Shown here piece after piece: positions 1-64,000 of a DNA stretch of 64,000 nucleotides. Source of the stretch: Myxococcota bacterium (lineage in GTDB: Bacteria > Myxococcota_A > UBA9160 > UBA4427); NCBI GenBank assembly GCA_965250285.1, contig OZ252299.1:4928001-4992000 (forward strand), written 5' to 3'. Position 1 is the stretch's first letter; every line of letters starts with the position of its first letter. The notes under the pieces were generated by a model. The model was not told the DNA's origin and ran no database searches. It was given only the letters and a program-made list of their open reading frames with translations. The position numbers were made by a program, and so were the translations under genes.

Positions 1-1
1 G

Positions 2-376
2 CCGAACCGCTGGTATTGGATCGGGTTCTCGGCGATCGGCGTCTACCCGATCTGGATGAGCATCGAGTCGACGCTCTACGGCCGAAAGATGCGGCGCCGT
101 CTCGAGCTGGGCCTCGCCGACGCGATGGTGGTCGACCGGTTCCGACTCTGGGCCATCGCATCGGCTTGCGCGGCCGGCGCGATCTGGACGGTCAACGTGC
201 CGAGCTGGCTGGGTGTGCAGGTCGGTAGCGACAGCGCGATCACGTCGGTCGCGATGATCGTGACGGCCTGCTTCGGTATCTCGACCGTCTGTCTCTACTG
301 GCTGACGTTCTTTCCGCCCGGCTGGTATCGCCAGCGCGTCGAGGGGCGAAGCGCGTCGGCGTCCGGCGCCGCCTGA
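2..376 (+). CDS. Membrane protein, C-terminal part (5'-truncated by window edge)
   Basis: Frame 2 is open from base 2 (PNRWYWIGFSAIGVYPIWMSIE...) with several hydrophobic segments; stop TGA at 374-376. Confidence 0.6.
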   Translation, partial: PNRWYWIGFSAIGVYPIWMSIESTLYGRKMRRRLELGLADAMVVDRFRLWAIASACAAGAIWTVNVPSWLGVQVGSDSAITSVAMIVTACFGISTVCLYWLTFFPPGWYRQRVEGRSASASGAA

Positions 377-562
377 ACGCCCCCGCCTCGAAGTCGAGCC
401 GCCCTCGGCGCTCGCTCGCCGGGTCACGCGGCGCCGGCGCCGAGGATTCCTCTCGAATTCATCCACCCCGACTGCGCGCGGCCGCTGGCCGCGGTGCCGA
501 CCCACGGGCTCGGCCGTATCATCGATGGGTTGCGCCGTGCTGTACGGCCGGGAGACCCAGGC

Positions 563-1594
563 ATGAAGACCCGCGTCACCGAGCTCTTCGAGATCGACCA
601 CCCTGTCCTCTGCCCCGGCATGAGCTGGATCTCGAAGCCCCCGCTCGTGGCCGCCGTGAGTGACGCGGGCGGGCTCGGTCTTCTGGCGACCGGCCCGCTC
701 AGCCCCGATGAAACACGCGCATCGATCCGTGAGATTCGCGAGCGCACCGATCGGCCCTTCGGTGTCGGTGTCACCCTGATGATGCCCGGCGCGATCGACA
801 ACGCGAAGATCGCGCTCGAAGAGCGGGTGCCGGTCGTGAACTTTCAGCTCGGCAAGGGCCGGTGGCTGATCGACGGCGTGCATGCGTACGGTGGCAAGGC
901 GATGCCGACGGTGACGAGCGTGCGTCATGCGCGATCAGCCGCGCGCGCCGGCGCCGACGCCGTGCTGGTGACCGGCCACGAGGCGGCGGCCCACGGCGAG
1001 CGCGTGACGTCGATGGTGCTCGTGCCGGCGGCGGCGAACGCCATCGACATCCCCGTCGTCGCGGCGGGAGGCTTCGCCGATGGGCGCGGTCTCGCCGCCG
1101 CCCTGTCGCTCGGTGCGGGGGCGATCGCGATGGGCACCCGCTTCGCCGCAACACGCGAGAGCGGCCTGCACGACCGAATGAAGGACGTGATCGTCGACAA
1201 GCAGGCCGAAGAGACGATCTACACCGACCGCTTCGACGGCATGTGGGCGCGCATCATGGAGACGCCGCGTTCGCATGAGGTGACCGACAAGCCGATGAGC
1301 TTCGCGAAGACGGCGGTGCATGCGGTGAAGGCCGGGCGCGCGATGGGGATGCCGGTGAAGCCGATCCTCGAGCGCATCGTCAAGGCGCCCGATCAGGTGC
1401 GGCTGCTCTCGCACTTCGGCTCGGCGATGCCCTACGTCGAGGCCGCGACGATCGAAGGCGACGTCGATCGCGGCGTGCAGTTCATCGGCCAGGCCCAGGG
1501 GCTGGTCGGCGACGTGCCAGGCGCGGCCGACATCGTCGAGCGCACGGTGCGTGAGGCAGCCGAGATCCTGGGATCGCTCGCGGCGTCGACCTGA
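563..1594 (+). CDS. Nitronate monooxygenase / FabK-like flavin-dependent oxidoreductase
   Basis: MKTRVTELFEIDHPVLCPGM..., GHEAAAH, VVAAGGFADGRGLAAALSLGA..MGTRF; GGAG upstream of ATG 563. Confidence 0.85.
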   Translation: MKTRVTELFEIDHPVLCPGMSWISKPPLVAAVSDAGGLGLLATGPLSPDETRASIREIRERTDRPFGVGVTLMMPGAIDNAKIALEERVPVVNFQLGKGRWLIDGVHAYGGKAMPTVTSVRHARSAARAGADAVLVTGHEAAAHGERVTSMVLVPAAANAIDIPVVAAGGFADGRGLAAALSLGAGAIAMGTRFAATRESGLHDRMKDVIVDKQAEETIYTDRFDGMWARIMETPRSHEVTDKPMSFAKTAVHAVKAGRAMGMPVKPILERIVKAPDQVRLLSHFGSAMPYVEAATIEGDVDRGVQFIGQAQGLVGDVPGAADIVERTVREAAEILGSLAAST

Positions 1595-1606
1595 CGAGCG
1601 CGGCCG

Positions 1607-2512
1607 TCACGAAGAAGACGATGAGGGGTCGTTCTCGAGGGGGGACTGGCCGCCGCGGAACTTCGGTCGGTCGAGCGGGCGCATCATCGCCTCCTGCACC
1701 GCCGTTGCGGTGAGTCGACCATGCGTGTCGTAGAGCAGCCCACGCGCGACGGCGCGCGCGCCGTGGGCGGCCGGGCTGTCGAGCTCGAAGAGCATCCAGT
1801 CGTCGACCCGGAAGGGCAGGTGGAACCAGATCGAGTGGTCGAGGCTCGCGGTCTGCATGTCCATGGCCGAGACGGGGTGCGGATGCAGCGCCGGCGCGGC
1901 GATGGCGTAGTCGGAGATGTAGGCGAACAGCGCCTGATGCAGAAGCGGGTCGTCGCCGACGTTCGAGCGCATGCGCATCCAGACCCGAGCGTTGGGGGGC
2001 CGCACCTCACGCGAGAACATCGCGAGCCCGCCGACGCCGCGAATCTCGACCGGCAGCTCCCAGTCGAGCTGCTTCATCTGTTCACCGGCCGGCGTCATGA
2101 CGCGCAGCAGGGCCTCTTCGTACGCCTCGCCCTCGGGCTCGCCGACGTCGTCCATCGGAATCTGATGCTCGGGCCCTGGCTCGGGCGCGTGATGCGAGGC
2201 GATCATCTTGAGGATCGGCTCGCCCGCCTGGCTCGCGGTGACGTCGAAGGTGTCGAAGGTGCGTGAGGTGCGGAGCGGGGTGACCGCGTAGCGGATCGGC
2301 TGCGTCGGGTCGCCGCGCTTCAAGAAGTAGGCGTGGAGCGAGTGCGCCGGGTGACCGCGGGAGCAGCGCTGCGCTGCGACGAGCGCTTGGGCGACGACCT
2401 GCCCTCCGAAGAGGTGCAGCCCGCCCATCGACTCGCTTTCGCCTTCGAAGCAGCGATCAGCGGTTTGCTTCAAATCCAGAAGCGCGAGGAGGTTCGAGAC
2501 CGAGTCCTTCAT
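1607..2512 (-). CDS. tesB: Acyl-CoA thioesterase II
   Basis: LFGGQVVAQAL, HSLHAYFL, AYISD, ASLDHSIWFH and QEAM motifs. Confidence 0.9.
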   Translation of the reverse strand: MKDSVSNLLALLDLKQTADRCFEGESESMGGLHLFGGQVVAQALVAAQRCSRGHPAHSLHAYFLKRGDPTQPIRYAVTPLRTSRTFDTFDVTASQAGEPILKMIASHHAPEPGPEHQIPMDDVGEPEGEAYEEALLRVMTPAGEQMKQLDWELPVEIRGVGGLAMFSREVRPPNARVWMRMRSNVGDDPLLHQALFAYISDYAIAAPALHPHPVSAMDMQTASLDHSIWFHLPFRVDDWMLFELDSPAAHGARAVARGLLYDTHGRLTATAVQEAMMRPLDRPKFRGGQSPLENDPSSSSS

Positions 2513-2566
2513 GATCGGCCGATTCTAACCGACTGGCGCTCGAGCGATGGCACCCGGGCGCCCCGG

Positions 2567-3238
2567 TCAGCCGCGCTTCAGCTCGGTCTCGATCGCCGTT
2601 TCGAGCTCGGCCGGTTGAAAACCGAAGGGGCCGGGCGCGCCCTGGTAGGCGATCTGCCCGCCCCGGCCCACGAGGTAGAGCCGGTCGGGCAACGCGCCAT
2701 AGGCCGAGGCGATGCGGTCGTCGACGTCGTCGATCACCACGGGCATCTCGATCTCGAGCCGGATCGCGCAGCTGGCCGCGACGTCGGCGCGCTCGTCATT
2801 CGTGGTCGGGTCGACGACCTCGATGCCCTCGTCCCGGTTCATGTTCACGACCCAGCCGTCTTCGGGGTGGGCCTCGCGGATGTAGACGACACCGAACTCG
2901 ACGCGGTCGCCGAAGCGACGCCACAACTCATGCAAGGCACCCAACTGGACGCGGAAGGGCGGTCAGGTGTACGAGCCGAAGATGAGTGCGACGGGCTTCG
3001 TCGCGGCGAGCGCCGAGAGCTGAAACATGCGCTCTGTTTTCTTTGCCGTACCGCTACTGAAATCGAAGATCGGTAGCTCGAAATCGAATGCCGAATCGCC
3101 GACGGCGAGATCCGCCGCCGACAGATCGGCGTGCTCCTGCATGACGTCGGGCAGACCCTTGGGCGAATCGGCGGGCGTGATGGCCTTCCAGTCGAACCCG
3201 GGCGGCAGCTTCGGAGTGTCTCGCTCGTCATCGGCCAT
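2567..3238 (-). CDS. Iodothyronine deiodinase-like selenoprotein (thioredoxin fold), Sec at TGA 2965-2963
   Basis: ORFs 2963..3316 and 2567..2944 share a frame; the joined sequence reads PVALIFGSYT-U-PPFRVQL...VYIREAHPEDGW...AYGALPDRLY...YQGAPGP; GAGGAGG RBS before ATG 3238. Confidence 0.88.
2937..2952 (-). promoter_or_regulatory. Candidate bacterial SECIS hairpin
   Basis: GCGUCC-AGUU-GGGUGC stem-loop; the apical loop starts 16 nt after the UGA and has G at position 2. Confidence 0.5.
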
Positions 3239-3370
3239 GGTGTCGCCTCCTCGCACATGCCCTTGGTCGGGTGCGCGCATCGTGGAGAGCATGACCGCGC
3301 GACGCCGGGCTGTCACGCCCGACGCGCGTCGAGCCGGCTCGATGCGTGTCTGCGATGCGGCTCGGGCGCT

Positions 3371-3560
3371 TCAGCCCGCGCTTCTTGAGCCTGACTCGTT
3401 CGGGACGCCGCTCAGCCCGCGCTTCTTGAGCCTGACTCGTTCGGGACGCCGCTCAGCCCGCGCTTCTTGAGCCTGACTCGTTCGGGACGCCGCTCAGCCC
3501 GCGCTTCTTGAGCCTGACCGGTGCGGGGGGCGCTCAGCCCGCGCTCGCCTTGAGCTTGAC
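3371..3560. repeat. 41-bp tandem repeat (3 exact copies and 1 partial) resembling the 3' end of the adjacent gene
   Basis: TCAGCCCGCGCTTCTTGAGCCTGACTCGTTCGGGACGCCGC at 3371, 3412, 3453, partial at 3494; gene end at 3534 reads TCAGCCCGCGCTCGCCTTGAGCTTGAC. Confidence 0.95.
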
Positions 3561-4100
3561 CTTGCCGGCCTCGACCACGACGCGAAAGTTCACCTTCTCG
3601 CAGCCGAGCTTGGCCTTCACGGCCTTCTCCTGCTTCGAGATCACAGCTTCGAGCTTCGCAGGGGTCAGCCCCTTCACGCTCTCACCGCAGGCGAGGCGTG
3701 CGTCGCGGTAGGCCTCGAAGAGGTCGCCGCTGCTCTGGTTCGGGGCGCCGCCCGCTGCGCCGCCCTTCCCTGCGCCACCGACGCCCAGGCCCCGCTCGCG
3801 GTCGTGGAGGTCCGCCTTGAAGACGTGGCGCTTGTACGTGCCCGCGTCGATCTGGCGCAGGATCGTGTCCCACTGTCGCTTGAACGCCTGGAACCGACTG
3901 TTGATCGAGTTGAAGCGGAACCGCTGGGCCGTGTTCTGGATCGGCTGGTTCGTGTACTTCAGGACGGTCTTCTGGATCTCGCCGCGAAGCAGCTGGGGCT
4001 CGCGCGGGCGGGTGCCACTGAAGTACTGCTCGTACTCCAGCTTCGCCTGCTTCACCTTGTTCTCGAGAATCGTGAGCTCTTCTTCGAGCGTTGCCGCCAC
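3534..4100 (-). CDS. MXAN_5187 C-terminal-domain-like protein
   Basis: LEYEQYFSG..PREP, RFRFNSI..RF...W and C-terminal VNFRVVVEAGKVKLKA; GGAGG before GTG start. Confidence 0.75.
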   Translation of the reverse strand: MAATLEEELTILENKVKQAKLEYEQYFSGTRPREPQLLRGEIQKTVLKYTNQPIQNTAQRFRFNSINSRFQAFKRQWDTILRQIDAGTYKRHVFKADLHDRERGLGVGGAGKGGAAGGAPNQSSGDLFEAYRDARLACGESVKGLTPAKLEAVISKQEKAVKAKLGCEKVNFRVVVEAGKVKLKASAG

Positions 4101-4259
4101 GGCACACCTCCGCAGAGGTCGCTTCGGCCTGGAGCCCCTGCGGCTTGAGGACCCCGATCACCCCCGCTGGGGCGGCGCTGCGGGCCCGCGACTCGCATGA
4201 TGACGCGGTCTCCCGATTCTCGCGTCATGCGGTCGCGTCATCTTGGTGGGATCGAGGCG

Positions 4260-4275
4260 AGCAAGTGCCTCTCCG
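4260..4275 (-). promoter_or_regulatory. Possible sigma54 (-24/-12) promoter for the MXAN_5187-like gene
   Basis: CGGAGAGGCACTTGCT has GG-N10-GC with TTGCT; an AT-rich tract and TGACGC repeats lie upstream. Confidence 0.4.
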
Positions 4276-4415
4276 CGTTCATTCATCAATAAAATCGGAT
4301 GTTTATGGGTGGCATCGAGCGTCCGATCTGGGCCTGACGCAGGCTCTGACGCAAGGGATGACGCGCGCGCATCCCAACCGATGACGCGTGCGTCAGGGCG
4401 TCGGGCCGGACTGCG

Positions 4416-5111
4416 TCAAGGCCGCGTCAACACTGCATCGACATGGTCGAGATCAATCGATGACGCGCTTGGCTGTTCGTCTGGAGCGAGCGGCGGGATC
4501 TCACCGATCAGCCGGGCCCCGAGCTGGCGCCGCAGGTCGCCGAGGTTGGCGGTGTCGGCGTTGCTCAGCGGGCCATCGCTGTGCGAGACCACGACGCCGA
4601 CGCACTCGAGACCGCGGCGGTCCAGCTCGGCCAGGGTGAGCAGCGTGTGATTGATCGTGCCCAGCGACGCCCGCGCGACGACGAGCACCGGCAGGCCCAG
4701 ATCGAGGGCGAGGTCGGCCATGTCGGCCTCGTCGGTGACGGGGACCAGCAGGCCCCCCGCGCCCTCGACGACGACACATTCGTGGCGCGCCTCTAGCTCG
4801 GCGAAGGCGCTGCGAATCGGCTCGAGTGCGACGCTCCGTCCCTCGGCGGCGGCGGCGACGTTGGGCGCAGCCGGCATCGCGAATTGGAAGGGGCAGACGA
4901 GATCGAGCGGGTCGGTCTCGCCGGCCGCCGTTCGCAGCGCCTGGGCATCGAGCGGGCCGGCCGACTCGACCCCTGTCTCGGCCGGCTTCATGGCACCCAC
5001 ATCGACCCCGCGAGCCCGCAGGCCCCGCACGACCGTCGTGCTGACGACCGTCTTGCCGACGCCCGTATCGGTGCCGGTCACGAAGAGGCTGCGACGAGCG
5101 GGGGGCGCCAT
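4416..5111 (-). CDS. bioD: Dethiobiotin synthase
   Basis: FVTGTDTGVGKT, MKPAETG, VVEGAGGLLVP, LGTINHTLL. Confidence 0.95.
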   Translation of the reverse strand: MAPPARRSLFVTGTDTGVGKTVVSTTVVRGLRARGVDVGAMKPAETGVESAGPLDAQALRTAAGETDPLDLVCPFQFAMPAAPNVAAAAEGRSVALEPIRSAFAELEARHECVVVEGAGGLLVPVTDEADMADLALDLGLPVLVVARASLGTINHTLLTLAELDRRGLECVGVVVSHSDGPLSNADTANLGDLRRQLGARLIGEIPPLAPDEQPSASSIDLDHVDAVLTRP

Positions 5112-5119
5112 CGTGCGGC

Positions 5120-6331
5120 TCAGGCCGAGGCCACTTCGGCTCGGCCGAGCACGTGCGGGGCGCGCTGCTCGAGCGTCTCGACGAGCACCTCGACGAGCGC
5201 ATCGATCTCGTCGTCGGCATGCGTCGCCATCGGCGTGATGCGCAGCCGCGCGGTGCCCTCGGGCACCGACGGGTGGCGGATGCCCTGGGCGTAGAAGCCG
5301 CGGGCGAGCATGTCTTCGCAGACCGCCATCGTCGTCGGGTTGTCGCCGATCACGACGGGCACGATCTGGGTCTCGGAGGGCGCCGTCGAGATGCCGTGGA
5401 CCGCGAGGCCGTCGCGCAATCGTTTCGCTTTCAATTGCAGAGCGACGCGCCGACCCGGCTCTCGGCGCACGAGGTCGATCGCTGCCCGAGCCGCTGCGAC
5501 CTGGGGCGGTGCCAGCGCGCACGAGAAGATGAAGCTGCGGGCGGTGTTGACGAGCAGCTCGCGCAGCAGGTGACTGCCCGCCACGAACGCGCCGAAGGCA
5601 CCGAGTGCCTTGCCGAGCGTGCCCATGTGGACGTCGACGAGGTCGAGCACGCCCTGGTGCTCGCCCGACCCGCGGCCGAGCTCGCCGATGCAGCCCGTGC
5701 CGTGCGCATCATCGAGCAGAGTCATGCAATCGTACTGCTTCGCGATCGAGAGCATCTCGCGAAGCGGCGGCATGTGACCATCCATCGAGTAGACGCCATC
5801 GAGCGCCAGCAGCACGCGTCGCCCCGCCGAGCGGGCCTCGTCGCACACCTTCGCGAGCCGCTCGGTGTCGCCATGGGCGATCACCTCGACCTCGGCGCGC
5901 GAGAGCTTCGCCCCGTCGATGATCGAAGCGTGATTCAGCCGGTCGCTCACGATCAGATCACGCGGGCCGACGAGCGCCGGGATCACGCCGACGTTGGCCA
6001 TGTACCCGGTGCCGAACGCGAGCGCCGCTTCGGTGCCCATCAGCTCGGCGAGCTCGGCCTCGAGCGCCTCGTGCAAGTCGAGGTTGCCGGTGATGAGGCG
6101 CGACCCGCCGGCCGCGCAGCCATGCGAGTCGGCGGCGGCCGCGGCCGCCTGCATCACTTCGGGGTGTCGGGCGAGGTCGAGGTAGTTGCTGCCGGCGAAG
6201 AGCAGACAGTCGCGGCCGTCGACGTGCATCCGCGTGGCCTGGGCGCCGGCGAGCACGCGCATGCGCCGATGCGTTCCGCGTTCGCGGATCGCACCCAGCG
6301 TCTCATGGGCGACGTCGTCGAGCAGCGCCAC
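5120..6331 (-). CDS. bioF: 8-amino-7-oxononanoate synthase
   Basis: SNYLDL, GGSRLITG, DRLNHASIIDG, DGVYSMDG, DDAHG, GTLGKALG, TARLR. Confidence 0.95.
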   Translation of the reverse strand: MALLDDVAHETLGAIRERGTHRRMRVLAGAQATRMHVDGRDCLLFAGSNYLDLARHPEVMQAAAAAADSHGCAAGGSRLITGNLDLHEALEAELAELMGTEAALAFGTGYMANVGVIPALVGPRDLIVSDRLNHASIIDGAKLSRAEVEVIAHGDTERLAKVCDEARSAGRRVLLALDGVYSMDGHMPPLREMLSIAKQYDCMTLLDDAHGTGCIGELGRGSGEHQGVLDLVDVHMGTLGKALGAFGAFVAGSHLLRELLVNTARSFIFSCALAPPQVAAARAAIDLVRREPGRRVALQLKAKRLRDGLAVHGISTAPSETQIVPVVIGDNPTTMAVCEDMLARGFYAQGIRHPSVPEGTARLRITPMATHADDEIDALVEVLVETLEQRAPHVLGRAEVASA

Positions 6332-6349
6332 GACCGACCGCCGCGCGCG

Positions 6350-7504
6350 CTAGCGCGCGTCTCCGCCGTCGGCCGAGTCGATCTGCAGCAGCGGCGTCTT
6401 CGAGATGCCGCGCTGACCATCGGGCCCGGCGATCTCGGGCTTGATCAGCTGGTCGCCGCCCCCCGGCACCTGGAACGCCTCGGCGCCCGTGGCTTCGGTC
6501 GCGCTGGCGAGCAGCGAGTCGTCGTACATCGCGTTGCCCTCGACCTCGAAGCCCGCGTCGCGGATCAGCTCGTAGGTCTCGCGCGTCGCATCGCCCCGGG
6601 TCGTGAGATAGCCGTCGACGAAGAGCGAGTTCGCCGCGTAGAGCGCCATCGCCTGCAGGCCGCGCAGGTGCCCTTCACGGCCGCCCGCGATGCGCAGCTC
6701 GGCGCGCGGGTTCGCGAAGCGCATCAGGCAGAGGCCGCGCAGGCAGCGCTCGGGCGTGAGCGAGCCGTCGTCCATCACCTGGTTGCCTTCGATCGGGATC
6801 AAGAAGTTCACCGGGATCGAGGGCACGTCGAGGCGTCGCAGATCGCTCGCGACCTCGAAGACGTCGGCGCTCGTCTCACCCATGCCGAGGATCAGCCCGC
6901 TGCACGAACCGATGCCGTGGCTGCGCGCCGCCTCGAGGGTCTTGATGCGATCGGCGTAGGTATGCGTCGAGCAGATCTTCTCGTAGTTCTTCTCGCTGGT
7001 GTTCAGGTTGTGGTTGAGGCGATCGAGCCCGGCCTCGCCGAGAATGCGCGCGTGCTCGTCTTCGATGAGCCCCGCCGAGAGACAGACCTCGATCGGGTAC
7101 TTGTCCTTGATGCCCTTGATCAGCCCGGCGAGCTTCTTCGTGCGCTCGATCGACGGTCCCCGACCCGAGAGCACCATGCAGTAGCGACTCGCGCCCGACT
7201 GCGCGGCGCGCTCCGCCTCTTCGAAGATCTCGTCGTCGGTCTTCATCGGGTACTGCCGAATCGCCGCCTTCGAGTTCTTGTTCTGCGAGCAGTAGCCGCA
7301 GTCTTCGGGGCAGAGCCCGTTCTGCACGTTGTTCAGGATGTGCACCATGACCTTGCGACCGAAGTGCGCCTGGCGCGGCTGAAAGGCCGCGTGCAGCAGG
7401 GGCAGCAGCTCGACGCCGGGGTCGTCCATGATGCGGACGGCGTCTTCGAGCGCGAGGTGTTCGTCGCGCAGGGCGGCGTCGGCGAGGCGGGCGTAGAAAT
7501 CCAT
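6350..7504 (-). CDS. bioB: Biotin synthase (radical SAM)
   Basis: CPEDCGYCSQ, NHNLNTS, CSGLILGMGE, SIPVNFL, RIAGGRE, ANSLF..YLTT. Confidence 0.96.
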   Translation of the reverse strand: MDFYARLADAALRDEHLALEDAVRIMDDPGVELLPLLHAAFQPRQAHFGRKVMVHILNNVQNGLCPEDCGYCSQNKNSKAAIRQYPMKTDDEIFEEAERAAQSGASRYCMVLSGRGPSIERTKKLAGLIKGIKDKYPIEVCLSAGLIEDEHARILGEAGLDRLNHNLNTSEKNYEKICSTHTYADRIKTLEAARSHGIGSCSGLILGMGETSADVFEVASDLRRLDVPSIPVNFLIPIEGNQVMDDGSLTPERCLRGLCLMRFANPRAELRIAGGREGHLRGLQAMALYAANSLFVDGYLTTRGDATRETYELIRDAGFEVEGNAMYDDSLLASATEATGAEAFQVPGGGDQLIKPEIAGPDGQRGISKTPLLQIDSADGGDAR

Positions 7505-7626
7505 GGGGCAGGGGCTCCAGCTGGGTGGGCGGGGCTGTCGGGGATCGGCCGTCGCGCGGGCCGGGCCGGGCGAGTCGACCCGGCCGGGCCGCTCGCCGTC
7601 CAAGCCTAGGGACGGGGCCGAAGCGC

Positions 7627-7656
7627 TGTCAACCAGCGCGGCAGTGGCGGTTGACG
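7627..7656. promoter_or_regulatory. BirA operator overlapping the bioB -35 element
   Basis: TGTCAACC-N14-GGTTGACG; on the minus strand TTGACA (7632-7627), 18 nt, TAGGCT (7608-7603). Confidence 0.8.
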
Positions 7657-7780
7657 GGCTGGAGCGCGCGATGGGTCGGGCGCGCCGGGACACCTCGGGC
7701 CGAGCTGAAACCGGGCTGAGCAGCCCGAGACGGGTCGAATCGCCTCGCACCTCGCCTCGCGCCGACTACACTGCCGCGTC

Positions 7781-9217
7781 ATGGCCAAGGCCCGCACCGT
7801 CTTCACATGCAACGAATGCGGCGCCCAGCAGCCGAAGTGGCTGGGGCGCTGCCCCGAATGCGGCGCCTGGGACAGCCTGGTCGAAGAGCGATTCGCGAAG
7901 CCGGTCGCGCCACCCGCGGGGGCTCCGGCCGGTTTCGGCAGCGTCGAGGGCGACGGCAAACCGCTCGCCCTCGGCGAGATCGACGCCGACGCGCGGCCGC
8001 GCCTGCCGACGGGCATCGACGAGCTCGACCGGGTGCTCGGCGGGGGCCTGGTGCCCGGGTCGGTCGTGCTGCTCGGCGGCGAGCCCGGCGTCGGCAAGTC
8101 GACGCTCGCGCTCCAGGCGGCGGCGAAGATCCAGGGCCGCGGCCACCGGGTGCTCTACGTGAGCGGCGAGGAGAGCCCCGAGCAGATCCGGCTGCGCGCG
8201 GATCGGCTGGAGGACGTACCGGCCGACATCCGGGTGCTCGCCGAGACGCGGGTCGAGGCCATTGCCGAACCGTGGCAGGAGCTGCGGCCCGACTTTTTGT
8301 TGATCGACTCGATCCAGACGATGCGCTGCGAACGCGTCGAGTCGGCCGCGGGCAGCGTGGCGCAGGTGCGCGAGAGCGCGGCGATGCTCGCGGCGATGGC
8401 GAAGCAACAGGGCACGGCGCTGGTGCTCGTCGGCCACGTCACGAAGGAGGGCTCGATCGCCGGCCCGCGCGTGCTCGAGCACCTGGTCGACGCCGTGCTC
8501 GCGTTCGAGGGCGACCGCCAGCATGCGTTCCGCTTGCTGCGGGCGACGAAGAACCGCTTCGGTTCGGCGCAGGAGGTCGGGGTCTTTCACATGAACGATG
8601 CGGGGCTCGAGCCGGTCGAGAACCCGAGCGAGCTCTTCCTCGCCGAACGTGCGAGCGGTGCGCCGGGCGCGTGCATCGTGCCGATCCTCGAGGGCACGCG
8701 GCCGATGCTGGTCGAAGTGCAGGCGCTCGTGGCGGGCGCGGCATACGGCACGCCGCGGCGCACGACCATCGGCATGGAGGATGGGCGCGTCGCGCTGCTG
8801 CTCGCGGTGCTCGATCGTCGCACCGATGTCGATCTGCTCTCGCGCGACGTCTACGTGAACGTGGCCGGTGGCGTGCGGGTGGGCGAGACGGCAGCCGATC
8901 TCGCGCTCGTGCTCGCGATCGCGTCGAGTCGGCTCGACCTCGAGGTGCCGGCGACGGTGGCGGCCTGCGGCGAGGTGGGGCTCTCGGGCGAGGTGCGGCG
9001 GGTCGCGCGCCTCGACGTACGGGTGCGTGAGGCGGCGCGCCTCGGCTTCGAGACCGTGCTGGTCCCCGACGCCTCGGCGAAGAAGCTGGCCAAGGACGCA
9101 GAATGCGAACTCGTTCCCATTCGGACGGTGGCGGACGCCGTCGGCTGGTTGCGTTCCCACGCCACCGCGATCCGGACGCCCGGGGGCACTGCTCGGGACG
9201 CCTCCGAGCATCATTGA
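7781..9217 (+). CDS. radA: DNA repair protein RadA/Sms
   Basis: CxxC...CxxC zinc finger, GGEPGVGKST, DSIQT, GHVTKEG, KNRFG, Lon-like C-terminus. Confidence 0.97.
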   Translation: MAKARTVFTCNECGAQQPKWLGRCPECGAWDSLVEERFAKPVAPPAGAPAGFGSVEGDGKPLALGEIDADARPRLPTGIDELDRVLGGGLVPGSVVLLGGEPGVGKSTLALQAAAKIQGRGHRVLYVSGEESPEQIRLRADRLEDVPADIRVLAETRVEAIAEPWQELRPDFLLIDSIQTMRCERVESAAGSVAQVRESAAMLAAMAKQQGTALVLVGHVTKEGSIAGPRVLEHLVDAVLAFEGDRQHAFRLLRATKNRFGSAQEVGVFHMNDAGLEPVENPSELFLAERASGAPGACIVPILEGTRPMLVEVQALVAGAAYGTPRRTTIGMEDGRVALLLAVLDRRTDVDLLSRDVYVNVAGGVRVGETAADLALVLAIASSRLDLEVPATVAACGEVGLSGEVRRVARLDVRVREAARLGFETVLVPDASAKKLAKDAECELVPIRTVADAVGWLRSHATAIRTPGGTARDASEHH

Positions 9218-9300
9218 ACGTACGATAAACGTCCGGAAACCCTGCATTTTTCGGTTTCGTCCAACTGGACACGCCAGAGCGTCGCGCTAGCTTCGAACCG

Positions 9301-10356
9301 ATGCCCGAGACCCCCCCGACTGCATCCGAGCGCTTCTCTCTGGTGTTCGAACGCATCTCGCCGGCCCTCGATCTCGTCGAGCGCGCCATGCGCGAGCAGC
9401 TCCCGAGCAAGGCCGAGCTGATGCCCCTGCTCGGCGACCACGTGATCGCGAGTGGGGGGAAGCGCATCCGCCCCGCGCTGTTGATCCTGGCCGCCGAGCT
9501 GTGCGGCTACACCGGCCCTCGCTCGATTCAGATCGCCGCCGCCATCGAGCTGCTGCACACCGCGACCCTGCTGCACGACGACGTCGTCGACGTCGCCGAC
9601 CTGCGACGCGGGCAGCCCTCGGCCAACGTGATCTGGGGCAACCGCCGTGCCGTGCTCGGGGGTGACTTCTTCTACGCGCGCGCGAGCTCGATGATCGTCG
9701 AAGACGGCGAGATCGACCTCCTCGAGATCTTCTCGCGCACGATTCGGCTGATGGCCGAGGGCGAGCTGCTGCAGCTGCAGGCGAGCTTCGACGCCGGCGT
9801 CACCGAGGCCCACTACTACGACGTGATCGACCGCAAGAGCGCGTCGCTGCTGTCGGCGGCTTGCGAGGCGGGCGCGATCATCGGCGGCGTGACGCGCACC
9901 GAGCGGCGCTGCCTCGCCGAGTTCGGGCGCGAGCTGGGGCTGGCCTTCCAGATCAAGGACGATGCGCTCGACTACGACACGGCGGCCGCCACGCTCGGCA
10001 AGGAGCCCTTCGCCGATCTGCGCGAGGGCAAGGTGACGCTGCCGCTGCTGCTGACGCTCAAGCGCTGCACCCACTCAGAGCGCGACCTCGTGGCGTCGAT
10101 CCTCAAGCAGGCCGCACGCCACGCGAGCGACTCGCTCGAGGGCAAGCAAGCGGGCAGCGAAGGCGAGCCGGTCGCGCCGATCGACTTCACGCCGGTGCTC
10201 GAGCTGATCGAGCGCCACCACGGCATTGCCGACTCGCTGCGGCGCGCCGATGAGCACGTGCATCGCGCCACGCACGCCATCGCGGCCTTCCCCGACGGCT
10301 CCGCGAAGCAGGCCCTGCGCAGCGCGGCGGTCTACGCGGTCTCGCGCGACCGCTGA
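9301..10356 (+). CDS. ispB: Polyprenyl (octaprenyl-like) diphosphate synthase
   Basis: GGKRIRP, HTATLLHDDVVD..RRG, FQIKDDALD, DLREGKVTLP. Confidence 0.85.
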   Translation: MPETPPTASERFSLVFERISPALDLVERAMREQLPSKAELMPLLGDHVIASGGKRIRPALLILAAELCGYTGPRSIQIAAAIELLHTATLLHDDVVDVADLRRGQPSANVIWGNRRAVLGGDFFYARASSMIVEDGEIDLLEIFSRTIRLMAEGELLQLQASFDAGVTEAHYYDVIDRKSASLLSAACEAGAIIGGVTRTERRCLAEFGRELGLAFQIKDDALDYDTAAATLGKEPFADLREGKVTLPLLLTLKRCTHSERDLVASILKQAARHASDSLEGKQAGSEGEPVAPIDFTPVLELIERHHGIADSLRRADEHVHRATHAIAAFPDGSAKQALRSAAVYAVSRDR

Positions 10357-10412
10357 GTCGCGACGCAGATCCGCCGCTCGATCCACCCCCGAGGTCCCGG
10401 GGAATCGAAACG

Positions 10413-10811
10413 ATGAAGCGAAGCAATGCGACGACCGGTCGGACGTTCCGCCCGGCTTCGGCATCGCCCTGGCGCCGCGCGTGTCTGGTGGCCCTGGCCC
10501 TGGTGGCCGTGGCCGCTGCGCCGGCCTCGGCCGTGGGCAAGAGCGGCCCGGCCGGTGTGGTCGTGAACATCAATACGGCGACAGCCGAAGAGCTGCAGGC
10601 CCTGCCGGGCATCGGCACCGCGCGCGCCGACGCGATCGTGGCGCTGCGCAAGGAGCGCGGTGCCTTTCGCAGCGTCGACGAGCTGCTCGAAGTGCGCGGC
10701 GTCGGGCCCGCCATGCTCGACCGCATGCGCAAGAACGTCGCGCTGAGTGGCCCGACGCGTCTCGGCGGCTCGGGTGCAAAGTCGACGCCCGCCAAGAAGG
10801 GCGGGCGCTGA
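10413..10811 (+). CDS. comEA: ComEA-family helix-hairpin-helix DNA-binding protein
   Basis: Signal peptide, then VNINTATAEELQALPGIG..A.AIV..R...G.F.SVDELLEVRGVG. Confidence 0.88.
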   Translation: MKRSNATTGRTFRPASASPWRRACLVALALVAVAAAPASAVGKSGPAGVVVNINTATAEELQALPGIGTARADAIVALRKERGAFRSVDELLEVRGVGPAMLDRMRKNVALSGPTRLGGSGAKSTPAKKGGR

Positions 10812-10926
10812 GCGCGGATCGCCCGCGCAAACGGCTCGAAAAGGGCGCCGCCGTCCACCGAGGCGGCGGCGTCCGAAAGGCTAGTCTCGCGCCGTGCCCG
10901 ATTTCTCGAGACAGCGCGTGGCGGCC

Positions 10927-11865
10927 ATGAGGCCTGATTCGGGCCGCCCGTTGGCGCAGGCGCCTGTCCGCCCGCGTGGCCTCGCGTTTGTCGTGCTCGC
11001 GACGCTCGGCCTCACTCTCGGGTTGCTCGCACCGTGCGCGGCTTGGGCCGAGGCACCCGGCGAGCTGCGGCGGGTGGTCTCACTGAATCCATCGCTCACC
11101 GCGATCACGATGACGCTCGGCGCCGAGGATCGGCTGGTCGCGATCGACGACTACTCGGCGAAGCTCCGGCCCGAGCTCGACACGTTGCCCCGCGTGGGCG
11201 GTCTGCACTCACCGAACCTCGAGGCCGTGGTCGCCCTCGAGCCCGACGCGGTGATGCTCGTGCCGAGCGTCGCGCAGAAGGATTTTCGCGCGCGGCTCGA
11301 GGCGCTGGGCGTGCGCGTCGAGGTGTTCGACAACACGCGCTTCGATCAGGTGCTCGAGAACATCGAGCGCCTCGGTCGTCTGCTCGGCCGCGAGACCGAG
11401 GCCCAGGCACGCATCGCCGCGATCGACCGGGCACGCAAACAGGCGACCGAGGTCGGTGCGCTCCACGATGCGCCGAGCGTCGTACTCGTGATCCAACGCG
11501 AGCCGCTCTACGTGGTCGGGCGCGACAGCTTCATGGCCGAGATGCTCGCGATGCTCGGTGCCCGCAATCTCGGCGATGCCTTCGACAGCCCGTATCCCCG
11601 CGTCGACGTCGAATGGCTGGTGGCGGCCGGGCCCGATGTGGTGATCGAGTTCGCCGACGACGCACAGGAGGTGCTCGCCTATTGGCGGGGCTTCGCAAGC
11701 CTGCCGGCGGTGAAGATGGAGCGCGTCTACAGGTTGCCGCCGGGCTCGATCAGCCTGCCGGGCCCCGATCTCGACCTCGCGCTGGTGCGCCTCGCGCGCG
11801 TGCTCTACGGCGAGCCGGCGGCGCGCGCGGTCGCGCGTACGCCGCCCGAAGGTCCGACGCCGTGA
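10927..11865 (+). CDS. Helical-backbone metal/cobalamin ABC substrate-binding protein (BtuF-like)
   Basis: RVVSLNPSLT, VGG..SPNLEAVVALEPD, YPRVDVE; start codon uncertain. Confidence 0.8.
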   Translation: MRPDSGRPLAQAPVRPRGLAFVVLATLGLTLGLLAPCAAWAEAPGELRRVVSLNPSLTAITMTLGAEDRLVAIDDYSAKLRPELDTLPRVGGLHSPNLEAVVALEPDAVMLVPSVAQKDFRARLEALGVRVEVFDNTRFDQVLENIERLGRLLGRETEAQARIAAIDRARKQATEVGALHDAPSVVLVIQREPLYVVGRDSFMAEMLAMLGARNLGDAFDSPYPRVDVEWLVAAGPDVVIEFADDAQEVLAYWRGFASLPAVKMERVYRLPPGSISLPGPDLDLALVRLARVLYGEPAARAVARTPPEGPTP

Positions 11866-11944
11866 CGCCGCTTCGGGGTCCTGGTGCTGTGCGGGGGGGT
11901 GCCATGCGGTGGCAGGCATCTCGAGTGTTCGGGGGTGCGCTGCG

Positions 11945-12969
11945 ATGAAGCCGCTCGCGTCGCTGACGCTCGCGCGCTTCGTCTTCGTCACGGGCTCGCT
12001 GGCGCTGTTCGCCGTGTTCGCGGCGGCGGTCGGTCTGCTCGCCGGCTCGAGCGGTTTGTCGCCCGACGAGGTGCTCGCTGCGCTCTCGCCGGGCGCGGAC
12101 GGCGCGGCCGCCGACATCGTGCGGGGCATCCGCCTGCCGCGGGTCGTGCTGGCGCTGCTCGTGGGCGCCTGCCTCGCGGTGTCGGGCGTCGTCTTCCAGG
12201 CGCTGCTGCGCAACCCGCTGGCCGACCCGTACATCCTCGGCATCTCGGGGGGGGCGGCGCTCGCGGGCATCGCGGTGCTCTCGCTCGGTGGGCTCGTCGG
12301 TCTCGGCATGAGCGCGGTGCCGCCGGTCGCCTTCGCCGGCGGGTGCGCCGCGACGGCGCTCCTCTATCTCTTCGGCGGCTTCGGTGCCCGCTTCTCGCCG
12401 ACGCATCTGCTTCTGACCGGCGTCGTCTTCAACGCCATCTCGAGCGCGGCGATCGTCTTTCTCGCATCGGCCTCGGGCCTGATGGAGAGCGCGCGCATCT
12501 TCGTCTGGCTGATCGGCGGCCTGGCTTCGACGCGGGTGGCGCTGATCGGCTGGGTCGCACTGTTCCTCGTGGTCGGCCTCGGTGTGGCGATGCTGCTCGC
12601 CCGATCTCTCGACATGCTCGCGCTGGGCGATGACACCGCGCTTCAGCTCGGCGTCGACGTCGAGCGTCACAAGCGCTGGCTGCTCGGTGCGACCGCCTTG
12701 ATGGTCGCCGCGGCGGTCTCGGTCTCGGGCTTGATCGGCTTCGTCGGTCTGATCGTGCCCCATCTGCTGCGTCTGCTGATCGGCAGCGAGCATCGCCTGC
12801 TCGTGCCCGCCGCCGCGCTCGGTGGGGGCGCCTTTCTGTGTCTCTGTGACACCCTCGCGCGCACCCTGCTCGATGGGCGCGAGCTGCCGGTCGGCGCGAT
12901 CACCGCGCTGGTTGGCGGACCCTTCTTTCTCTTTCTCCTCCGCACGAGCCAGCGCCGGGTGTTCTCGTC

Positions 12970-12973
<4 letters not shown>
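11945..12973 (+). CDS. FecCD/BtuC-family ABC permease
   Basis: IRLPRVVLA, QALLRNPLADPYILGISGGA, GLIGFVGLIVPH, ELPVGAIT. Confidence 0.92.
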
Positions 12974-16215
<3,242 letters not shown>

Positions 16216-16446
16216 CGACGGGTCGCCCGTCCCGACCGCAGCGGCGATCTCTCAGACTCTGAGGGGGTCCCCCCACCGATGGTGGAAAAATCGGGGAATG
16301 GGTGAATCCGTCCTCATGAAAATTTCTGCGTCTGCCGAAGAAGATCCCTGTCAAGCATCACTCACCCGCGCAGCGGGACGTCGGAGCCGCAGGGGGCGGC
16401 GGCCGGGGTCACCGAAGCGCGCGAATGATCCAGGGGGGATGGAACG

Positions 16447-17052
16447 ATGGGCAACCCGCAGCGACTGAACGTGCTCGTGGTCGATCCGGAAGAGGAGTCG
16501 AGCCTGCAGCTCAAGCAGGCGCTCACCGACGAGGGCTACCAGGTGCTGAGCCTGTCCGACCCCGGCCAGGCGGCCGATGAGGTTCGCACCGGCACGCATC
16601 AGCTCGTCATCATCGACGTGTCGCCGGGCAACCCGACGGGCTTCGAAGCGCTGAAGGTCGTGCGCGGGATCGATACCGACCTCTGCGTGATCGCCACGAC
16701 GTCGATGCCGACGGTCGAGATGGCGGTGACGACGATGAAGCATCAGGCCTTCCACTACCTGCAGAAGCCGATCGATGACGACGAGCTTCGCGCGGTGCTG
16801 AAGGAGGCCATCAAGGAGAAGGGTCTGCTGGTCGACCTCGAGACGCGGCTCAATGCCGAGGTCGGTCGCCGCATTCGCGAGCGACGCCACGCGCAGCCGC
16901 TCACGCTGAAGCAGCTCGCGAACCGCACGGGTCTGTCGGTGAGCCTGATCTCGCAGATCGAGCTCGGCAAGAGCGCGGCCTCGATGTCGACGCTGCACAA
17001 GCTCTCGACTGCGCTCGGTGTGCCGATGACCTACTTCTTCGAAACGGTCTGA
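16447..17052 (+). CDS. Response regulator with C-terminal XRE/HTH_3 domain
   Basis: REC domain (VLVVD, LVIID, YLQKP) followed by IRERR..LTLKQLANRTGLSVSLISQIELG. Confidence 0.88.
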   Translation: MGNPQRLNVLVVDPEEESSLQLKQALTDEGYQVLSLSDPGQAADEVRTGTHQLVIIDVSPGNPTGFEALKVVRGIDTDLCVIATTSMPTVEMAVTTMKHQAFHYLQKPIDDDELRAVLKEAIKEKGLLVDLETRLNAEVGRRIRERRHAQPLTLKQLANRTGLSVSLISQIELGKSAASMSTLHKLSTALGVPMTYFFETV

Positions 17053-17154
17053 ACGACGCACACACCGCCGAGAAACGGCGCAGCCCCCAGCGCTCGACTC
17101 GGCCGCATCGAACGACACGCGGGCGAATGACTTCGGTCATTCGCCCGCTTTGTT

Positions 17155-17190
17155 TTGGAAGGGGTGAAGCGCTTGGAAGGGGTGAAGCGC
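17155..17190. repeat. 18-bp direct repeat, 2 copies, just downstream of the usp stop
   Basis: TTGGAAGGGGTGAAGCGC twice. Confidence 0.8.
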
Positions 17191-17192
17191 GA

Positions 17193-17639
17193 TCAGTGCG
17201 CGGTCTTCACCGTCAACACCGGGCAGTGTGCATGGTGCACGACGTAGTCGGTGATGCGGCCCTGCAGCAGATCGCGAATGCGGTGTCGGCCGGCGGCGCC
17301 GATCACGATCATGTCTGCGTGTACGCGCTCGGCCTCTTCGAGCGTGACCTGGGCGGGCAGGCCCTCGCGCGCGATCTCATCGACATCCAGCCCGGCCCGG
17401 CGAACACGGTCGCCGTAGGGGTGCAGCCCACGCTCGGCCTCGATGCGCACCTCGGACCAGAACGGATCGGGGATGTACGCGCCTTCGATCTGCTGAAGCT
17501 CGACGGGCAGGTGGTAGGCGTGCACGAGCACGACTTCGCCGCGGTGCTCTTCGGCGAGGCGAATGCCCCAGTCGACGATCTCGAAGCCGCGCTGCGAGAG
17601 GTCGATCGGGCAGAGGATGCGTTTGACCGACGGATCCAC
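17193..17639 (-). CDS. Universal stress protein (UspA family)
   Basis: KRILCPIDLS...ADMIVIG..G......LQGRITDYVVHHAHCPVLTV; GTG start inferred. Confidence 0.88.
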   Translation of the reverse strand: MDPSVKRILCPIDLSQRGFEIVDWGIRLAEEHRGEVVLVHAYHLPVELQQIEGAYIPDPFWSEVRIEAERGLHPYGDRVRRAGLDVDEIAREGLPAQVTLEEAERVHADMIVIGAAGRHRIRDLLQGRITDYVVHHAHCPVLTVKTAH

Positions 17640-17796
17640 GCCGAAATCGTGCAAGCTCGAGCGCGCGGTGTAAAGGAAGAATGCGGGCACGACCGCCGTC
17701 GTCCGGTCGAATGCAGGCAAGCGGCAGCTGCGACGCAGCTGCGCCCCGATTCGACCGAGGGCCGCGCCCGGCCCTCGCCCCCCGGGCCTTCAGGGA

Positions 17797-17825
17797 TTGA
17801 CGCTCCCGAGGCCTCGCCCTACTTT
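17797..17825 (+). promoter_or_regulatory. sigma70-type promoter upstream of the tRNA
   Basis: TTGACG-N17-TACTTT. Confidence 0.6.
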
Positions 17826-17973
17826 GCCGAGCCTCGCGCAAGCGAGTCCGCCTCTCTGCGGTGTGGGCCCCACCCTGCACCTCCCGCGCGCGTCCAGTGC
17901 GCCCGGGCCACCGAGACCCCCCGAGTCGAGCTCGAACGGGTTGCGGTGCGAGCTTGGAGAGACGAAGGGTTCT

Positions 17974-18049
17974 GGGGCCGTAGCTCAGCTGGGAGAGCGA
18001 CGCGTTCGCAACGCGTAGGTCGGCGGTTCGATCCCGCTCGGCTCCACCA
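17974..18049 (+). tRNA. tRNA-Ala (anticodon CGC)
   Basis: GGGGCCG/CGGCTCC acceptor stem with G3-U70, D-arm GCTC/GAGC, anticodon arm ACGCG-TT-CGC-AA-CGCGT, TTCGATC T-loop, encoded CCA; 76 nt. Confidence 0.97.
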
Positions 18050-18118
18050 CCCCTTCCCTATCCCCGACCGATCCCGCTCGGCTCCCCCCCGCTTCCCCGA
18101 CCGACCCCGTTCGTGTCC
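18030..18118 (+). repeat. Degenerate tandem copies of the tRNA 3' end
   Basis: GATCCCGCTCGGCTCC at 18030 and 18070; degenerate GACCCCGTTCGTGTCC at 18103. Confidence 0.8.
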
Positions 18119-18136
18119 GGATCGCCGCCGCGCGGA

Positions 18137-18901
18137 TCAGCGAAGCGTGAGCGCGACGAGTGTGGCGATCGAGCCGATCGCCAGGCTGCCATCCATCCAC
18201 CACAGGCGAGTGCGTTCGCTCGGAGCCGAGTGGGCAAGGCCGATCGCCTGGGCTGCGGGCACGAACGCGAGCGACCTGGCTTCGGGCGCGCCCGAGAGCG
18301 CGAGCCCGAAGCCGGTCACGGCCGCCGCTCGCGCGATCCAGAGCGCTCGCGAAGGGCCACGCGGCGAGTTCGACGCGAGCAGATTGGCGAAGAGCGCGAG
18401 TGCGGTGGCGGCGCTCACCGTCGCGAGTGTCCGGGGGGCGACCTGGCTCGTCGGCAACACCGCGGGCAGACCGACGACAACGGCCCACCACGCCGCGGTG
18501 AGGTACGCGATCTTGAACGCCGGCCGCGTCTTGAGCCGGCGATGAAAGAAGCCCAGAACGGCGACCGCCGCGCACACCCCCCACACGATCGGGGGTTGCA
18601 GCCAGGCGCAGCCGACGGCAGCGAGTGCCGCGCCGCCGATCGCGACACGAAGCGCGCGGGCGTGTCGTTCGGCGAAGGCGGCGCGCTCGGGCCAGACGCT
18701 GCGGTCGCGTGCCGCGCCCCGCACCCGGTCGGTGCCGTACACGACGAAGGTGCCCGAACACGCGAGCCCGATCAGCGCGGCGGCGCTCGTCGCGTCGGTC
18801 GCGGGGGCGAGCAGCCGCAGGTGGACCGTGACGAGCAGGCCGGCGACGCCGGCGGCGACGAGGCCAGAGAAGGCAAGCGGATCGAGGAGCGCGGCGCGCA
18901 T
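18137..18901 (-). CDS. Polytopic membrane protein, possibly UbiA-like prenyltransferase
   Basis: Several TM helices; VYGTDR....RD segment resembles the first UbiA Asp motif; GGAG RBS. Confidence 0.55.
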   Translation of the reverse strand: MRAALLDPLAFSGLVAAGVAGLLVTVHLRLLAPATDATSAAALIGLACSGTFVVYGTDRVRGAARDRSVWPERAAFAERHARALRVAIGGAALAAVGCAWLQPPIVWGVCAAVAVLGFFHRRLKTRPAFKIAYLTAAWWAVVVGLPAVLPTSQVAPRTLATVSAATALALFANLLASNSPRGPSRALWIARAAAVTGFGLALSGAPEARSLAFVPAAQAIGLAHSAPSERTRLWWMDGSLAIGSIATLVALTLR

Positions 18902-19018
18902 CGGGGCGTCTCCTCGAGCGCGGGGCACATGGGAGGCGGTGAGAGAATACGACCCGATCGAAGCGGCGCTAGGCTGTCGGGATGTGACCGGGCCCGAGCC
19001 CGGCGGTGAGGCCAGGGC

Positions 19019-19240
19019 ATGTGGGTATCGAAGGTCAGTGAGCTGATCGGTTCGTCGACCGAGAGCTTCGAAGACGCGGCGGCGAGCGTGCTCGCGCGTG
19101 CGAACCGCACACTGCGCGGCATCACTGGCATCGAGGTGACGTCGAAGAGGCTGAAGGTCGTGGACGGCGAGATCGCCGAGTACCGTGTCCAGATTCGGCT
19201 GCTCTTCGACGTCGCGACGCAGGCCGACCAGCACTGGTAG
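19019..19240 (+). CDS. Dodecin family protein 1
   Basis: KVSELIGSSTESFEDA....A..TLRGI...EV......DGEI.EYRV....F; 73 aa. Confidence 0.85.
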   Translation: MWVSKVSELIGSSTESFEDAAASVLARANRTLRGITGIEVTSKRLKVVDGEIAEYRVQIRLLFDVATQADQHW

Positions 19241-19308
19241 CGCGCTGCGTTCTGGCCTCGGGCCTTGGGCACGCTGCGCCGTGCCGATGAAAGGGAGAGG
19301 AAAGCCGG

Positions 19309-19518
19309 ATGGCGGTGGCATCGGTCTCGACGATCACGTCGGCTTCGCCCGAGAGCTGGCAGCACGCGGTGGAGCAGGGGCTCGCGCGCGCGCGGCAGAC
19401 CCTGCGCGGCATCACCGGCATCAAGGTGATCGACGAGCGCGCTCGAGTCGATGACGGCGAGATCGTCGAGTTCCTCGTGACCCTCCAGGTGATTTTCCTG
19501 CTGGAAGATGACGACTGA
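19309..19518 (+). CDS. Dodecin family protein 2
   Basis: SPESWQHAVEQGL.RA.QTLRGITG..V......DDGEI.EF.VTL...F; 69 aa; GGAGAGG RBS. Confidence 0.82.
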   Translation: MAVASVSTITSASPESWQHAVEQGLARARQTLRGITGIKVIDERARVDDGEIVEFLVTLQVIFLLEDDD

Positions 19519-20617
19519 AGCGCCCGCGATCCGCACGTCGCCCGCCGTCGTCACGGCCGGCGACAGCCGTGCCGCCAAGGCGATCCACGGCGAGAGCAAG
19601 GTGTTCCTCGAGATCGAGGGCATCGCGCTGGTCGCTCACGTCGTGCTCACGCTGCAGCAGGTGCCCGAGATCGACTCGGTCTGGGTCGTGGGCAATCGCG
19701 AACGGTTGCGCGCCGTCTTCGATGATCCGCGCGTCGCCGAGCGCCTGACCAAGCCGCTGCATCTGATCGAACAGCTCGAGAGTCTGCTCGCGAACGCCTG
19801 GGAGGCGTATCGCTGCGTGCTGTCTGGGGACCCGGCACAGGGGCGCGACCCCGTGAGCGAAGCCGATCTCGACACCGAGGTGCTCTTTCTCTCGGGCGAC
19901 CTGCCCTTCGCCACGCCGCAGGAGATCTCGGCCTTCATCCAGACGAGCCGCACCAACGGCTCGAACTACACCTGCGGTCTCACCACCAAAGAGGCACTGG
20001 CGCCCTTTCGAAGCGAAGAGGTCGGGGGCGACGGCATCGATGTCGCGTTCTTCAACCTGCGCGACGGGCGCTTTCGCCAGAACAACCTGCACTACGCCCA
20101 GCCGGCGCGGATCGGCGTGCTGCAAGCGATCGAAGAGATGTACGAGCATCGCTACCAGCAGAAGGTCTGGAACATGCTCGGCTTCGCGTGGACGGTGCTC
20201 ACCGCCAAGGGCGGTGGCTTTCGAGTCGTCTTCTTCTATTCGGTGATGCACATGTCGGGCTGGTTCGATCGCAAGGGTCTACGCGGCATCGCCGACGCGC
20301 TGCGTGTCGTCACCATCGCCATGAACGAGGAGGCGATCAGCGCGATGATGCAGACGCGCTTTCGTTTCGGCGTGACGCAGGTCGGCGGCTGTGGCATCGA
20401 CATCGACACCGAGGAAGAGTACGCGGCGGCGCAGAACCACTTCGAGCGCTGGCGCCGCGAGCAGGCCGAGATCACGGCCGCGACCTACGGCCCGCCAGGG
20501 CTCCCTGCTCGCATCGATGGCGCGCCGCAGGCGGTGACGGCGAGCAGGACCGACGAGGCCGTCGGTGGCATCGAAGCTCGGGCGCCCGATGATGAGGGCC
20601 GCGGAGGACGAGCATGA
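19508..20617 (+). CDS. Nucleotidyltransferase-like (MobA/NTP_transf_3, GT-A fold) protein
   Basis: VVTAG....K.FLEI.G..LVAHV, LSGDLPF, DIDTEEEY. Confidence 0.7.
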   Translation: MTTEAPAIRTSPAVVTAGDSRAAKAIHGESKVFLEIEGIALVAHVVLTLQQVPEIDSVWVVGNRERLRAVFDDPRVAERLTKPLHLIEQLESLLANAWEAYRCVLSGDPAQGRDPVSEADLDTEVLFLSGDLPFATPQEISAFIQTSRTNGSNYTCGLTTKEALAPFRSEEVGGDGIDVAFFNLRDGRFRQNNLHYAQPARIGVLQAIEEMYEHRYQQKVWNMLGFAWTVLTAKGGGFRVVFFYSVMHMSGWFDRKGLRGIADALRVVTIAMNEEAISAMMQTRFRFGVTQVGGCGIDIDTEEEYAAAQNHFERWRREQAEITAATYGPPGLPARIDGAPQAVTASRTDEAVGGIEARAPDDEGRGGRA

Positions 20618-21630
20618 GCGCGAGCGAAACCCAGGGCGGAGATCCCCGAGCGACGGCGGGCCTGTTTCGCCTGGCGCATGCGGGGCTCGTCGAGGTCAGC
20701 GGTGACGACCGCGCGACCTGGCTCAACGGCATGATCAGCAACGAGGTCGAGGCCCTCACCCTCGGCCGATCGGGTTCGGGCTGTCATGCGGCGCTGCTGA
20801 CCAATCGCGGCGCCATCATCGCCGATCTACGCGTCGTGCTGCGCGAGGACGGCTTCTGGCTGCTCGTCGAACGCGACGCCCTCGAGGCGGCGCTCACGGC
20901 CCTCGACAAGTTCATCGTCGCCGACGACGTGGCGCTCGCCGACGCGAGCGCCCGCTACGTCCAGTGGAGCCTCGAGGGGCCGGCGGGCGCGGCGGTGCTC
21001 GACGCGGTCGGGGTCGACTCGACGCTCGAGGCCGATGCCGCCATCGATGTCACGATCGCCGGTGTCTCGGTGACGCTGGTCGCCACCGGCGTGTCGGGCG
21101 AGTGGGCCCGTCGTCTGATTGCGCCCGTCGACGGGGCCGATGCCGTCGAAGCCGCTCTGCGCGAGGCCGGCGGAGCCCATGGGCTCGTGGTCGGCGATCC
21201 CGACACGCTCGAGATGCTGCGGATCGAGGCCGGCACACCGCGCCAGGGGCTCGAGCTCGACGACGTCCTGCCTGACGAGGCGCGACTCGATTCGGCGATC
21301 TCGACGACCAAGGGCTGCTACGTCGGTCAGGAGATCGTTGCGCGTCTTCGCTCGCGGGGGCAGGTCAACCATCTGCTGGTCGGGTTGCGTTTCGACGGCG
21401 CCGCGCCCGCGGTGGGCGCGACGCTGACGGCGGGCGACAAGCGCACGGGTGAGATCACGAGCGTGGCGCGCTCGCCCCGTGTGGGTGAGATCGCGCTCGG
21501 CTTCGTGCGACGTGAACACAGCGAGCCCGGCACCCGCGTCGACGCGGACGGCCTCGAAGGCATCGTGTCGACATTGCCCTTCGTCGCGCCGGCCCACGCC
21601 GGCTCATCCGCGGGCGAGCGCGCCGATTGA
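20614..21630 (+). CDS. ygfZ: Folate-binding YgfZ / GcvT-like protein
   Basis: KGCYVGQE signature; GcvT-like N- and C-terminal regions. Confidence 0.88.
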   Translation: MSASETQGGDPRATAGLFRLAHAGLVEVSGDDRATWLNGMISNEVEALTLGRSGSGCHAALLTNRGAIIADLRVVLREDGFWLLVERDALEAALTALDKFIVADDVALADASARYVQWSLEGPAGAAVLDAVGVDSTLEADAAIDVTIAGVSVTLVATGVSGEWARRLIAPVDGADAVEAALREAGGAHGLVVGDPDTLEMLRIEAGTPRQGLELDDVLPDEARLDSAISTTKGCYVGQEIVARLRSRGQVNHLLVGLRFDGAAPAVGATLTAGDKRTGEITSVARSPRVGEIALGFVRREHSEPGTRVDADGLEGIVSTLPFVAPAHAGSSAGERAD

Positions 21631-22349
21631 CCGGCGTGGGCCCGGCCTCGCGCGGTGCGTTGATCGTGCTCGCGAAGGCGCCGCGTCCGGGGCTCGTCAA
21701 GACGCGGATGTGTCCACCGCTCACGCCCGAGCAAGCCGCCGACTTCTACGCCTGCATGCTCGAGGACGTGTTGGCTGCGAGCCTCGTGCACGCGCGCGCG
21801 CTCGGGCTCGAGCCCTGGCTTGCCGTTCATCCGACCGATGCGCTCGGCGAGATGGCCGATCGCGCGCCGGGCTCGTTTCGGGTCTTTCGCCAGCGCGGAG
21901 AGGATCTCGCGGTGCGCATGGATTGGGTGACTCGCGAAGCCTGCGCATCGGGCTGCGAGCGCGTGATCCTGCGCGGGAGCGACAACCCGACGCTCGATCT
22001 CGAACAGGTGCGCGAAACGCTTGGCCTGCTCGATCGACACGACGTCGTGTTGACACCGGATCGTGACGGTGGGTACGGCATGATCGGGCTCCGACAGCCC
22101 GACCCCGGGCTCTTCGAACATGAAATGAGCTCGAATCGTCTGTTGGACGAGACGGTCAACGCCGCGCGCGCCCGTGGCCTCGACGTCGCCCTGGGCGCGA
22201 CGGGATTCGACCTCGATTCGATCGAAGATTTCGCGCTGCTCGATGACTGGAGGCAGGTGCGCGACGAGACGCACATGTGTGCGAGAACCGTCGCCTGGAT
22301 CGAAGAACATGCGCTGTGGCCGGCCCGTTCGGGTCGAATCAGAACTTAG
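21627..22349 (+). CDS. TIGR04282/DUF2064-type glycosyltransferase (CofC-like fold)
   Basis: AKAPRPGLVKTR, QRGEDL..RM, GSD.P.L, VL.P..DGGY.MIG, DLD..ED. Confidence 0.85.
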   Translation: MTGVGPASRGALIVLAKAPRPGLVKTRMCPPLTPEQAADFYACMLEDVLAASLVHARALGLEPWLAVHPTDALGEMADRAPGSFRVFRQRGEDLAVRMDWVTREACASGCERVILRGSDNPTLDLEQVRETLGLLDRHDVVLTPDRDGGYGMIGLRQPDPGLFEHEMSSNRLLDETVNAARARGLDVALGATGFDLDSIEDFALLDDWRQVRDETHMCARTVAWIEEHALWPARSGRIRT

Positions 22350-22682
22350 CGAACACGTTCTCGTATCACTGTGTCGACGCTTGCGCGCACTCTTTTTCTC
22401 TTTTGATCCCGCGCAGCTACGCCGAGCACCCGGTGTTCTTGTCGCCTCGACGCCAAGATGGCGCGTCGTCGCAAGCCGAAGTGTGAAGAGATTCGCTGAC
22501 TCCGATCACCCTTCGAATCCGACGAAAGATGCACCCATCGACGCTCGCAAAGCCTTTCCAACCGTGCGCCATGCGGATATGGTTCGACGTCGCGTACCGA
22601 GGTCAGGGAGGGTTCCCTACCCCGGACGCACCGGGAAATGCGATCGGCGTCACACGAAGGCACCCGTCGATCGCGCACGGCT

Positions 22683-22728
22683 TCGAAGCAAGACATCGAA
22701 GCAAGACATCGAAGCTAGACATCGAAGC
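22683..22728. repeat. 13-bp tandem repeat (about 3.5 copies)
   Basis: TCGAAGCAAGACA at 22683 and 22696, TCGAAGCTAGACA at 22709, partial at 22722. Confidence 0.85.
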
Positions 22729-23454
22729 GTCGTTCCCGGCAACAGAGGTCGGTCACCGCCTTTCCTGGTGACGAAGGGATGGACGAGCTTGAATCAATCC
22801 TTCGAGGCTTAGCGGCACCGGGCGGTACATCGACCGCACCAGCCACGAGGTTCTCGACGGGCAACGGCTTCGCTCCGTTCCCGAGCTAGCGGCACAACGC
22901 AATCGCACGATCCCGAGAGCCCGAGCGGGCTCAGGCAACGAGAGATCAAGCGTCTTGCGAGCGACACCCCCCAGAAAGAAAAGGCTCTGCTGCCCCCCGC
23001 TGCATGGCTTTGGTGCTTCCTGAAACGCAGGAAGCGTTGGGTGTTCTCGAAGCCACCGGTCTTGCCGGTGGCACTGACGCGAAGGTCGTCCGTCGTCGGA
23101 TGGCCGGGTCTGGTCTGCCAGGGAGAGATGCGTGCGTCTCGTCCAGCCGATGATCGTGAACGTCGCCGCCGGGCCGATGGCCCGCACGGCTGCATTCACC
23201 ATCACAGCGCAGTCTGAAAGCGTTCGTGTTTCGCTCGATGCGTCGAGCGAGCGAATGCGCCCGTCCGCCCGCGTGCCGGTGAGTTCCGGCAACGCACAGG
23301 CCCCCGTGTCCCTGCAGATCCCCCACCCCGTCTTTCGTGCTCTCCACGGCGGAGAGCCGGAGGGCGTCCTCACACCGATCGGTCCGACCGATCGTGGGGA
23401 CGCAGCGGTCGCTCAATGTCGGGCGACCCGATCCAATCCACAGGGAGAAACACG

Positions 23455-24729
23455 ATGCGATCCATGACCAGGATGATCGCCCTCGCTAGTGCTTGCCTTC
23501 TGGCAGTGTCTGGTGTGGCGATCGCAAACGAAGACGTCGACGCCCAGCTGCAGCAGCTGAACGAGCGCATGGAGCAGCTCGAGGGCGAGCTCGACGCAGC
23601 CAACGCCAAGGTCGAGGCGCAGGAAGAGGCGCTCGAAGATGCGCGGCCGGGCAGCAACGCGCTGTCGTCGTACATCGAGTCGACCGAGATCAGCGCCTGG
23701 GTGGCGGCCAGCTACAACATCAACTTCCGCAACCCCGACAAGACTGCCGGCAGCGTTGGCAATACCAACTACGGCTCGTTCGGCGGCACCTACAACCTGT
23801 TCTTCCCCGAGTCGAACACGGTGCAGCTCGACCAGGCCTGGATCGGCATCAACAAGGCGCCGACCGAGGAGTCGCGCGGCGGCTACAACCTCGACCTCGT
23901 CGGCGGTGCGGCAGCCAACGGTGCGACGTTCAACACGGGCGGAACCGACACTCCGTACTCGCTCGGCATCTACGCCGCATCGGCCAGCTACATGATGCCG
24001 ATCATGGACGGCTTCACGATCGAGGGTGGTCTCATCCCGACGTGGCAGGGCGCTGAGGTGGCGCAGATCACCCAGAACCTGAACATCATCCGCGGCATTC
24101 AGTGGAACACCCAGCCGGTCACGAACCTCGGCTTCACCGGCGCCCTCGACATGGGCGGCGGCTTCGTGGTCATGGTCGGTATGCTGAACAACTCGCTCGG
24201 CCTCGACGGTCCCCAGGACACGAACAACAACAAGGCCGTGACGTCGCGCGTGAACTACAGCGCCGACAAGTTCAGCATCGGGGCTGGCGTCAACTTCGGC
24301 AAGAACGACGTCACGACGGGCGCGCAGAAGCACCTGCTCTTCAACGCCCTCGCCTCGATCGACCCGACCGACAACCTGACCGCGTACGTCGACTACACGA
24401 TGAACGTGGGCAAGGGCGGCGGTCTCGATGCCAAGGTGCACGCGATCTCGATCGCGAGCCGGCTGGCCGTGCTCGACACCACGGGCATCGCGGTCCGCGG
24501 CGAGTACCTGAAGGACGACGATGGTCTGCTGTTCGCCGGTGGCGGCAAGGGCTGGACGGTCACGGGCACGATCGACCACTCGCTGACCGACAACCTCAAG
24601 ACCAACATCGAGGTCAAGTACGACGGTGCCGACTCGAGCAGCGGCGGCGGCTTCTGGAACAGCTCTGGCACGGCCTTCAGCGCTGATGGCCAGGTCATCG
24701 GCCTGATCCAGCTGGTCTACGAGTTCTAG
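23455..24729 (+). CDS. Outer-membrane beta-barrel porin (BBP2-like) with N-terminal coiled coil
   Basis: Signal peptide, coiled coil, Gly/Asn/aromatic-rich strands, C-terminal QLVYEF; strong codon bias; GGGAG RBS. Confidence 0.85.
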   Translation: MRSMTRMIALASACLLAVSGVAIANEDVDAQLQQLNERMEQLEGELDAANAKVEAQEEALEDARPGSNALSSYIESTEISAWVAASYNINFRNPDKTAGSVGNTNYGSFGGTYNLFFPESNTVQLDQAWIGINKAPTEESRGGYNLDLVGGAAANGATFNTGGTDTPYSLGIYAASASYMMPIMDGFTIEGGLIPTWQGAEVAQITQNLNIIRGIQWNTQPVTNLGFTGALDMGGGFVVMVGMLNNSLGLDGPQDTNNNKAVTSRVNYSADKFSIGAGVNFGKNDVTTGAQKHLLFNALASIDPTDNLTAYVDYTMNVGKGGGLDAKVHAISIASRLAVLDTTGIAVRGEYLKDDDGLLFAGGGKGWTVTGTIDHSLTDNLKTNIEVKYDGADSSSGGGFWNSSGTAFSADGQVIGLIQLVYEF

Positions 24730-24753
24730 ACCACCCGTCGGTGGATTGGTGTC

Positions 24754-24784
24754 GGCGCGGCGGGGCTCGCCCCCGTCGCGCCTT
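24754..24784 (+). terminator. GC-rich hairpin after the porin (possible terminator)
   Basis: GGCGCGGCGGGG-loop-CCCCGTCGCGCC, followed by TTC; no long U tract. Confidence 0.45.
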
Positions 24785-24896
24785 CACCGAACCCCGCACT
24801 GGTCGGCGCCCGCCTCAAAAAGGGGTGTCGACGAGATGCGCGAGCAAGCGGCCTGGCGGCCCGAGCTCGACCGACACGCTGCGAGCGCCGAACGCA

Positions 24897-24962
24897 ACGA
24901 GGGCGCTCTGCCCCACTCGCATCCCCATTCGGGGTCATGCGTGTGGCGCAGAGCGCCCTCGT
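24897..24962. repeat. Long inverted repeat between convergent genes
   Basis: ACGAGGGCGCTCTGC...GCAGAGCGCCCTCGT 15-bp perfect arms with a nested inner stem. Confidence 0.8.
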
Positions 24963-25039
24963 CGTTTGGGAGCGGCCGCGCTGCGAGCGGCCGTTGCTCG
25001 ATCGAGGGGCCGGCCCACGCCGGACCCCCGCCGCCTGGA

Positions 25040-25408
25040 TCAGATGGTCCAGGTCGGGGTGATCTCGAGCTTCTCCATCTTCGAGTAGAGCGTGCGTCGA
25101 CCGATGCCGAGCATGCGTGCGGCCGCGCTGCGGTTGCCCTTGCATGCACGGAGCGCCTGGGTGATTCGCCAGGCCTCGGCGAGGTCGAGCCATGCGCGCA
25201 GCGTGTCGAGGCGTTCGCCTTCACGCTCGAGGCGGCTCGCGTGCTGAAGGAACCGCGCGAACTCTTCGCTCGCACTGAAGTTACCCGGAACCGATGCGTC
25301 GGCCCCGTTGAGGGGGTTGGACTCGTGACCCAGGGGCTGGGTCGCCTGCTCATCGACGACGCGCAGCGGCTTGGTGGCGGGTCTGTCGAACGGGGTGTCG
25401 TTGGTCAT
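25040..25408 (-). CDS. Stand-alone Fis-type (HTH_8) DNA-binding protein
   Basis: ITQALRACKGNRSAAARMLGIGRRTLYSKMEKL; start could also be 25414. Confidence 0.75.
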   Translation of the reverse strand: MTNDTPFDRPATKPLRVVDEQATQPLGHESNPLNGADASVPGNFSASEEFARFLQHASRLEREGERLDTLRAWLDLAEAWRITQALRACKGNRSAAARMLGIGRRTLYSKMEKLEITPTWTI

Positions 25409-25532
25409 GCTCACTGAGGAATCCTCGAATGGGACCGAGATAGGGCGTGGATCTCGGCCCGGTTGCGGGGTGTTTCACCGGAAGCACCCCAAGCCGAGAC
25501 GCCACGAGACGTCCCGACTCGAACCCCCGTTT

Positions 25533-25549
25533 TGCAAGGGCCGTTCCCA
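25533..25549 (-). promoter_or_regulatory. sigma54 -24/-12 promoter upstream of the Fis-like gene
   Basis: TGGGAACGGCCCTTGCA (GG-N10-GC). Confidence 0.6.
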
Positions 25550-25889
25550 GTTTTCATCCCCGAGGGCTGTCCGGTTTTCGCATCACGTCCGCGCGCTGTG
25601 GGGCATGTTGGCGAGCAGACGCGATCATGTGTCTCGACCCGAAGACCGGCTCGGAGCCGGTTTGAGCCGCGCGTTGCGCACCCGCTGAGCAGACTCTGCC
25701 CAATGCCTGTGCAGGGATCGGCACGAGCCCACGGCCGGGCGCAACTCGTCGCTCGTGCGGCCATCGGTTGTGCGAGAAAGTGCGCAACCCTGGGCGTGTT
25801 GCGGGGTTCGAGCCAACGTGGCCCGACCTTCGCGCGTGCGGGCCCAACCTTCGCTCGTGAGTGAATGCGTGCCCGCTGGAGAGCACTCG

Positions 25890-27968
25890 ATGCCCAGAAT
25901 CGATCGCCTGTCTCGGCCGAGCGCGACCGCCGCTCGCCGTCGGCGGGGCCGGTGGGCCCGTGTGTCCGTCATGGCGGGCTTGTGGGTCTGGCTCGGAGCG
26001 TCGGGCTGGGACGCCGCGTGGGCGGCGATCCCCAAGACCTTCCCCCCGCCGGCCGAGACCGCGTGGGCGCCGGCGGGTTGCCGCGCCGTTTCGCCGAGCG
26101 ATGCGGTGCTCGGACCGCGTGTCGGTTGGCGCAACCTGCACGGCGATGCCGCCAGCAGCGACGAGGTCGAGACCGTCCACGCACCGATGTTCGTCGAAGA
26201 CTGGGTCGCCGAATCGAACACCTTCAACGTGACCGGGCCGGTCTTCGACGCCCAGGGCGATCTCTACTTCGCCCCGCTGCGGCCTTACGAGGACGTGATC
26301 CTGATCTCGGTCGACGGCCAGACCGGCGCACGTCGCTTCGCGATCGCCGACGCCGGCACGGGTGCGCCCACCGGCACCAGCGCGCCGCTGGTGCTCGAGG
26401 ATCCGTCGAATCCCGGCGACCAGATCGTGTACCACGCGGTGTATGACCGCGTGGTCGCCCTGCAGACCGACGGGACGATCGTCTGGGATGAGCCGAGCGG
26501 ACTTTCGCTGCCGATCGATCCAGACACCGCTCAGGTGTTCGGCCTGGTCTACGTGCCCCAGGTCGACGGCATCCTGGGCCTCACAGTCGATGGTCTGCTC
26601 TTCGGCCTCGATCGTGCGACGGGCTCGCCGATCTTGACGGCCCCGCATAGCCTGCCTGGCTCGCCGTCGCCCGAGGGCGAGGTCGGCGGCGGTCTGCTCA
26701 CCCCCGAGCAGATCGAAACGGTTCGGGCCGAGCTCGCTCAGCTCATCGATCTGCCCGAAGGCGACGACGATGGCCTGGGGACGCTGCTGGGCAACGGGGT
26801 CGAGGTCGCCAACCACTTCTCGGTCGATGCGCACACCGGTGCGATCTGGATCGCCGCGACCGCGCCCGACGGCGACGACGGCACCGTCGATGGCGTCTCC
26901 GAGCTCGGTGCGCTCTATCGAATCGACCTCAGCGCGAACGGGGCGGGCTACGACGTCGTCGAAACCTGCTCAGCCTCGTTCGTCGGCGGATCGGCGTCGA
27001 CGCCCGCGCTCAGCGCAGATGGCACCCGCGTCTACGTCGCCGACAACCAGGGGCGCCTGATCGCGATCGACGCCGGCTGCAACGAGGTGTGGAGCCTCTC
27101 GCTGGGCGCCCAGATCGTCGGCTCGATCGCGGTTGCCTCGGACAACGGCGAGCTGTACGCGGCGACCGCGGCGCAGATCTTCCAGGTGATCGACACCGGC
27201 GCCAGCGGCGTCGCCGGCTGGACGGCCGACATCGACGTCTACACGCTGGGCGGCATCGAGCAGCAGACGAATCTCAACCTCGTATCGATCGGAGAGAACG
27301 GTCTCTACTTTCAGGCGGGCGCAGGCGTGATCGCCGTGGCGCCCTCGGTCGCGGGCGTCGGTCTGCTCGATCGGGCCGATGGTTCGGTGCGATCCTACGT
27401 CGCGGGCTTCGACGAAACCGTGGCGGTGATGAGCACGGCCCCCGACGGCACGCTCTACATCGGCAACTCGCCGCTGCGCCGCGCGATCGCCCGCGCGGTC
27501 GTGCCGGCCGCTACGCCCCCGCTCGTCGGCGGCGTGACGCGCTACGCCCCCGCGCGCCTCGACCTGTTGGTGCGGGACGCGGCGTGCGCCGGTGAGGTGC
27601 GCGCAGCCAACGCGGCGGCGGTGGCCGGGACGTGTCCGGCATCGAGCGCCGCCGATGCGAACCAAGTTCAGATCCTCATCGATCAGGCGCGCGATGCGGG
27701 GCCGATCGCGGTCGGCGACGGCGACTTCTCCGCGCCGCAGTGGGCCTCGGTCGCAGGCTGGCTCGATGCCGCCGAGTCGAGTCTCGGCGAGGGGGACCTG
27801 ATCGGGGCAGGCGACGCCCTCGGCAACGCATGTGGCGTCGCGGCGGGTGCGTCCGCGGTGCCGAGCGTCGGCGACGCCGCACGCGTCGTCTTGGTGCTCA
27901 TGCTCGCGCTGCTCGGCGTCGTGAGCATCGTTGTGCTGCGACTTCGCGCCACCGCCTCGCGCACGTGA
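25890..27968 (+). CDS. Secreted PQQ-like beta-propeller protein with C-terminal membrane anchor
   Basis: Signal peptide; repeated W..D/G..W propeller-type motifs; C-terminal VPSVG, TM helix and basic tail. Confidence 0.7.
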   Translation: MPRIDRLSRPSATAARRRRGRWARVSVMAGLWVWLGASGWDAAWAAIPKTFPPPAETAWAPAGCRAVSPSDAVLGPRVGWRNLHGDAASSDEVETVHAPMFVEDWVAESNTFNVTGPVFDAQGDLYFAPLRPYEDVILISVDGQTGARRFAIADAGTGAPTGTSAPLVLEDPSNPGDQIVYHAVYDRVVALQTDGTIVWDEPSGLSLPIDPDTAQVFGLVYVPQVDGILGLTVDGLLFGLDRATGSPILTAPHSLPGSPSPEGEVGGGLLTPEQIETVRAELAQLIDLPEGDDDGLGTLLGNGVEVANHFSVDAHTGAIWIAATAPDGDDGTVDGVSELGALYRIDLSANGAGYDVVETCSASFVGGSASTPALSADGTRVYVADNQGRLIAIDAGCNEVWSLSLGAQIVGSIAVASDNGELYAATAAQIFQVIDTGASGVAGWTADIDVYTLGGIEQQTNLNLVSIGENGLYFQAGAGVIAVAPSVAGVGLLDRADGSVRSYVAGFDETVAVMSTAPDGTLYIGNSPLRRAIARAVVPAATPPLVGGVTRYAPARLDLLVRDAACAGEVRAANAAAVAGTCPASSAADANQVQILIDQARDAGPIAVGDGDFSAPQWASVAGWLDAAESSLGEGDLIGAGDALGNACGVAAGASAVPSVGDAARVVLVLMLALLGVVSIVVLRLRATASRT

Positions 27969-28131
27969 AACCGAGCGACCTGCGCGTTCGTTTCATCGCG
28001 GCGCTCAAACGGTGGTTCGTGGGGGTCGATCCATCGCATCGTAAAGCGCAGAGCTGCTAAGGTCCGCGCCCCGATCTCGGATCCGCTGCTCCCCCCCGCT
28101 CGCGATCCACCGAGGGCGCGCGCGCCTTGGC

Positions 28132-29850
28132 GTGCCGCCGTGGAGCTGTTCGCTGGTGTCGTCGCGGATCCGATTGCGAACCTGGCAGAAAGAGGCGCTC
28201 GCCAGGCTCTCGTCGCATCCGCACCGAAACTTTCTCGCCGTCGCGACGCCGGGCGCGGGCAAGACGACCTTCGCACTGGCGGCGCTGCGCCGTTCGCTCG
28301 TCGCGCAGCAGGCCCGCCGCTGCGTGGTCGTCGTGCCGACCCAGCACCTCAAGCTGCAGTGGGCGCTCGCCGCCGAGCGATTCGACATCCACATCGACCC
28401 CGACTGGTCTGCAGGCGACGGCGTGTTGCCGTCGGACGTCCACGGGATCGCGGTGACGTACCAGCAGGTGGCCGCGAACCCGGATGCGCTGCGCCGGCTC
28501 GTCGGTGAGGCGTTCGTCGTGCTCGACGAGATCCACCACGCCGCCGACGCGCGAAGCTGGGGTGATGGCGTGCGGCACGCGTTCGAGCGCGCTCCGCTCC
28601 GGCTGTGTCTGTCGGGGACGCCGTTTCGGAGTGACCAGAGCACGATCCCCTTCGTCCGATACGTCGGGGAGGAGGCCGAGGCCGACTACGAGTACGGCTA
28701 CGGCGAAGCGCTGCGCGATGGCCGCGTCGTGCGACCCGTGTACTTCCCGCGCATCGGCGGCCAGATGGAGTGGACCGCGCCCGACGGCCAGTCGTACGCC
28801 GCGAGCTTCGAAGACCCGCTCGCGCGCACGCTGGCCAGTCAGCGCCTGCGCACGGCGCTCGACGTCGAGGGCGAGTGGCTGCCGGCCGTGCTGGCGAAGG
28901 CGCACCGTCAGGTGATGCACCTGCGCCGCGACGATCCGCGGGCGGCCGGCATGGTGATCGCGATGGATCAGGACCACGCGCACGGCATCGCGAGAATCCT
29001 GACCGAGCGCCTCGGCGTGAAACCGACGGTGGCGGTCTCCGAAGACCCCGACGCGTCTCGCCGCATCGCCGCGTTCACCGAAGGGCACGATCCGTGGATC
29101 GTCGCGGTGCGGATGGTGAGCGAAGGCGTCGACATCCCTCGCCTGGCGGTGGGTGTCTATGCGACCAACACGATGACCGATCTGTTCTTTCGCCAGGCGG
29201 TCGGTCGCCTCGTCCGCGTGAGCGCGGGCGCGGCACCGCAGCGCGCGTACATGTTCATCCCCGACGACGCGCGGCTTCGGGGCTTCGCCTTCGGGATCGC
29301 AGAGCAGCGCCGGCACAGCCTGAAGAAGAAGGAAGCCGACGGCGAGGTCGATGCATTTGCCGAGGCCGACGAGGAGGCTGCCCGCGCCGCCCGCGACGAG
29401 CAGATGTCGCTCTTCGCGGCGATCTCGGCGGTGCCCCTCGATGAAGCGGGGCAGCCGCTCGACGAGCAGGCGGTCGTCGACGCGCCGGCCGCCGACGAGG
29501 CCGGCGACGTCGACGTGATCCCGGGCCTGGTTCGAGAGGACGTCGCCGAGCCCGAACGCCCGGCCGTCGACGCGCCCTTCGAGCTGACGCCCTTGTTCGA
29601 GGAGCCGGTGCCGACGCCCGAGCCCGAACCGGCTCCCCAGCTCACCTTCTCACCGCGCAGCAAGAAGCGCGAGCTGCGCGAGCGCAACAGCGCGTGTGTG
29701 CGCAGCCTCGTTCACCGAATGCGAATGCCGCACGCCGACGTGAACGCCGAGCTCAATCGTCGGGTGGGCATTCGGCGCATCACCGAGGCGACGGTCGATC
29801 AGCTCGAGCGCCGCCTGGCCGTGGCAGAGAAGTGGCTGCGCGGTCGTTGA
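28132..29850 (+). CDS. Superfamily II DEAD/DEAH-box helicase
   Basis: LRTWQ, ATPGAGKT, DEIHH, SGTPFR, MVSEGVDIP, QAVGR; start uncertain. Confidence 0.88.
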   Translation: MPPWSCSLVSSRIRLRTWQKEALARLSSHPHRNFLAVATPGAGKTTFALAALRRSLVAQQARRCVVVVPTQHLKLQWALAAERFDIHIDPDWSAGDGVLPSDVHGIAVTYQQVAANPDALRRLVGEAFVVLDEIHHAADARSWGDGVRHAFERAPLRLCLSGTPFRSDQSTIPFVRYVGEEAEADYEYGYGEALRDGRVVRPVYFPRIGGQMEWTAPDGQSYAASFEDPLARTLASQRLRTALDVEGEWLPAVLAKAHRQVMHLRRDDPRAAGMVIAMDQDHAHGIARILTERLGVKPTVAVSEDPDASRRIAAFTEGHDPWIVAVRMVSEGVDIPRLAVGVYATNTMTDLFFRQAVGRLVRVSAGAAPQRAYMFIPDDARLRGFAFGIAEQRRHSLKKKEADGEVDAFAEADEEAARAARDEQMSLFAAISAVPLDEAGQPLDEQAVVDAPAADEAGDVDVIPGLVREDVAEPERPAVDAPFELTPLFEEPVPTPEPEPAPQLTFSPRSKKRELRERNSACVRSLVHRMRMPHADVNAELNRRVGIRRITEATVDQLERRLAVAEKWLRGR

Positions 29851-29967
29851 GTGTCCCGCGCGACGCGGGCGAGGGCGGCCAAGCCGACCATCGACTCTCC
29901 CTCGATGCATCGGTCGCGCGCGACACGTGCAGCGGTCGAGCGCCAACCCGTCGGGGCGACGACGCGG

Positions 29968-30618
29968 TCAGCGGCGCGACAGCATCTCGGCCGCGGCGTG
30001 CTGGCCTGCCTGGTTCAGGTGCACCGAGTCGCGATAGTGGGCTCGGAGCGAGAGCACCTCACCGAGGTCGCCCGCGCACGTCACGCGGTCGTCGCTCGCG
30101 CAGATGCGTCGATCGACGACTGCCTGCGCGTCGAGGAACACGTTCCGCGGATCGTCTTCGGCGGCATAGACGCGCGGCGAGGTCACGATGCGGATCTCGC
30201 GCGCCGGGATGCGCGCGATGATCGCGCGCAGGTTCGCCTCGTATCGCTCGGGTGACGATGCGGGGTCGACGACCAGATCGTTCGTCCCGAGCATGATCCA
30301 CCAGACGTCATTCTCGTCGGTTCGGTCGATCCACCAGCAGGGCTCGGTGCAGGCGTCGACGACCTGGTGGGTCGAGAGGCCGCCACGTGCCTTGTTGACG
30401 TAGTCGTCGCCGAAGAGCAGCTCGGGCCAGGCCTGCCAGTCGTCGGTGCGGGGCGTCGAATTCGAATCGCCGAGCACGACGTTCGTGCCGCCTTCGCGCG
30501 GGGCCTCGGTTGCGCCACACGCTGCGAGGCACGCGGCGAGCAAAGCCGCGGCGAGCCGGGCGGCTGCGCGCTCGACGAAGCCGCTGCGTTCTCGCGATGC
30601 GTCGCCTCTCTGATCCAC
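29968..30618 (-). CDS. SGNH/GDSL hydrolase, probable lipoprotein
   Basis: LAAC lipobox, VLGDSN, NKARGG, MLGTND, DSVH; start uncertain. Confidence 0.78.
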   Translation of the reverse strand: MDQRGDASRERSGFVERAAARLAAALLAACLAACGATEAPREGGTNVVLGDSNSTPRTDDWQAWPELLFGDDYVNKARGGLSTHQVVDACTEPCWWIDRTDENDVWWIMLGTNDLVVDPASSPERYEANLRAIIARIPAREIRIVTSPRVYAAEDDPRNVFLDAQAVVDRRICASDDRVTCAGDLGEVLSLRAHYRDSVHLNQAGQHAAAEMLSRR

Positions 30619-30660
30619 CGCCACCGAGTCTACACCCGGCGATACCTCGACGTGGTGTCT

Positions 30661-30823
30661 TCGCCGATCCCCGCCGTGAACCCGACGCGTCGCTCTCAGG
30701 GCACGATCGCGAACGTCGCCGTCGCGGTCGTAATGTCGCCGCTGCCCGCCGCGAACCCGACGTGTCGCTCTCAGGGCACGATCGTGAACGTCGCCGTCGC
30801 GGTCGTGATGTCGCCGCTGCCCG
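30661..30823. repeat. 75-bp tandem duplication of the lipoprotein 3' end
   Basis: TCAGGGCACGATCG.GAACGTCGCCGTCGCGGTCGT.ATGTCGCCGCTGCCCG at 30696 and 30771; partial copy from about 30661. Confidence 0.92.
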
Positions 30824-31544
30824 AGGCGCCCGCGACGTTCATGTCGAGGCTGGTCGCATCGACGACCTCCGTGATGAACACCTCGGTGCCGCCGGTGAAG
30901 CCGGCCGACGTGCCACCGTTGCGCGTCGCGCCCTCGAAGCAGCGGAACGAGCCGTACTCGCCGCTGCCCGAGAACCAGGCGCAGTCGACGTCGACGGCGC
31001 CATCTCGCGTGAAGAGCACGTAGAGCTTCTGACCGTTGCCGGGGTTGCCCACCGCCGGGATGCTCGAAGGCAGCGTGAGCGTCTCGGGGGCACCGAGGTC
31101 GACGTCGGCGTCGAACCAGCGGCTGCCGCCGGTGCCGCCATTCTTCTTCGATGCGACGAGCACGACCGAAGCGGTCGACACATCGACGCTCGAGAGCGTG
31201 GTCGTGGTGCCGAGGGTCGTGTCGACGTAGATCGCGCCGTTCGAGCACGTGATCTCGTAGCCGTCGGCCAGCAGCGAGCTCGCGCAGCCCACGCCGTCGG
31301 CGCCATCGACGCCCGCGGTACCGGGTGCGCCCGGCGCTCCCGGTGCGCCGGCTGCCCCATCGCTGCCGTCGGCGCCGTCGAAGATCTCGACCGAGGTGCC
31401 ATCCGCGCAGCTGATCATCGCGCCTCCGGCCGTGTCGGTGACCGTGCATGAGCTTCCGTCGAGGCCGTCGTCGCCGTTGTCGGCACAGGCCGTCGCGAGA
31501 GCGAGCGCGGTGAGGGCGAGCAGCATGGGCTGAAGTCTTCGCAT
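30771..31544 (-). CDS. Lipoprotein with collagen-like Gly-X-Y stretch
   Basis: MRRLQPMLLALTALALATAC; GADGSDGAAGAPGAPGAPGTAGVDGADG; paired Cys residues; GGAG RBS. Confidence 0.75.
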   Translation of the reverse strand: MRRLQPMLLALTALALATACADNGDDGLDGSSCTVTDTAGGAMISCADGTSVEIFDGADGSDGAAGAPGAPGAPGTAGVDGADGVGCASSLLADGYEITCSNGAIYVDTTLGTTTTLSSVDVSTASVVLVASKKNGGTGGSRWFDADVDLGAPETLTLPSSIPAVGNPGNGQKLYVLFTRDGAVDVDCAWFSGSGEYGSFRCFEGATRNGGTSAGFTGGTEVFITEVVDATSLDMNVAGASGSGDITTATATFTIVP

Positions 31545-31627
31545 CGGTGCATCTCCGTGGGCGTTCGACTGCTCTATCGGTCGAATTCCGCGGAGACTGG
31601 AGCGCTGGGTCAGCGCCCCGCATGGGC

Positions 31628-32422
31628 TCAATCGAGCCCGAGCACCTCCTCGATCGTGTAGACCCCCGGGCTGCGCGCTGCGAGCCAGGCGGCGCAGCGC
31701 GCGGCGCCGGTCGCGAAGTGCTCGCGCGTGAACGAGCGGTGGATGAGCTCGATGCGCTCGCCGTGGCCGACGAGATAGACCGTGTGCTCCCCTGGGCAGT
31801 CGCCGCCGCGCAGGGTCTGCACGCCGATCGCCCCCTCGGGCCGCGCGCCGATCTCACCCGCGCGCTCGAGCACGATGTGCTCGTCGAGCCCGACGCCCTG
31901 ACCGTCTGCGACCTTCTGTGCGAGGAAGAGCGCAGTCCCGCTCGGTGCGTCGCGTTTGGCCGAGTGATGCATCTCGAAGAGCTCGGCGTCGAAATCGGGG
32001 CCGAGCTTCGTCGCCGCCTCGCGCGCGAGCCAGCCGAGGACGTTCACGGCGACCGAGAAGTTGTTGGCGTGCAGCACGGCCATGCGATCGCCGAGCGCCT
32101 GGAGCGATTCGAACTCGGCGCTCGTCAAGCCGGTCGTTCCGGTCACGTAGGCGACGCCGCGTTCGGCGGCGGCCGCTGCATTGGCGAGCGTCGCCTTCGG
32201 AATCGAGAAGTCGATCACCACGTCGCAGTCGGCGAGCGCGGCCGCGGCGTCATCGGTCACCACGACGCCGCCTTCGATCGCGGTGCCGAGGCCCGGGTGA
32301 CCGGGTGCTTCGAGCGCTGCGCCGACGACGAGGTCGTCGCGCGCCCCGACGGCTGCGCGCACCTGCTCGCCCATCTTGCCGAGCGCGCCGACCACGCCCA
32401 CCCGCGTCTCGTTCGTCGTCAT
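31628..32422 (-). CDS. dapB: 4-hydroxy-tetrahydrodipicolinate reductase
   Basis: GALGKMG, IDFS, GTTG, EMHHSAKRDAPSGTA, GEHTV. Confidence 0.96.
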   Translation of the reverse strand: MTTNETRVGVVGALGKMGEQVRAAVGARDDLVVGAALEAPGHPGLGTAIEGGVVVTDDAAAALADCDVVIDFSIPKATLANAAAAAERGVAYVTGTTGLTSAEFESLQALGDRMAVLHANNFSVAVNVLGWLAREAATKLGPDFDAELFEMHHSAKRDAPSGTALFLAQKVADGQGVGLDEHIVLERAGEIGARPEGAIGVQTLRGGDCPGEHTVYLVGHGERIELIHRSFTREHFATGAARCAAWLAARSPGVYTIEEVLGLD

Positions 32423-32423
32423 C

Positions 32424-33296
32424 TCAGAGTCGCTCCAGCTCTTTGAGGGTCACGCGCAGTCGCTCGCGGTTCGGCTCCGTCATGCGCGTGAGCGGCAGCC
32501 GGATCTCCGATTCGCAGAGGCCCATGATGTGCAGCGCCTCTTTGACCGGGATCGGGTTGGTCTCGCAGAACAGGACGTCGAAGAGCGGCATCAGCTTGTA
32601 GTGCAGCGCCTGGGCTCGAGGCAGATCAGAACCCTCCGCGGCCTGATAGAGCGCGAGCATCTCTTCGGGCACGACATTGGCGCTCGTCGAGATACAGCCG
32701 TGGCCGCCGACGGCCATGAGCGGCAGCGTCAGACCATCGTCGCCCGATAGCACCGCGAAGTCGTCCCCACATGCCGCGACCACGTGCGCGATCTGATCGA
32801 GGTCGCCGCATGCCTCCTTGACGCCTACGACGTGTTCGAGTGCGGCGAGCCGGCCGATGGTCTCGGGCGCGATGTTCGACGCGGTGCGGCCGGGGATGTT
32901 GTAGACGACCAGCGGCAACGCGGTCTCGGCTGCGACCTGCGCGTAGTGCTGGTAGATGCCCTCTTGCGTCGGCTTGTTGTAATAGGGCGACAGCAGCAGG
33001 GCCCCGTCGGCACCGGCCTGCTTCGCGTGCTGCGTGAGCGCGACCGCCTCGGCCGTCGAGTTCGAGCCCGTGCCGGCGATCACCGCGACCCGGCCGGCCA
33101 CCGCCTCGACGGTGACCTCGACCACCCGGCGGTGCTCTTCGTGGGACAGCGTTGCCGACTCGCCCGTCGAGCCACACGGCACGATGCCATGCACGCCCGC
33201 CTCGATCTGTCTCTCGATCAGCGCGCGCAGCGCGGGCTCGTCGACGGCGCCATCGGCAAACGGGGTCACGATCGCGGTATGGATGCCCTCGAACAT
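32424..33296 (-). CDS. dapA: 4-hydroxy-tetrahydrodipicolinate synthase
   Basis: CGSTGES, PYYNKP, YNIPGRT, GVKEA, SGDD, TNPIPVK. Confidence 0.96.
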   Translation of the reverse strand: MFEGIHTAIVTPFADGAVDEPALRALIERQIEAGVHGIVPCGSTGESATLSHEEHRRVVEVTVEAVAGRVAVIAGTGSNSTAEAVALTQHAKQAGADGALLLSPYYNKPTQEGIYQHYAQVAAETALPLVVYNIPGRTASNIAPETIGRLAALEHVVGVKEACGDLDQIAHVVAACGDDFAVLSGDDGLTLPLMAVGGHGCISTSANVVPEEMLALYQAAEGSDLPRAQALHYKLMPLFDVLFCETNPIPVKEALHIMGLCESEIRLPLTRMTEPNRERLRVTLKELERL

Positions 33297-33321
33297 GCGG
33301 TGCTCTCCCTCGCTCGCGGCG

Positions 33322-34233
33322 TCAGCCCTCGAGCGCTTCACCTGCCTGGAGCGGGATCGTCCCCTCGAAGACGGTCGCAGCGGGTCCGGTCATGAAGACG
33401 TGCGCGTCGTCGTTGGCCCACTCGATCACGAGGGTACCGCCGCGCAAGCGGATGCGAACCTCCCGGTCGACGACGCCCCGAAGCATCTGGGTCACGGCGA
33501 CCGCGCAGGCACCACTGCCACACGCGAGGGTCTCTCCGGTGCCGCGCTCCCACGTACGCTGGTCGATCTCGCCGCGCGAGGCGATCCGAACGAATTCGAC
33601 GTTGACGCGGTTCGGGAACGCGTCGTGATGCTCGACGATCGGTCCGAGCGTCTCGACCGGCGCTGCATCGACATCGTCGACGACGATCACCGCGTGCGGG
33701 TTGCCCATCGATACACTCGACACGGCGACCTCGCTCGCGCCGCCGAGACCCGCTCCGTCTGGCACGCCCAGCGCGACGTCGAGCACGGGCCCGTCGCCGC
33801 TGGCAGCGGCGAGTGTCGTGGGGATCTTCTGCGGCTCGAAGATCGGGAGCGCCATGTCGACGCGCACCATCGCCTGGCCGTCGGCTTCCCCGGCCCAGCG
33901 CGGGCGGACGACGCCCGACAGCGTCTCGATGCCGAGCTCATCGGCCGACGTGTGGCCCGCATCGCGCAGGTACTTGTAGAAGGCGCGAATGCCGTTGGCG
34001 CACATCTCGACCTGGCTGCCGTCGGGGTTGTAGATCTCCATCCGGAAGTCGGCCGCGTCGCTCGGTCGGACGACGAGCAGCTGGTCGAAGCCGACCCCGA
34101 AGTTGCGATGCGCGACGCGCTTCGCGAAGGCGACCAGGTCGGCCGGTAGGCGGTCGCGCACGCCGTCGAGCACGACGAAGTCGTTGCCCGCGCCGTGCAT
34201 CTTCGTGAATCGGATCTCGTTCGTCTCGGCCAT
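33322..34233 (-). CDS. dapF: Diaminopimelate epimerase
   Basis: FTKMHGAGNDF, MCANG, SMGNPH, NVEF, ERGTGETLACGSG. Confidence 0.96.
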   Translation of the reverse strand: MAETNEIRFTKMHGAGNDFVVLDGVRDRLPADLVAFAKRVAHRNFGVGFDQLLVVRPSDAADFRMEIYNPDGSQVEMCANGIRAFYKYLRDAGHTSADELGIETLSGVVRPRWAGEADGQAMVRVDMALPIFEPQKIPTTLAAASGDGPVLDVALGVPDGAGLGGASEVAVSSVSMGNPHAVIVVDDVDAAPVETLGPIVEHHDAFPNRVNVEFVRIASRGEIDQRTWERGTGETLACGSGACAVAVTQMLRGVVDREVRIRLRGGTLVIEWANDDAHVFMTGPAATVFEGTIPLQAGEALEG

Positions 34234-34361
34234 GTCAACCTCGCTGGAGTGGTCGCTTCGTTTCGTGCGGTCGCCGTGTCGGGCCCGCATCGCTGCGCGC
34301 GGCGCACGGGATCACGGGTGGTCCCCGACCACCGCGCGTGTCGCCCGGTCGGGGATGGGGT

Positions 34362-35840
34362 TCAGGGCTTCGGCTTCGCGCCGGCGTCGATGCCGAGCGC
34401 CTTCGCCTCCGACTCGTTCGCCTTCACTGCGCGCTCGAGCTCGGCTTCGGCGCGCGCCAGCGCCTCGGCGACGGTGTCGCGTGCGGTGCCGCCCACGAGC
34501 GTTCGCTCGCTGAAGCTGCGGTCGAGGTCGAGCAGCTCGGCGGCGCTCGCCGGGAACGCCTTGTGAAAGGCGCGCAGCTCGTCGTGGGTCAGCGAGTCGA
34601 GCGAACGATCGTCGCGCACCGCGTAGCCCACCACGCTGCCGACGGCTTCGTGGGCTTCGCGGAAGGGCACGCCTTCGCGTACCAGCGCCTCGGCGAGATC
34701 GGTCGCCAGCAGCATCGGGTCGCGCGCCGCCTCGCCCATGCGCTCGACCTGCACACGCAGCGTCGCCAGGGCACCGGCCGTCACCTCGATGCAGTCGCGC
34801 AGCGTCTCGACCGAGTCGAAGAGCGGCTCCTTGTCTTCCTGCATGTCGCGGTTGTAGGTGAGCGGCAGGCCCTTCATCGTCGTGAGCAATGAGACGAGGT
34901 TTCCGACGGCGCGCCCCGTCTTGCCGCGCACGAGCTCGGGGACGTCGGGGTTCTTCTTTTGGGGCATCAGGCTCGAGCCGGTCGAGTATGCGTCGGCGAG
35001 CTCGACGAAGCCGAACTCGGCGCTCGACCAGATCACGAGCTCTTCGCTGAGCCGCGAGAGATGCACCATGCAGATCGCCGCATGGCTCATGAACTCGAGG
35101 GCCGCGTCGCGGCTCGAGACGGTATCCATGCTGTTCTGCGTCGGCGCGTCGAACCCGAGGGCCTGGGCGGTATCGTGACGATCGAGCGGCAGCGTCGAAC
35201 CCGCCATGGCGCCGGCGCCGAGCGGCGAGTGCCGGATCCGCGCGCGGCAGTCGGCGAAGCGCGATGCATCACGGCCGAACATCTCGAAGTACGCGAGCCA
35301 GTGATGCGCGAGGCGCACGGGCTGCGCCCGCTGGAGATGCGTGTAGCCGGGCAGCACGGTGTCGAGATGCTCTGTGCAGCGACCGAGCAGCACGCCCCGC
35401 AGCTCGGTGAGCGCCTGCTCGGTCGCGAGGCACGTCTCGCGCAGAAAGAGGGCCAGGTCGGTCGCGACCTGATCGTTGCGCGATCGCCCCGTGTGGAGCC
35501 GGCCGGCGACGGGCCCGATCTGCGCGGTCAGCCGCGCCTCGACGTTCATGTGGATGTCTTCGAGGCCCGGGTCGAACTCGAATCGCCCGGCTTCGATCTC
35601 GGCCATCACCTGGCCGAGCCCCTCGACGATCGCATCGACATCGGCCTGGGGGATGATCCCCGCGCGCCCGAGCATCTGCGCATGCGCGATCGAGCCCCGA
35701 ATGTCGTGGCGCGCGAGTGCCTTGTCGTAGTGGATCGACGCGCTGAAGCGTTCCACCGTCGGATCGGTGGCTTCGCTGAATCGCCCGCCCCAGAGCTTCT
35801 CGCTCCGGGTGGCGTCGTCGGTGTCGCTTCGGCGGCTCAT
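34362..35840 (-). CDS. argH: Argininosuccinate lyase
   Basis: LWGGRF, HTGRSRNDQ, GYTHLQ, GSSLMPQKKNPD. Confidence 0.97.
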   Translation of the reverse strand: MSRRSDTDDATRSEKLWGGRFSEATDPTVERFSASIHYDKALARHDIRGSIAHAQMLGRAGIIPQADVDAIVEGLGQVMAEIEAGRFEFDPGLEDIHMNVEARLTAQIGPVAGRLHTGRSRNDQVATDLALFLRETCLATEQALTELRGVLLGRCTEHLDTVLPGYTHLQRAQPVRLAHHWLAYFEMFGRDASRFADCRARIRHSPLGAGAMAGSTLPLDRHDTAQALGFDAPTQNSMDTVSSRDAALEFMSHAAICMVHLSRLSEELVIWSSAEFGFVELADAYSTGSSLMPQKKNPDVPELVRGKTGRAVGNLVSLLTTMKGLPLTYNRDMQEDKEPLFDSVETLRDCIEVTAGALATLRVQVERMGEAARDPMLLATDLAEALVREGVPFREAHEAVGSVVGYAVRDDRSLDSLTHDELRAFHKAFPASAAELLDLDRSFSERTLVGGTARDTVAEALARAEAELERAVKANESEAKALGIDAGAKPKP

Positions 35841-36046
35841 GACGCCCGGTACTCTCGCGGTTTCCAAGCGGATTCTCAACCTGCGGGTCGGCTGCGGTGG
35901 GCCCGCGCACGCGGCCATCCCGCCCGCCCTGCTAGCCTGTGGCGCGTCCGGGCCCGGTTCGAGAACCAGGGCCCGAGCGAACGTGTCTCCTGGGGGGTGT
36001 CGCACGTGCGGGCCGGCCTGTGCCCGCCGCGCGACCGGGGATCGGG

Positions 36047-38611
36047 ATGCCGCCGGACAGTCGAGACAGAAGCGGGGGCCAGAACCGCGGAGGTCGCAAG
36101 GCCCCCCGCAAGAAGGCCGCTCGCCGCAGCGCCGGCCCCGGCCAGAAATCCGCCCGCAAGGGCGGCGCCAAGAAGTCGGCCGCGAAGAAGAAGGCCGCCG
36201 CGAGCCGGCGCGGCCGCCCCGCCGGCGGCGAGCGCAAGGGCACGCCGCGACGCTCCGCGGCCGAGAAGCGGCGCCGCCGCGCCCGGCTCGTCCGCACGCT
36301 CCGACGTCTCGGTCTCGCGCTCGCCATGGCGGCCTTCGTCGTGGGCCTCTTTGTGGCGCAGTGGGTGGTGCGCCTCGACCGCGAGGTCGTCGCGCGCTTC
36401 GAGGGCCGGCGCTTCGACGTGCCCTCGAAGGTCTTCGCCGCGCCGACCGTCGTCTACCCCGGCATGGATTGGCAGCGCGTCGACCTGGCGGGCTGGCTGC
36501 GACGCCTCGGCTACCGCGAGCAGTCGGGCGACCGCGATCTCGACCCCGGCCGCTACACCTGGGCGCCCGGCGAGCTGCGCGTGCACCTGCGGGCCTTCGA
36601 TCACCCGATGCGACCCGAGCCGGCGCGCGAGGTCGTCTTCTTTCTCGAGGCGGGCCGGATTCGCGACATCGTCGACCTCGCCGACGATCGGTTTCTCGAC
36701 GTCGTCGTGCTCGAGCCCGAGCCGGTCTCGGCGTTCCTTGGCAGCGAGCGCGAGCAGCGCGATCTCGTCTCGATCGACGAGGTGCCCGAGCACCTGGTCG
36801 ACGCGATCTATGCGGTCGAGGATCGCCGCTTCGAGGAGCACCACGGCATCGATGTACGCCGCATCGGGGGCGCCGCGCTCGCGAACCTGCGCGCCGGTCG
36901 CATCACCCAGGGCGGCAGTACGCTGACCCAGCAGCTGGTGAAGAACTTCTTCCTCACCCCCGAACGCACCTTCGAGCGCAAGGCGCGCGAGGCGGTGATG
37001 GCGCTGCTCGTCGAGGCCCGGTACGAGAAGCCGGCGATCCTCGAGGCGTATCTCAACGAGATCTACCTCGGTCAGCGCGGCTCGACCGCGGTGCATGGTG
37101 TCGGCGAAGCGGCCCGCCTCTACTTCGGCAAGCACGCGAGCGATCTCTCGCTGTCGGAGTCGGCGCTGATCGCCGCCATCATCCAGTCGCCCAACGGCAT
37201 CTCGCCCCATCGTCGCCCCGAGCGCGCCCAGAAGCGACGCGACCTCGTGCTGACGCTCATGGACGACCTCGGCTACGCGCCCAGCGATGCCGTCGCCGCT
37301 GCGAAGGCCGAGCCGATCCGCGTGGCGAGCGTGACGCCCGAGGAAGGCGAGGTGCGGTACTTCCTGGCCGCGCTGAGCCAGCAGCTGCCCGAGGTCTACG
37401 ACGAAGAGACGCTCGAGAGCGAGGGGCTGCAGATCTACACGACGCTCGTGCCTTCGATGCAGCGCGCCGCCGCGCGGGCGCTCAAGGAGGGGCTCGAGCG
37501 CGTCGAGGGTCGGGTGGCCAACGACCTGCCCCCGGAGAAGCGTCTGCAGGGATGCCTGATCGCGATGCGTCCGCAGACGGGCGAGATCCTCGCGCTGGTG
37601 GGCGGGCGCGACTTCGGCGTCTCGCAGTTCAATCGCTGCACCCAGGCCCGCCGCCAGGTGGGCAGCGTCTTCAAGCCCTTCGTCTACGTCGCCGCGCTCG
37701 ACCCCGCGAGTGGTCCCGTCGCCACGCTCGCCAGCCGCATCGACGACTCGCCCTTCGAGATCGAGACGCCCGACGGCATCTGGCGACCCGAGAACTGGGA
37801 TCGTGAGTTTCACGGCGAGGTCGGCCTGCGCGAAGGCATCGAGCGCTCGATGAACGTCGCCTCGGCGCGGCTCGCCCAGGAGGTCGGGATCCCACGCGTC
37901 GCTTCGACCGCGACGCGGCTCGGGATCTCCAGCGAGCTGCCGCGCGTGCCCTCGCTCGCGCTCGGCACGGCCGAGGTCGCGCCGGTCGAGGTCGCTCGGG
38001 CCTACGCGACGCTCGCCAACGGCGGCCGTCGGCCCGTGCCGCGCACGTTCGTCGATGTCGTGGGTTCGACGGGTGTGGCCGATGAGCATCGCCCGCTCGA
38101 AGCGGCGAGCCGCGTCATCGATCCGGGCGTCGCCTACCTCGCGACGTCGCTCCTGCAGGGTGTCGTCGATCGGGGCACGGCGGTCGGGGTCCGTCGCGCC
38201 GGGCTCAAGGGGCCGATCGCCGGCAAGACCGGGACGACCGACGACGAGTTCGATCTCTGGTTCGTCGGCTACACGCCCGAGCTCGTCGCCGTCGTCTGGG
38301 TCGGCTACGACGAGCCGCGCGGCGTCGGCGCACCGTCGAGTCGGGGCGCCCTGCCGATCTGGGTGGACTTCGTGACGGAGGTGACGGGGCAACGCGTGCG
38401 GGGTGCGTTCCCGCGACCGGCCAATGTCGAGGAGGCGATGGTCGAACCGACGACCGGCGCGCTCGCGTTGGCCGGCTGTCCCGACGCACGCAGCGAGGTC
38501 TTCATCGAGGGCACGCTGCCCGACGTCACCTGCCCGGGCGGGGCGGGCGGCGACCGGCGGCCCGGCGTGCTTCGCCGTACCTTTGGCCGCCTCTTCGGCT
38601 CGGGCGGCTAG
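36047..38611 (+). CDS. mrcB: Penicillin-binding protein 1B (transglycosylase/transpeptidase)
   Basis: TM helix, UB2H-like region, EDRRF, GGSTLTQQLVKN, SVFK, SMN, KTG. Confidence 0.92.
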   Translation: MPPDSRDRSGGQNRGGRKAPRKKAARRSAGPGQKSARKGGAKKSAAKKKAAASRRGRPAGGERKGTPRRSAAEKRRRRARLVRTLRRLGLALAMAAFVVGLFVAQWVVRLDREVVARFEGRRFDVPSKVFAAPTVVYPGMDWQRVDLAGWLRRLGYREQSGDRDLDPGRYTWAPGELRVHLRAFDHPMRPEPAREVVFFLEAGRIRDIVDLADDRFLDVVVLEPEPVSAFLGSEREQRDLVSIDEVPEHLVDAIYAVEDRRFEEHHGIDVRRIGGAALANLRAGRITQGGSTLTQQLVKNFFLTPERTFERKAREAVMALLVEARYEKPAILEAYLNEIYLGQRGSTAVHGVGEAARLYFGKHASDLSLSESALIAAIIQSPNGISPHRRPERAQKRRDLVLTLMDDLGYAPSDAVAAAKAEPIRVASVTPEEGEVRYFLAALSQQLPEVYDEETLESEGLQIYTTLVPSMQRAAARALKEGLERVEGRVANDLPPEKRLQGCLIAMRPQTGEILALVGGRDFGVSQFNRCTQARRQVGSVFKPFVYVAALDPASGPVATLASRIDDSPFEIETPDGIWRPENWDREFHGEVGLREGIERSMNVASARLAQEVGIPRVASTATRLGISSELPRVPSLALGTAEVAPVEVARAYATLANGGRRPVPRTFVDVVGSTGVADEHRPLEAASRVIDPGVAYLATSLLQGVVDRGTAVGVRRAGLKGPIAGKTGTTDDEFDLWFVGYTPELVAVVWVGYDEPRGVGAPSSRGALPIWVDFVTEVTGQRVRGAFPRPANVEEAMVEPTTGALALAGCPDARSEVFIEGTLPDVTCPGGAGGDRRPGVLRRTFGRLFGSGG

Positions 38612-38634
38612 CGACGTCGCGACGACTGGGCCGC

Positions 38635-39228
38635 ATGATCTGGATGAACGGAGACCTCGGGGTGCCGACCGCCCACCGCACGCATCGCCCGCTGTGCCGA
38701 AGTCGCTTCGGAGCCGACGCGTCGTGGGGGCCGACCGTGTGGGTCGGCCTCGCCCTGCTCGCAGCGCTGCAGTGGGCATGCGTCACCGGGGGACCTCCGG
38801 GCGGGCCCGTCGAGCCGGTCCGGGCCTCCGAGATGCTCGAAGACGCCGATCCCGCGCGCCGCGCGTCGATGCGTCTCGTGCTGCAGGGGCTCGACGCCGA
38901 CGCGAACTTCGATCGCAATCAGGCTCGGGGCAGCTACGAGCGTGCCATCCAGGTCGATCCGACCAACCCGATGGCGTACCTCGCGCTCGCGCGTCATGAG
39001 CTCGACGATGAAGAGGGCAGGCGCGCGCTTCAGCTATTGGAGCAATCGGCGGCCTTGTTCGAGGCCGAGGGCCTGCGTATCGATCCCGTGGGCGTGCATC
39101 TCGTCGGGCTCCGCGGCCTCGCCTACGAAGCACTCGGCGAGGACGGGTCGGCCGAGCTCGAGCAGGCCGCGACGCTCGCGCCCGAGGTCTGGGGCGACGG
39201 CTATCTCGCGCCCGAGGAGCTTCGGTGA
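38635..39228 (+). CDS. TPR lipoprotein (LpoP-like position)
   Basis: ALLAALQWAC lipobox-like; YERAIQVDPTNP.AYL.LA TPR; directly downstream of PBP1b. Confidence 0.65.
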   Translation: MIWMNGDLGVPTAHRTHRPLCRSRFGADASWGPTVWVGLALLAALQWACVTGGPPGGPVEPVRASEMLEDADPARRASMRLVLQGLDADANFDRNQARGSYERAIQVDPTNPMAYLALARHELDDEEGRRALQLLEQSAALFEAEGLRIDPVGVHLVGLRGLAYEALGEDGSAELEQAATLAPEVWGDGYLAPEELR

Positions 39229-39869
39229 GCGAAGCGGATGACGCGCGCGTGAGCGAAGCGACGACGACGGGCGCCAACGGACAGGCCAGCCCGGCTTCGA
39301 TCAGCGAAGCAGATGTCGTGTCGGACGACGCGCCCTCGGGGTGGCCGCCGAAGCTCATCGCACTCGGCGCGGCCTTCGTCACGGCGCTCGGCCTCGATCA
39401 GGCGACCAAGCTCTGGATCGCCGCGAACCTGCCCGTCGGTGGAACGCCGCGGCCGGTCATCGATGGCTTCTTCTATCTCTCTCACATGCGCAATGCCGGC
39501 GCGGCCTTCGGCTTCTTCGAAGATGTGCCGGTCGAGCTTCGACGGATCGGCTTCTCGGTCGTGGCCGCACTCGCTGGCTGGGTCGTGCTGCTCTTCTACC
39601 GAAGCATGGCCCCCGGGGATCGTCTCAACGGCCTGGCGCTCGGGTGCATCGTGGGCGGTGGGCTCGGCAATCTGATCGATCGCCTCGCACGCGGTGAGGT
39701 GATCGATTTCGTTCGGTTCGAGCTATGGGGGCCGTGGTCGTTTCCCGACTTCAATCTCGCCGACGTGTTCATCATGGTGGGCGTGACGATTCTCATGATC
39801 GAGTTGCTCGTGTCGGAGGGCGTCGCTCGGGCCGAGGTGATCGAGAGCGGCGACGGCAAGGCCGGGTGA
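39225..39869 (+). CDS. lspA: Lipoprotein signal peptidase II
   Basis: DQATK, N.GAAFG, GNLIDR, VIDF, FNLAD. Confidence 0.92.
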   Translation: MSEADDARVSEATTTGANGQASPASISEADVVSDDAPSGWPPKLIALGAAFVTALGLDQATKLWIAANLPVGGTPRPVIDGFFYLSHMRNAGAAFGFFEDVPVELRRIGFSVVAALAGWVVLLFYRSMAPGDRLNGLALGCIVGGGLGNLIDRLARGEVIDFVRFELWGPWSFPDFNLADVFIMVGVTILMIELLVSEGVARAEVIESGDGKAG

Positions 39870-40752
39870 GACGATCGGCGCTTCGCCCGCGCTCGTCCGA
39901 CGCGCGGCGTCCACGCGTGCGGGCCCACCCGCCCACCTCAATCGGGTTGGCCTGCGTCGCGCGTACGCAGATGGCCATGCGAACGACCGCGATCGTGTGC
40001 CAACCCGCATGATCGAAGCCGTCGAAGATGTGCACGATCACGACCCAATCAGATCGGGGCTTTGACCCCCGCATCGCCGTGTCGCACCGAGCGCACTGTC
40101 GGTTCGGGTGCCTTCCCGGCGACCCAAAAAATTTCGACGAAATCGCCGAATGAAATTTCGCTTGCGGATCGCTCGATTCGCAGCGGGAAGGGTACACTCG
40201 ATCGTGTTGAATCTGCAGACGCTGCGCGCGCCATTCGTTCCCGTCATTGACATCGATCGCCGCGGTACGGTAAGAAACGCGAACCCCCTGGGCTTCCTTG
40301 GATCAACCCATCGGATCCAATCGCCCGCATCATCCACGGTGGTGCGTCGATGGCCTCGAGCGTGCATGACGAGCACCGAATCATCGAATCTCGATTCGAT
40401 GCTCTGGTGTACGGTGCGACCGAGCGATTCATCGAACGAGACGCAGCATCGATGCGGGAGCCCTTCGCCGGGTTCGCTGGAGTTGGAGAGGGGCAAGTGA
40501 TCTTGCCCGCCGCAACCTCCGACAGCGAACGGTGTCATCCGACGAGGCCTTGGGGTGCATCACGCGCGCGATCGAGCTCGATGCCGCGTGGGCTGACCAG
40601 GGACGAAGCCACCGAGCGTCGCCCCGTCGTCACCCGCGTGTAGCCTCCATCGCCCCGCCGCCGGGGCGAGTCGACTTCGATCGAGTGCGTCAGACGTTGA
40701 TGCGCCGGCCCGGTCCACCGGGTCCGACGCGAGTGGGTGGAGATCGAAGTCC

Positions 40753-41541
40753 ATGCCGAAGCCGAAGAGCGACTACTCGATCCAGACCGTGAGCAATGCA
40801 CTGCGATTGCTCGAGGCTTTCAGTGACGCGCAGGAGCTGGGGGTGAGCGAGCTCTCGCGCCGGCTCGACCTGCACAAGAACAACGTGTTCCGTCTGCTCG
40901 CCACCCTGCAGCAGTCGGGTTACGTCGAGCAGAGCGACGACAATGATCGCTATCGCCTCGGTCCCGCATGCCTCGAGCTCGGTCATGCGTACGCGCGCCA
41001 CCACACGCTGGTGCGCCGTGCGCGGCCGATTCTCGAAGAGCTCGTGCGCAAGGTCGGCGAGACCGCGCACCTCGCGATGTTGCGCGATCACGAGGTCGTG
41101 CATCTCGACGGTGTGCTGGCCGACCAGCGCGTCGTCACTTCGCTGCGCGTGGGTGAGCGGCTGCCGGCGCACTGCACCGCGCTCGGCAAGGTGTTGCTGG
41201 CCCTCGGCGATGCGCGCGACCGCGAAGCCTTCGATCAGCGCGTGAGCGGGCAGGATGGCTTGAGCACGCTCACCGATTCGACGCTCGACGATGCCCAGGG
41301 CCTCGCGCGCGAGCTCGAGCAGGTCGCCGAAGACGGCTACGCCCTCGATCGCGAAGAGTGCGAGCCCGGCATGTGCTGTGTCGGCGCACCCGTGCGCGAC
41401 GATCGCGGCCTCGTCGTCGCGGCCATCTCGATCTCGGGGCCGAGCTTTCGCATGGGGCAGTCGGTGCTCGATACCGATCTGGGCCGCGCGGTGGTCGCGG
41501 CCGCCGATCAGCTCTCACAGGAGCTCGGCTACGGCCTCTAG
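40753..41541 (+). CDS. IclR-family transcriptional regulator
   Basis: N-terminal [36 protein letters not shown]. Confidence 0.93.
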
Positions 41542-41753
41542 CCCAGGCGCGCCGCAACGCGCGCGCATCGGCTCGGGCCAGCGCCCGCGCGGTGCCCGTC
41601 GCTCGACATCTGCCTGACTCTCAGTCGCATGCGCTCGTCGCTCGCCGATCGTCGTCCACCTTGCCGGGGCGTCGGCTTCTCGTATGCTCGCCGCGAATTC
41701 CCCGAGCGCGGCGCTTCACCCCCATGCGCCGCGCGGTGTATGGAGCCCCCGAC

Positions 41754-42896
41754 ATGGATTTCTCTCTCGACGACGACCTGCTCGTCCTCCAGCAAACCGC
41801 CCGTCGCTTCGCCGACGAAGAGGTGATCCCGATCGCCGCCGAGCACGACCGCACGGGCGAGTTCCCGCGCAAGGTCATCGAGAAGGCGTGGGAGCTCGGT
41901 CTCGCGAGCACGTGTATCCCCGAGCAATTCGGCGGCGTCGACCTGTCGATCCAGGGCAGCTGCGTCGTGGTCGAGGAGATCTCGCGTGGCTGTGCCGGCA
42001 TCGCGACCTCGGTCATGTGCAACGACCTCGGGCTCACGCCGATTCTCGTCGGCGGCAGCGAGGCCCAGCAGGAGCGCTGGCTCGCGCCGTGCGCCGAAGA
42101 GTTCAAGCTCGTTTCGTTCTGCCTGAGCGAGCCTGCCGCCGGTTCGGACGTCGCCGGTCTGCAGCTGCACGCGGAGAAGCAGGGCGATGAATACGTTCTG
42201 AATGGCACGAAAGCGTGGATCACGAACGGGGGCGAGGCCGACCTCTTCACCGTGTTCGCAACGCTCGATCGTTCGAGTCGGCACAAGGGCATCTGCGCAT
42301 TCGCGATCGAGCGCGGGACCCCGGGGCTCGAGCCCGGCAAGAAAGAGGACAAGCTCGGGCAGCGCGCGAGCGACACGCGCGTGATCCACTTCGACGATGT
42401 CCGTGTCAAGGCGGACCAGCGACTGGGAGAAGAAGGCGAGGGCTTCAAGATCGCCATGCAGACCCTCGATCGCAGTCGCCCCATGATCGGCGCGCTCGCG
42501 GTTGGGATCGCTCGCCGCGCGCTCGAGGAGAGCGTCGGTTACGTCGGCGAGCGCAAGGCATTCGGCCAGCCGATCGGCGACTTCCAGGGCATTCAGTTCA
42601 TGCTCGCCGACATGGACAAGGACATCGAGGCGAGCCGCCTGCTCACGATGCAGAGCGCGTGGATGGTCGACCAGGGGCTGCACGCGTCGCGCCAGAGCTC
42701 GATCGCCAAGTGCTTCGCGACCGACGCGGCCATGAAGGCGACCGTCGATGCCGTGCAGGTCTTCGGCGGGAACGGCTACACCCGCGAGTACCCGGTCGAG
42801 AAGCTGATGCGCGACGCCAAGCTGATGCAAATCTACGAGGGCACGAACCAGATCCAGCGCGTCGTGATCGCTCGCGAGCTGCTCGCCGGCAACTAG
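41754..42896 (+). CDS. Acyl-CoA dehydrogenase
   Basis: [47 protein letters not shown]. Confidence 0.95.
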
Positions 42897-43262
42897 CCGG
42901 GCCCAGCCGGCGTCCTCGCACGGGAATCCGGAGACCGGGCCCCGCTGGCGGTGCCGGGGCCGTCGACGGGCGCAGGGCCGGCCGAGTCACCCGGCCCGGC
43001 CGCAGCGAGCGCGCGCTCGGCGGCGGCGGTGCGGATTCCCAGGCCCCGGATGCGGCATCACGCGTGCATCGTGCACACCCGGGCGTTAGAATTTTCGAAC
43101 GACCCGGGCGGCCCCTGGCCCCCCGGGTCGGGGCTTCTTCGGAGCCGACCCGGCGCGGCGCCGCGGCGGCTACCCAGAGCGCCCAAGCGACCCCCCGCGC
43201 ATCCCCGACGCGAGTGACATCCGGGACAAGTGCTTCGAGCGGGCGGGTCAGAGGATGGTCCA

Positions 43263-44549
43263 GTGAGTCTCAAGAAAGACGCCCTCGCGTATCACTCGGA
43301 GGGACGTCCCGGCAAGCTCAAGGTCGTTCCAACGAAGCCAACCGTCACGGCGGATGACCTCTCCCTCGCCTACACGCCCGGCGTCGCCGCGCCCTGCCTC
43401 GAGATCGAGAAGGACGAAGACCGCGCCTACAGCTACACCGCGAAGGGCAACCTCGTGGCGGTGATCACGAACGGCACCGCGGTGCTCGGTCTCGGCAACA
43501 TCGGCGCGCTCGCCGGCAAGCCCGTGATGGAGGGCAAGGGCGTCCTCTTCAAGCGCTTCGCCGACATCGACGTGTTCGACATCGAGATCGACTCGACCGA
43601 CCCCGAAGAGGTGATCCGCACCTGTGAGCTGATCGGCGGCACCTTTGGTGGGATCAATCTCGAAGACATTCGTGCGCCCGAGTGCTTCGAGATCGAGACG
43701 CGGCTGCAGGAGTCGCTCGACATTCCGGTCTTTCACGACGACCAGCACGGCACGGCGATCATCTCGGCCGCCGCCCTGCTGAATGCGCTCGAGATCGGTG
43801 GCAAGCAGATCGGAGACATCCGCGTGGTGGTGTCGGGCGCCGGCGCTGCATCGATCGCGTGCATGAAGCTCTACAAGAGCCTCGGTGTGCGCGGCGAGAA
43901 CATCCTCATGACCGACAGCCGGGGCGTGATCTACAAGGGCCGCGGCGAGGGTATGAACGAGTTCAAGGAAGAGTTTGCGGCCGAGACCGATGCGCGCACG
44001 CTGGCCGACGCGATGGTCGGCAGCGACGTGTTCGTCGGGCTTTCGCAGGCCGGCATCGTGACCCAGGACATGGTCAAGTCGATGGCCGACCGCCCCATCA
44101 TCTTCGCCATGGCCAACCCCGACCCCGAGATCACGCCCGACGAGGTCAAGGCGGCGCGCAGCGACGCCATCGTCGCCACGGGGCGCTCGGACTTCCCGAA
44201 CCAGGTCAACAACGTGCTCGGGTTCCCCTTCATCTTCCGCGGCGCGCTCGACGTACGGGCGAAGGCGATCAACGAAGAGATGAAGCTCGCTGCCGTGCAC
44301 GCCCTGGCCGAGCTCGCCCAGCGGGGCGAGCCGGTGCCCGACGTCGTGCGGCGCGCGTATCCCGAAGAGGCGTTCGACTTCGGGCCCGACTACATCATCC
44401 CCAAGCCCTTCGATTCGCGCGTGCTGCTCTATGTCGCGCCGGCCGTGGCCCAGGCGGCGATGGATACCGGCGTCGCGCGCAAGACGGTCGACCTGCGCGA
44501 ATACGAGAAGACGCTGCAGCAGAAGGTCGCGGAGATCGCCGCGCTCTAG
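43263..44549 (+). CDS. NAD(P)-dependent malic enzyme (no PTA domain)
   Basis: [40 protein letters not shown]. Confidence 0.93.
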
Positions 44550-44569
44550 CGCTGCGGCGTCGGCTGCCC

Positions 44570-46240
<1,671 letters not shown>

Positions 46241-46285
46241 GCTTCGGGCGCGATGCGCCGGTGCTCGATGAGAGGGAGGGGCCGC

Positions 46286-47500
46286 ATGAAGCGGATCATC
46301 GCCGGTGTCGTCGTGGGCGGCCTCGTCGTCGCCGCTGCGATCGCCTTCTTCTATCAGCGCGAGGCCCAGCGGCTCTCCTTCGCCGCCTCGCTCTTCTCGG
46401 GCGCCGAGCAGTACGAGCGCTTCGATCGTCTCGACCAGTACTTTCCGACGGTCGACGTGGCTGCGCCTGTCGAGCCCACTGCGTTCCCCACCGGGCCGCT
46501 GATTTCGATGCCGGCGACGTTCGAGTACCTGGGCGAGACGGTCGACACCGAGGTGTTCCTCGAAGAGACCGATACGAGCGCGCTGCTCGTGCTGCAGGAC
46601 GGTGCGCTGCGCTACGAGCGCTACATGCTCACGGGCGGCCCCGATGTGCGCTGGCTCTCGATGTCGGTCGCCAAGAGCTTCGTCTCGGCCGCGCTGGGCA
46701 TCGCGGTCGCCGAAGGCCACATCGAGCGCATCGAAGACCCGGTCACGAAGTACGTGCCCTCACTCGCGGGCTCGGCCTACGACGGTGTGTCGATCAAGGA
46801 CGTTCTGCAGATGTCGTCCGGTGCGAGCTGGAACGAGGACTACAGCGATCCCGAATCGGACATCAACCGCATCGGCCGCGTCCTCGCCGTGGGCGGATCG
46901 CTCGAATCGCTCGCAGCGACGATGGAGCCCGACCTCGAGCCCGGCACGTTCAACCGGTACAACTCGATGGATACGACGGTCCTGACCCTGGTGCTCGTGC
47001 GAGCGACCGGGCGGACCGTCGCGGATTTCATGGAAGAGAAGCTCTGGCGGCCGATCGGCGCAGAGTCGCCGGCGTTCTGGCTGATCGACAGCGACGGGGT
47101 CGAGATGGGCTTCTTCGGTCTCAACGCCACGGCCCGTGACTACGCGAAGTTCGGCGAGCTCTACCGGCGCGGGGGTGACTGGTTTGGCGCGCAGCTCGTT
47201 CCGGCCGACTGGGTCACGGCGTCGGTCACCCCCGACGCGCCGCACCTGATGCCCGGGGACCACCCCTTCAGCGACTATCCCATGGGCTACGGCTATCAGT
47301 GGTGGGTGATGGACGGCGACGAAGGCGAGTACTCGGCGATCGGGGTGTACAACCAGTTCATCTACGTGAATCCCGCGAAGCGTCTGGTGATCGTCAAGCT
47401 GTCGGCGAACAGCGACTACGGCACGACGGCCGACGAGTCGAGCTACCGCGAGTTCGAGACGCTCGAGTTCTTTCGGGCGGTCGGCGACGCAGCCGGCTGA
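46286..47500 (+). CDS. Serine hydrolase, beta-lactamase class C / NylB-like
   Basis: SVAKS (SxxK), YNS, GYGYQWW; N-terminal TM or signal segment. Confidence 0.88.
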   Translation: MKRIIAGVVVGGLVVAAAIAFFYQREAQRLSFAASLFSGAEQYERFDRLDQYFPTVDVAAPVEPTAFPTGPLISMPATFEYLGETVDTEVFLEETDTSALLVLQDGALRYERYMLTGGPDVRWLSMSVAKSFVSAALGIAVAEGHIERIEDPVTKYVPSLAGSAYDGVSIKDVLQMSSGASWNEDYSDPESDINRIGRVLAVGGSLESLAATMEPDLEPGTFNRYNSMDTTVLTLVLVRATGRTVADFMEEKLWRPIGAESPAFWLIDSDGVEMGFFGLNATARDYAKFGELYRRGGDWFGAQLVPADWVTASVTPDAPHLMPGDHPFSDYPMGYGYQWWVMDGDEGEYSAIGVYNQFIYVNPAKRLVIVKLSANSDYGTTADESSYREFETLEFFRAVGDAAG

Positions 47501-47565
47501 GCGTTTCGCGAACACCCTGGACGCGCGCGACGACCTCGGTGCAGAATCGAAGGGGAGGTCATCCC

Positions 47566-48360
47566 ATGCCGCAGATTCCGATCCGCAAAGCGACAGACGA
47601 CGCCGATGAGCTCTACGCGGCGCTCGACGAAGCGGGTTGCCTCGTGGTGACCGGTGCCTTCGACGCCGCCGCGGGCGCGCGCGTGCGCGCCGAGCTCGAG
47701 CCACACATGCCCGAGCCCGGCGGCGCGACCGATCTCGACGACCCCGATTCCTTCTATCCGGGCAAGACGCGGCGGACGACGGCGCTCGTCGCGCGTTCGG
47801 AGCAGGTGCGCGAGCTCGTCGTGCATCCCGTCGCGAGGTCGCTCTGCGACCGACACCTGTTGCCCGGTTGCGAGCAGTATCGGCTGCACGTCACCGCCGG
47901 GCTCGAGGTCGGGCCGGGCGCGCGCAAGCAGATCCTCCACCGCGAGGAAGATCCGTTCTCGTTCTTTCCCATGCCGCGACCGAAGCTGATCCTCGCGACG
48001 ATGTGGGCGATCTCCGACTTCACCGCGGCCAACGGTGGCACGCAGCTGGTGCCGGGCAGCCACCGATGGGAGGCCGGCCGCGAAGCCGAGCCCGACGAGA
48101 TCGTGCAGGCCGAGATGCCCGCCGGGTCGGTGCTGTTCTGGGTCGGGGGGCTGCTGCACGGGGCCGGGGCGAACGTCTCGGAAGACTGGCGCTACGGCGT
48201 GATCCTGACGTACTCGCTGGGCTGGCTGCGGCAGGAGGAGAACCAGGCGCTCGACGTGCCGGCCGAGGTGGCGGCGACCCTCACGCCCGAGCTGCAGGCG
48301 CTCACCAGTCGCACGATGTGCGGCTCGCTCGGCTTCTTCGATCCACGGATGCAGAGCTAG
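47566..48360 (+). CDS. Phytanoyl-CoA dioxygenase family Fe(II)/2OG enzyme
   Basis: QILHRE, NGGT.LVPGSH, LHGAG.N, RQEEN; GGAGG RBS. Confidence 0.88.
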   Translation: MPQIPIRKATDDADELYAALDEAGCLVVTGAFDAAAGARVRAELEPHMPEPGGATDLDDPDSFYPGKTRRTTALVARSEQVRELVVHPVARSLCDRHLLPGCEQYRLHVTAGLEVGPGARKQILHREEDPFSFFPMPRPKLILATMWAISDFTAANGGTQLVPGSHRWEAGREAEPDEIVQAEMPAGSVLFWVGGLLHGAGANVSEDWRYGVILTYSLGWLRQEENQALDVPAEVAATLTPELQALTSRTMCGSLGFFDPRMQS

Positions 48361-48372
48361 GGCGGCTGGGCG

Positions 48373-49152
48373 TCAGCTCGTGGCCGCCTCGTTCGTCTCT
48401 TCCGTTTCTTCGGCCTCGCGCTTCGCACGCCGTCGCGCCGGGTCGAAGAGCCAGGCGACCCCGACGCCGAGCAGATAGAGCACGATCATGGGCAGGCCGA
48501 GCAGCACCTGACTCACGACGTCGGGTGGCGTGAGGATCGCGGCGGTCACGAAGATGATCAGCACCGCGTAGGGCGTGGCCTTGAGCAGCTGCGGCGCGCT
48601 CACGATGCCCGAGATCGAAAGGAAGAACACGAAGAGCGGCAGCTCGAACGCGATGCCGAACGCGAGGAAGAGCCGCGTCGTCAGCTTGAAGACCTCGGAC
48701 ATCGTCCACGCCGAGGCGACGAACTCGTTCGAGAAGCTGTCGAAGAACTGGAACACCAGCGGGAAGACCTGGGTGTATCCGAAGGTCGCTCCGCCCGCGA
48801 AGAGCACGGTCGAGAACAGCACGAACGGGATCACGAACTTCTTCTCGTTCGCGTAGAGCCCTGGGGCGACGAACGACCAGATCTGCCAGAAGATGATGGG
48901 CAGATCGAGGATGAAGCCGGCGAGCAGCGCGCTCTTGAGGTAGGTGAAGAAGATCTCGCCGGGCGCGATGGCCTGGAGCGATCCGCCTTCGAGCGCGAGC
49001 GCATCGACCGCCGGCGCGAGCAGGAAACCGAAGATCTGCTCGGCGAAGGCGAACGACGCGATCGCGCACACGACCCACGTACCGAGAATCACCGCAATGC
49101 ACTTGCGCAGATCGGCGAGATGCTCGGTGACCGGCGCCTCGTGCTCTTCCAT
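48373..49152 (-). CDS. tatC: Twin-arginine translocase subunit C
   Basis: HLADLR, FVAPGLY..E, FELP, LTPPD. Confidence 0.95.
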   Translation of the reverse strand: MEEHEAPVTEHLADLRKCIAVILGTWVVCAIASFAFAEQIFGFLLAPAVDALALEGGSLQAIAPGEIFFTYLKSALLAGFILDLPIIFWQIWSFVAPGLYANEKKFVIPFVLFSTVLFAGGATFGYTQVFPLVFQFFDSFSNEFVASAWTMSEVFKLTTRLFLAFGIAFELPLFVFFLSISGIVSAPQLLKATPYAVLIIFVTAAILTPPDVVSQVLLGLPMIVLYLLGVGVAWLFDPARRRAKREAEETEETNEAATS

Positions 49153-49605
49153 TCAGTCGTCGCGCCCGCTGCGCGCGGGATCCTTCGCCGGGTCGTCGGC
49201 GTCGCCCGTGTCTGCGGTGGATGAAGCGCCCGTGGCCGACGAAGCACCGGCGGTCTCTTCCGTCTCTTCGCGGTGCAGCTCGTCGTTCGATTCATCGGCG
49301 AGTTCGGCCATCACCGCGGCCTCGGCGGCGGGGTCGGGGCCGCCGATCGTCTGCGCGGGGGCGGGCTGGTAGTCGCGATCGCCGAGCAGATCGCGCTCGT
49401 CCTCGTCGGTCTTCGGTCGCGGCGGCGGCGGGCGGTTCGCGTCGGGCTCCATCGAGAGTGCCCCACGCAGGTCAGCTGAGGCGCGCCTGAACTCGGCCAT
49501 CCCTTTGCCGAGGGTGCGCGCGAGCTCGGGCAGGCGCTTCGGCCCGAACACGAGCAGCGCGATCACGGCGAGGAACGCCATCTCCTGAAAGCCGATCCCG
49601 AACAT
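49153..49605 (-). CDS. tatB: Twin-arginine translocase subunit B (TatA/B family)
   Basis: MFGIGFQE...ALLVFGPKRLPELARTLGK; adjacent to tatC. Confidence 0.85.
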   Translation of the reverse strand: MFGIGFQEMAFLAVIALLVFGPKRLPELARTLGKGMAEFRRASADLRGALSMEPDANRPPPPRPKTDEDERDLLGDRDYQPAPAQTIGGPDPAAEAAVMAELADESNDELHREETEETAGASSATGASSTADTGDADDPAKDPARSGRDD

Positions 49606-49808
49606 CGCATGAAATCTAGCAGGGTGGTCGGCGCGACCGGCCACATCGGGTCGGCGGGCCACCCCACAATCAGGGCGGAAGACAGGACGAGACGCGAGGC
49701 GGGTGGGAGATGGGGACCGACCGACACCCCCCCGAATGATCGGCCGGCCCCACCCCTCCGAACGGATCGGGCGCGGGATCTCTCGGATCCCCACCCGACC
49801 GCGCTCTC

Positions 49809-50327
49809 TCACTCGACTCGCGTCTCGCCCCCAGGCACCGGTTCGCCGTGCGGCTCGGCGCCGGTGCGCACCTCGAGAAGCTCCAGACCGAGAGCGACGC
49901 GATCGCCGGCCTCGGGGTTGCACCATGCGACCCGGGCGATGGCCTCGAGCCGCGCTCGTCCGTCGACCTCGCGCACGGTGACGCGCAGCGAGGCGCCCAC
50001 GTCGTGGGTCTCACGGGCCAGCATGCACAGGCCGCCCCGAGATTCGTTCGCCGTGAAGCCGACGGCGCTGTGCTGGCTGGCGTCGCAGCGCGGGTACGGG
50101 CTGTACTCGACCATGCGCACGACCGGGCTTCGCTTCCACGCCCTTCGCGCCATCGAGCCACCCAGCTGGTCGACATCGGGGTCGAGGGCGAGGTCGAGCT
50201 CTTCGTAGGTCGATTGGCCGCGCATCAGCATCGAGTTCGGATCGCTCACCGAGTCATCTCCGTCGTTCGGCATGTCGCTCGTCATCGCTTCGAGAAAGGG
50301 AAGGTCGCGCTCGCGGACAGCGTTCAT
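49809..50327 (-). CDS. PilZ-like domain protein
   Basis: RRAWKR (RxxxR), NESRGG (N/DxSxxG), ARVAW...GLEL; ATGA overlap with the HD-GYP gene. Confidence 0.7.
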   Translation of the reverse strand: MNAVRERDLPFLEAMTSDMPNDGDDSVSDPNSMLMRGQSTYEELDLALDPDVDQLGGSMARRAWKRSPVVRMVEYSPYPRCDASQHSAVGFTANESRGGLCMLARETHDVGASLRVTVREVDGRARLEAIARVAWCNPEAGDRVALGLELLEVRTGAEPHGEPVPGGETRVE

Positions 50328-51589
50328 CGGTCGGTCTCGAGCCAGGCCGTGGCCTGGGCGATCGAGTCGATCGGGTCGTCGCCGGGCTCGAAGGGCATGT
50401 CGCCCAGCGGGCCGACCGCGCAGAGCCCGAGCTCGGCGAGCGAAACGAGCACCCGCACGATCTGCGGATCGAAGGCGCTGCCGGCCTGCTTGCGCAGCGT
50501 CTGGACGGCCTCGGCCGTCGACAGCGCCTTGCGATACGGGTGGGCGTGCGTGAGTCGGTCGAAGTCGTCGGCGACCGCGAGAATGCGCGAGAGCAGCGGG
50601 ATCGATTCGCCGCGCAGCTCGGGCGGCTGCCCTTCCCCGTCCCAGCGATCGTGATGATGAAGGATCGCTTCGCTGACCGATGGCGGATAGCCGAGCGGGG
50701 CCACGAGTCGGGCGCCGACCTCGTGATGATCGGCGGGGCGATCGATGCGCTCGATGCGCTCTTCGAGGGGCTCGCCCTCGATCTCCTCGACGCCGCCGAT
50801 GCGCCCGATGTCGTGCAGGAACGCCGCGACGCGAAGCTCTTCGCAGCGCGGCTCGGGCAGAGACATTCGCTGGGCGATCAGGTCGGCGAGATAGGCGACG
50901 CGGCGGGCGTGGCCCTGCTTGTGCGGCTCGCGGCTCTCGATGGTCTCGGCGAGCGAAGCCAGAAAGTCGTTCCGGCGCTCGCTGTCCTGGCCCTGCCGCA
51001 TGCCGTCGCCCGTCGGCGCGATGGCCTCCTGCACGCGCGCGCGCAGCTCGTAGTCGACGTCGAGGGCCGCGAGCGCCGTCTCGGGGTCGCGGTCGCGACC
51101 GAGCGCCTCGCCGATCCCCTGCAGGAAGGTCACGAGCTGGCTGCGCGAGCCGCGCCGTTCGATGGCTCGGCGCACCGTGCTCGCGACCTCGACCACGTCG
51201 AAGGGCTTGGTCAGATAGTCGAAGACGCCGTTGCGGATCCCGGCCACGGCGGTGTCGACCGACGCGAAGCCGGTGATGACGATGACCTCGATCTGGGGCC
51301 AGCGCTGGCGAACCATGCGCATCAGCTCGTCGCCCTTCATCCCGGGCATGTTGAGGTCGATCGTGACGACCTCGATGTCGGCCTCGCGCTCGAGGGTGCG
51401 CAGCGCCTCGCCGCCCGACTCGGCAGACAACACCTGGTACTGCGGTGAGAGGATCATGCGCAGCGACTCGCGGGGGCCCTTCTCGTCATCGACGACGAGC
51501 ACCGTGGACCGTTCCTGCTCGGGCGCGCTCCCCTCGAGCCGTGCCATGGCATCTTCGATTCGGCGGTTCAGGGAATGAAGCCTCGTCAT
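50324..51589 (-). CDS. Response regulator with HD-GYP phosphodiesterase domain
   Basis: REC (VVDDE, DLNMP, KPF), then GHARRV, LHDIG, HHDRWDGEGQP, ADDFD, PYRK. Confidence 0.9.
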   Translation of the reverse strand: MTRLHSLNRRIEDAMARLEGSAPEQERSTVLVVDDEKGPRESLRMILSPQYQVLSAESGGEALRTLEREADIEVVTIDLNMPGMKGDELMRMVRQRWPQIEVIVITGFASVDTAVAGIRNGVFDYLTKPFDVVEVASTVRRAIERRGSRSQLVTFLQGIGEALGRDRDPETALAALDVDYELRARVQEAIAPTGDGMRQGQDSERRNDFLASLAETIESREPHKQGHARRVAYLADLIAQRMSLPEPRCEELRVAAFLHDIGRIGGVEEIEGEPLEERIERIDRPADHHEVGARLVAPLGYPPSVSEAILHHHDRWDGEGQPPELRGESIPLLSRILAVADDFDRLTHAHPYRKALSTAEAVQTLRKQAGSAFDPQIVRVLVSLAELGLCAVGPLGDMPFEPGDDPIDSIAQATAWLETDR

Positions 51590-51663
51590 GTGCGTTCTCC
51601 GTCTCGCGGCGTCCCGTCTCGGGGGACTCGATCGCTCGGGGGGCGGAATCGACCGCGTATAAG

Positions 51664-51680
51664 AGCAAGGGCCGTGCCCA
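51664..51680 (-). promoter_or_regulatory. sigma54 -24/-12 promoter
   Basis: TGGGCACGGCCCTTGCT, near-consensus GGCAC-N5-TTGC. Confidence 0.8.
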
Positions 51681-51707
51681 ACCTCACCGCGTGCGCAGAA
51701 ATGTCGA

Positions 51708-51720
51708 CAAGTGGTTGATT
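51708..51720 (-). promoter_or_regulatory. IHF binding site
   Basis: AATCAACCACTTG matches WATCAA-N4-TTR exactly. Confidence 0.7.
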
Positions 51721-51780
51721 TCGAAGGAATTTTGGCGCCGGCGGGCCGTGTCGCCGGGCGGCGGGGTCGGCCCGTCCGCC

Positions 51781-51893
51781 GTTCCGATCGGAACGGTGCG
51801 TCGGGGAACGTGGCCCAAGTCACCGGAAAGATTGGTGTTTCGGGGATCGTACCGATCGGAACATCGCGCCGGCGCGCATGTTCGGATCCGAAC
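51781..51893. promoter_or_regulatory. Three 14-bp palindromes (candidate enhancer sites)
   Basis: GTTCCGATCGGAAC at 51781, GTACCGATCGGAAC at 51849, GTTCGGATCCGAAC at 51880. Confidence 0.6.
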
Positions 51894-51903
51894 GCGCAGG
51901 GAC

Positions 51904-53331
51904 TCAGTCGCCGGGCGGCGCCACCCCGAGCTTGTCCATCTTCAGCTTCAGCACCCGGCGCGTGAGGCCGAGCATCTCGGCGGCCCGGGTCTGGTTCCAG
52001 TCAGCCTGCTCGAGCGCCTCGCGCAGCATGGTCTCTTCGAAGCGCGCGACTGCGTCCTCGAAGCCGATCCGCCCCTGGCGCCAGTCTTCGCGCAGCGCCT
52101 CGTCGCTCCCGGCCCGGTGGATCGCCTCAGGAAGATGAGCCAGATCGATCGGGCCGCCTTCGCTCAGCGCAAGGCCGTGCTCGATTGCGTTCTCGAGCTC
52201 ACGGACATTGCCGGGCCAGGGGTACGACTCGAGCGCGGCGCGTGCCGGCCGTGAGAGTCGCGGTCGTTCGGGCGCGGCCTCTTCGGGCTTCGCGTCGCCG
52301 TCGGCCGCCCCGGTGTCGGCATGGGAATGGGCATGCGCGACGCCGCGCTCGATGAAGACGCCGGCGAGCAGGGCGATGTCTTCGCGCCGCTCGCGCAGCG
52401 GCGGCAGGCCCAGGGGCACGACGTTGATCCGATAGAAGAGATCCTCGCGAAAACGCCCCTCTTCGACCTCCTTCTTCAGGTCGCGGTGGGTCGCCGCGAT
52501 GACGCGCACGTCGACGGCGACCTCGTCGCTCGATCCGACGCGTTGGACGACGCGCTCCTGCAGCGCGCGCAGTAGCTTGACCTGCACGTCGGCCGGCAGC
52601 TCGCCGATCTCGTCGAGCAGCAGCGTGCCCCTGTGCGCCGCCTCGAAGCGGCCGATGCGGCGCTCATGGGCCCCGGTGAAGGCGCCGCGTTCGTGGCCGA
52701 AGAGCTCGCTCTCGACGAGATCGCGAGGGATCGCGCCGCAGTTGACCGCCACGAACGGGCCGTCGCCGCGGGGGGAGAGGCCGTGGATCGCCCGGGCAGC
52801 GAGCTCTTTGCCCGTGCCGCTCTCACCCGTCAGCAGCACCGTCGCGCGGGCCTTTGCGATTCGCTCGATGTCGTGGAAGACCGCGCGCATCGCGGGACTG
52901 CGGCCCACCATCTCGCCGAGTCGCTGGCGATCTTCGACCTCGTCCCGCAGACGGACGACTTCGGCCTCGAGGGCGCGATGTTCGAGCAGCTGGCGCACCT
53001 TGATGCGCAGGGCGTCGAGCTCGAAGGGCTTCGTGACGAAGTCGCGAGCCCCGAGCTTCATCGCCTCGACAGCGACGGCCACCGTGTTCGTGGCCGTGAG
53101 GACGACGACCGGGATCGGCAGCCCGCGCTCAGCCAGCTCGGCGAGCAGCTCGAGACCGTTTCGGCCCGGCATCATCACGTCGAGCAGCACGAGGTCGGGT
53201 GCCCTCTGCCCGATCGACTCGAGCGCGGCATCGACGCCGTCCGCCGTCTCGACCTCGCACTCGCTCTTGAGCAGCATGCGAAGCGACTCGCGGACAGCCG
53301 GTTCGTCGTCGACCACCAGAACGCGGGACAT
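51904..53331 (-). CDS. NtrC/AtoC-family sigma54-dependent response regulator
   Basis: REC, GESGTGKE, ESELFGHERGAFTGA, LDEIGE, WPGNVREL, C-terminal HTH. Confidence 0.95.
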   Translation of the reverse strand: MSRVLVVDDEPAVRESLRMLLKSECEVETADGVDAALESIGQRAPDLVLLDVMMPGRNGLELLAELAERGLPIPVVVLTATNTVAVAVEAMKLGARDFVTKPFELDALRIKVRQLLEHRALEAEVVRLRDEVEDRQRLGEMVGRSPAMRAVFHDIERIAKARATVLLTGESGTGKELAARAIHGLSPRGDGPFVAVNCGAIPRDLVESELFGHERGAFTGAHERRIGRFEAAHRGTLLLDEIGELPADVQVKLLRALQERVVQRVGSSDEVAVDVRVIAATHRDLKKEVEEGRFREDLFYRINVVPLGLPPLRERREDIALLAGVFIERGVAHAHSHADTGAADGDAKPEEAAPERPRLSRPARAALESYPWPGNVRELENAIEHGLALSEGGPIDLAHLPEAIHRAGSDEALREDWRQGRIGFEDAVARFEETMLREALEQADWNQTRAAEMLGLTRRVLKLKMDKLGVAPPGD

Positions 53332-53472
53332 CCACGGCAAGCTACCACAGGGCGTCGGCGCGACGAGCCGTGACGCGCGCGCGCCGGCTCGGCTCGTCGT
53401 GTTCGGCTTCGCTTTGTCGGTCGAACGGTCCGGTTCTCGGTCCGGCTCGCGGCGCGGGGGGCGCCGCGCGCT

Positions 53473-53558
53473 TCACGCGACGGGCGCCACGCGTTTCACG
53501 CTGCGGGCGCCACGCGTTTTCACGCTGCGGGCGCCACGCGTGTCACGCGGCAGGCAGC
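53473..53558. repeat. 23-24-bp tandem repeat (3 copies) echoing the adjacent gene end
   Basis: TCACGC.[GA]CGGGCGCCACGCGT at 53473, 53496, 53520; gene end TCACGCGGCAGGC at 53543. Confidence 0.85.
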
Positions 53559-56254
53559 TCGACGACGAGCACGCTCTCGCCGGCCTCGGCTTCGTCGACC
53601 GAGAGGTCGCCGCCCTGCGACTCGACCAGTCGCTTGGCGAGCACCAGGTCGAGCATCGTCAGGTCGGGCACCGTCCCCTCGCCGTTGCCCGCCGGCACGC
53701 CGCCGTCGGCCGGGGCGCCTGGCTCGGCTGCGCGGGTGTGTCGGATGAGCACGCGCACCGAGGGTTCGCCTCCGTGGCCGCGCTCTGTGTACTTCGAGGC
53801 GAGGTACACGTCACCGCGCTCCGAGGCCTGCTCGATCGCGCGGTCGAGCAGCCCGGCGATCGCGTCTTCGACCTGCTCGGCGTCGGCGCGCACCATCGGC
53901 TGGGTGTGATCGAGCTCCTTGAGCACGAGCAGTCGCCGCGACTGAATCACGGGTCGGCGTTCGTCGAGCAGCCGATCGAGCAGGCGGGCGATGTCGACGG
54001 GTTCGGCCTTGCGCTGGCCCTCGGCCAACGACTGCAAGCGCGAGACGACGCGGTCGATGCGCTGAACGTCCTGCACGACAAGCTCGCGGAAGTGCGTGCG
54101 GAACTCGGGGTCGTCGTAGTGGTCGGGTAGCAGCTCTGAAAAGGTGCGGATCGACACCAACGGGTTGCGCACCTCGTGCGCGATGGCGCCGACGAGCTCA
54201 TAGAGGTCGGGGTCGATGCCGTCTTCACGGGCGGGTGGCGGCGCATTGGCCCCGCGCGTGGCGTCCTGATCGAAGGGCTCGTCGAACGGCAGGGCCTCCT
54301 CGGCCAGCTGGTGCGCGACGGCGTCGCCCTCGGCGGCGTCGGGGAGGGGGCGGACCGGCGGCGCAAGTGGCTCGACGTCGGGCAGCAGCTCGGCGACCGG
54401 GCTCGTCGCGGGTTCGAGATCGGAGCGGGCGTCGATGGGGCCGGTCTGGACGGCGAACGGCTCGGGGTCTTCGATCAGCTCGACGTCTGCGAAGAGCTCG
54501 TCGAGGTCGTCCTCATCGCCGATCGGCTCGGCGCCGATCGATGACCCCAGGTGATCGTCGGGCGACGCTTCGACGGCCACCGGTGACGCCTGTTCGCCGA
54601 GCGGCGACGCCTCCTCTGCGAACGGCGAAGCTTCTTCTCCGAGCGGTGACGCGTGTTCGCCCAGCGGTGACGCCTGTTCGCCGAGCGGGGACGGTTCGGC
54701 GTCGAGCAGCTCGGCCTGGGGGAGCCAAGCGTCGTCGTCGGCTTCGAGATCGTCGTCGAAGCCTTCGTCGGGAAAGAGGTCTTCCTCTTCATCGGCCTCG
54801 ATCCCGGCTTCGAGCTCGACCGATGCGGCGTGATCCGCGACGAGCGGCGCGCGAAGCTCGTCGTCGAGGGCTTCGGCCGAGATCGGCGCGGCACCCAACG
54901 TGGCCTCGTGGCCGACGTCGAGATCGTCTTCGTGGCCCGAGCGGGCGCCGGGGTCGAGATCGGCGAGGCCGTCGATCGGTTCGCCCGCGATCGGCACCGC
55001 GAGCGTCTCGGGGCTGGGGCGCGGAAACGCCGTCGGCCGATCGATCTCGCTCTCTTCGGGGGTCGCGTCTGCGTGCCCGGCGTCCTCGAGGTGCAGACCG
55101 CGATGCGCGGTCTCGGGCTCGAGGTCGCTGCGGCCGAGTGGCTCGTCGAGCCACGGCACGTCGGCGGGGAACCGCAGGTGGATCGGCTCGATCGGGTCGG
55201 CCTGCGTGAACGACAGGGTGCGCGTCACGACGGCCTCGAGCTCGTGGAGATTGCCGGGCCAGGGATACGCCACGAGCTTGGCGAGCGCGTCGTCGCCGAA
55301 GCGGCGCGGTGACTCGCCGCGGGCGCGGGCGAGGGCAGCGGCCGTGTCGGCGACGAATGTCGTGAGGTGCGCGCGACGCTCGCGCAGCGGCGGCAAGACG
55401 ATGGTGAGACCCGACAGCGTCTCGGCCAGGCGGGTGTCGAGACCGGGCTCGAGATCGAGGTCGTGCGCGCCCGCGACGCTCGCCATGAAGCGGTGCCCGT
55501 GTCGACTCGCGCCCGCGTCGGGCAGCCCGAACTCGATCCAGTCGCGCAGACGACGCTGCAACGCGATCGGCAGACGGTCGACGTCTTCGAGGTGGAACGT
55601 GAGCAAGCCGTCGCGCGGCGCCAGGTCGCCGACGCTCGCGAGTCGCAGCAGCTCGCCGGCGCTCATGTCTTCACGACACGGAATCTGAATGAACGTGTGC
55701 TCGGGTCGGCCGCTCGATAAGTGGATGGTGCGTGCGAGCAGCCCGCGCCCCGTGCCCGCCTCCCCGTGAATCAGCACCGGCACCCGGGCGAGGTGCGGGT
55801 CGAGCGCGCGCATCATCTCGGGCAGCTCGAGATCGCCGAACCAGCGCGCGAAGCGCGCCTGCACCTCGGCGCGCCCCTGCCGCGCGCTGAGAGGCGAAGC
55901 GCGGCGATGCTGCACGGCGGCGCGGAGCGCCCGGCGCAGGGTTCGGGCCTCGGGCGGATGCACGAGTACGCGACCGGGGAGCGTGTCGAAGAGCCGCCGG
56001 GCTTCGTCGACGTCGCCGGCTTCGGCGAGCAGGATCCAGTCGCAGTCGGCTCCCTTCGCCGCGTGTCTGTGTACGAAGTCGAGCTCGATCTCGAAGTCGC
56101 CGCTCAGTCCGAGGACGACGACGGTCGGCGCCTCGGCTGCCTCGAGCACGCGGTCGCCGGGCGCAGCCAGTACGGCTCGCTCGCCGACACCGCTGATGCG
56201 CGCGATGGCCGCGCGGGCTTCGGCGTCTCGGTGGATGATCCAGATGCTCAGCAT
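53543..56254 (-). CDS. Mosaic signalling protein: degenerate REC, degenerate sigma54 AAA+, acidic linker, HisKA and degenerate HATPase
   Basis: GEAGTGR, LPPLRER, YPWPGNLHEL; no GAFTGA; AIAHEVRNPL H-box; start at MLSIWIIH inferred. Confidence 0.75.
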   Translation of the reverse strand: MLSIWIIHRDAEARAAIARISGVGERAVLAAPGDRVLEAAEAPTVVVLGLSGDFEIELDFVHRHAAKGADCDWILLAEAGDVDEARRLFDTLPGRVLVHPPEARTLRRALRAAVQHRRASPLSARQGRAEVQARFARWFGDLELPEMMRALDPHLARVPVLIHGEAGTGRGLLARTIHLSSGRPEHTFIQIPCREDMSAGELLRLASVGDLAPRDGLLTFHLEDVDRLPIALQRRLRDWIEFGLPDAGASRHGHRFMASVAGAHDLDLEPGLDTRLAETLSGLTIVLPPLRERRAHLTTFVADTAAALARARGESPRRFGDDALAKLVAYPWPGNLHELEAVVTRTLSFTQADPIEPIHLRFPADVPWLDEPLGRSDLEPETAHRGLHLEDAGHADATPEESEIDRPTAFPRPSPETLAVPIAGEPIDGLADLDPGARSGHEDDLDVGHEATLGAAPISAEALDDELRAPLVADHAASVELEAGIEADEEEDLFPDEGFDDDLEADDDAWLPQAELLDAEPSPLGEQASPLGEHASPLGEEASPFAEEASPLGEQASPVAVEASPDDHLGSSIGAEPIGDEDDLDELFADVELIEDPEPFAVQTGPIDARSDLEPATSPVAELLPDVEPLAPPVRPLPDAAEGDAVAHQLAEEALPFDEPFDQDATRGANAPPPAREDGIDPDLYELVGAIAHEVRNPLVSIRTFSELLPDHYDDPEFRTHFRELVVQDVQRIDRVVSRLQSLAEGQRKAEPVDIARLLDRLLDERRPVIQSRRLLVLKELDHTQPMVRADAEQVEDAIAGLLDRAIEQASERGDVYLASKYTERGHGGEPSVRVLIRHTRAAEPGAPADGGVPAGNGEGTVPDLTMLDLVLAKRLVESQGGDLSVDEAEAGESVLVVELPAA
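54560..54692 (-). repeat. In-frame 21-bp (7-aa) repeat, about 6 copies
   Basis: SPLGEQA SPLGEHA SPLGEEA SPFAEEA SPLGEQA SPVAVEA SP. Confidence 0.88.
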
Positions 56255-56732
56255 GGGTCGGGTCGGAATCAGGACCTGGCTCTCGTCGGGCGAGGGCGCA
56301 GCGAAGGTTCGACGCTCGCCGATCGAGTCACTCGACTCGACGCGAAACGCCGCTCGGCGTCCTCCAGAAGTGGTGTGGAACAGTCCTTCGTGGCGAAGCA
56401 CGTGTGAGCGCGCGGAAGATGATGCGCGCTCGTCGGCAACCGCTGCGCAGCGAGCGTGCAGGTGCTCTCCCGGCGCTCGATGCTTCGCGTGCGATCGGAA
56501 CCGGCGCTCGGTTCGGCTCGTGCCCCGGCTCCTCCCAGGCGGTCGGTGATGGGCTGTGTGTGGGCCACGCGTGTCATGCGAGTGTGCGGCCAGAGTACCC
56601 GAATCGGGGCCAGGCATGGCGCGCCGAAGGGCGGCCCGCAGGGCCCGCGGGGGGCCTCTGGGCGTCAGCCTCGGTAGGATGGGATGGTCCCGCTTCGTGA
56701 ACCCCCGACCGCTGCCCGGTGCCGAGAGGTGC

Positions 56733-57773
56733 ATGCCGATTCGCCCGCTTCCTTCCTTCTCTCTCTGTCCGAGCGTCGGGGCCATCCGACGAGCGTGGGC
56801 GCTCGCCCTGGTCGCGCTGGCGCTCTCGGTGCGGCCGGCGTGGGCCATCGATCTCGAGGGCGAGTGGTACGTGCTGGTGCACTCCGAGGTGCGGCCAACG
56901 CGTGTCGCGGGCGGCATCGAAGACGCACCTCCGCCCGGCCTCGAGTACCGCGACAGCGTCTGGATCTTCGAGAAGCAGGCGGAGGGGCTCAGCTGGACGG
57001 TCATCCCCCAGGTCGCTTTCGTCGATGAGACCGGTCGCTACGAGCAGATCCACGGGGAGCGCGCGCGCTTGCGGTCCCCGTGGCGCCCGTCGGCCAGCCA
57101 GCTGGCCGAGATTCGCAAGGGGCTGGTGCTCGACAAGCGGACCGCGCGCGCGAAGATGCTGCGACGGCGCGGTGCCGATGCGTTCGAGTCGGGCGAGATG
57201 GCCCGGCCGAGCGGCGCGTCGTCGGTTTCGTTCGGGGAGCGCTGGACGCTCGAGGGGTTGGATGGCGCCCCCGTGTTCACCCACGCGGCGTCGCTCTCGT
57301 CGGGCCGCAGCGACACGCTTCGCGGCATGACGCGCTGGAGCGCCGACCAGGTCGACGAAGAGGCCGGTCGGATCGAGGGGCACTATCAGCGCGACGGCAG
57401 CGAGTTCGGTCGCTTCTACATGTTCAAGCGCGGCGATGCCCACCCGAGCGACGCCGGGTTCGCGGCCGAATCCGAGGACGAGTCGCTCTTCGGACCGGGA
57501 GGGACGGCACGCACGTCGGTCGCCTCTCTGCAGGCCTCCCTCGATGCCCTCTCGAAGGCAACTGGCGACGAGGAGACCGAGCTGCGCACCCAGATCCGCG
57601 CCGACATTCAGTCGCTCGTCGAAGCGGCGTACACGCGCCAGGGCAAGGGCGTGCGCGTGTACCGGGCCCAGATCGAGCAGATCGTCGACGAGATCGAGCG
57701 CCTCTGCGTCGTCGAGGGCGTCTCGCTCGAAGAGATCGACCGCCGCTTCGAGGCGAAGGCGCTCGGTCAGTGA
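56733..57773 (+). CDS. Hypothetical exported protein
   Basis: Signal peptide ending AWA-IDLEGEWY; typical codon usage; GTGA coupling to the next gene. Confidence 0.65.
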   Translation: MPIRPLPSFSLCPSVGAIRRAWALALVALALSVRPAWAIDLEGEWYVLVHSEVRPTRVAGGIEDAPPPGLEYRDSVWIFEKQAEGLSWTVIPQVAFVDETGRYEQIHGERARLRSPWRPSASQLAEIRKGLVLDKRTARAKMLRRRGADAFESGEMARPSGASSVSFGERWTLEGLDGAPVFTHAASLSSGRSDTLRGMTRWSADQVDEEAGRIEGHYQRDGSEFGRFYMFKRGDAHPSDAGFAAESEDESLFGPGGTARTSVASLQASLDALSKATGDEETELRTQIRADIQSLVEAAYTRQGKGVRVYRAQIEQIVDEIERLCVVEGVSLEEIDRRFEAKALGQ

Positions 57774-58252
57774 GCGAGGGCGCGCCTCCGCTCGTGCGCC
57801 GGGCCGCGCTGCACGAGCTCGATCGCGTCGCCGCGCTGTGGACCGCGATCACGCAGCACCACGAGCCGATCGACCCCGTCTTCCGGATGCGCGTCGACGC
57901 CGACGTCGCGGTCCGCGAGCTGCTCGGTCAGATCCACCGCGACGCGCATTCGGCCATCTTCGTCATCGACGAGGCCGGAGATCTGCCGGGCATCTGCATC
58001 GTCCGCATCGACTCGGCACCGCCGATCATGGTCGAGGACGAGCGCGCCGAGATCACCGACCTCGGCGTTCGGCCGGCCGCGCGTCGCCGGGGCCTGGCCA
58101 CGGCGCTCGTCGAGGCGGCGCTCGCCTGGGTGCGTTCATGCGGCGTCGAGCGCGTCGAGGTGCACGTGGCGAAAGCCAACGCCGAAGGCCAGGCGTTCTG
58201 GCGGGCGCGTGGGTTCGGCGATCTGATGGACGTGCTGCAGAAACGGCTGTAG
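57770..58252 (+). CDS. GNAT-family acetyltransferase
   Basis: LGVRPAARRRGLATALV, N..G..FW...GF. Confidence 0.88.
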   Translation: MSEGAPPLVRRAALHELDRVAALWTAITQHHEPIDPVFRMRVDADVAVRELLGQIHRDAHSAIFVIDEAGDLPGICIVRIDSAPPIMVEDERAEITDLGVRPAARRRGLATALVEAALAWVRSCGVERVEVHVAKANAEGQAFWRARGFGDLMDVLQKRL

Positions 58253-58358
58253 CCTCCGCCGTCGCGCGCTCCCCGGCCCCGTCTCCATCTGACCCCGCCG
58301 ATCCGGAACGTCCTGCCCGACGCGCGTCGTTCGGTCGGCCCTCTCGCGAAGCCACGCC

Positions 58359-59714
58359 ATGACTCCCCCGACCGATTCCCGCCCGCTGAACCCCCTCGCG
58401 AAGCAGCTGAACGACGACCTCGAGCAGGCCGCGCCCGAAGTCTTCCGCATGCTCTCGGCGTATGGCCGACGCCTCTACTTTCCGAAGGGCATCCTCTCGC
58501 AGAGCGCGGAGGCCAAGGAGAAGGCGCACCGCTTCAACGCGACGATCGGCATCGCCACCGAAGACGGTGGCCCGATGTACCTCGATAGCGTCCAGCGGCA
58601 CCTCGGTGACATCGACCCGAAGGACGCCTACCCGTACGCGCCGGCGCCGGGTCGCCCGGGGCTCCGTGAGCTCTGGCGCGAGAAGCACCTCGCCGAGAAC
58701 CCGAGCCTCGAGGGCAAGGCGTTCGGCCTGCCGATCGTGACCGCCGCCATCACCCACGGGCTCTCGCTGGTGGGGGCGCTCTTCGCGGACGAAGGCGACG
58801 CGATGCTGCTGCCCGACAAGCTGTGGGGCAACTACCGGCTGACCTTCGAGGTCGACTACGGCGCGAGGATCGAGACCTTCCCCTTCTACCAGGGCGAGGG
58901 CTTCGACACCGAGGCCTTCGCGGCGGGCCTCGCCGCGGCGAGCGAGGGGCGCGACAAGCTGATCGTGCTGCTCAACTTCCCCAACAATCCGACGGGCTAC
59001 ATGCCGACCCCGGCGGAGGGCGACGCGATCGTGGCCGCCCTCGAAGCGCAGGCGAAGGCGGGGACGAAGCTCGTCGTGGTGACGGACGACGCCTACTTTG
59101 GGCTCTTCTTCCATCTGGGCGGTGAGTCGATGACCGAGTCGCTCTTCGGTCGGCTCTGTGGACTGCACGAGAACCTGCTCGCGGTGAAGCTCGACGGCGC
59201 GACCAAGGAGCTCTTCGTCTGGGGGCTGCGGTGCGGCTTCGTGACCTACGGCCCGGGGCGACCGGACACCGCAGACGAGGTCTGCCGGGTGCTCGAGCAG
59301 AAGACGAAGGGGGCGATCCGCGGCGGCGTGTCGAACGTGCCGCAGCTGTCGCAGGCCCTCGTCGAGAAGGCGCTCGCCTCGTCGACCATCGATGAAGAGC
59401 GCAAGCAGAAGTGCGAGACCCTGCGCGCGCGGGCCGAGCGCGTGTACGAGGTCGCGAACGAGCCCCGTTTCGCCGAGAGCTGGAAGGTGTACCCGTTCAA
59501 CAGCGGCTACTTCATGTGTGTCGAGCTGAAGGACGTCGACGCCGAGACGCTGCGTGTCCATCTGCTCGACCAGCACGGCATCGGTCTCATCGCGACCGGC
59601 GCCCACGACCTGCGCGTCGCGTTCTCGTGCCTCGAGGTCGACGAGGTCGAGCCGCTGTTCGAGGCGCTGCATCAGGCCGTGAACGAGCTCAACGCCGCCC
59701 GCCGCGCCGACTGA
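58359..59714 (+). CDS. PLP-dependent aminotransferase class I/II
   Basis: NATIG, NFPNNPTGY, DDAYFG, GATKE..WG.R.G, SGYF. Confidence 0.9.
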   Translation: MTPPTDSRPLNPLAKQLNDDLEQAAPEVFRMLSAYGRRLYFPKGILSQSAEAKEKAHRFNATIGIATEDGGPMYLDSVQRHLGDIDPKDAYPYAPAPGRPGLRELWREKHLAENPSLEGKAFGLPIVTAAITHGLSLVGALFADEGDAMLLPDKLWGNYRLTFEVDYGARIETFPFYQGEGFDTEAFAAGLAAASEGRDKLIVLLNFPNNPTGYMPTPAEGDAIVAALEAQAKAGTKLVVVTDDAYFGLFFHLGGESMTESLFGRLCGLHENLLAVKLDGATKELFVWGLRCGFVTYGPGRPDTADEVCRVLEQKTKGAIRGGVSNVPQLSQALVEKALASSTIDEERKQKCETLRARAERVYEVANEPRFAESWKVYPFNSGYFMCVELKDVDAETLRVHLLDQHGIGLIATGAHDLRVAFSCLEVDEVEPLFEALHQAVNELNAARRAD

Positions 59715-59727
59715 CCGGGCGCGCGCC

Positions 59728-59821
59728 GCTGCGTCACCCGCGCCTCAATCGTCGTCGCCGGGCGATCATCCCGCTTGCGTCACCGGCGCGTCAGTCGTCG
59801 TCGCCGGGCGACCATCCCGCT
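59728..59821. repeat. 46-bp duplication of the M20 peptidase 3' end
   Basis: TCAATCGTCGTCGCCGGGCGATCATCCCGCT at 59745 versus TCAGTCGTCGTCGCCGGGCGACCATCCCGCT at 59791. Confidence 0.88.
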
Positions 59822-61230
59822 GGCAGCTCTTCGAGGATGCGCGCGGTCAATCGCCCGCTCTCGATGAGCTGCTCGATCCGAACGCGCTCGTCGACACCGT
59901 GGATGCCCGCGCTGTCGGCGGCGCTCAGGCGGCGCGGCACGAACCCGTACGAGACGATGCCGAGCTCACGAAACCAGTGCGCATCGGTGAAGCCCGCCGT
60001 GAGGCGCGGAACGACGATCGCCTCGCTGTCCTCGACCTCGGCGACGCGCTCGATGGCGCGGAAGAGCGCGGTCTCGGGCGATGAGCCGACGGAGGGGAAC
60101 GCGAGGAGCGGTGTCACCTGCACGCGCTCGTCGGCGATCACGCGGCGGATCGACTGCGTGAAGTCTTCGCAGCGTTCGCCCGGGAGCAGACGCGCGTCGA
60201 GATGCGCCATCGCCCGCGCCGGTACGACGTTGGTGGTATGGCTGCCCTCGAGCACGGTGATCGACACCGTGTTGCGGACGAGCGCGTTCCAGCCCGGGTT
60301 CGCGAGGAAACGACGCTGGAAGGGCCCCTTCGAGACGACGGCGGCCTTCAGCTCCGAGAAGCCCGCCCGGTCGTCGGGGGGAGCGACCGGTGCCATCGCG
60401 GCGAACTGCTCTTCGACGATGGGCAACACGCGAATCGGCGACTCGATGCGGCGCACGCGATCGAGGGCGGCGACGAGCCGGGGCACAGCATGGTCGGGCG
60501 ACGGTGCCGAGCCGTGGCCGGGGCGACCGTAGGCCTCGACTTTCAGCCAGCAGGGGGACTTCTCGTTGACCGTGACGCCCCAGACGCTGCGTCCGCGCGC
60601 CATGGGGCGGATCCCGCCGCCTTCGGTCAGCAGGAACTCGGCGTTGCCCAGGAGCTCGGGCCGCTCGCGCGCAACGTAGCCGGCGCCGAAACGTCCCCCG
60701 GTCTCTTCGCCCGGCGTGGCGAGCAGGATCACATCGCGTGCGATCGGATGCTCGCGCCCGGCGAGCGCGAGCAATGCGAGGATGTGCGCCACGGTCACGC
60801 CCTTGGCGTCGAGCGCGCCGCGCCCGTGCACCCAGGTTTCGTCGATCACGCCTTCGAAGGGCGGGATCTGCCACATCTGTGCGTCGGCCTGGACGACGTC
60901 GAGATGCGAGAGCAACACCACCGGTCGGCCCAGCCCCGCGCCTTCGACCCGGGCCCAAAGCGCCGCGTGGATGCCGCGGCCACTCGGGTCGGGCGTATCG
61001 ATGACCCGGGCTTCGATGCCCAGACCCGCGAGCCGCTGGGCGAGGAACTCGGCGAGTGCGCGCTCGCCATCGACGCCGCTGACCGTCGGCAGTCGGATCG
61101 ACTCGCGCAGCAGCTCTGCGCCGAGCGGCGGCGCGCTCTGTGCGGCAGCCGGCGTCGGCACACTGATCGAGACGAAGAAGGCGGTCGGCCACAAGAAGAG
61201 AAGAGAGAGAAGCTCGGGTCGCAGCAGCAC
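59791..61230 (-). CDS. M20/M25/M40 metallopeptidase, exported
   Basis: SHLDVV, GRGALDAKG, GEETGG, TEGG, GHGS, FTDAH, IHGVDE; start uncertain. Confidence 0.88.
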   Translation of the reverse strand: MLLRPELLSLLFLWPTAFFVSISVPTPAAAQSAPPLGAELLRESIRLPTVSGVDGERALAEFLAQRLAGLGIEARVIDTPDPSGRGIHAALWARVEGAGLGRPVVLLSHLDVVQADAQMWQIPPFEGVIDETWVHGRGALDAKGVTVAHILALLALAGREHPIARDVILLATPGEETGGRFGAGYVARERPELLGNAEFLLTEGGGIRPMARGRSVWGVTVNEKSPCWLKVEAYGRPGHGSAPSPDHAVPRLVAALDRVRRIESPIRVLPIVEEQFAAMAPVAPPDDRAGFSELKAAVVSKGPFQRRFLANPGWNALVRNTVSITVLEGSHTTNVVPARAMAHLDARLLPGERCEDFTQSIRRVIADERVQVTPLLAFPSVGSSPETALFRAIERVAEVEDSEAIVVPRLTAGFTDAHWFRELGIVSYGFVPRRLSAADSAGIHGVDERVRIEQLIESGRLTARILEELPAGWSPGDDD

Positions 61231-61512
61231 GACGCTGCGTGCAAACCGAGGGGAACGGACGACAGTCGGTCGCGGGACGCGGCGATTCGCCCACGGCCTT
61301 TCGCGCCGGCCACCGCACACGTCGGGCGCGTCGCTGCGCACGTCGCATGACCATTCCGCAGAGCCGCGATTCTTCCCTCGGGGCTGCAATTTTCTCTCCG
61401 GAATCGGGTGCGACCTGCCGATATGAATTCGTGGGATGGGTCAGGTCCTTGGGTGCGATGTTGCCGGCTAGTGGCTAACTATAACGCCCGACCATCCCCC
61501 AGGAGAACCCGG

Positions 61513-62958
61513 TTGACGCCCCCTCCGGTCACGACACGATTGCGCCGTGAACTCGCGGCACCCGGCCAGAACGGCTGCAGAACGCAGCGCTGGCTCCGCC
61601 TCACCGCACTCGCCTTCCTCTTCGCGTGCATCTCGGTCACGCTGCCGCTCGCGCCATTCGCCTTCGACCCGGTCGACGATCGCAAGCGAGCCGACGACAC
61701 ACCGCCGGTGTCGCTGCCGCCGCCCTGGGTCATCGATGGTGTCGAGCGCCCCGGTGTCGTCGCCGAGTACGAGCCCGTCTCGATCGACGATCTGCCCAAC
61801 TACCAGAAGCACCCGATCTACGGCCCCGAACCGCCGCCGTCGTTGACCGTCGTCACGAGCGGCAAGCTCGGCCGAGGCCAGTCTCTCGGTCGCGCCCTGC
61901 GCGAGCACGGCATCAAGCCGTCGATCATCCACGTGATCGACCGCGAGATGCGCCCCACCTTCGACTTCCGCCACTCGCGACCCGGCGATCGATACCGCCT
62001 CGCCCAGGACGCCGACGGCAACCTGGTCGACTTCGTCTACATCAACAAGCCCGAGTCGAGCTACCACCTCAGCTGGAACGGCGAGGGCTACGTCGTGAGC
62101 GAGGAGCCCTCCGAGCTGCAGGCCGAAGCGGCGACCATCGCCGGCAGCATCGATTCGTCGCTCTACAAGGCGATTCGCGGCCTGGGTGAGCGTACGGCGC
62201 TGGCCAACGACTTCGCCGACCTCTTCGCCTGGGACATCGACTTCAGCCGCAACGTGCAGCCCGGCGACCGCTTCTCGATCCTCTACGAGCGCCTCTACCG
62301 CACCACCGCCGATGGCGAGCGCGAGTACGTGCGCCCGGGGCGGATCCTCGCCGCGCAGTACAGTGGCGACGTCGGAGATCATTCGGTGGTGCTGTTCGAG
62401 AAGGATGGGCGCGAGCGCTACTTCCGCCCCGATGGCAGCTCGATCGAGCGCGCCTTCCTCGCCGCCCCCCTCAAGTTCAGCCGCATCAGTTCGCGCTTCA
62501 CGAAGGCGCGCGCGCATCCGATCCTCAAGATCACCCGCCCGCACAATGGCATCGACTACGCCGCGGCCGCCGGCACGCCGATCTGGACCGTCGCCGACGG
62601 CACCGTGATCTTCCGGGGCAAGGCCGGCGCCTCGGGCAACCTGGTCAAGATCCGCCACCTGAACGGCTACGTCTCGTACTACGCCCACCTCTCGCGGTTC
62701 GCAGACGGGCTGAAGGTCGGTCAGCGGGTCTCGCAGAAGGAGGTGATCGGATTCGTGGGCTCGACCGGGCTCTCGACCGGGCCCCATGTCTGCTTCCGGG
62801 TCCAGAAGAACGGCATCTACGTCGACCCTCAGGAGATCGCGAGCCCGGCGGGCCAGCCGATCACCGAGGAGGTGTGGCCCGAGTTCCGCCAGCAGCGCGA
62901 TCTGCTGATGACCGACATGGGCGGGGGTGCCCTCGCCGCGGCCGATGAGGCCCTCTAG
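61513..62958 (+). CDS. M23 peptidoglycan DD-endopeptidase (MepM/Csd3-like)
   Basis: HNGIDYAA, YAHLS, STGLSTGPHVCF; AGGAG before TTG start. Confidence 0.88.
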   Translation: MTPPPVTTRLRRELAAPGQNGCRTQRWLRLTALAFLFACISVTLPLAPFAFDPVDDRKRADDTPPVSLPPPWVIDGVERPGVVAEYEPVSIDDLPNYQKHPIYGPEPPPSLTVVTSGKLGRGQSLGRALREHGIKPSIIHVIDREMRPTFDFRHSRPGDRYRLAQDADGNLVDFVYINKPESSYHLSWNGEGYVVSEEPSELQAEAATIAGSIDSSLYKAIRGLGERTALANDFADLFAWDIDFSRNVQPGDRFSILYERLYRTTADGEREYVRPGRILAAQYSGDVGDHSVVLFEKDGRERYFRPDGSSIERAFLAAPLKFSRISSRFTKARAHPILKITRPHNGIDYAAAAGTPIWTVADGTVIFRGKAGASGNLVKIRHLNGYVSYYAHLSRFADGLKVGQRVSQKEVIGFVGSTGLSTGPHVCFRVQKNGIYVDPQEIASPAGQPITEEVWPEFRQQRDLLMTDMGGGALAAADEAL

Positions 62959-63195
62959 GGCCGCCTGCAGGCCTCCATTCAAGTTTCAGTGCGCTCTCTG
63001 GCGCCTCGACCGACGCGCCCGGGCGCGCGGCCCAGGTGTCGCAATTCGCATGGGCCGAATCGGGCCCATCACCGCGGCATCTGAGAAAGCTGTGCGCGGC
63101 CCAAGGGGCCGAAGGCCGTGCACGCGGGGCCGAAGGCCGCGCACGCGAAGGGGCGCCGACCGGGTCGTTTCGAACCCGGCGGCGGAGGACCTCGA

Positions 63196-63624
63196 TTGGA
63201 TCTCGAGTCGCGACTGGCGGACCAGGGCCGAGCCCTGGCCGAGCGCGAGGCGAAGCACGCCGACGCGCTGGTGCGTGCCCGTGCGCTCGCCGATGCGCTG
63301 CACGCGGAGGTCGCCCGCGCGATCGACGCCTATCACCGGGAGACGGCCGAGGCCCCCCAGCTCGCGCTTGCCCTCGGAGACGTGAAGCACGATGACAAGC
63401 ACCTGCACGCGTTCGAGTTCGACGTGCGGCGGGGGCGCGTGCGCGTGATCGTCGTCGTGAAGAGCCGGGGCGAAGCGACGCTCGTCGGGCCCTTCCACAT
63501 GGGCCGCGACGAGGGTCCGTGTCGGCGTGTGCCCTTCAGCGACGACGATGCCGTCGACGACACGCTGCGCGACGCCCTCGGCGATCTGCTGGAGAGCTTT
63601 CTCGAAGAGGCGACGGCCCGCTGA
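63196..63624 (+). CDS. Hypothetical protein
   Basis: GGAGG RBS before TTG; typical codon usage; TGATG overlap with the next gene. Confidence 0.6.
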   Translation: MDLESRLADQGRALAEREAKHADALVRARALADALHAEVARAIDAYHRETAEAPQLALALGDVKHDDKHLHAFEFDVRRGRVRVIVVVKSRGEATLVGPFHMGRDEGPCRRVPFSDDDAVDDTLRDALGDLLESFLEEATAR

Positions 63625-64000
63625 TGTCGGTGCCGACCTCGTCGACGCACGCGATCGAACACGTGACGCACGTGCGTGTCGGCACGCTCAACCCGCCCAA
63701 GCTCGAAGCCGTGCGCAGCGCGCTGGTCGCGTTCGCGCCGGCGGTGGCCGTCGAGGGCGTCGCCGTCGAGAGCGGCGTACCCGACCAGCCCGTTGGTTTC
63801 GACGAGATCGTGGCCGGCGCGCGGGAGCGCGCGCGCGCCGCGTTCGCGAGTGACGCATGCGATCTGGCCGTCGGCATCGAGGACGGCCTCGTTTCGATCC
63901 CGGCGCTCGGCGCCGACGCTGTGAACGTCGGCGCGGCGGCGGTCAGTGACGGGGTGCGTACCTCGGTGGGGCTGTCTTCGGGCTTCGCGTACCCGCCCGG
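63624..64000 (+). CDS. yjjX: Inosine/xanthosine triphosphatase (YjjX/DUF84), 3'-truncated by window edge
   Basis: VGTLNPPKLEAV, VESGVPDQP.G..EI..GA..RA, VGIEDG; absent from the ORF track because no stop falls in the window. Confidence 0.85.
   Translation, partial: MSVPTSSTHAIEHVTHVRVGTLNPPKLEAVRSALVAFAPAVAVEGVAVESGVPDQPVGFDEIVAGARERARAAFASDACDLAVGIEDGLVSIPALGADAVNVGAAAVSDGVRTSVGLSSGFAYPP

Follow-up and report, generated by a model that had tools for sequence, protein, structure and literature searches.

Selenoproteins related to the animal thyroid-hormone deiodinases (DIOs) have been known from bacteria since 2005, when both selenocysteine (Sec)- and cysteine-containing forms with bacterial SECIS elements were reported (PMC1088965), as the sequence-only reading of this locus had noted. 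The Global Ocean Sampling data contributed 22 deiodinase-like sequences, in a 2008 table that gives no motif for them (PMC2398784), and reviews tabulate the family with a UxxC motif for its representatives (PMC9312934, PMC13188914). Because the 2008 table assigns the family no motif, UxxC is not treated here as defining. A 2026 review describes these families as largely uncharacterised (PMC13188914), and our literature search, to which most subscription papers were inaccessible, found no activity reported for any bacterial member. The gene described here is an ordinary member of this bacterial family and, given the 2005 description, its existence is not surprising.

A model for the family is available as NCBIfam NF038285 ('deiodinase family protein', 347 positions), which joins an EF-hand part to the catalytic domain. 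The present protein matches the catalytic domain with E=1.1e-56, and its score of 192.8 bits is below the cut-off of 250. Many Cys-type homologues among proteins P0122-P0270 are fused to EF-hand or TPR repeats; the four EF-hand-fused Cys homologues that we tested all pass the NF038285 cut-off, and P0122, P0128 and P0177 each contain two DIO domains.

Two open reading frames on the minus strand of a 64-kb stretch of myxococcotal DNA (the window), at 2963-3316 and 2567-2944, lie in one frame and are separated solely by a TGA at 2965-2963. Read through from the ATG at 3238, as had been proposed from the sequence, they yield a 223-aa protein that has U at position 92 and contains FGSYT-U-PPF, YIREAHPEDGW and YGALPDRLY. 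The features of the locus are the following.

3238 (ATG) to 2567 (stop TGA 2569-2567), minus strand: coding sequence for a deiodinase-like selenoprotein of 223 aa (PF00837, phmmer, AlphaFold2, Foldseek)
2963..2965, minus strand: in-frame TGA, codon 92, predicted selenocysteine in S-Y-T-U-P-P-F (TGA or Cys in homologues; DIO catalytic position)
3246..3252, minus strand: Shine-Dalgarno-like GAGGAGG, 7 nt 5' of ATG 3238 (sequence)
3288..3316, minus strand: possible sigma-70-like promoter, GTGACA-17 nt-CATGCT (by eye, 8/12 matches)
2937..2952, minus strand: predicted bacterial SECIS, a 6-bp stem GCGUCC/GGGUGC with two G-U pairs and the loop AGUU at 2946-2943 (family covariation)
2852..2884, minus strand: DIO loop-D edge motif YIREAHPEDGW (alignment to Dio3)
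2768..2770, minus strand: Cys157, the only Cys of the protein and predicted resolving cysteine (conservation and hhalign to glutathione peroxidases)

The read-through product matches Pfam PF00837 with E=4.6e-30 and 105.1 bits (cut-off 27), and it is the only match to this family in the host genome. In phmmer alignments with mouse Dio3 (E=1.1e-22) and Dio2 (E=4.7e-21) the TGA codon falls on the catalytic position. Positions 2567..3238 are a single conserved bacterial gene related to the animal thyroid-hormone deiodinases. The product has no N-terminal membrane anchor, in keeping with the sequence-only reading: the best 19-residue Kyte-Doolittle mean is 0.81 for segments starting at residues 1-45 and 1.27 over the whole protein. 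The expectation that standard annotation would split such a gene is also borne out, as 106 of the 120 best database homologues are pieces of 123-145 aa covering 50-64% of the query, which is the size of the post-TGA half. With relatives mostly called as fragments, the spread of the family is undercounted.

Upstream of the gene, the same-genus locus L030 preserves both promoter-like hexamers and the 17 nt between them. A sigma-70 promoter scan found no promoter, the GTGACA/CATGCT candidate falling under its threshold. An Rfam search of the 64-kb window returned a tRNA and nothing else.

The genome encodes the machinery for Sec insertion that the proposed reading of the TGA calls for: a tRNA-SeC(tca) identified by ARAGORN, together with selA, selB and selD, each above its family cut-off. 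The selD match (L004, G000:C1 5312234-5313154) belongs to an open frame of 781 aa, uninterrupted by stops over the matched region, and is possibly a fused form. A homologue of the gene is matched in 21 of 61 genomes of the same order, the host included. A selA match accompanies the gene in all 20 relatives that have it, and the six genomes lacking a selA match also lack the gene, although these kin are not independent observations. Codon 92 is TGA in 20 of the 21 places in the host and related genomes that cover it, a count that leaves out two further matches that are fragments not reaching the site; the single exception, TGG, belongs to a degenerate match at a contig start.

Scanning species genomes yielded 253 confirmed relatives. 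In the best 80 of these 253 loci, whose record titles name Myxococcota/Deltaproteobacteria, Gammaproteobacteria, Chloroflexota, Actinomycetota and others, the site is TGA in every case and never TAA or TAG. Cys occupies it in 132 of 150 more distant representatives, and in 11 of the 14 full-length homologues among the best 120 database matches; the remaining three have Trp (two) or Ser (one). The sequence-only reading had asked for Cys or Sec at this position in homologues, and that is the prevailing pattern. One locus, L029 (G036:C180), is a second deiodinase-like copy that is degenerate and truncated, with the TGA still there.

A pseudogene, two separate genes, or a TGA read as Trp or Cys instead of Sec would each account for the interrupted frame. 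Potential restart codons (ATG, GTG or TTG) do lie within 12 codons past the TGA in 58 of the best 80 of 253 loci, and the two Trp-containing homologues could be taken to favour decoding as Trp. However, a TTG downstream of the TGA mostly belongs to the SECIS loop, and the Trp residues may be TGA codons misread by gene callers. The gene and its genome neighbours end at TGA, so TGA is a normal stop in this host. The unvarying TGA of the 80 loci lies inside the fold, at the catalytic residue, and both halves are under purifying selection. The dN/dS ratio is 0.16-0.32 for the downstream half, as had been anticipated, and 0.17-0.48 for the upstream half, in both below 0.5, in the 11 unsaturated pairs of 13 (the two saturated pairs were set aside). 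These alternatives are very improbable, and UGA92 is very likely decoded as selenocysteine.

Bacterial SECIS elements are described as having a small G-containing loop just 3' of the UGA (PMC1088965). The hairpin predicted here has such a loop, and the case for it comes from the family, the window's own hairpin being weak (-5.3 kcal/mol). Single-sequence folding of the post-UGA region of the window gave a significant z-score in none of four windows, so that the hairpin is invisible in the window alone and is exposed only by family comparison. In 69 distinct homologous sequences, a 6-7-bp hairpin with a loop starting with AG lies approximately 17 nt after the UGA, with a mean of -9.8 kcal/mol, compared with -5.5 in controls that exchanged arms among sequences (-6.4 at best in 300 runs) and -4.7 after synonymous recoding. 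It is the most stable among 160 in-frame windows. The codons that form the loop are constrained as well. Within the best 80 of 253 loci, the loop Gln codon is CAG in 80 of 80 cases versus 182 of 241 elsewhere downstream, and the loop Leu codon is TTG or TTA in 62 of 62 versus 106 of 735.

Two registers one base apart show 77-78% pairing and covariation of 0.39-0.40, values reached by none of 500 shuffles and compared with at most 0.21 for other slides, in a set of 43 hand-picked distinct rows and with shuffles that ignore relatedness. SelB-tRNA-Sec would read the UGA using this hairpin 17 nt downstream. A crude genome-wide scan for TGA/SECIS combinations was noisy, missed the gene at 2567..3238 and is of no use for counts.

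Other genes in the host genome appear to contain recoded TGA codons. Eight of the 21 AhpC/TSA matches in the genome contain one in-frame TGA, all on contig G000:C1 at the following positions.

1311505-1311903: TGA-containing AhpC/TSA gene
2346227-2346625: TGA-containing AhpC/TSA gene
3873714-3874112: TGA-containing AhpC/TSA gene
2320460-2320849: TGA-containing AhpC/TSA gene
3754623-3754922: TGA-containing AhpC/TSA gene
4424399-4424620: TGA-containing AhpC/TSA gene
2490323-2490541: TGA-containing AhpC/TSA gene
4544160-4544387: TGA-containing AhpC/TSA gene

These genes, three of which carry UxxC according to the crude genome scan, suggest a large set of putative Prx-like selenoproteins. One of 12 CMD matches also contains one TGA, and with the AhpC/TSA matches this makes recoding appear common in the host. 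Two AhpD/CMD-like CxxU candidates and one GrdB/PrdB-like UxxC candidate were found on the same contig near 3186092 (minus strand), 3573817 (plus) and 3706377 (plus).

An AlphaFold2 model of the protein built from a 77-row alignment has a mean pLDDT of 94.7, with the N-terminal segment included from residue 11. Foldseek ranks mouse Dio2 (9h48, E 3.3e-14) and Dio3 (4tr3, 2.0e-13) first, with TM scores by target length of 0.80 and 0.74, and the next match follows at 4.5e-10; a first model of the protein gave the same top ranks. Residues S89 and T91 correspond to Dio3 Ser167 and Thr169, and Y119, E122, H124, P125 and W129 to Tyr197, Glu200, His202, Pro203 and Trp207, with Dio3 numbers counted from Sec170 in the phmmer alignment. 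The Ser, Thr, Tyr, Glu, His and Trp of this set are relay and pocket residues of the DIOs (PMC9141512, PMC11592359). Five of the six residues of the Ser/Thr/Tyr/Glu/His/His relay are kept. The sixth, Dio3 His219, is replaced by Pro144, and Pro is found there in all of the best 80 of 253 loci; human DIO1 H174A is still active (PMC9141512).

Neither DIO cysteine is present. The proximal one is replaced by Tyr90 and the distal one by Met165. That Tyr90 takes the place of a Cys of Dio3 had been noted earlier from the sequence; in Dio2 the residue is Ala. Pro184 and Pro202 stand at the Phe258 and Arg275 positions, where Pro is a DIO1-like feature (PMC11592359). Conservation at residues 88-96 and 122-129 is partly by construction, as these formed the locus-search patterns, whereas N134, P144, C157, P184 and R186 lie outside the patterns and are invariant, each in 80 of the best 80 of 253 loci.

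Cys157 may have a counterpart in glutathione peroxidases (GPx). When the protein was aligned by hhalign with the three Cys-GPx proteins of the host, Cys157 fell on a Cys 46 residues past the GPx catalytic Cys (probability 62%, E=7.4e-5). In SaGpx, C36 and the resolving cysteine C82 are likewise 46 residues apart, and modelling of that protein has the helix unwinding when it is oxidised (bioRxiv 10.1101/2025.11.24.690144). Cys157 is present in 100 of 132 representatives with Cys92 versus 4 of 16 without it, a comparison uncorrected for kinship. From this alignment and co-occurrence, a redox cycle between Sec92 and Cys157 is probable.

Such a pairing raises the alternative that the selenoprotein reduces organic or lipid hydroperoxides as a thioredoxin-dependent peroxidase, an atypical 2-Cys GPx-like enzyme with Sec92 peroxidatic and Cys157 resolving. 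The GPx alignment and the association of Cys157 with Cys92 are what this alternative would predict, and it gains further from the Prx-like module in the fold with its AhpC-TSA match, from the many TGA-containing AhpC/TSA genes of the host, and from genes for lipid and aromatic oxidation that are common near homologues. However, we looked in the protein for the GPx signature motifs and the Cys/Gln/Trp/Asn tetrad and found them absent, the DIO-specific loop-D residues are kept, and the genome already has three Cys-GPx genes. We regard the peroxidase as rather unlikely.

The proteins that follow the DIOs in the Foldseek ranking, namely ResA, DsbE and thioredoxin-like proteins, point to another possible role, that of a TlpA/ResA-like selenoprotein thiol-disulfide oxidoreductase whose substrate would be a partner protein or some other oxidised sulfur or selenium group. 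Pro184, in the loop preceding the third core strand, is in line with this role, as are the EF-hand and TPR regions fused to relatives and the UxxC motif given for a family representative in reviews (PMC9312934, PMC13188914). The motif here is U-P-P-F, with Phe at the second-Cys position in 79 of the best 80 of 253 loci, and the DIO pocket residues are retained. Both observations count against an oxidoreductase, which is improbable.

In the literature that we found, reductive deiodination is the sole reaction demonstrated for the DIO network, and for that reason dehalogenation is our best guess. We tentatively suggest that the protein is a soluble deiodinase-fold reductase that deiodinates or debrominates a small halogenated aromatic compound. 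Following the mechanism proposed for animal DIOs, Sec92 would accept the halogen as X+ and the ring would be protonated by the network of T91, E122 and Y119. Since the proximal and distal DIO cysteines are replaced by Tyr90 and Met165, Cys157 would resolve the oxidised Sec once helix 147-160, on which it lies, has unwound locally in the manner of thioredoxin-dependent GPx, and the enzyme would then be re-reduced by thioredoxin or a small thiol.

Several observations count against dehalogenation. The relay His is replaced by Pro, no neighbour is conserved, and no halo-aromatic pathway gene recurs among the 104 flanking ORFs scanned. The 2005 authors expected a redox role other than thyroid-hormone deiodination (PMC1088965), and a deiodinase homologue of Dictyostelium was found not to be the dechlorinase of DIF (PMC3205185). 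The EF-hand and TPR fusions of Cys-type relatives would fit protein-directed redox activity at least as well.

The genomic context is diverse. When ORFs were clustered across the best 80 of 253 loci, no neighbour family recurred in more than seven of them, apart from the gene's own halves and one large cluster consisting mostly of shadow ORFs. Pfam searches of 104 of the 256 picked flanking ORFs gave scattered families and no recurring halo-aromatic pathway gene. Only the same-genus genome shares the gene order of the window (a MXAN_5187-C gene, the deiodinase-like gene, tesB and a nitronate-monooxygenase gene in opposing orientation), and a tesB homologue is nearby in one other locus. We do not adopt a functional link to tesB because this synteny holds only within the genus.

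A 41-bp tandem repeat (4.3 copies, 95% matches; window 3371-3545) lies between the MXAN_5187-C-domain gene and the deiodinase-like gene. It occurs at a single place in the host genome and was not seen in the matching intergenic stretch of the same-genus locus L030. The L030 gene sequence is the same as that of L008 (G001), and its record is titled 'uncultured Spirochaetaceae'. That label may be wrong, as the upstream gene has the MXAN_5187 C-terminal domain and several close homologues are in Myxococcota/Deltaproteobacteria records.

In a tree of 96 selected rows, made by a quick method with a midpoint root and without the animal sequences, the gene falls in a 17-row clade (96% support) that mixes Myxococcota, Chloroflexota and Gammaproteobacteria records and is apart from most same-order homologues; we draw no donor or direction from it. 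A same-order Sec clade of 11 loci (L010-L014, L016-L021; 100% support), in which the residue at the Dio3 His219 position is still His, would be a better candidate for true deiodinase activity. In a related Sec-type subgroup (L022-L025), loop-D is longer and the N-terminal region is hydrophobic and probably spans the membrane, a layout closer to the anchored animal DIOs than that of the window's protein.

More broadly, the locus may represent a clade, widespread and hidden from annotation, of soluble bacterial selenoenzymes that use the DIO site for reductive dehalogenation of natural iodo- and bromo-aromatics, with recycling by a GPx-type resolving Cys. We consider this proposal as a whole doubtful. 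If it is true, bacteria would have a dehalogenase free of both cobalamin and flavin, and the thiol peroxidases would be linked mechanistically to the thyroid-hormone deiodinases. For annotation, the point is that gene calls break up this gene and most of its relatives into fragments. An anchor-free, predicted soluble and confidently folding member with a Sec92/Cys157 prediction is also an easy test case for the function of the family, and the same protein bears on how the animal deiodinase chemistry arose.

Like the family described in 2005, the protein is bacterial, matches PF00837 and has an in-frame TGA with Cys homologues, a SECIS just downstream and a G in its small loop. Unlike the UxxC representatives of the review tables, it has U-P-P-F and the distal Cys157, the second Cys being absent, although published figures or supplements may already show U-P-P-F. 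It also differs from the NF038285 model in being without the N-terminal part. A conserved Cys in the insertion helix may correspond to the resolving Cys of thioredoxin-dependent Cys-GPx such as SaGpx, with which it aligns in a weak profile match (62%); in contrast, the signature motifs and the Gln/Trp/Asn tetrad are missing. This analysis adds that the DIO Ser/Thr/Tyr/Glu/His/Trp network is kept, that both DIO cysteines, the relay His and the anchor are absent, and that Cys157 aligns with the GPx resolving position, which suggests the Sec92-Cys157 cycle.

The closest relatives with solved structures are mouse Dio2 (9h48) and Dio3 (4tr3/4tr4). With animal DIO1-3 the protein shares a Trx/Prx fold that includes the DIO insertion, the position of Sec, the Ser, Thr, Tyr, Glu, His, Pro and Trp residues and the Glu/Asp-Arg pair. 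The Pro-Pro after Sec is as in DIO2 and DIO3, and the Pro at the Phe258 site is as in DIO1. However, identity is approximately 30%, there is no membrane anchor, and Tyr and Met replace the proximal and distal Cys. A Pro replaces the relay His, and a Pro (variable) the Arg/Lys clamp. The SECIS lies within the coding region, and the bacterial protein has in addition a conserved N-terminal T-P-x-D-S-P segment. In lacking the anchor and the two cysteines the protein is not an animal DIO, yet in fold and catalytic core it is DIO-like.
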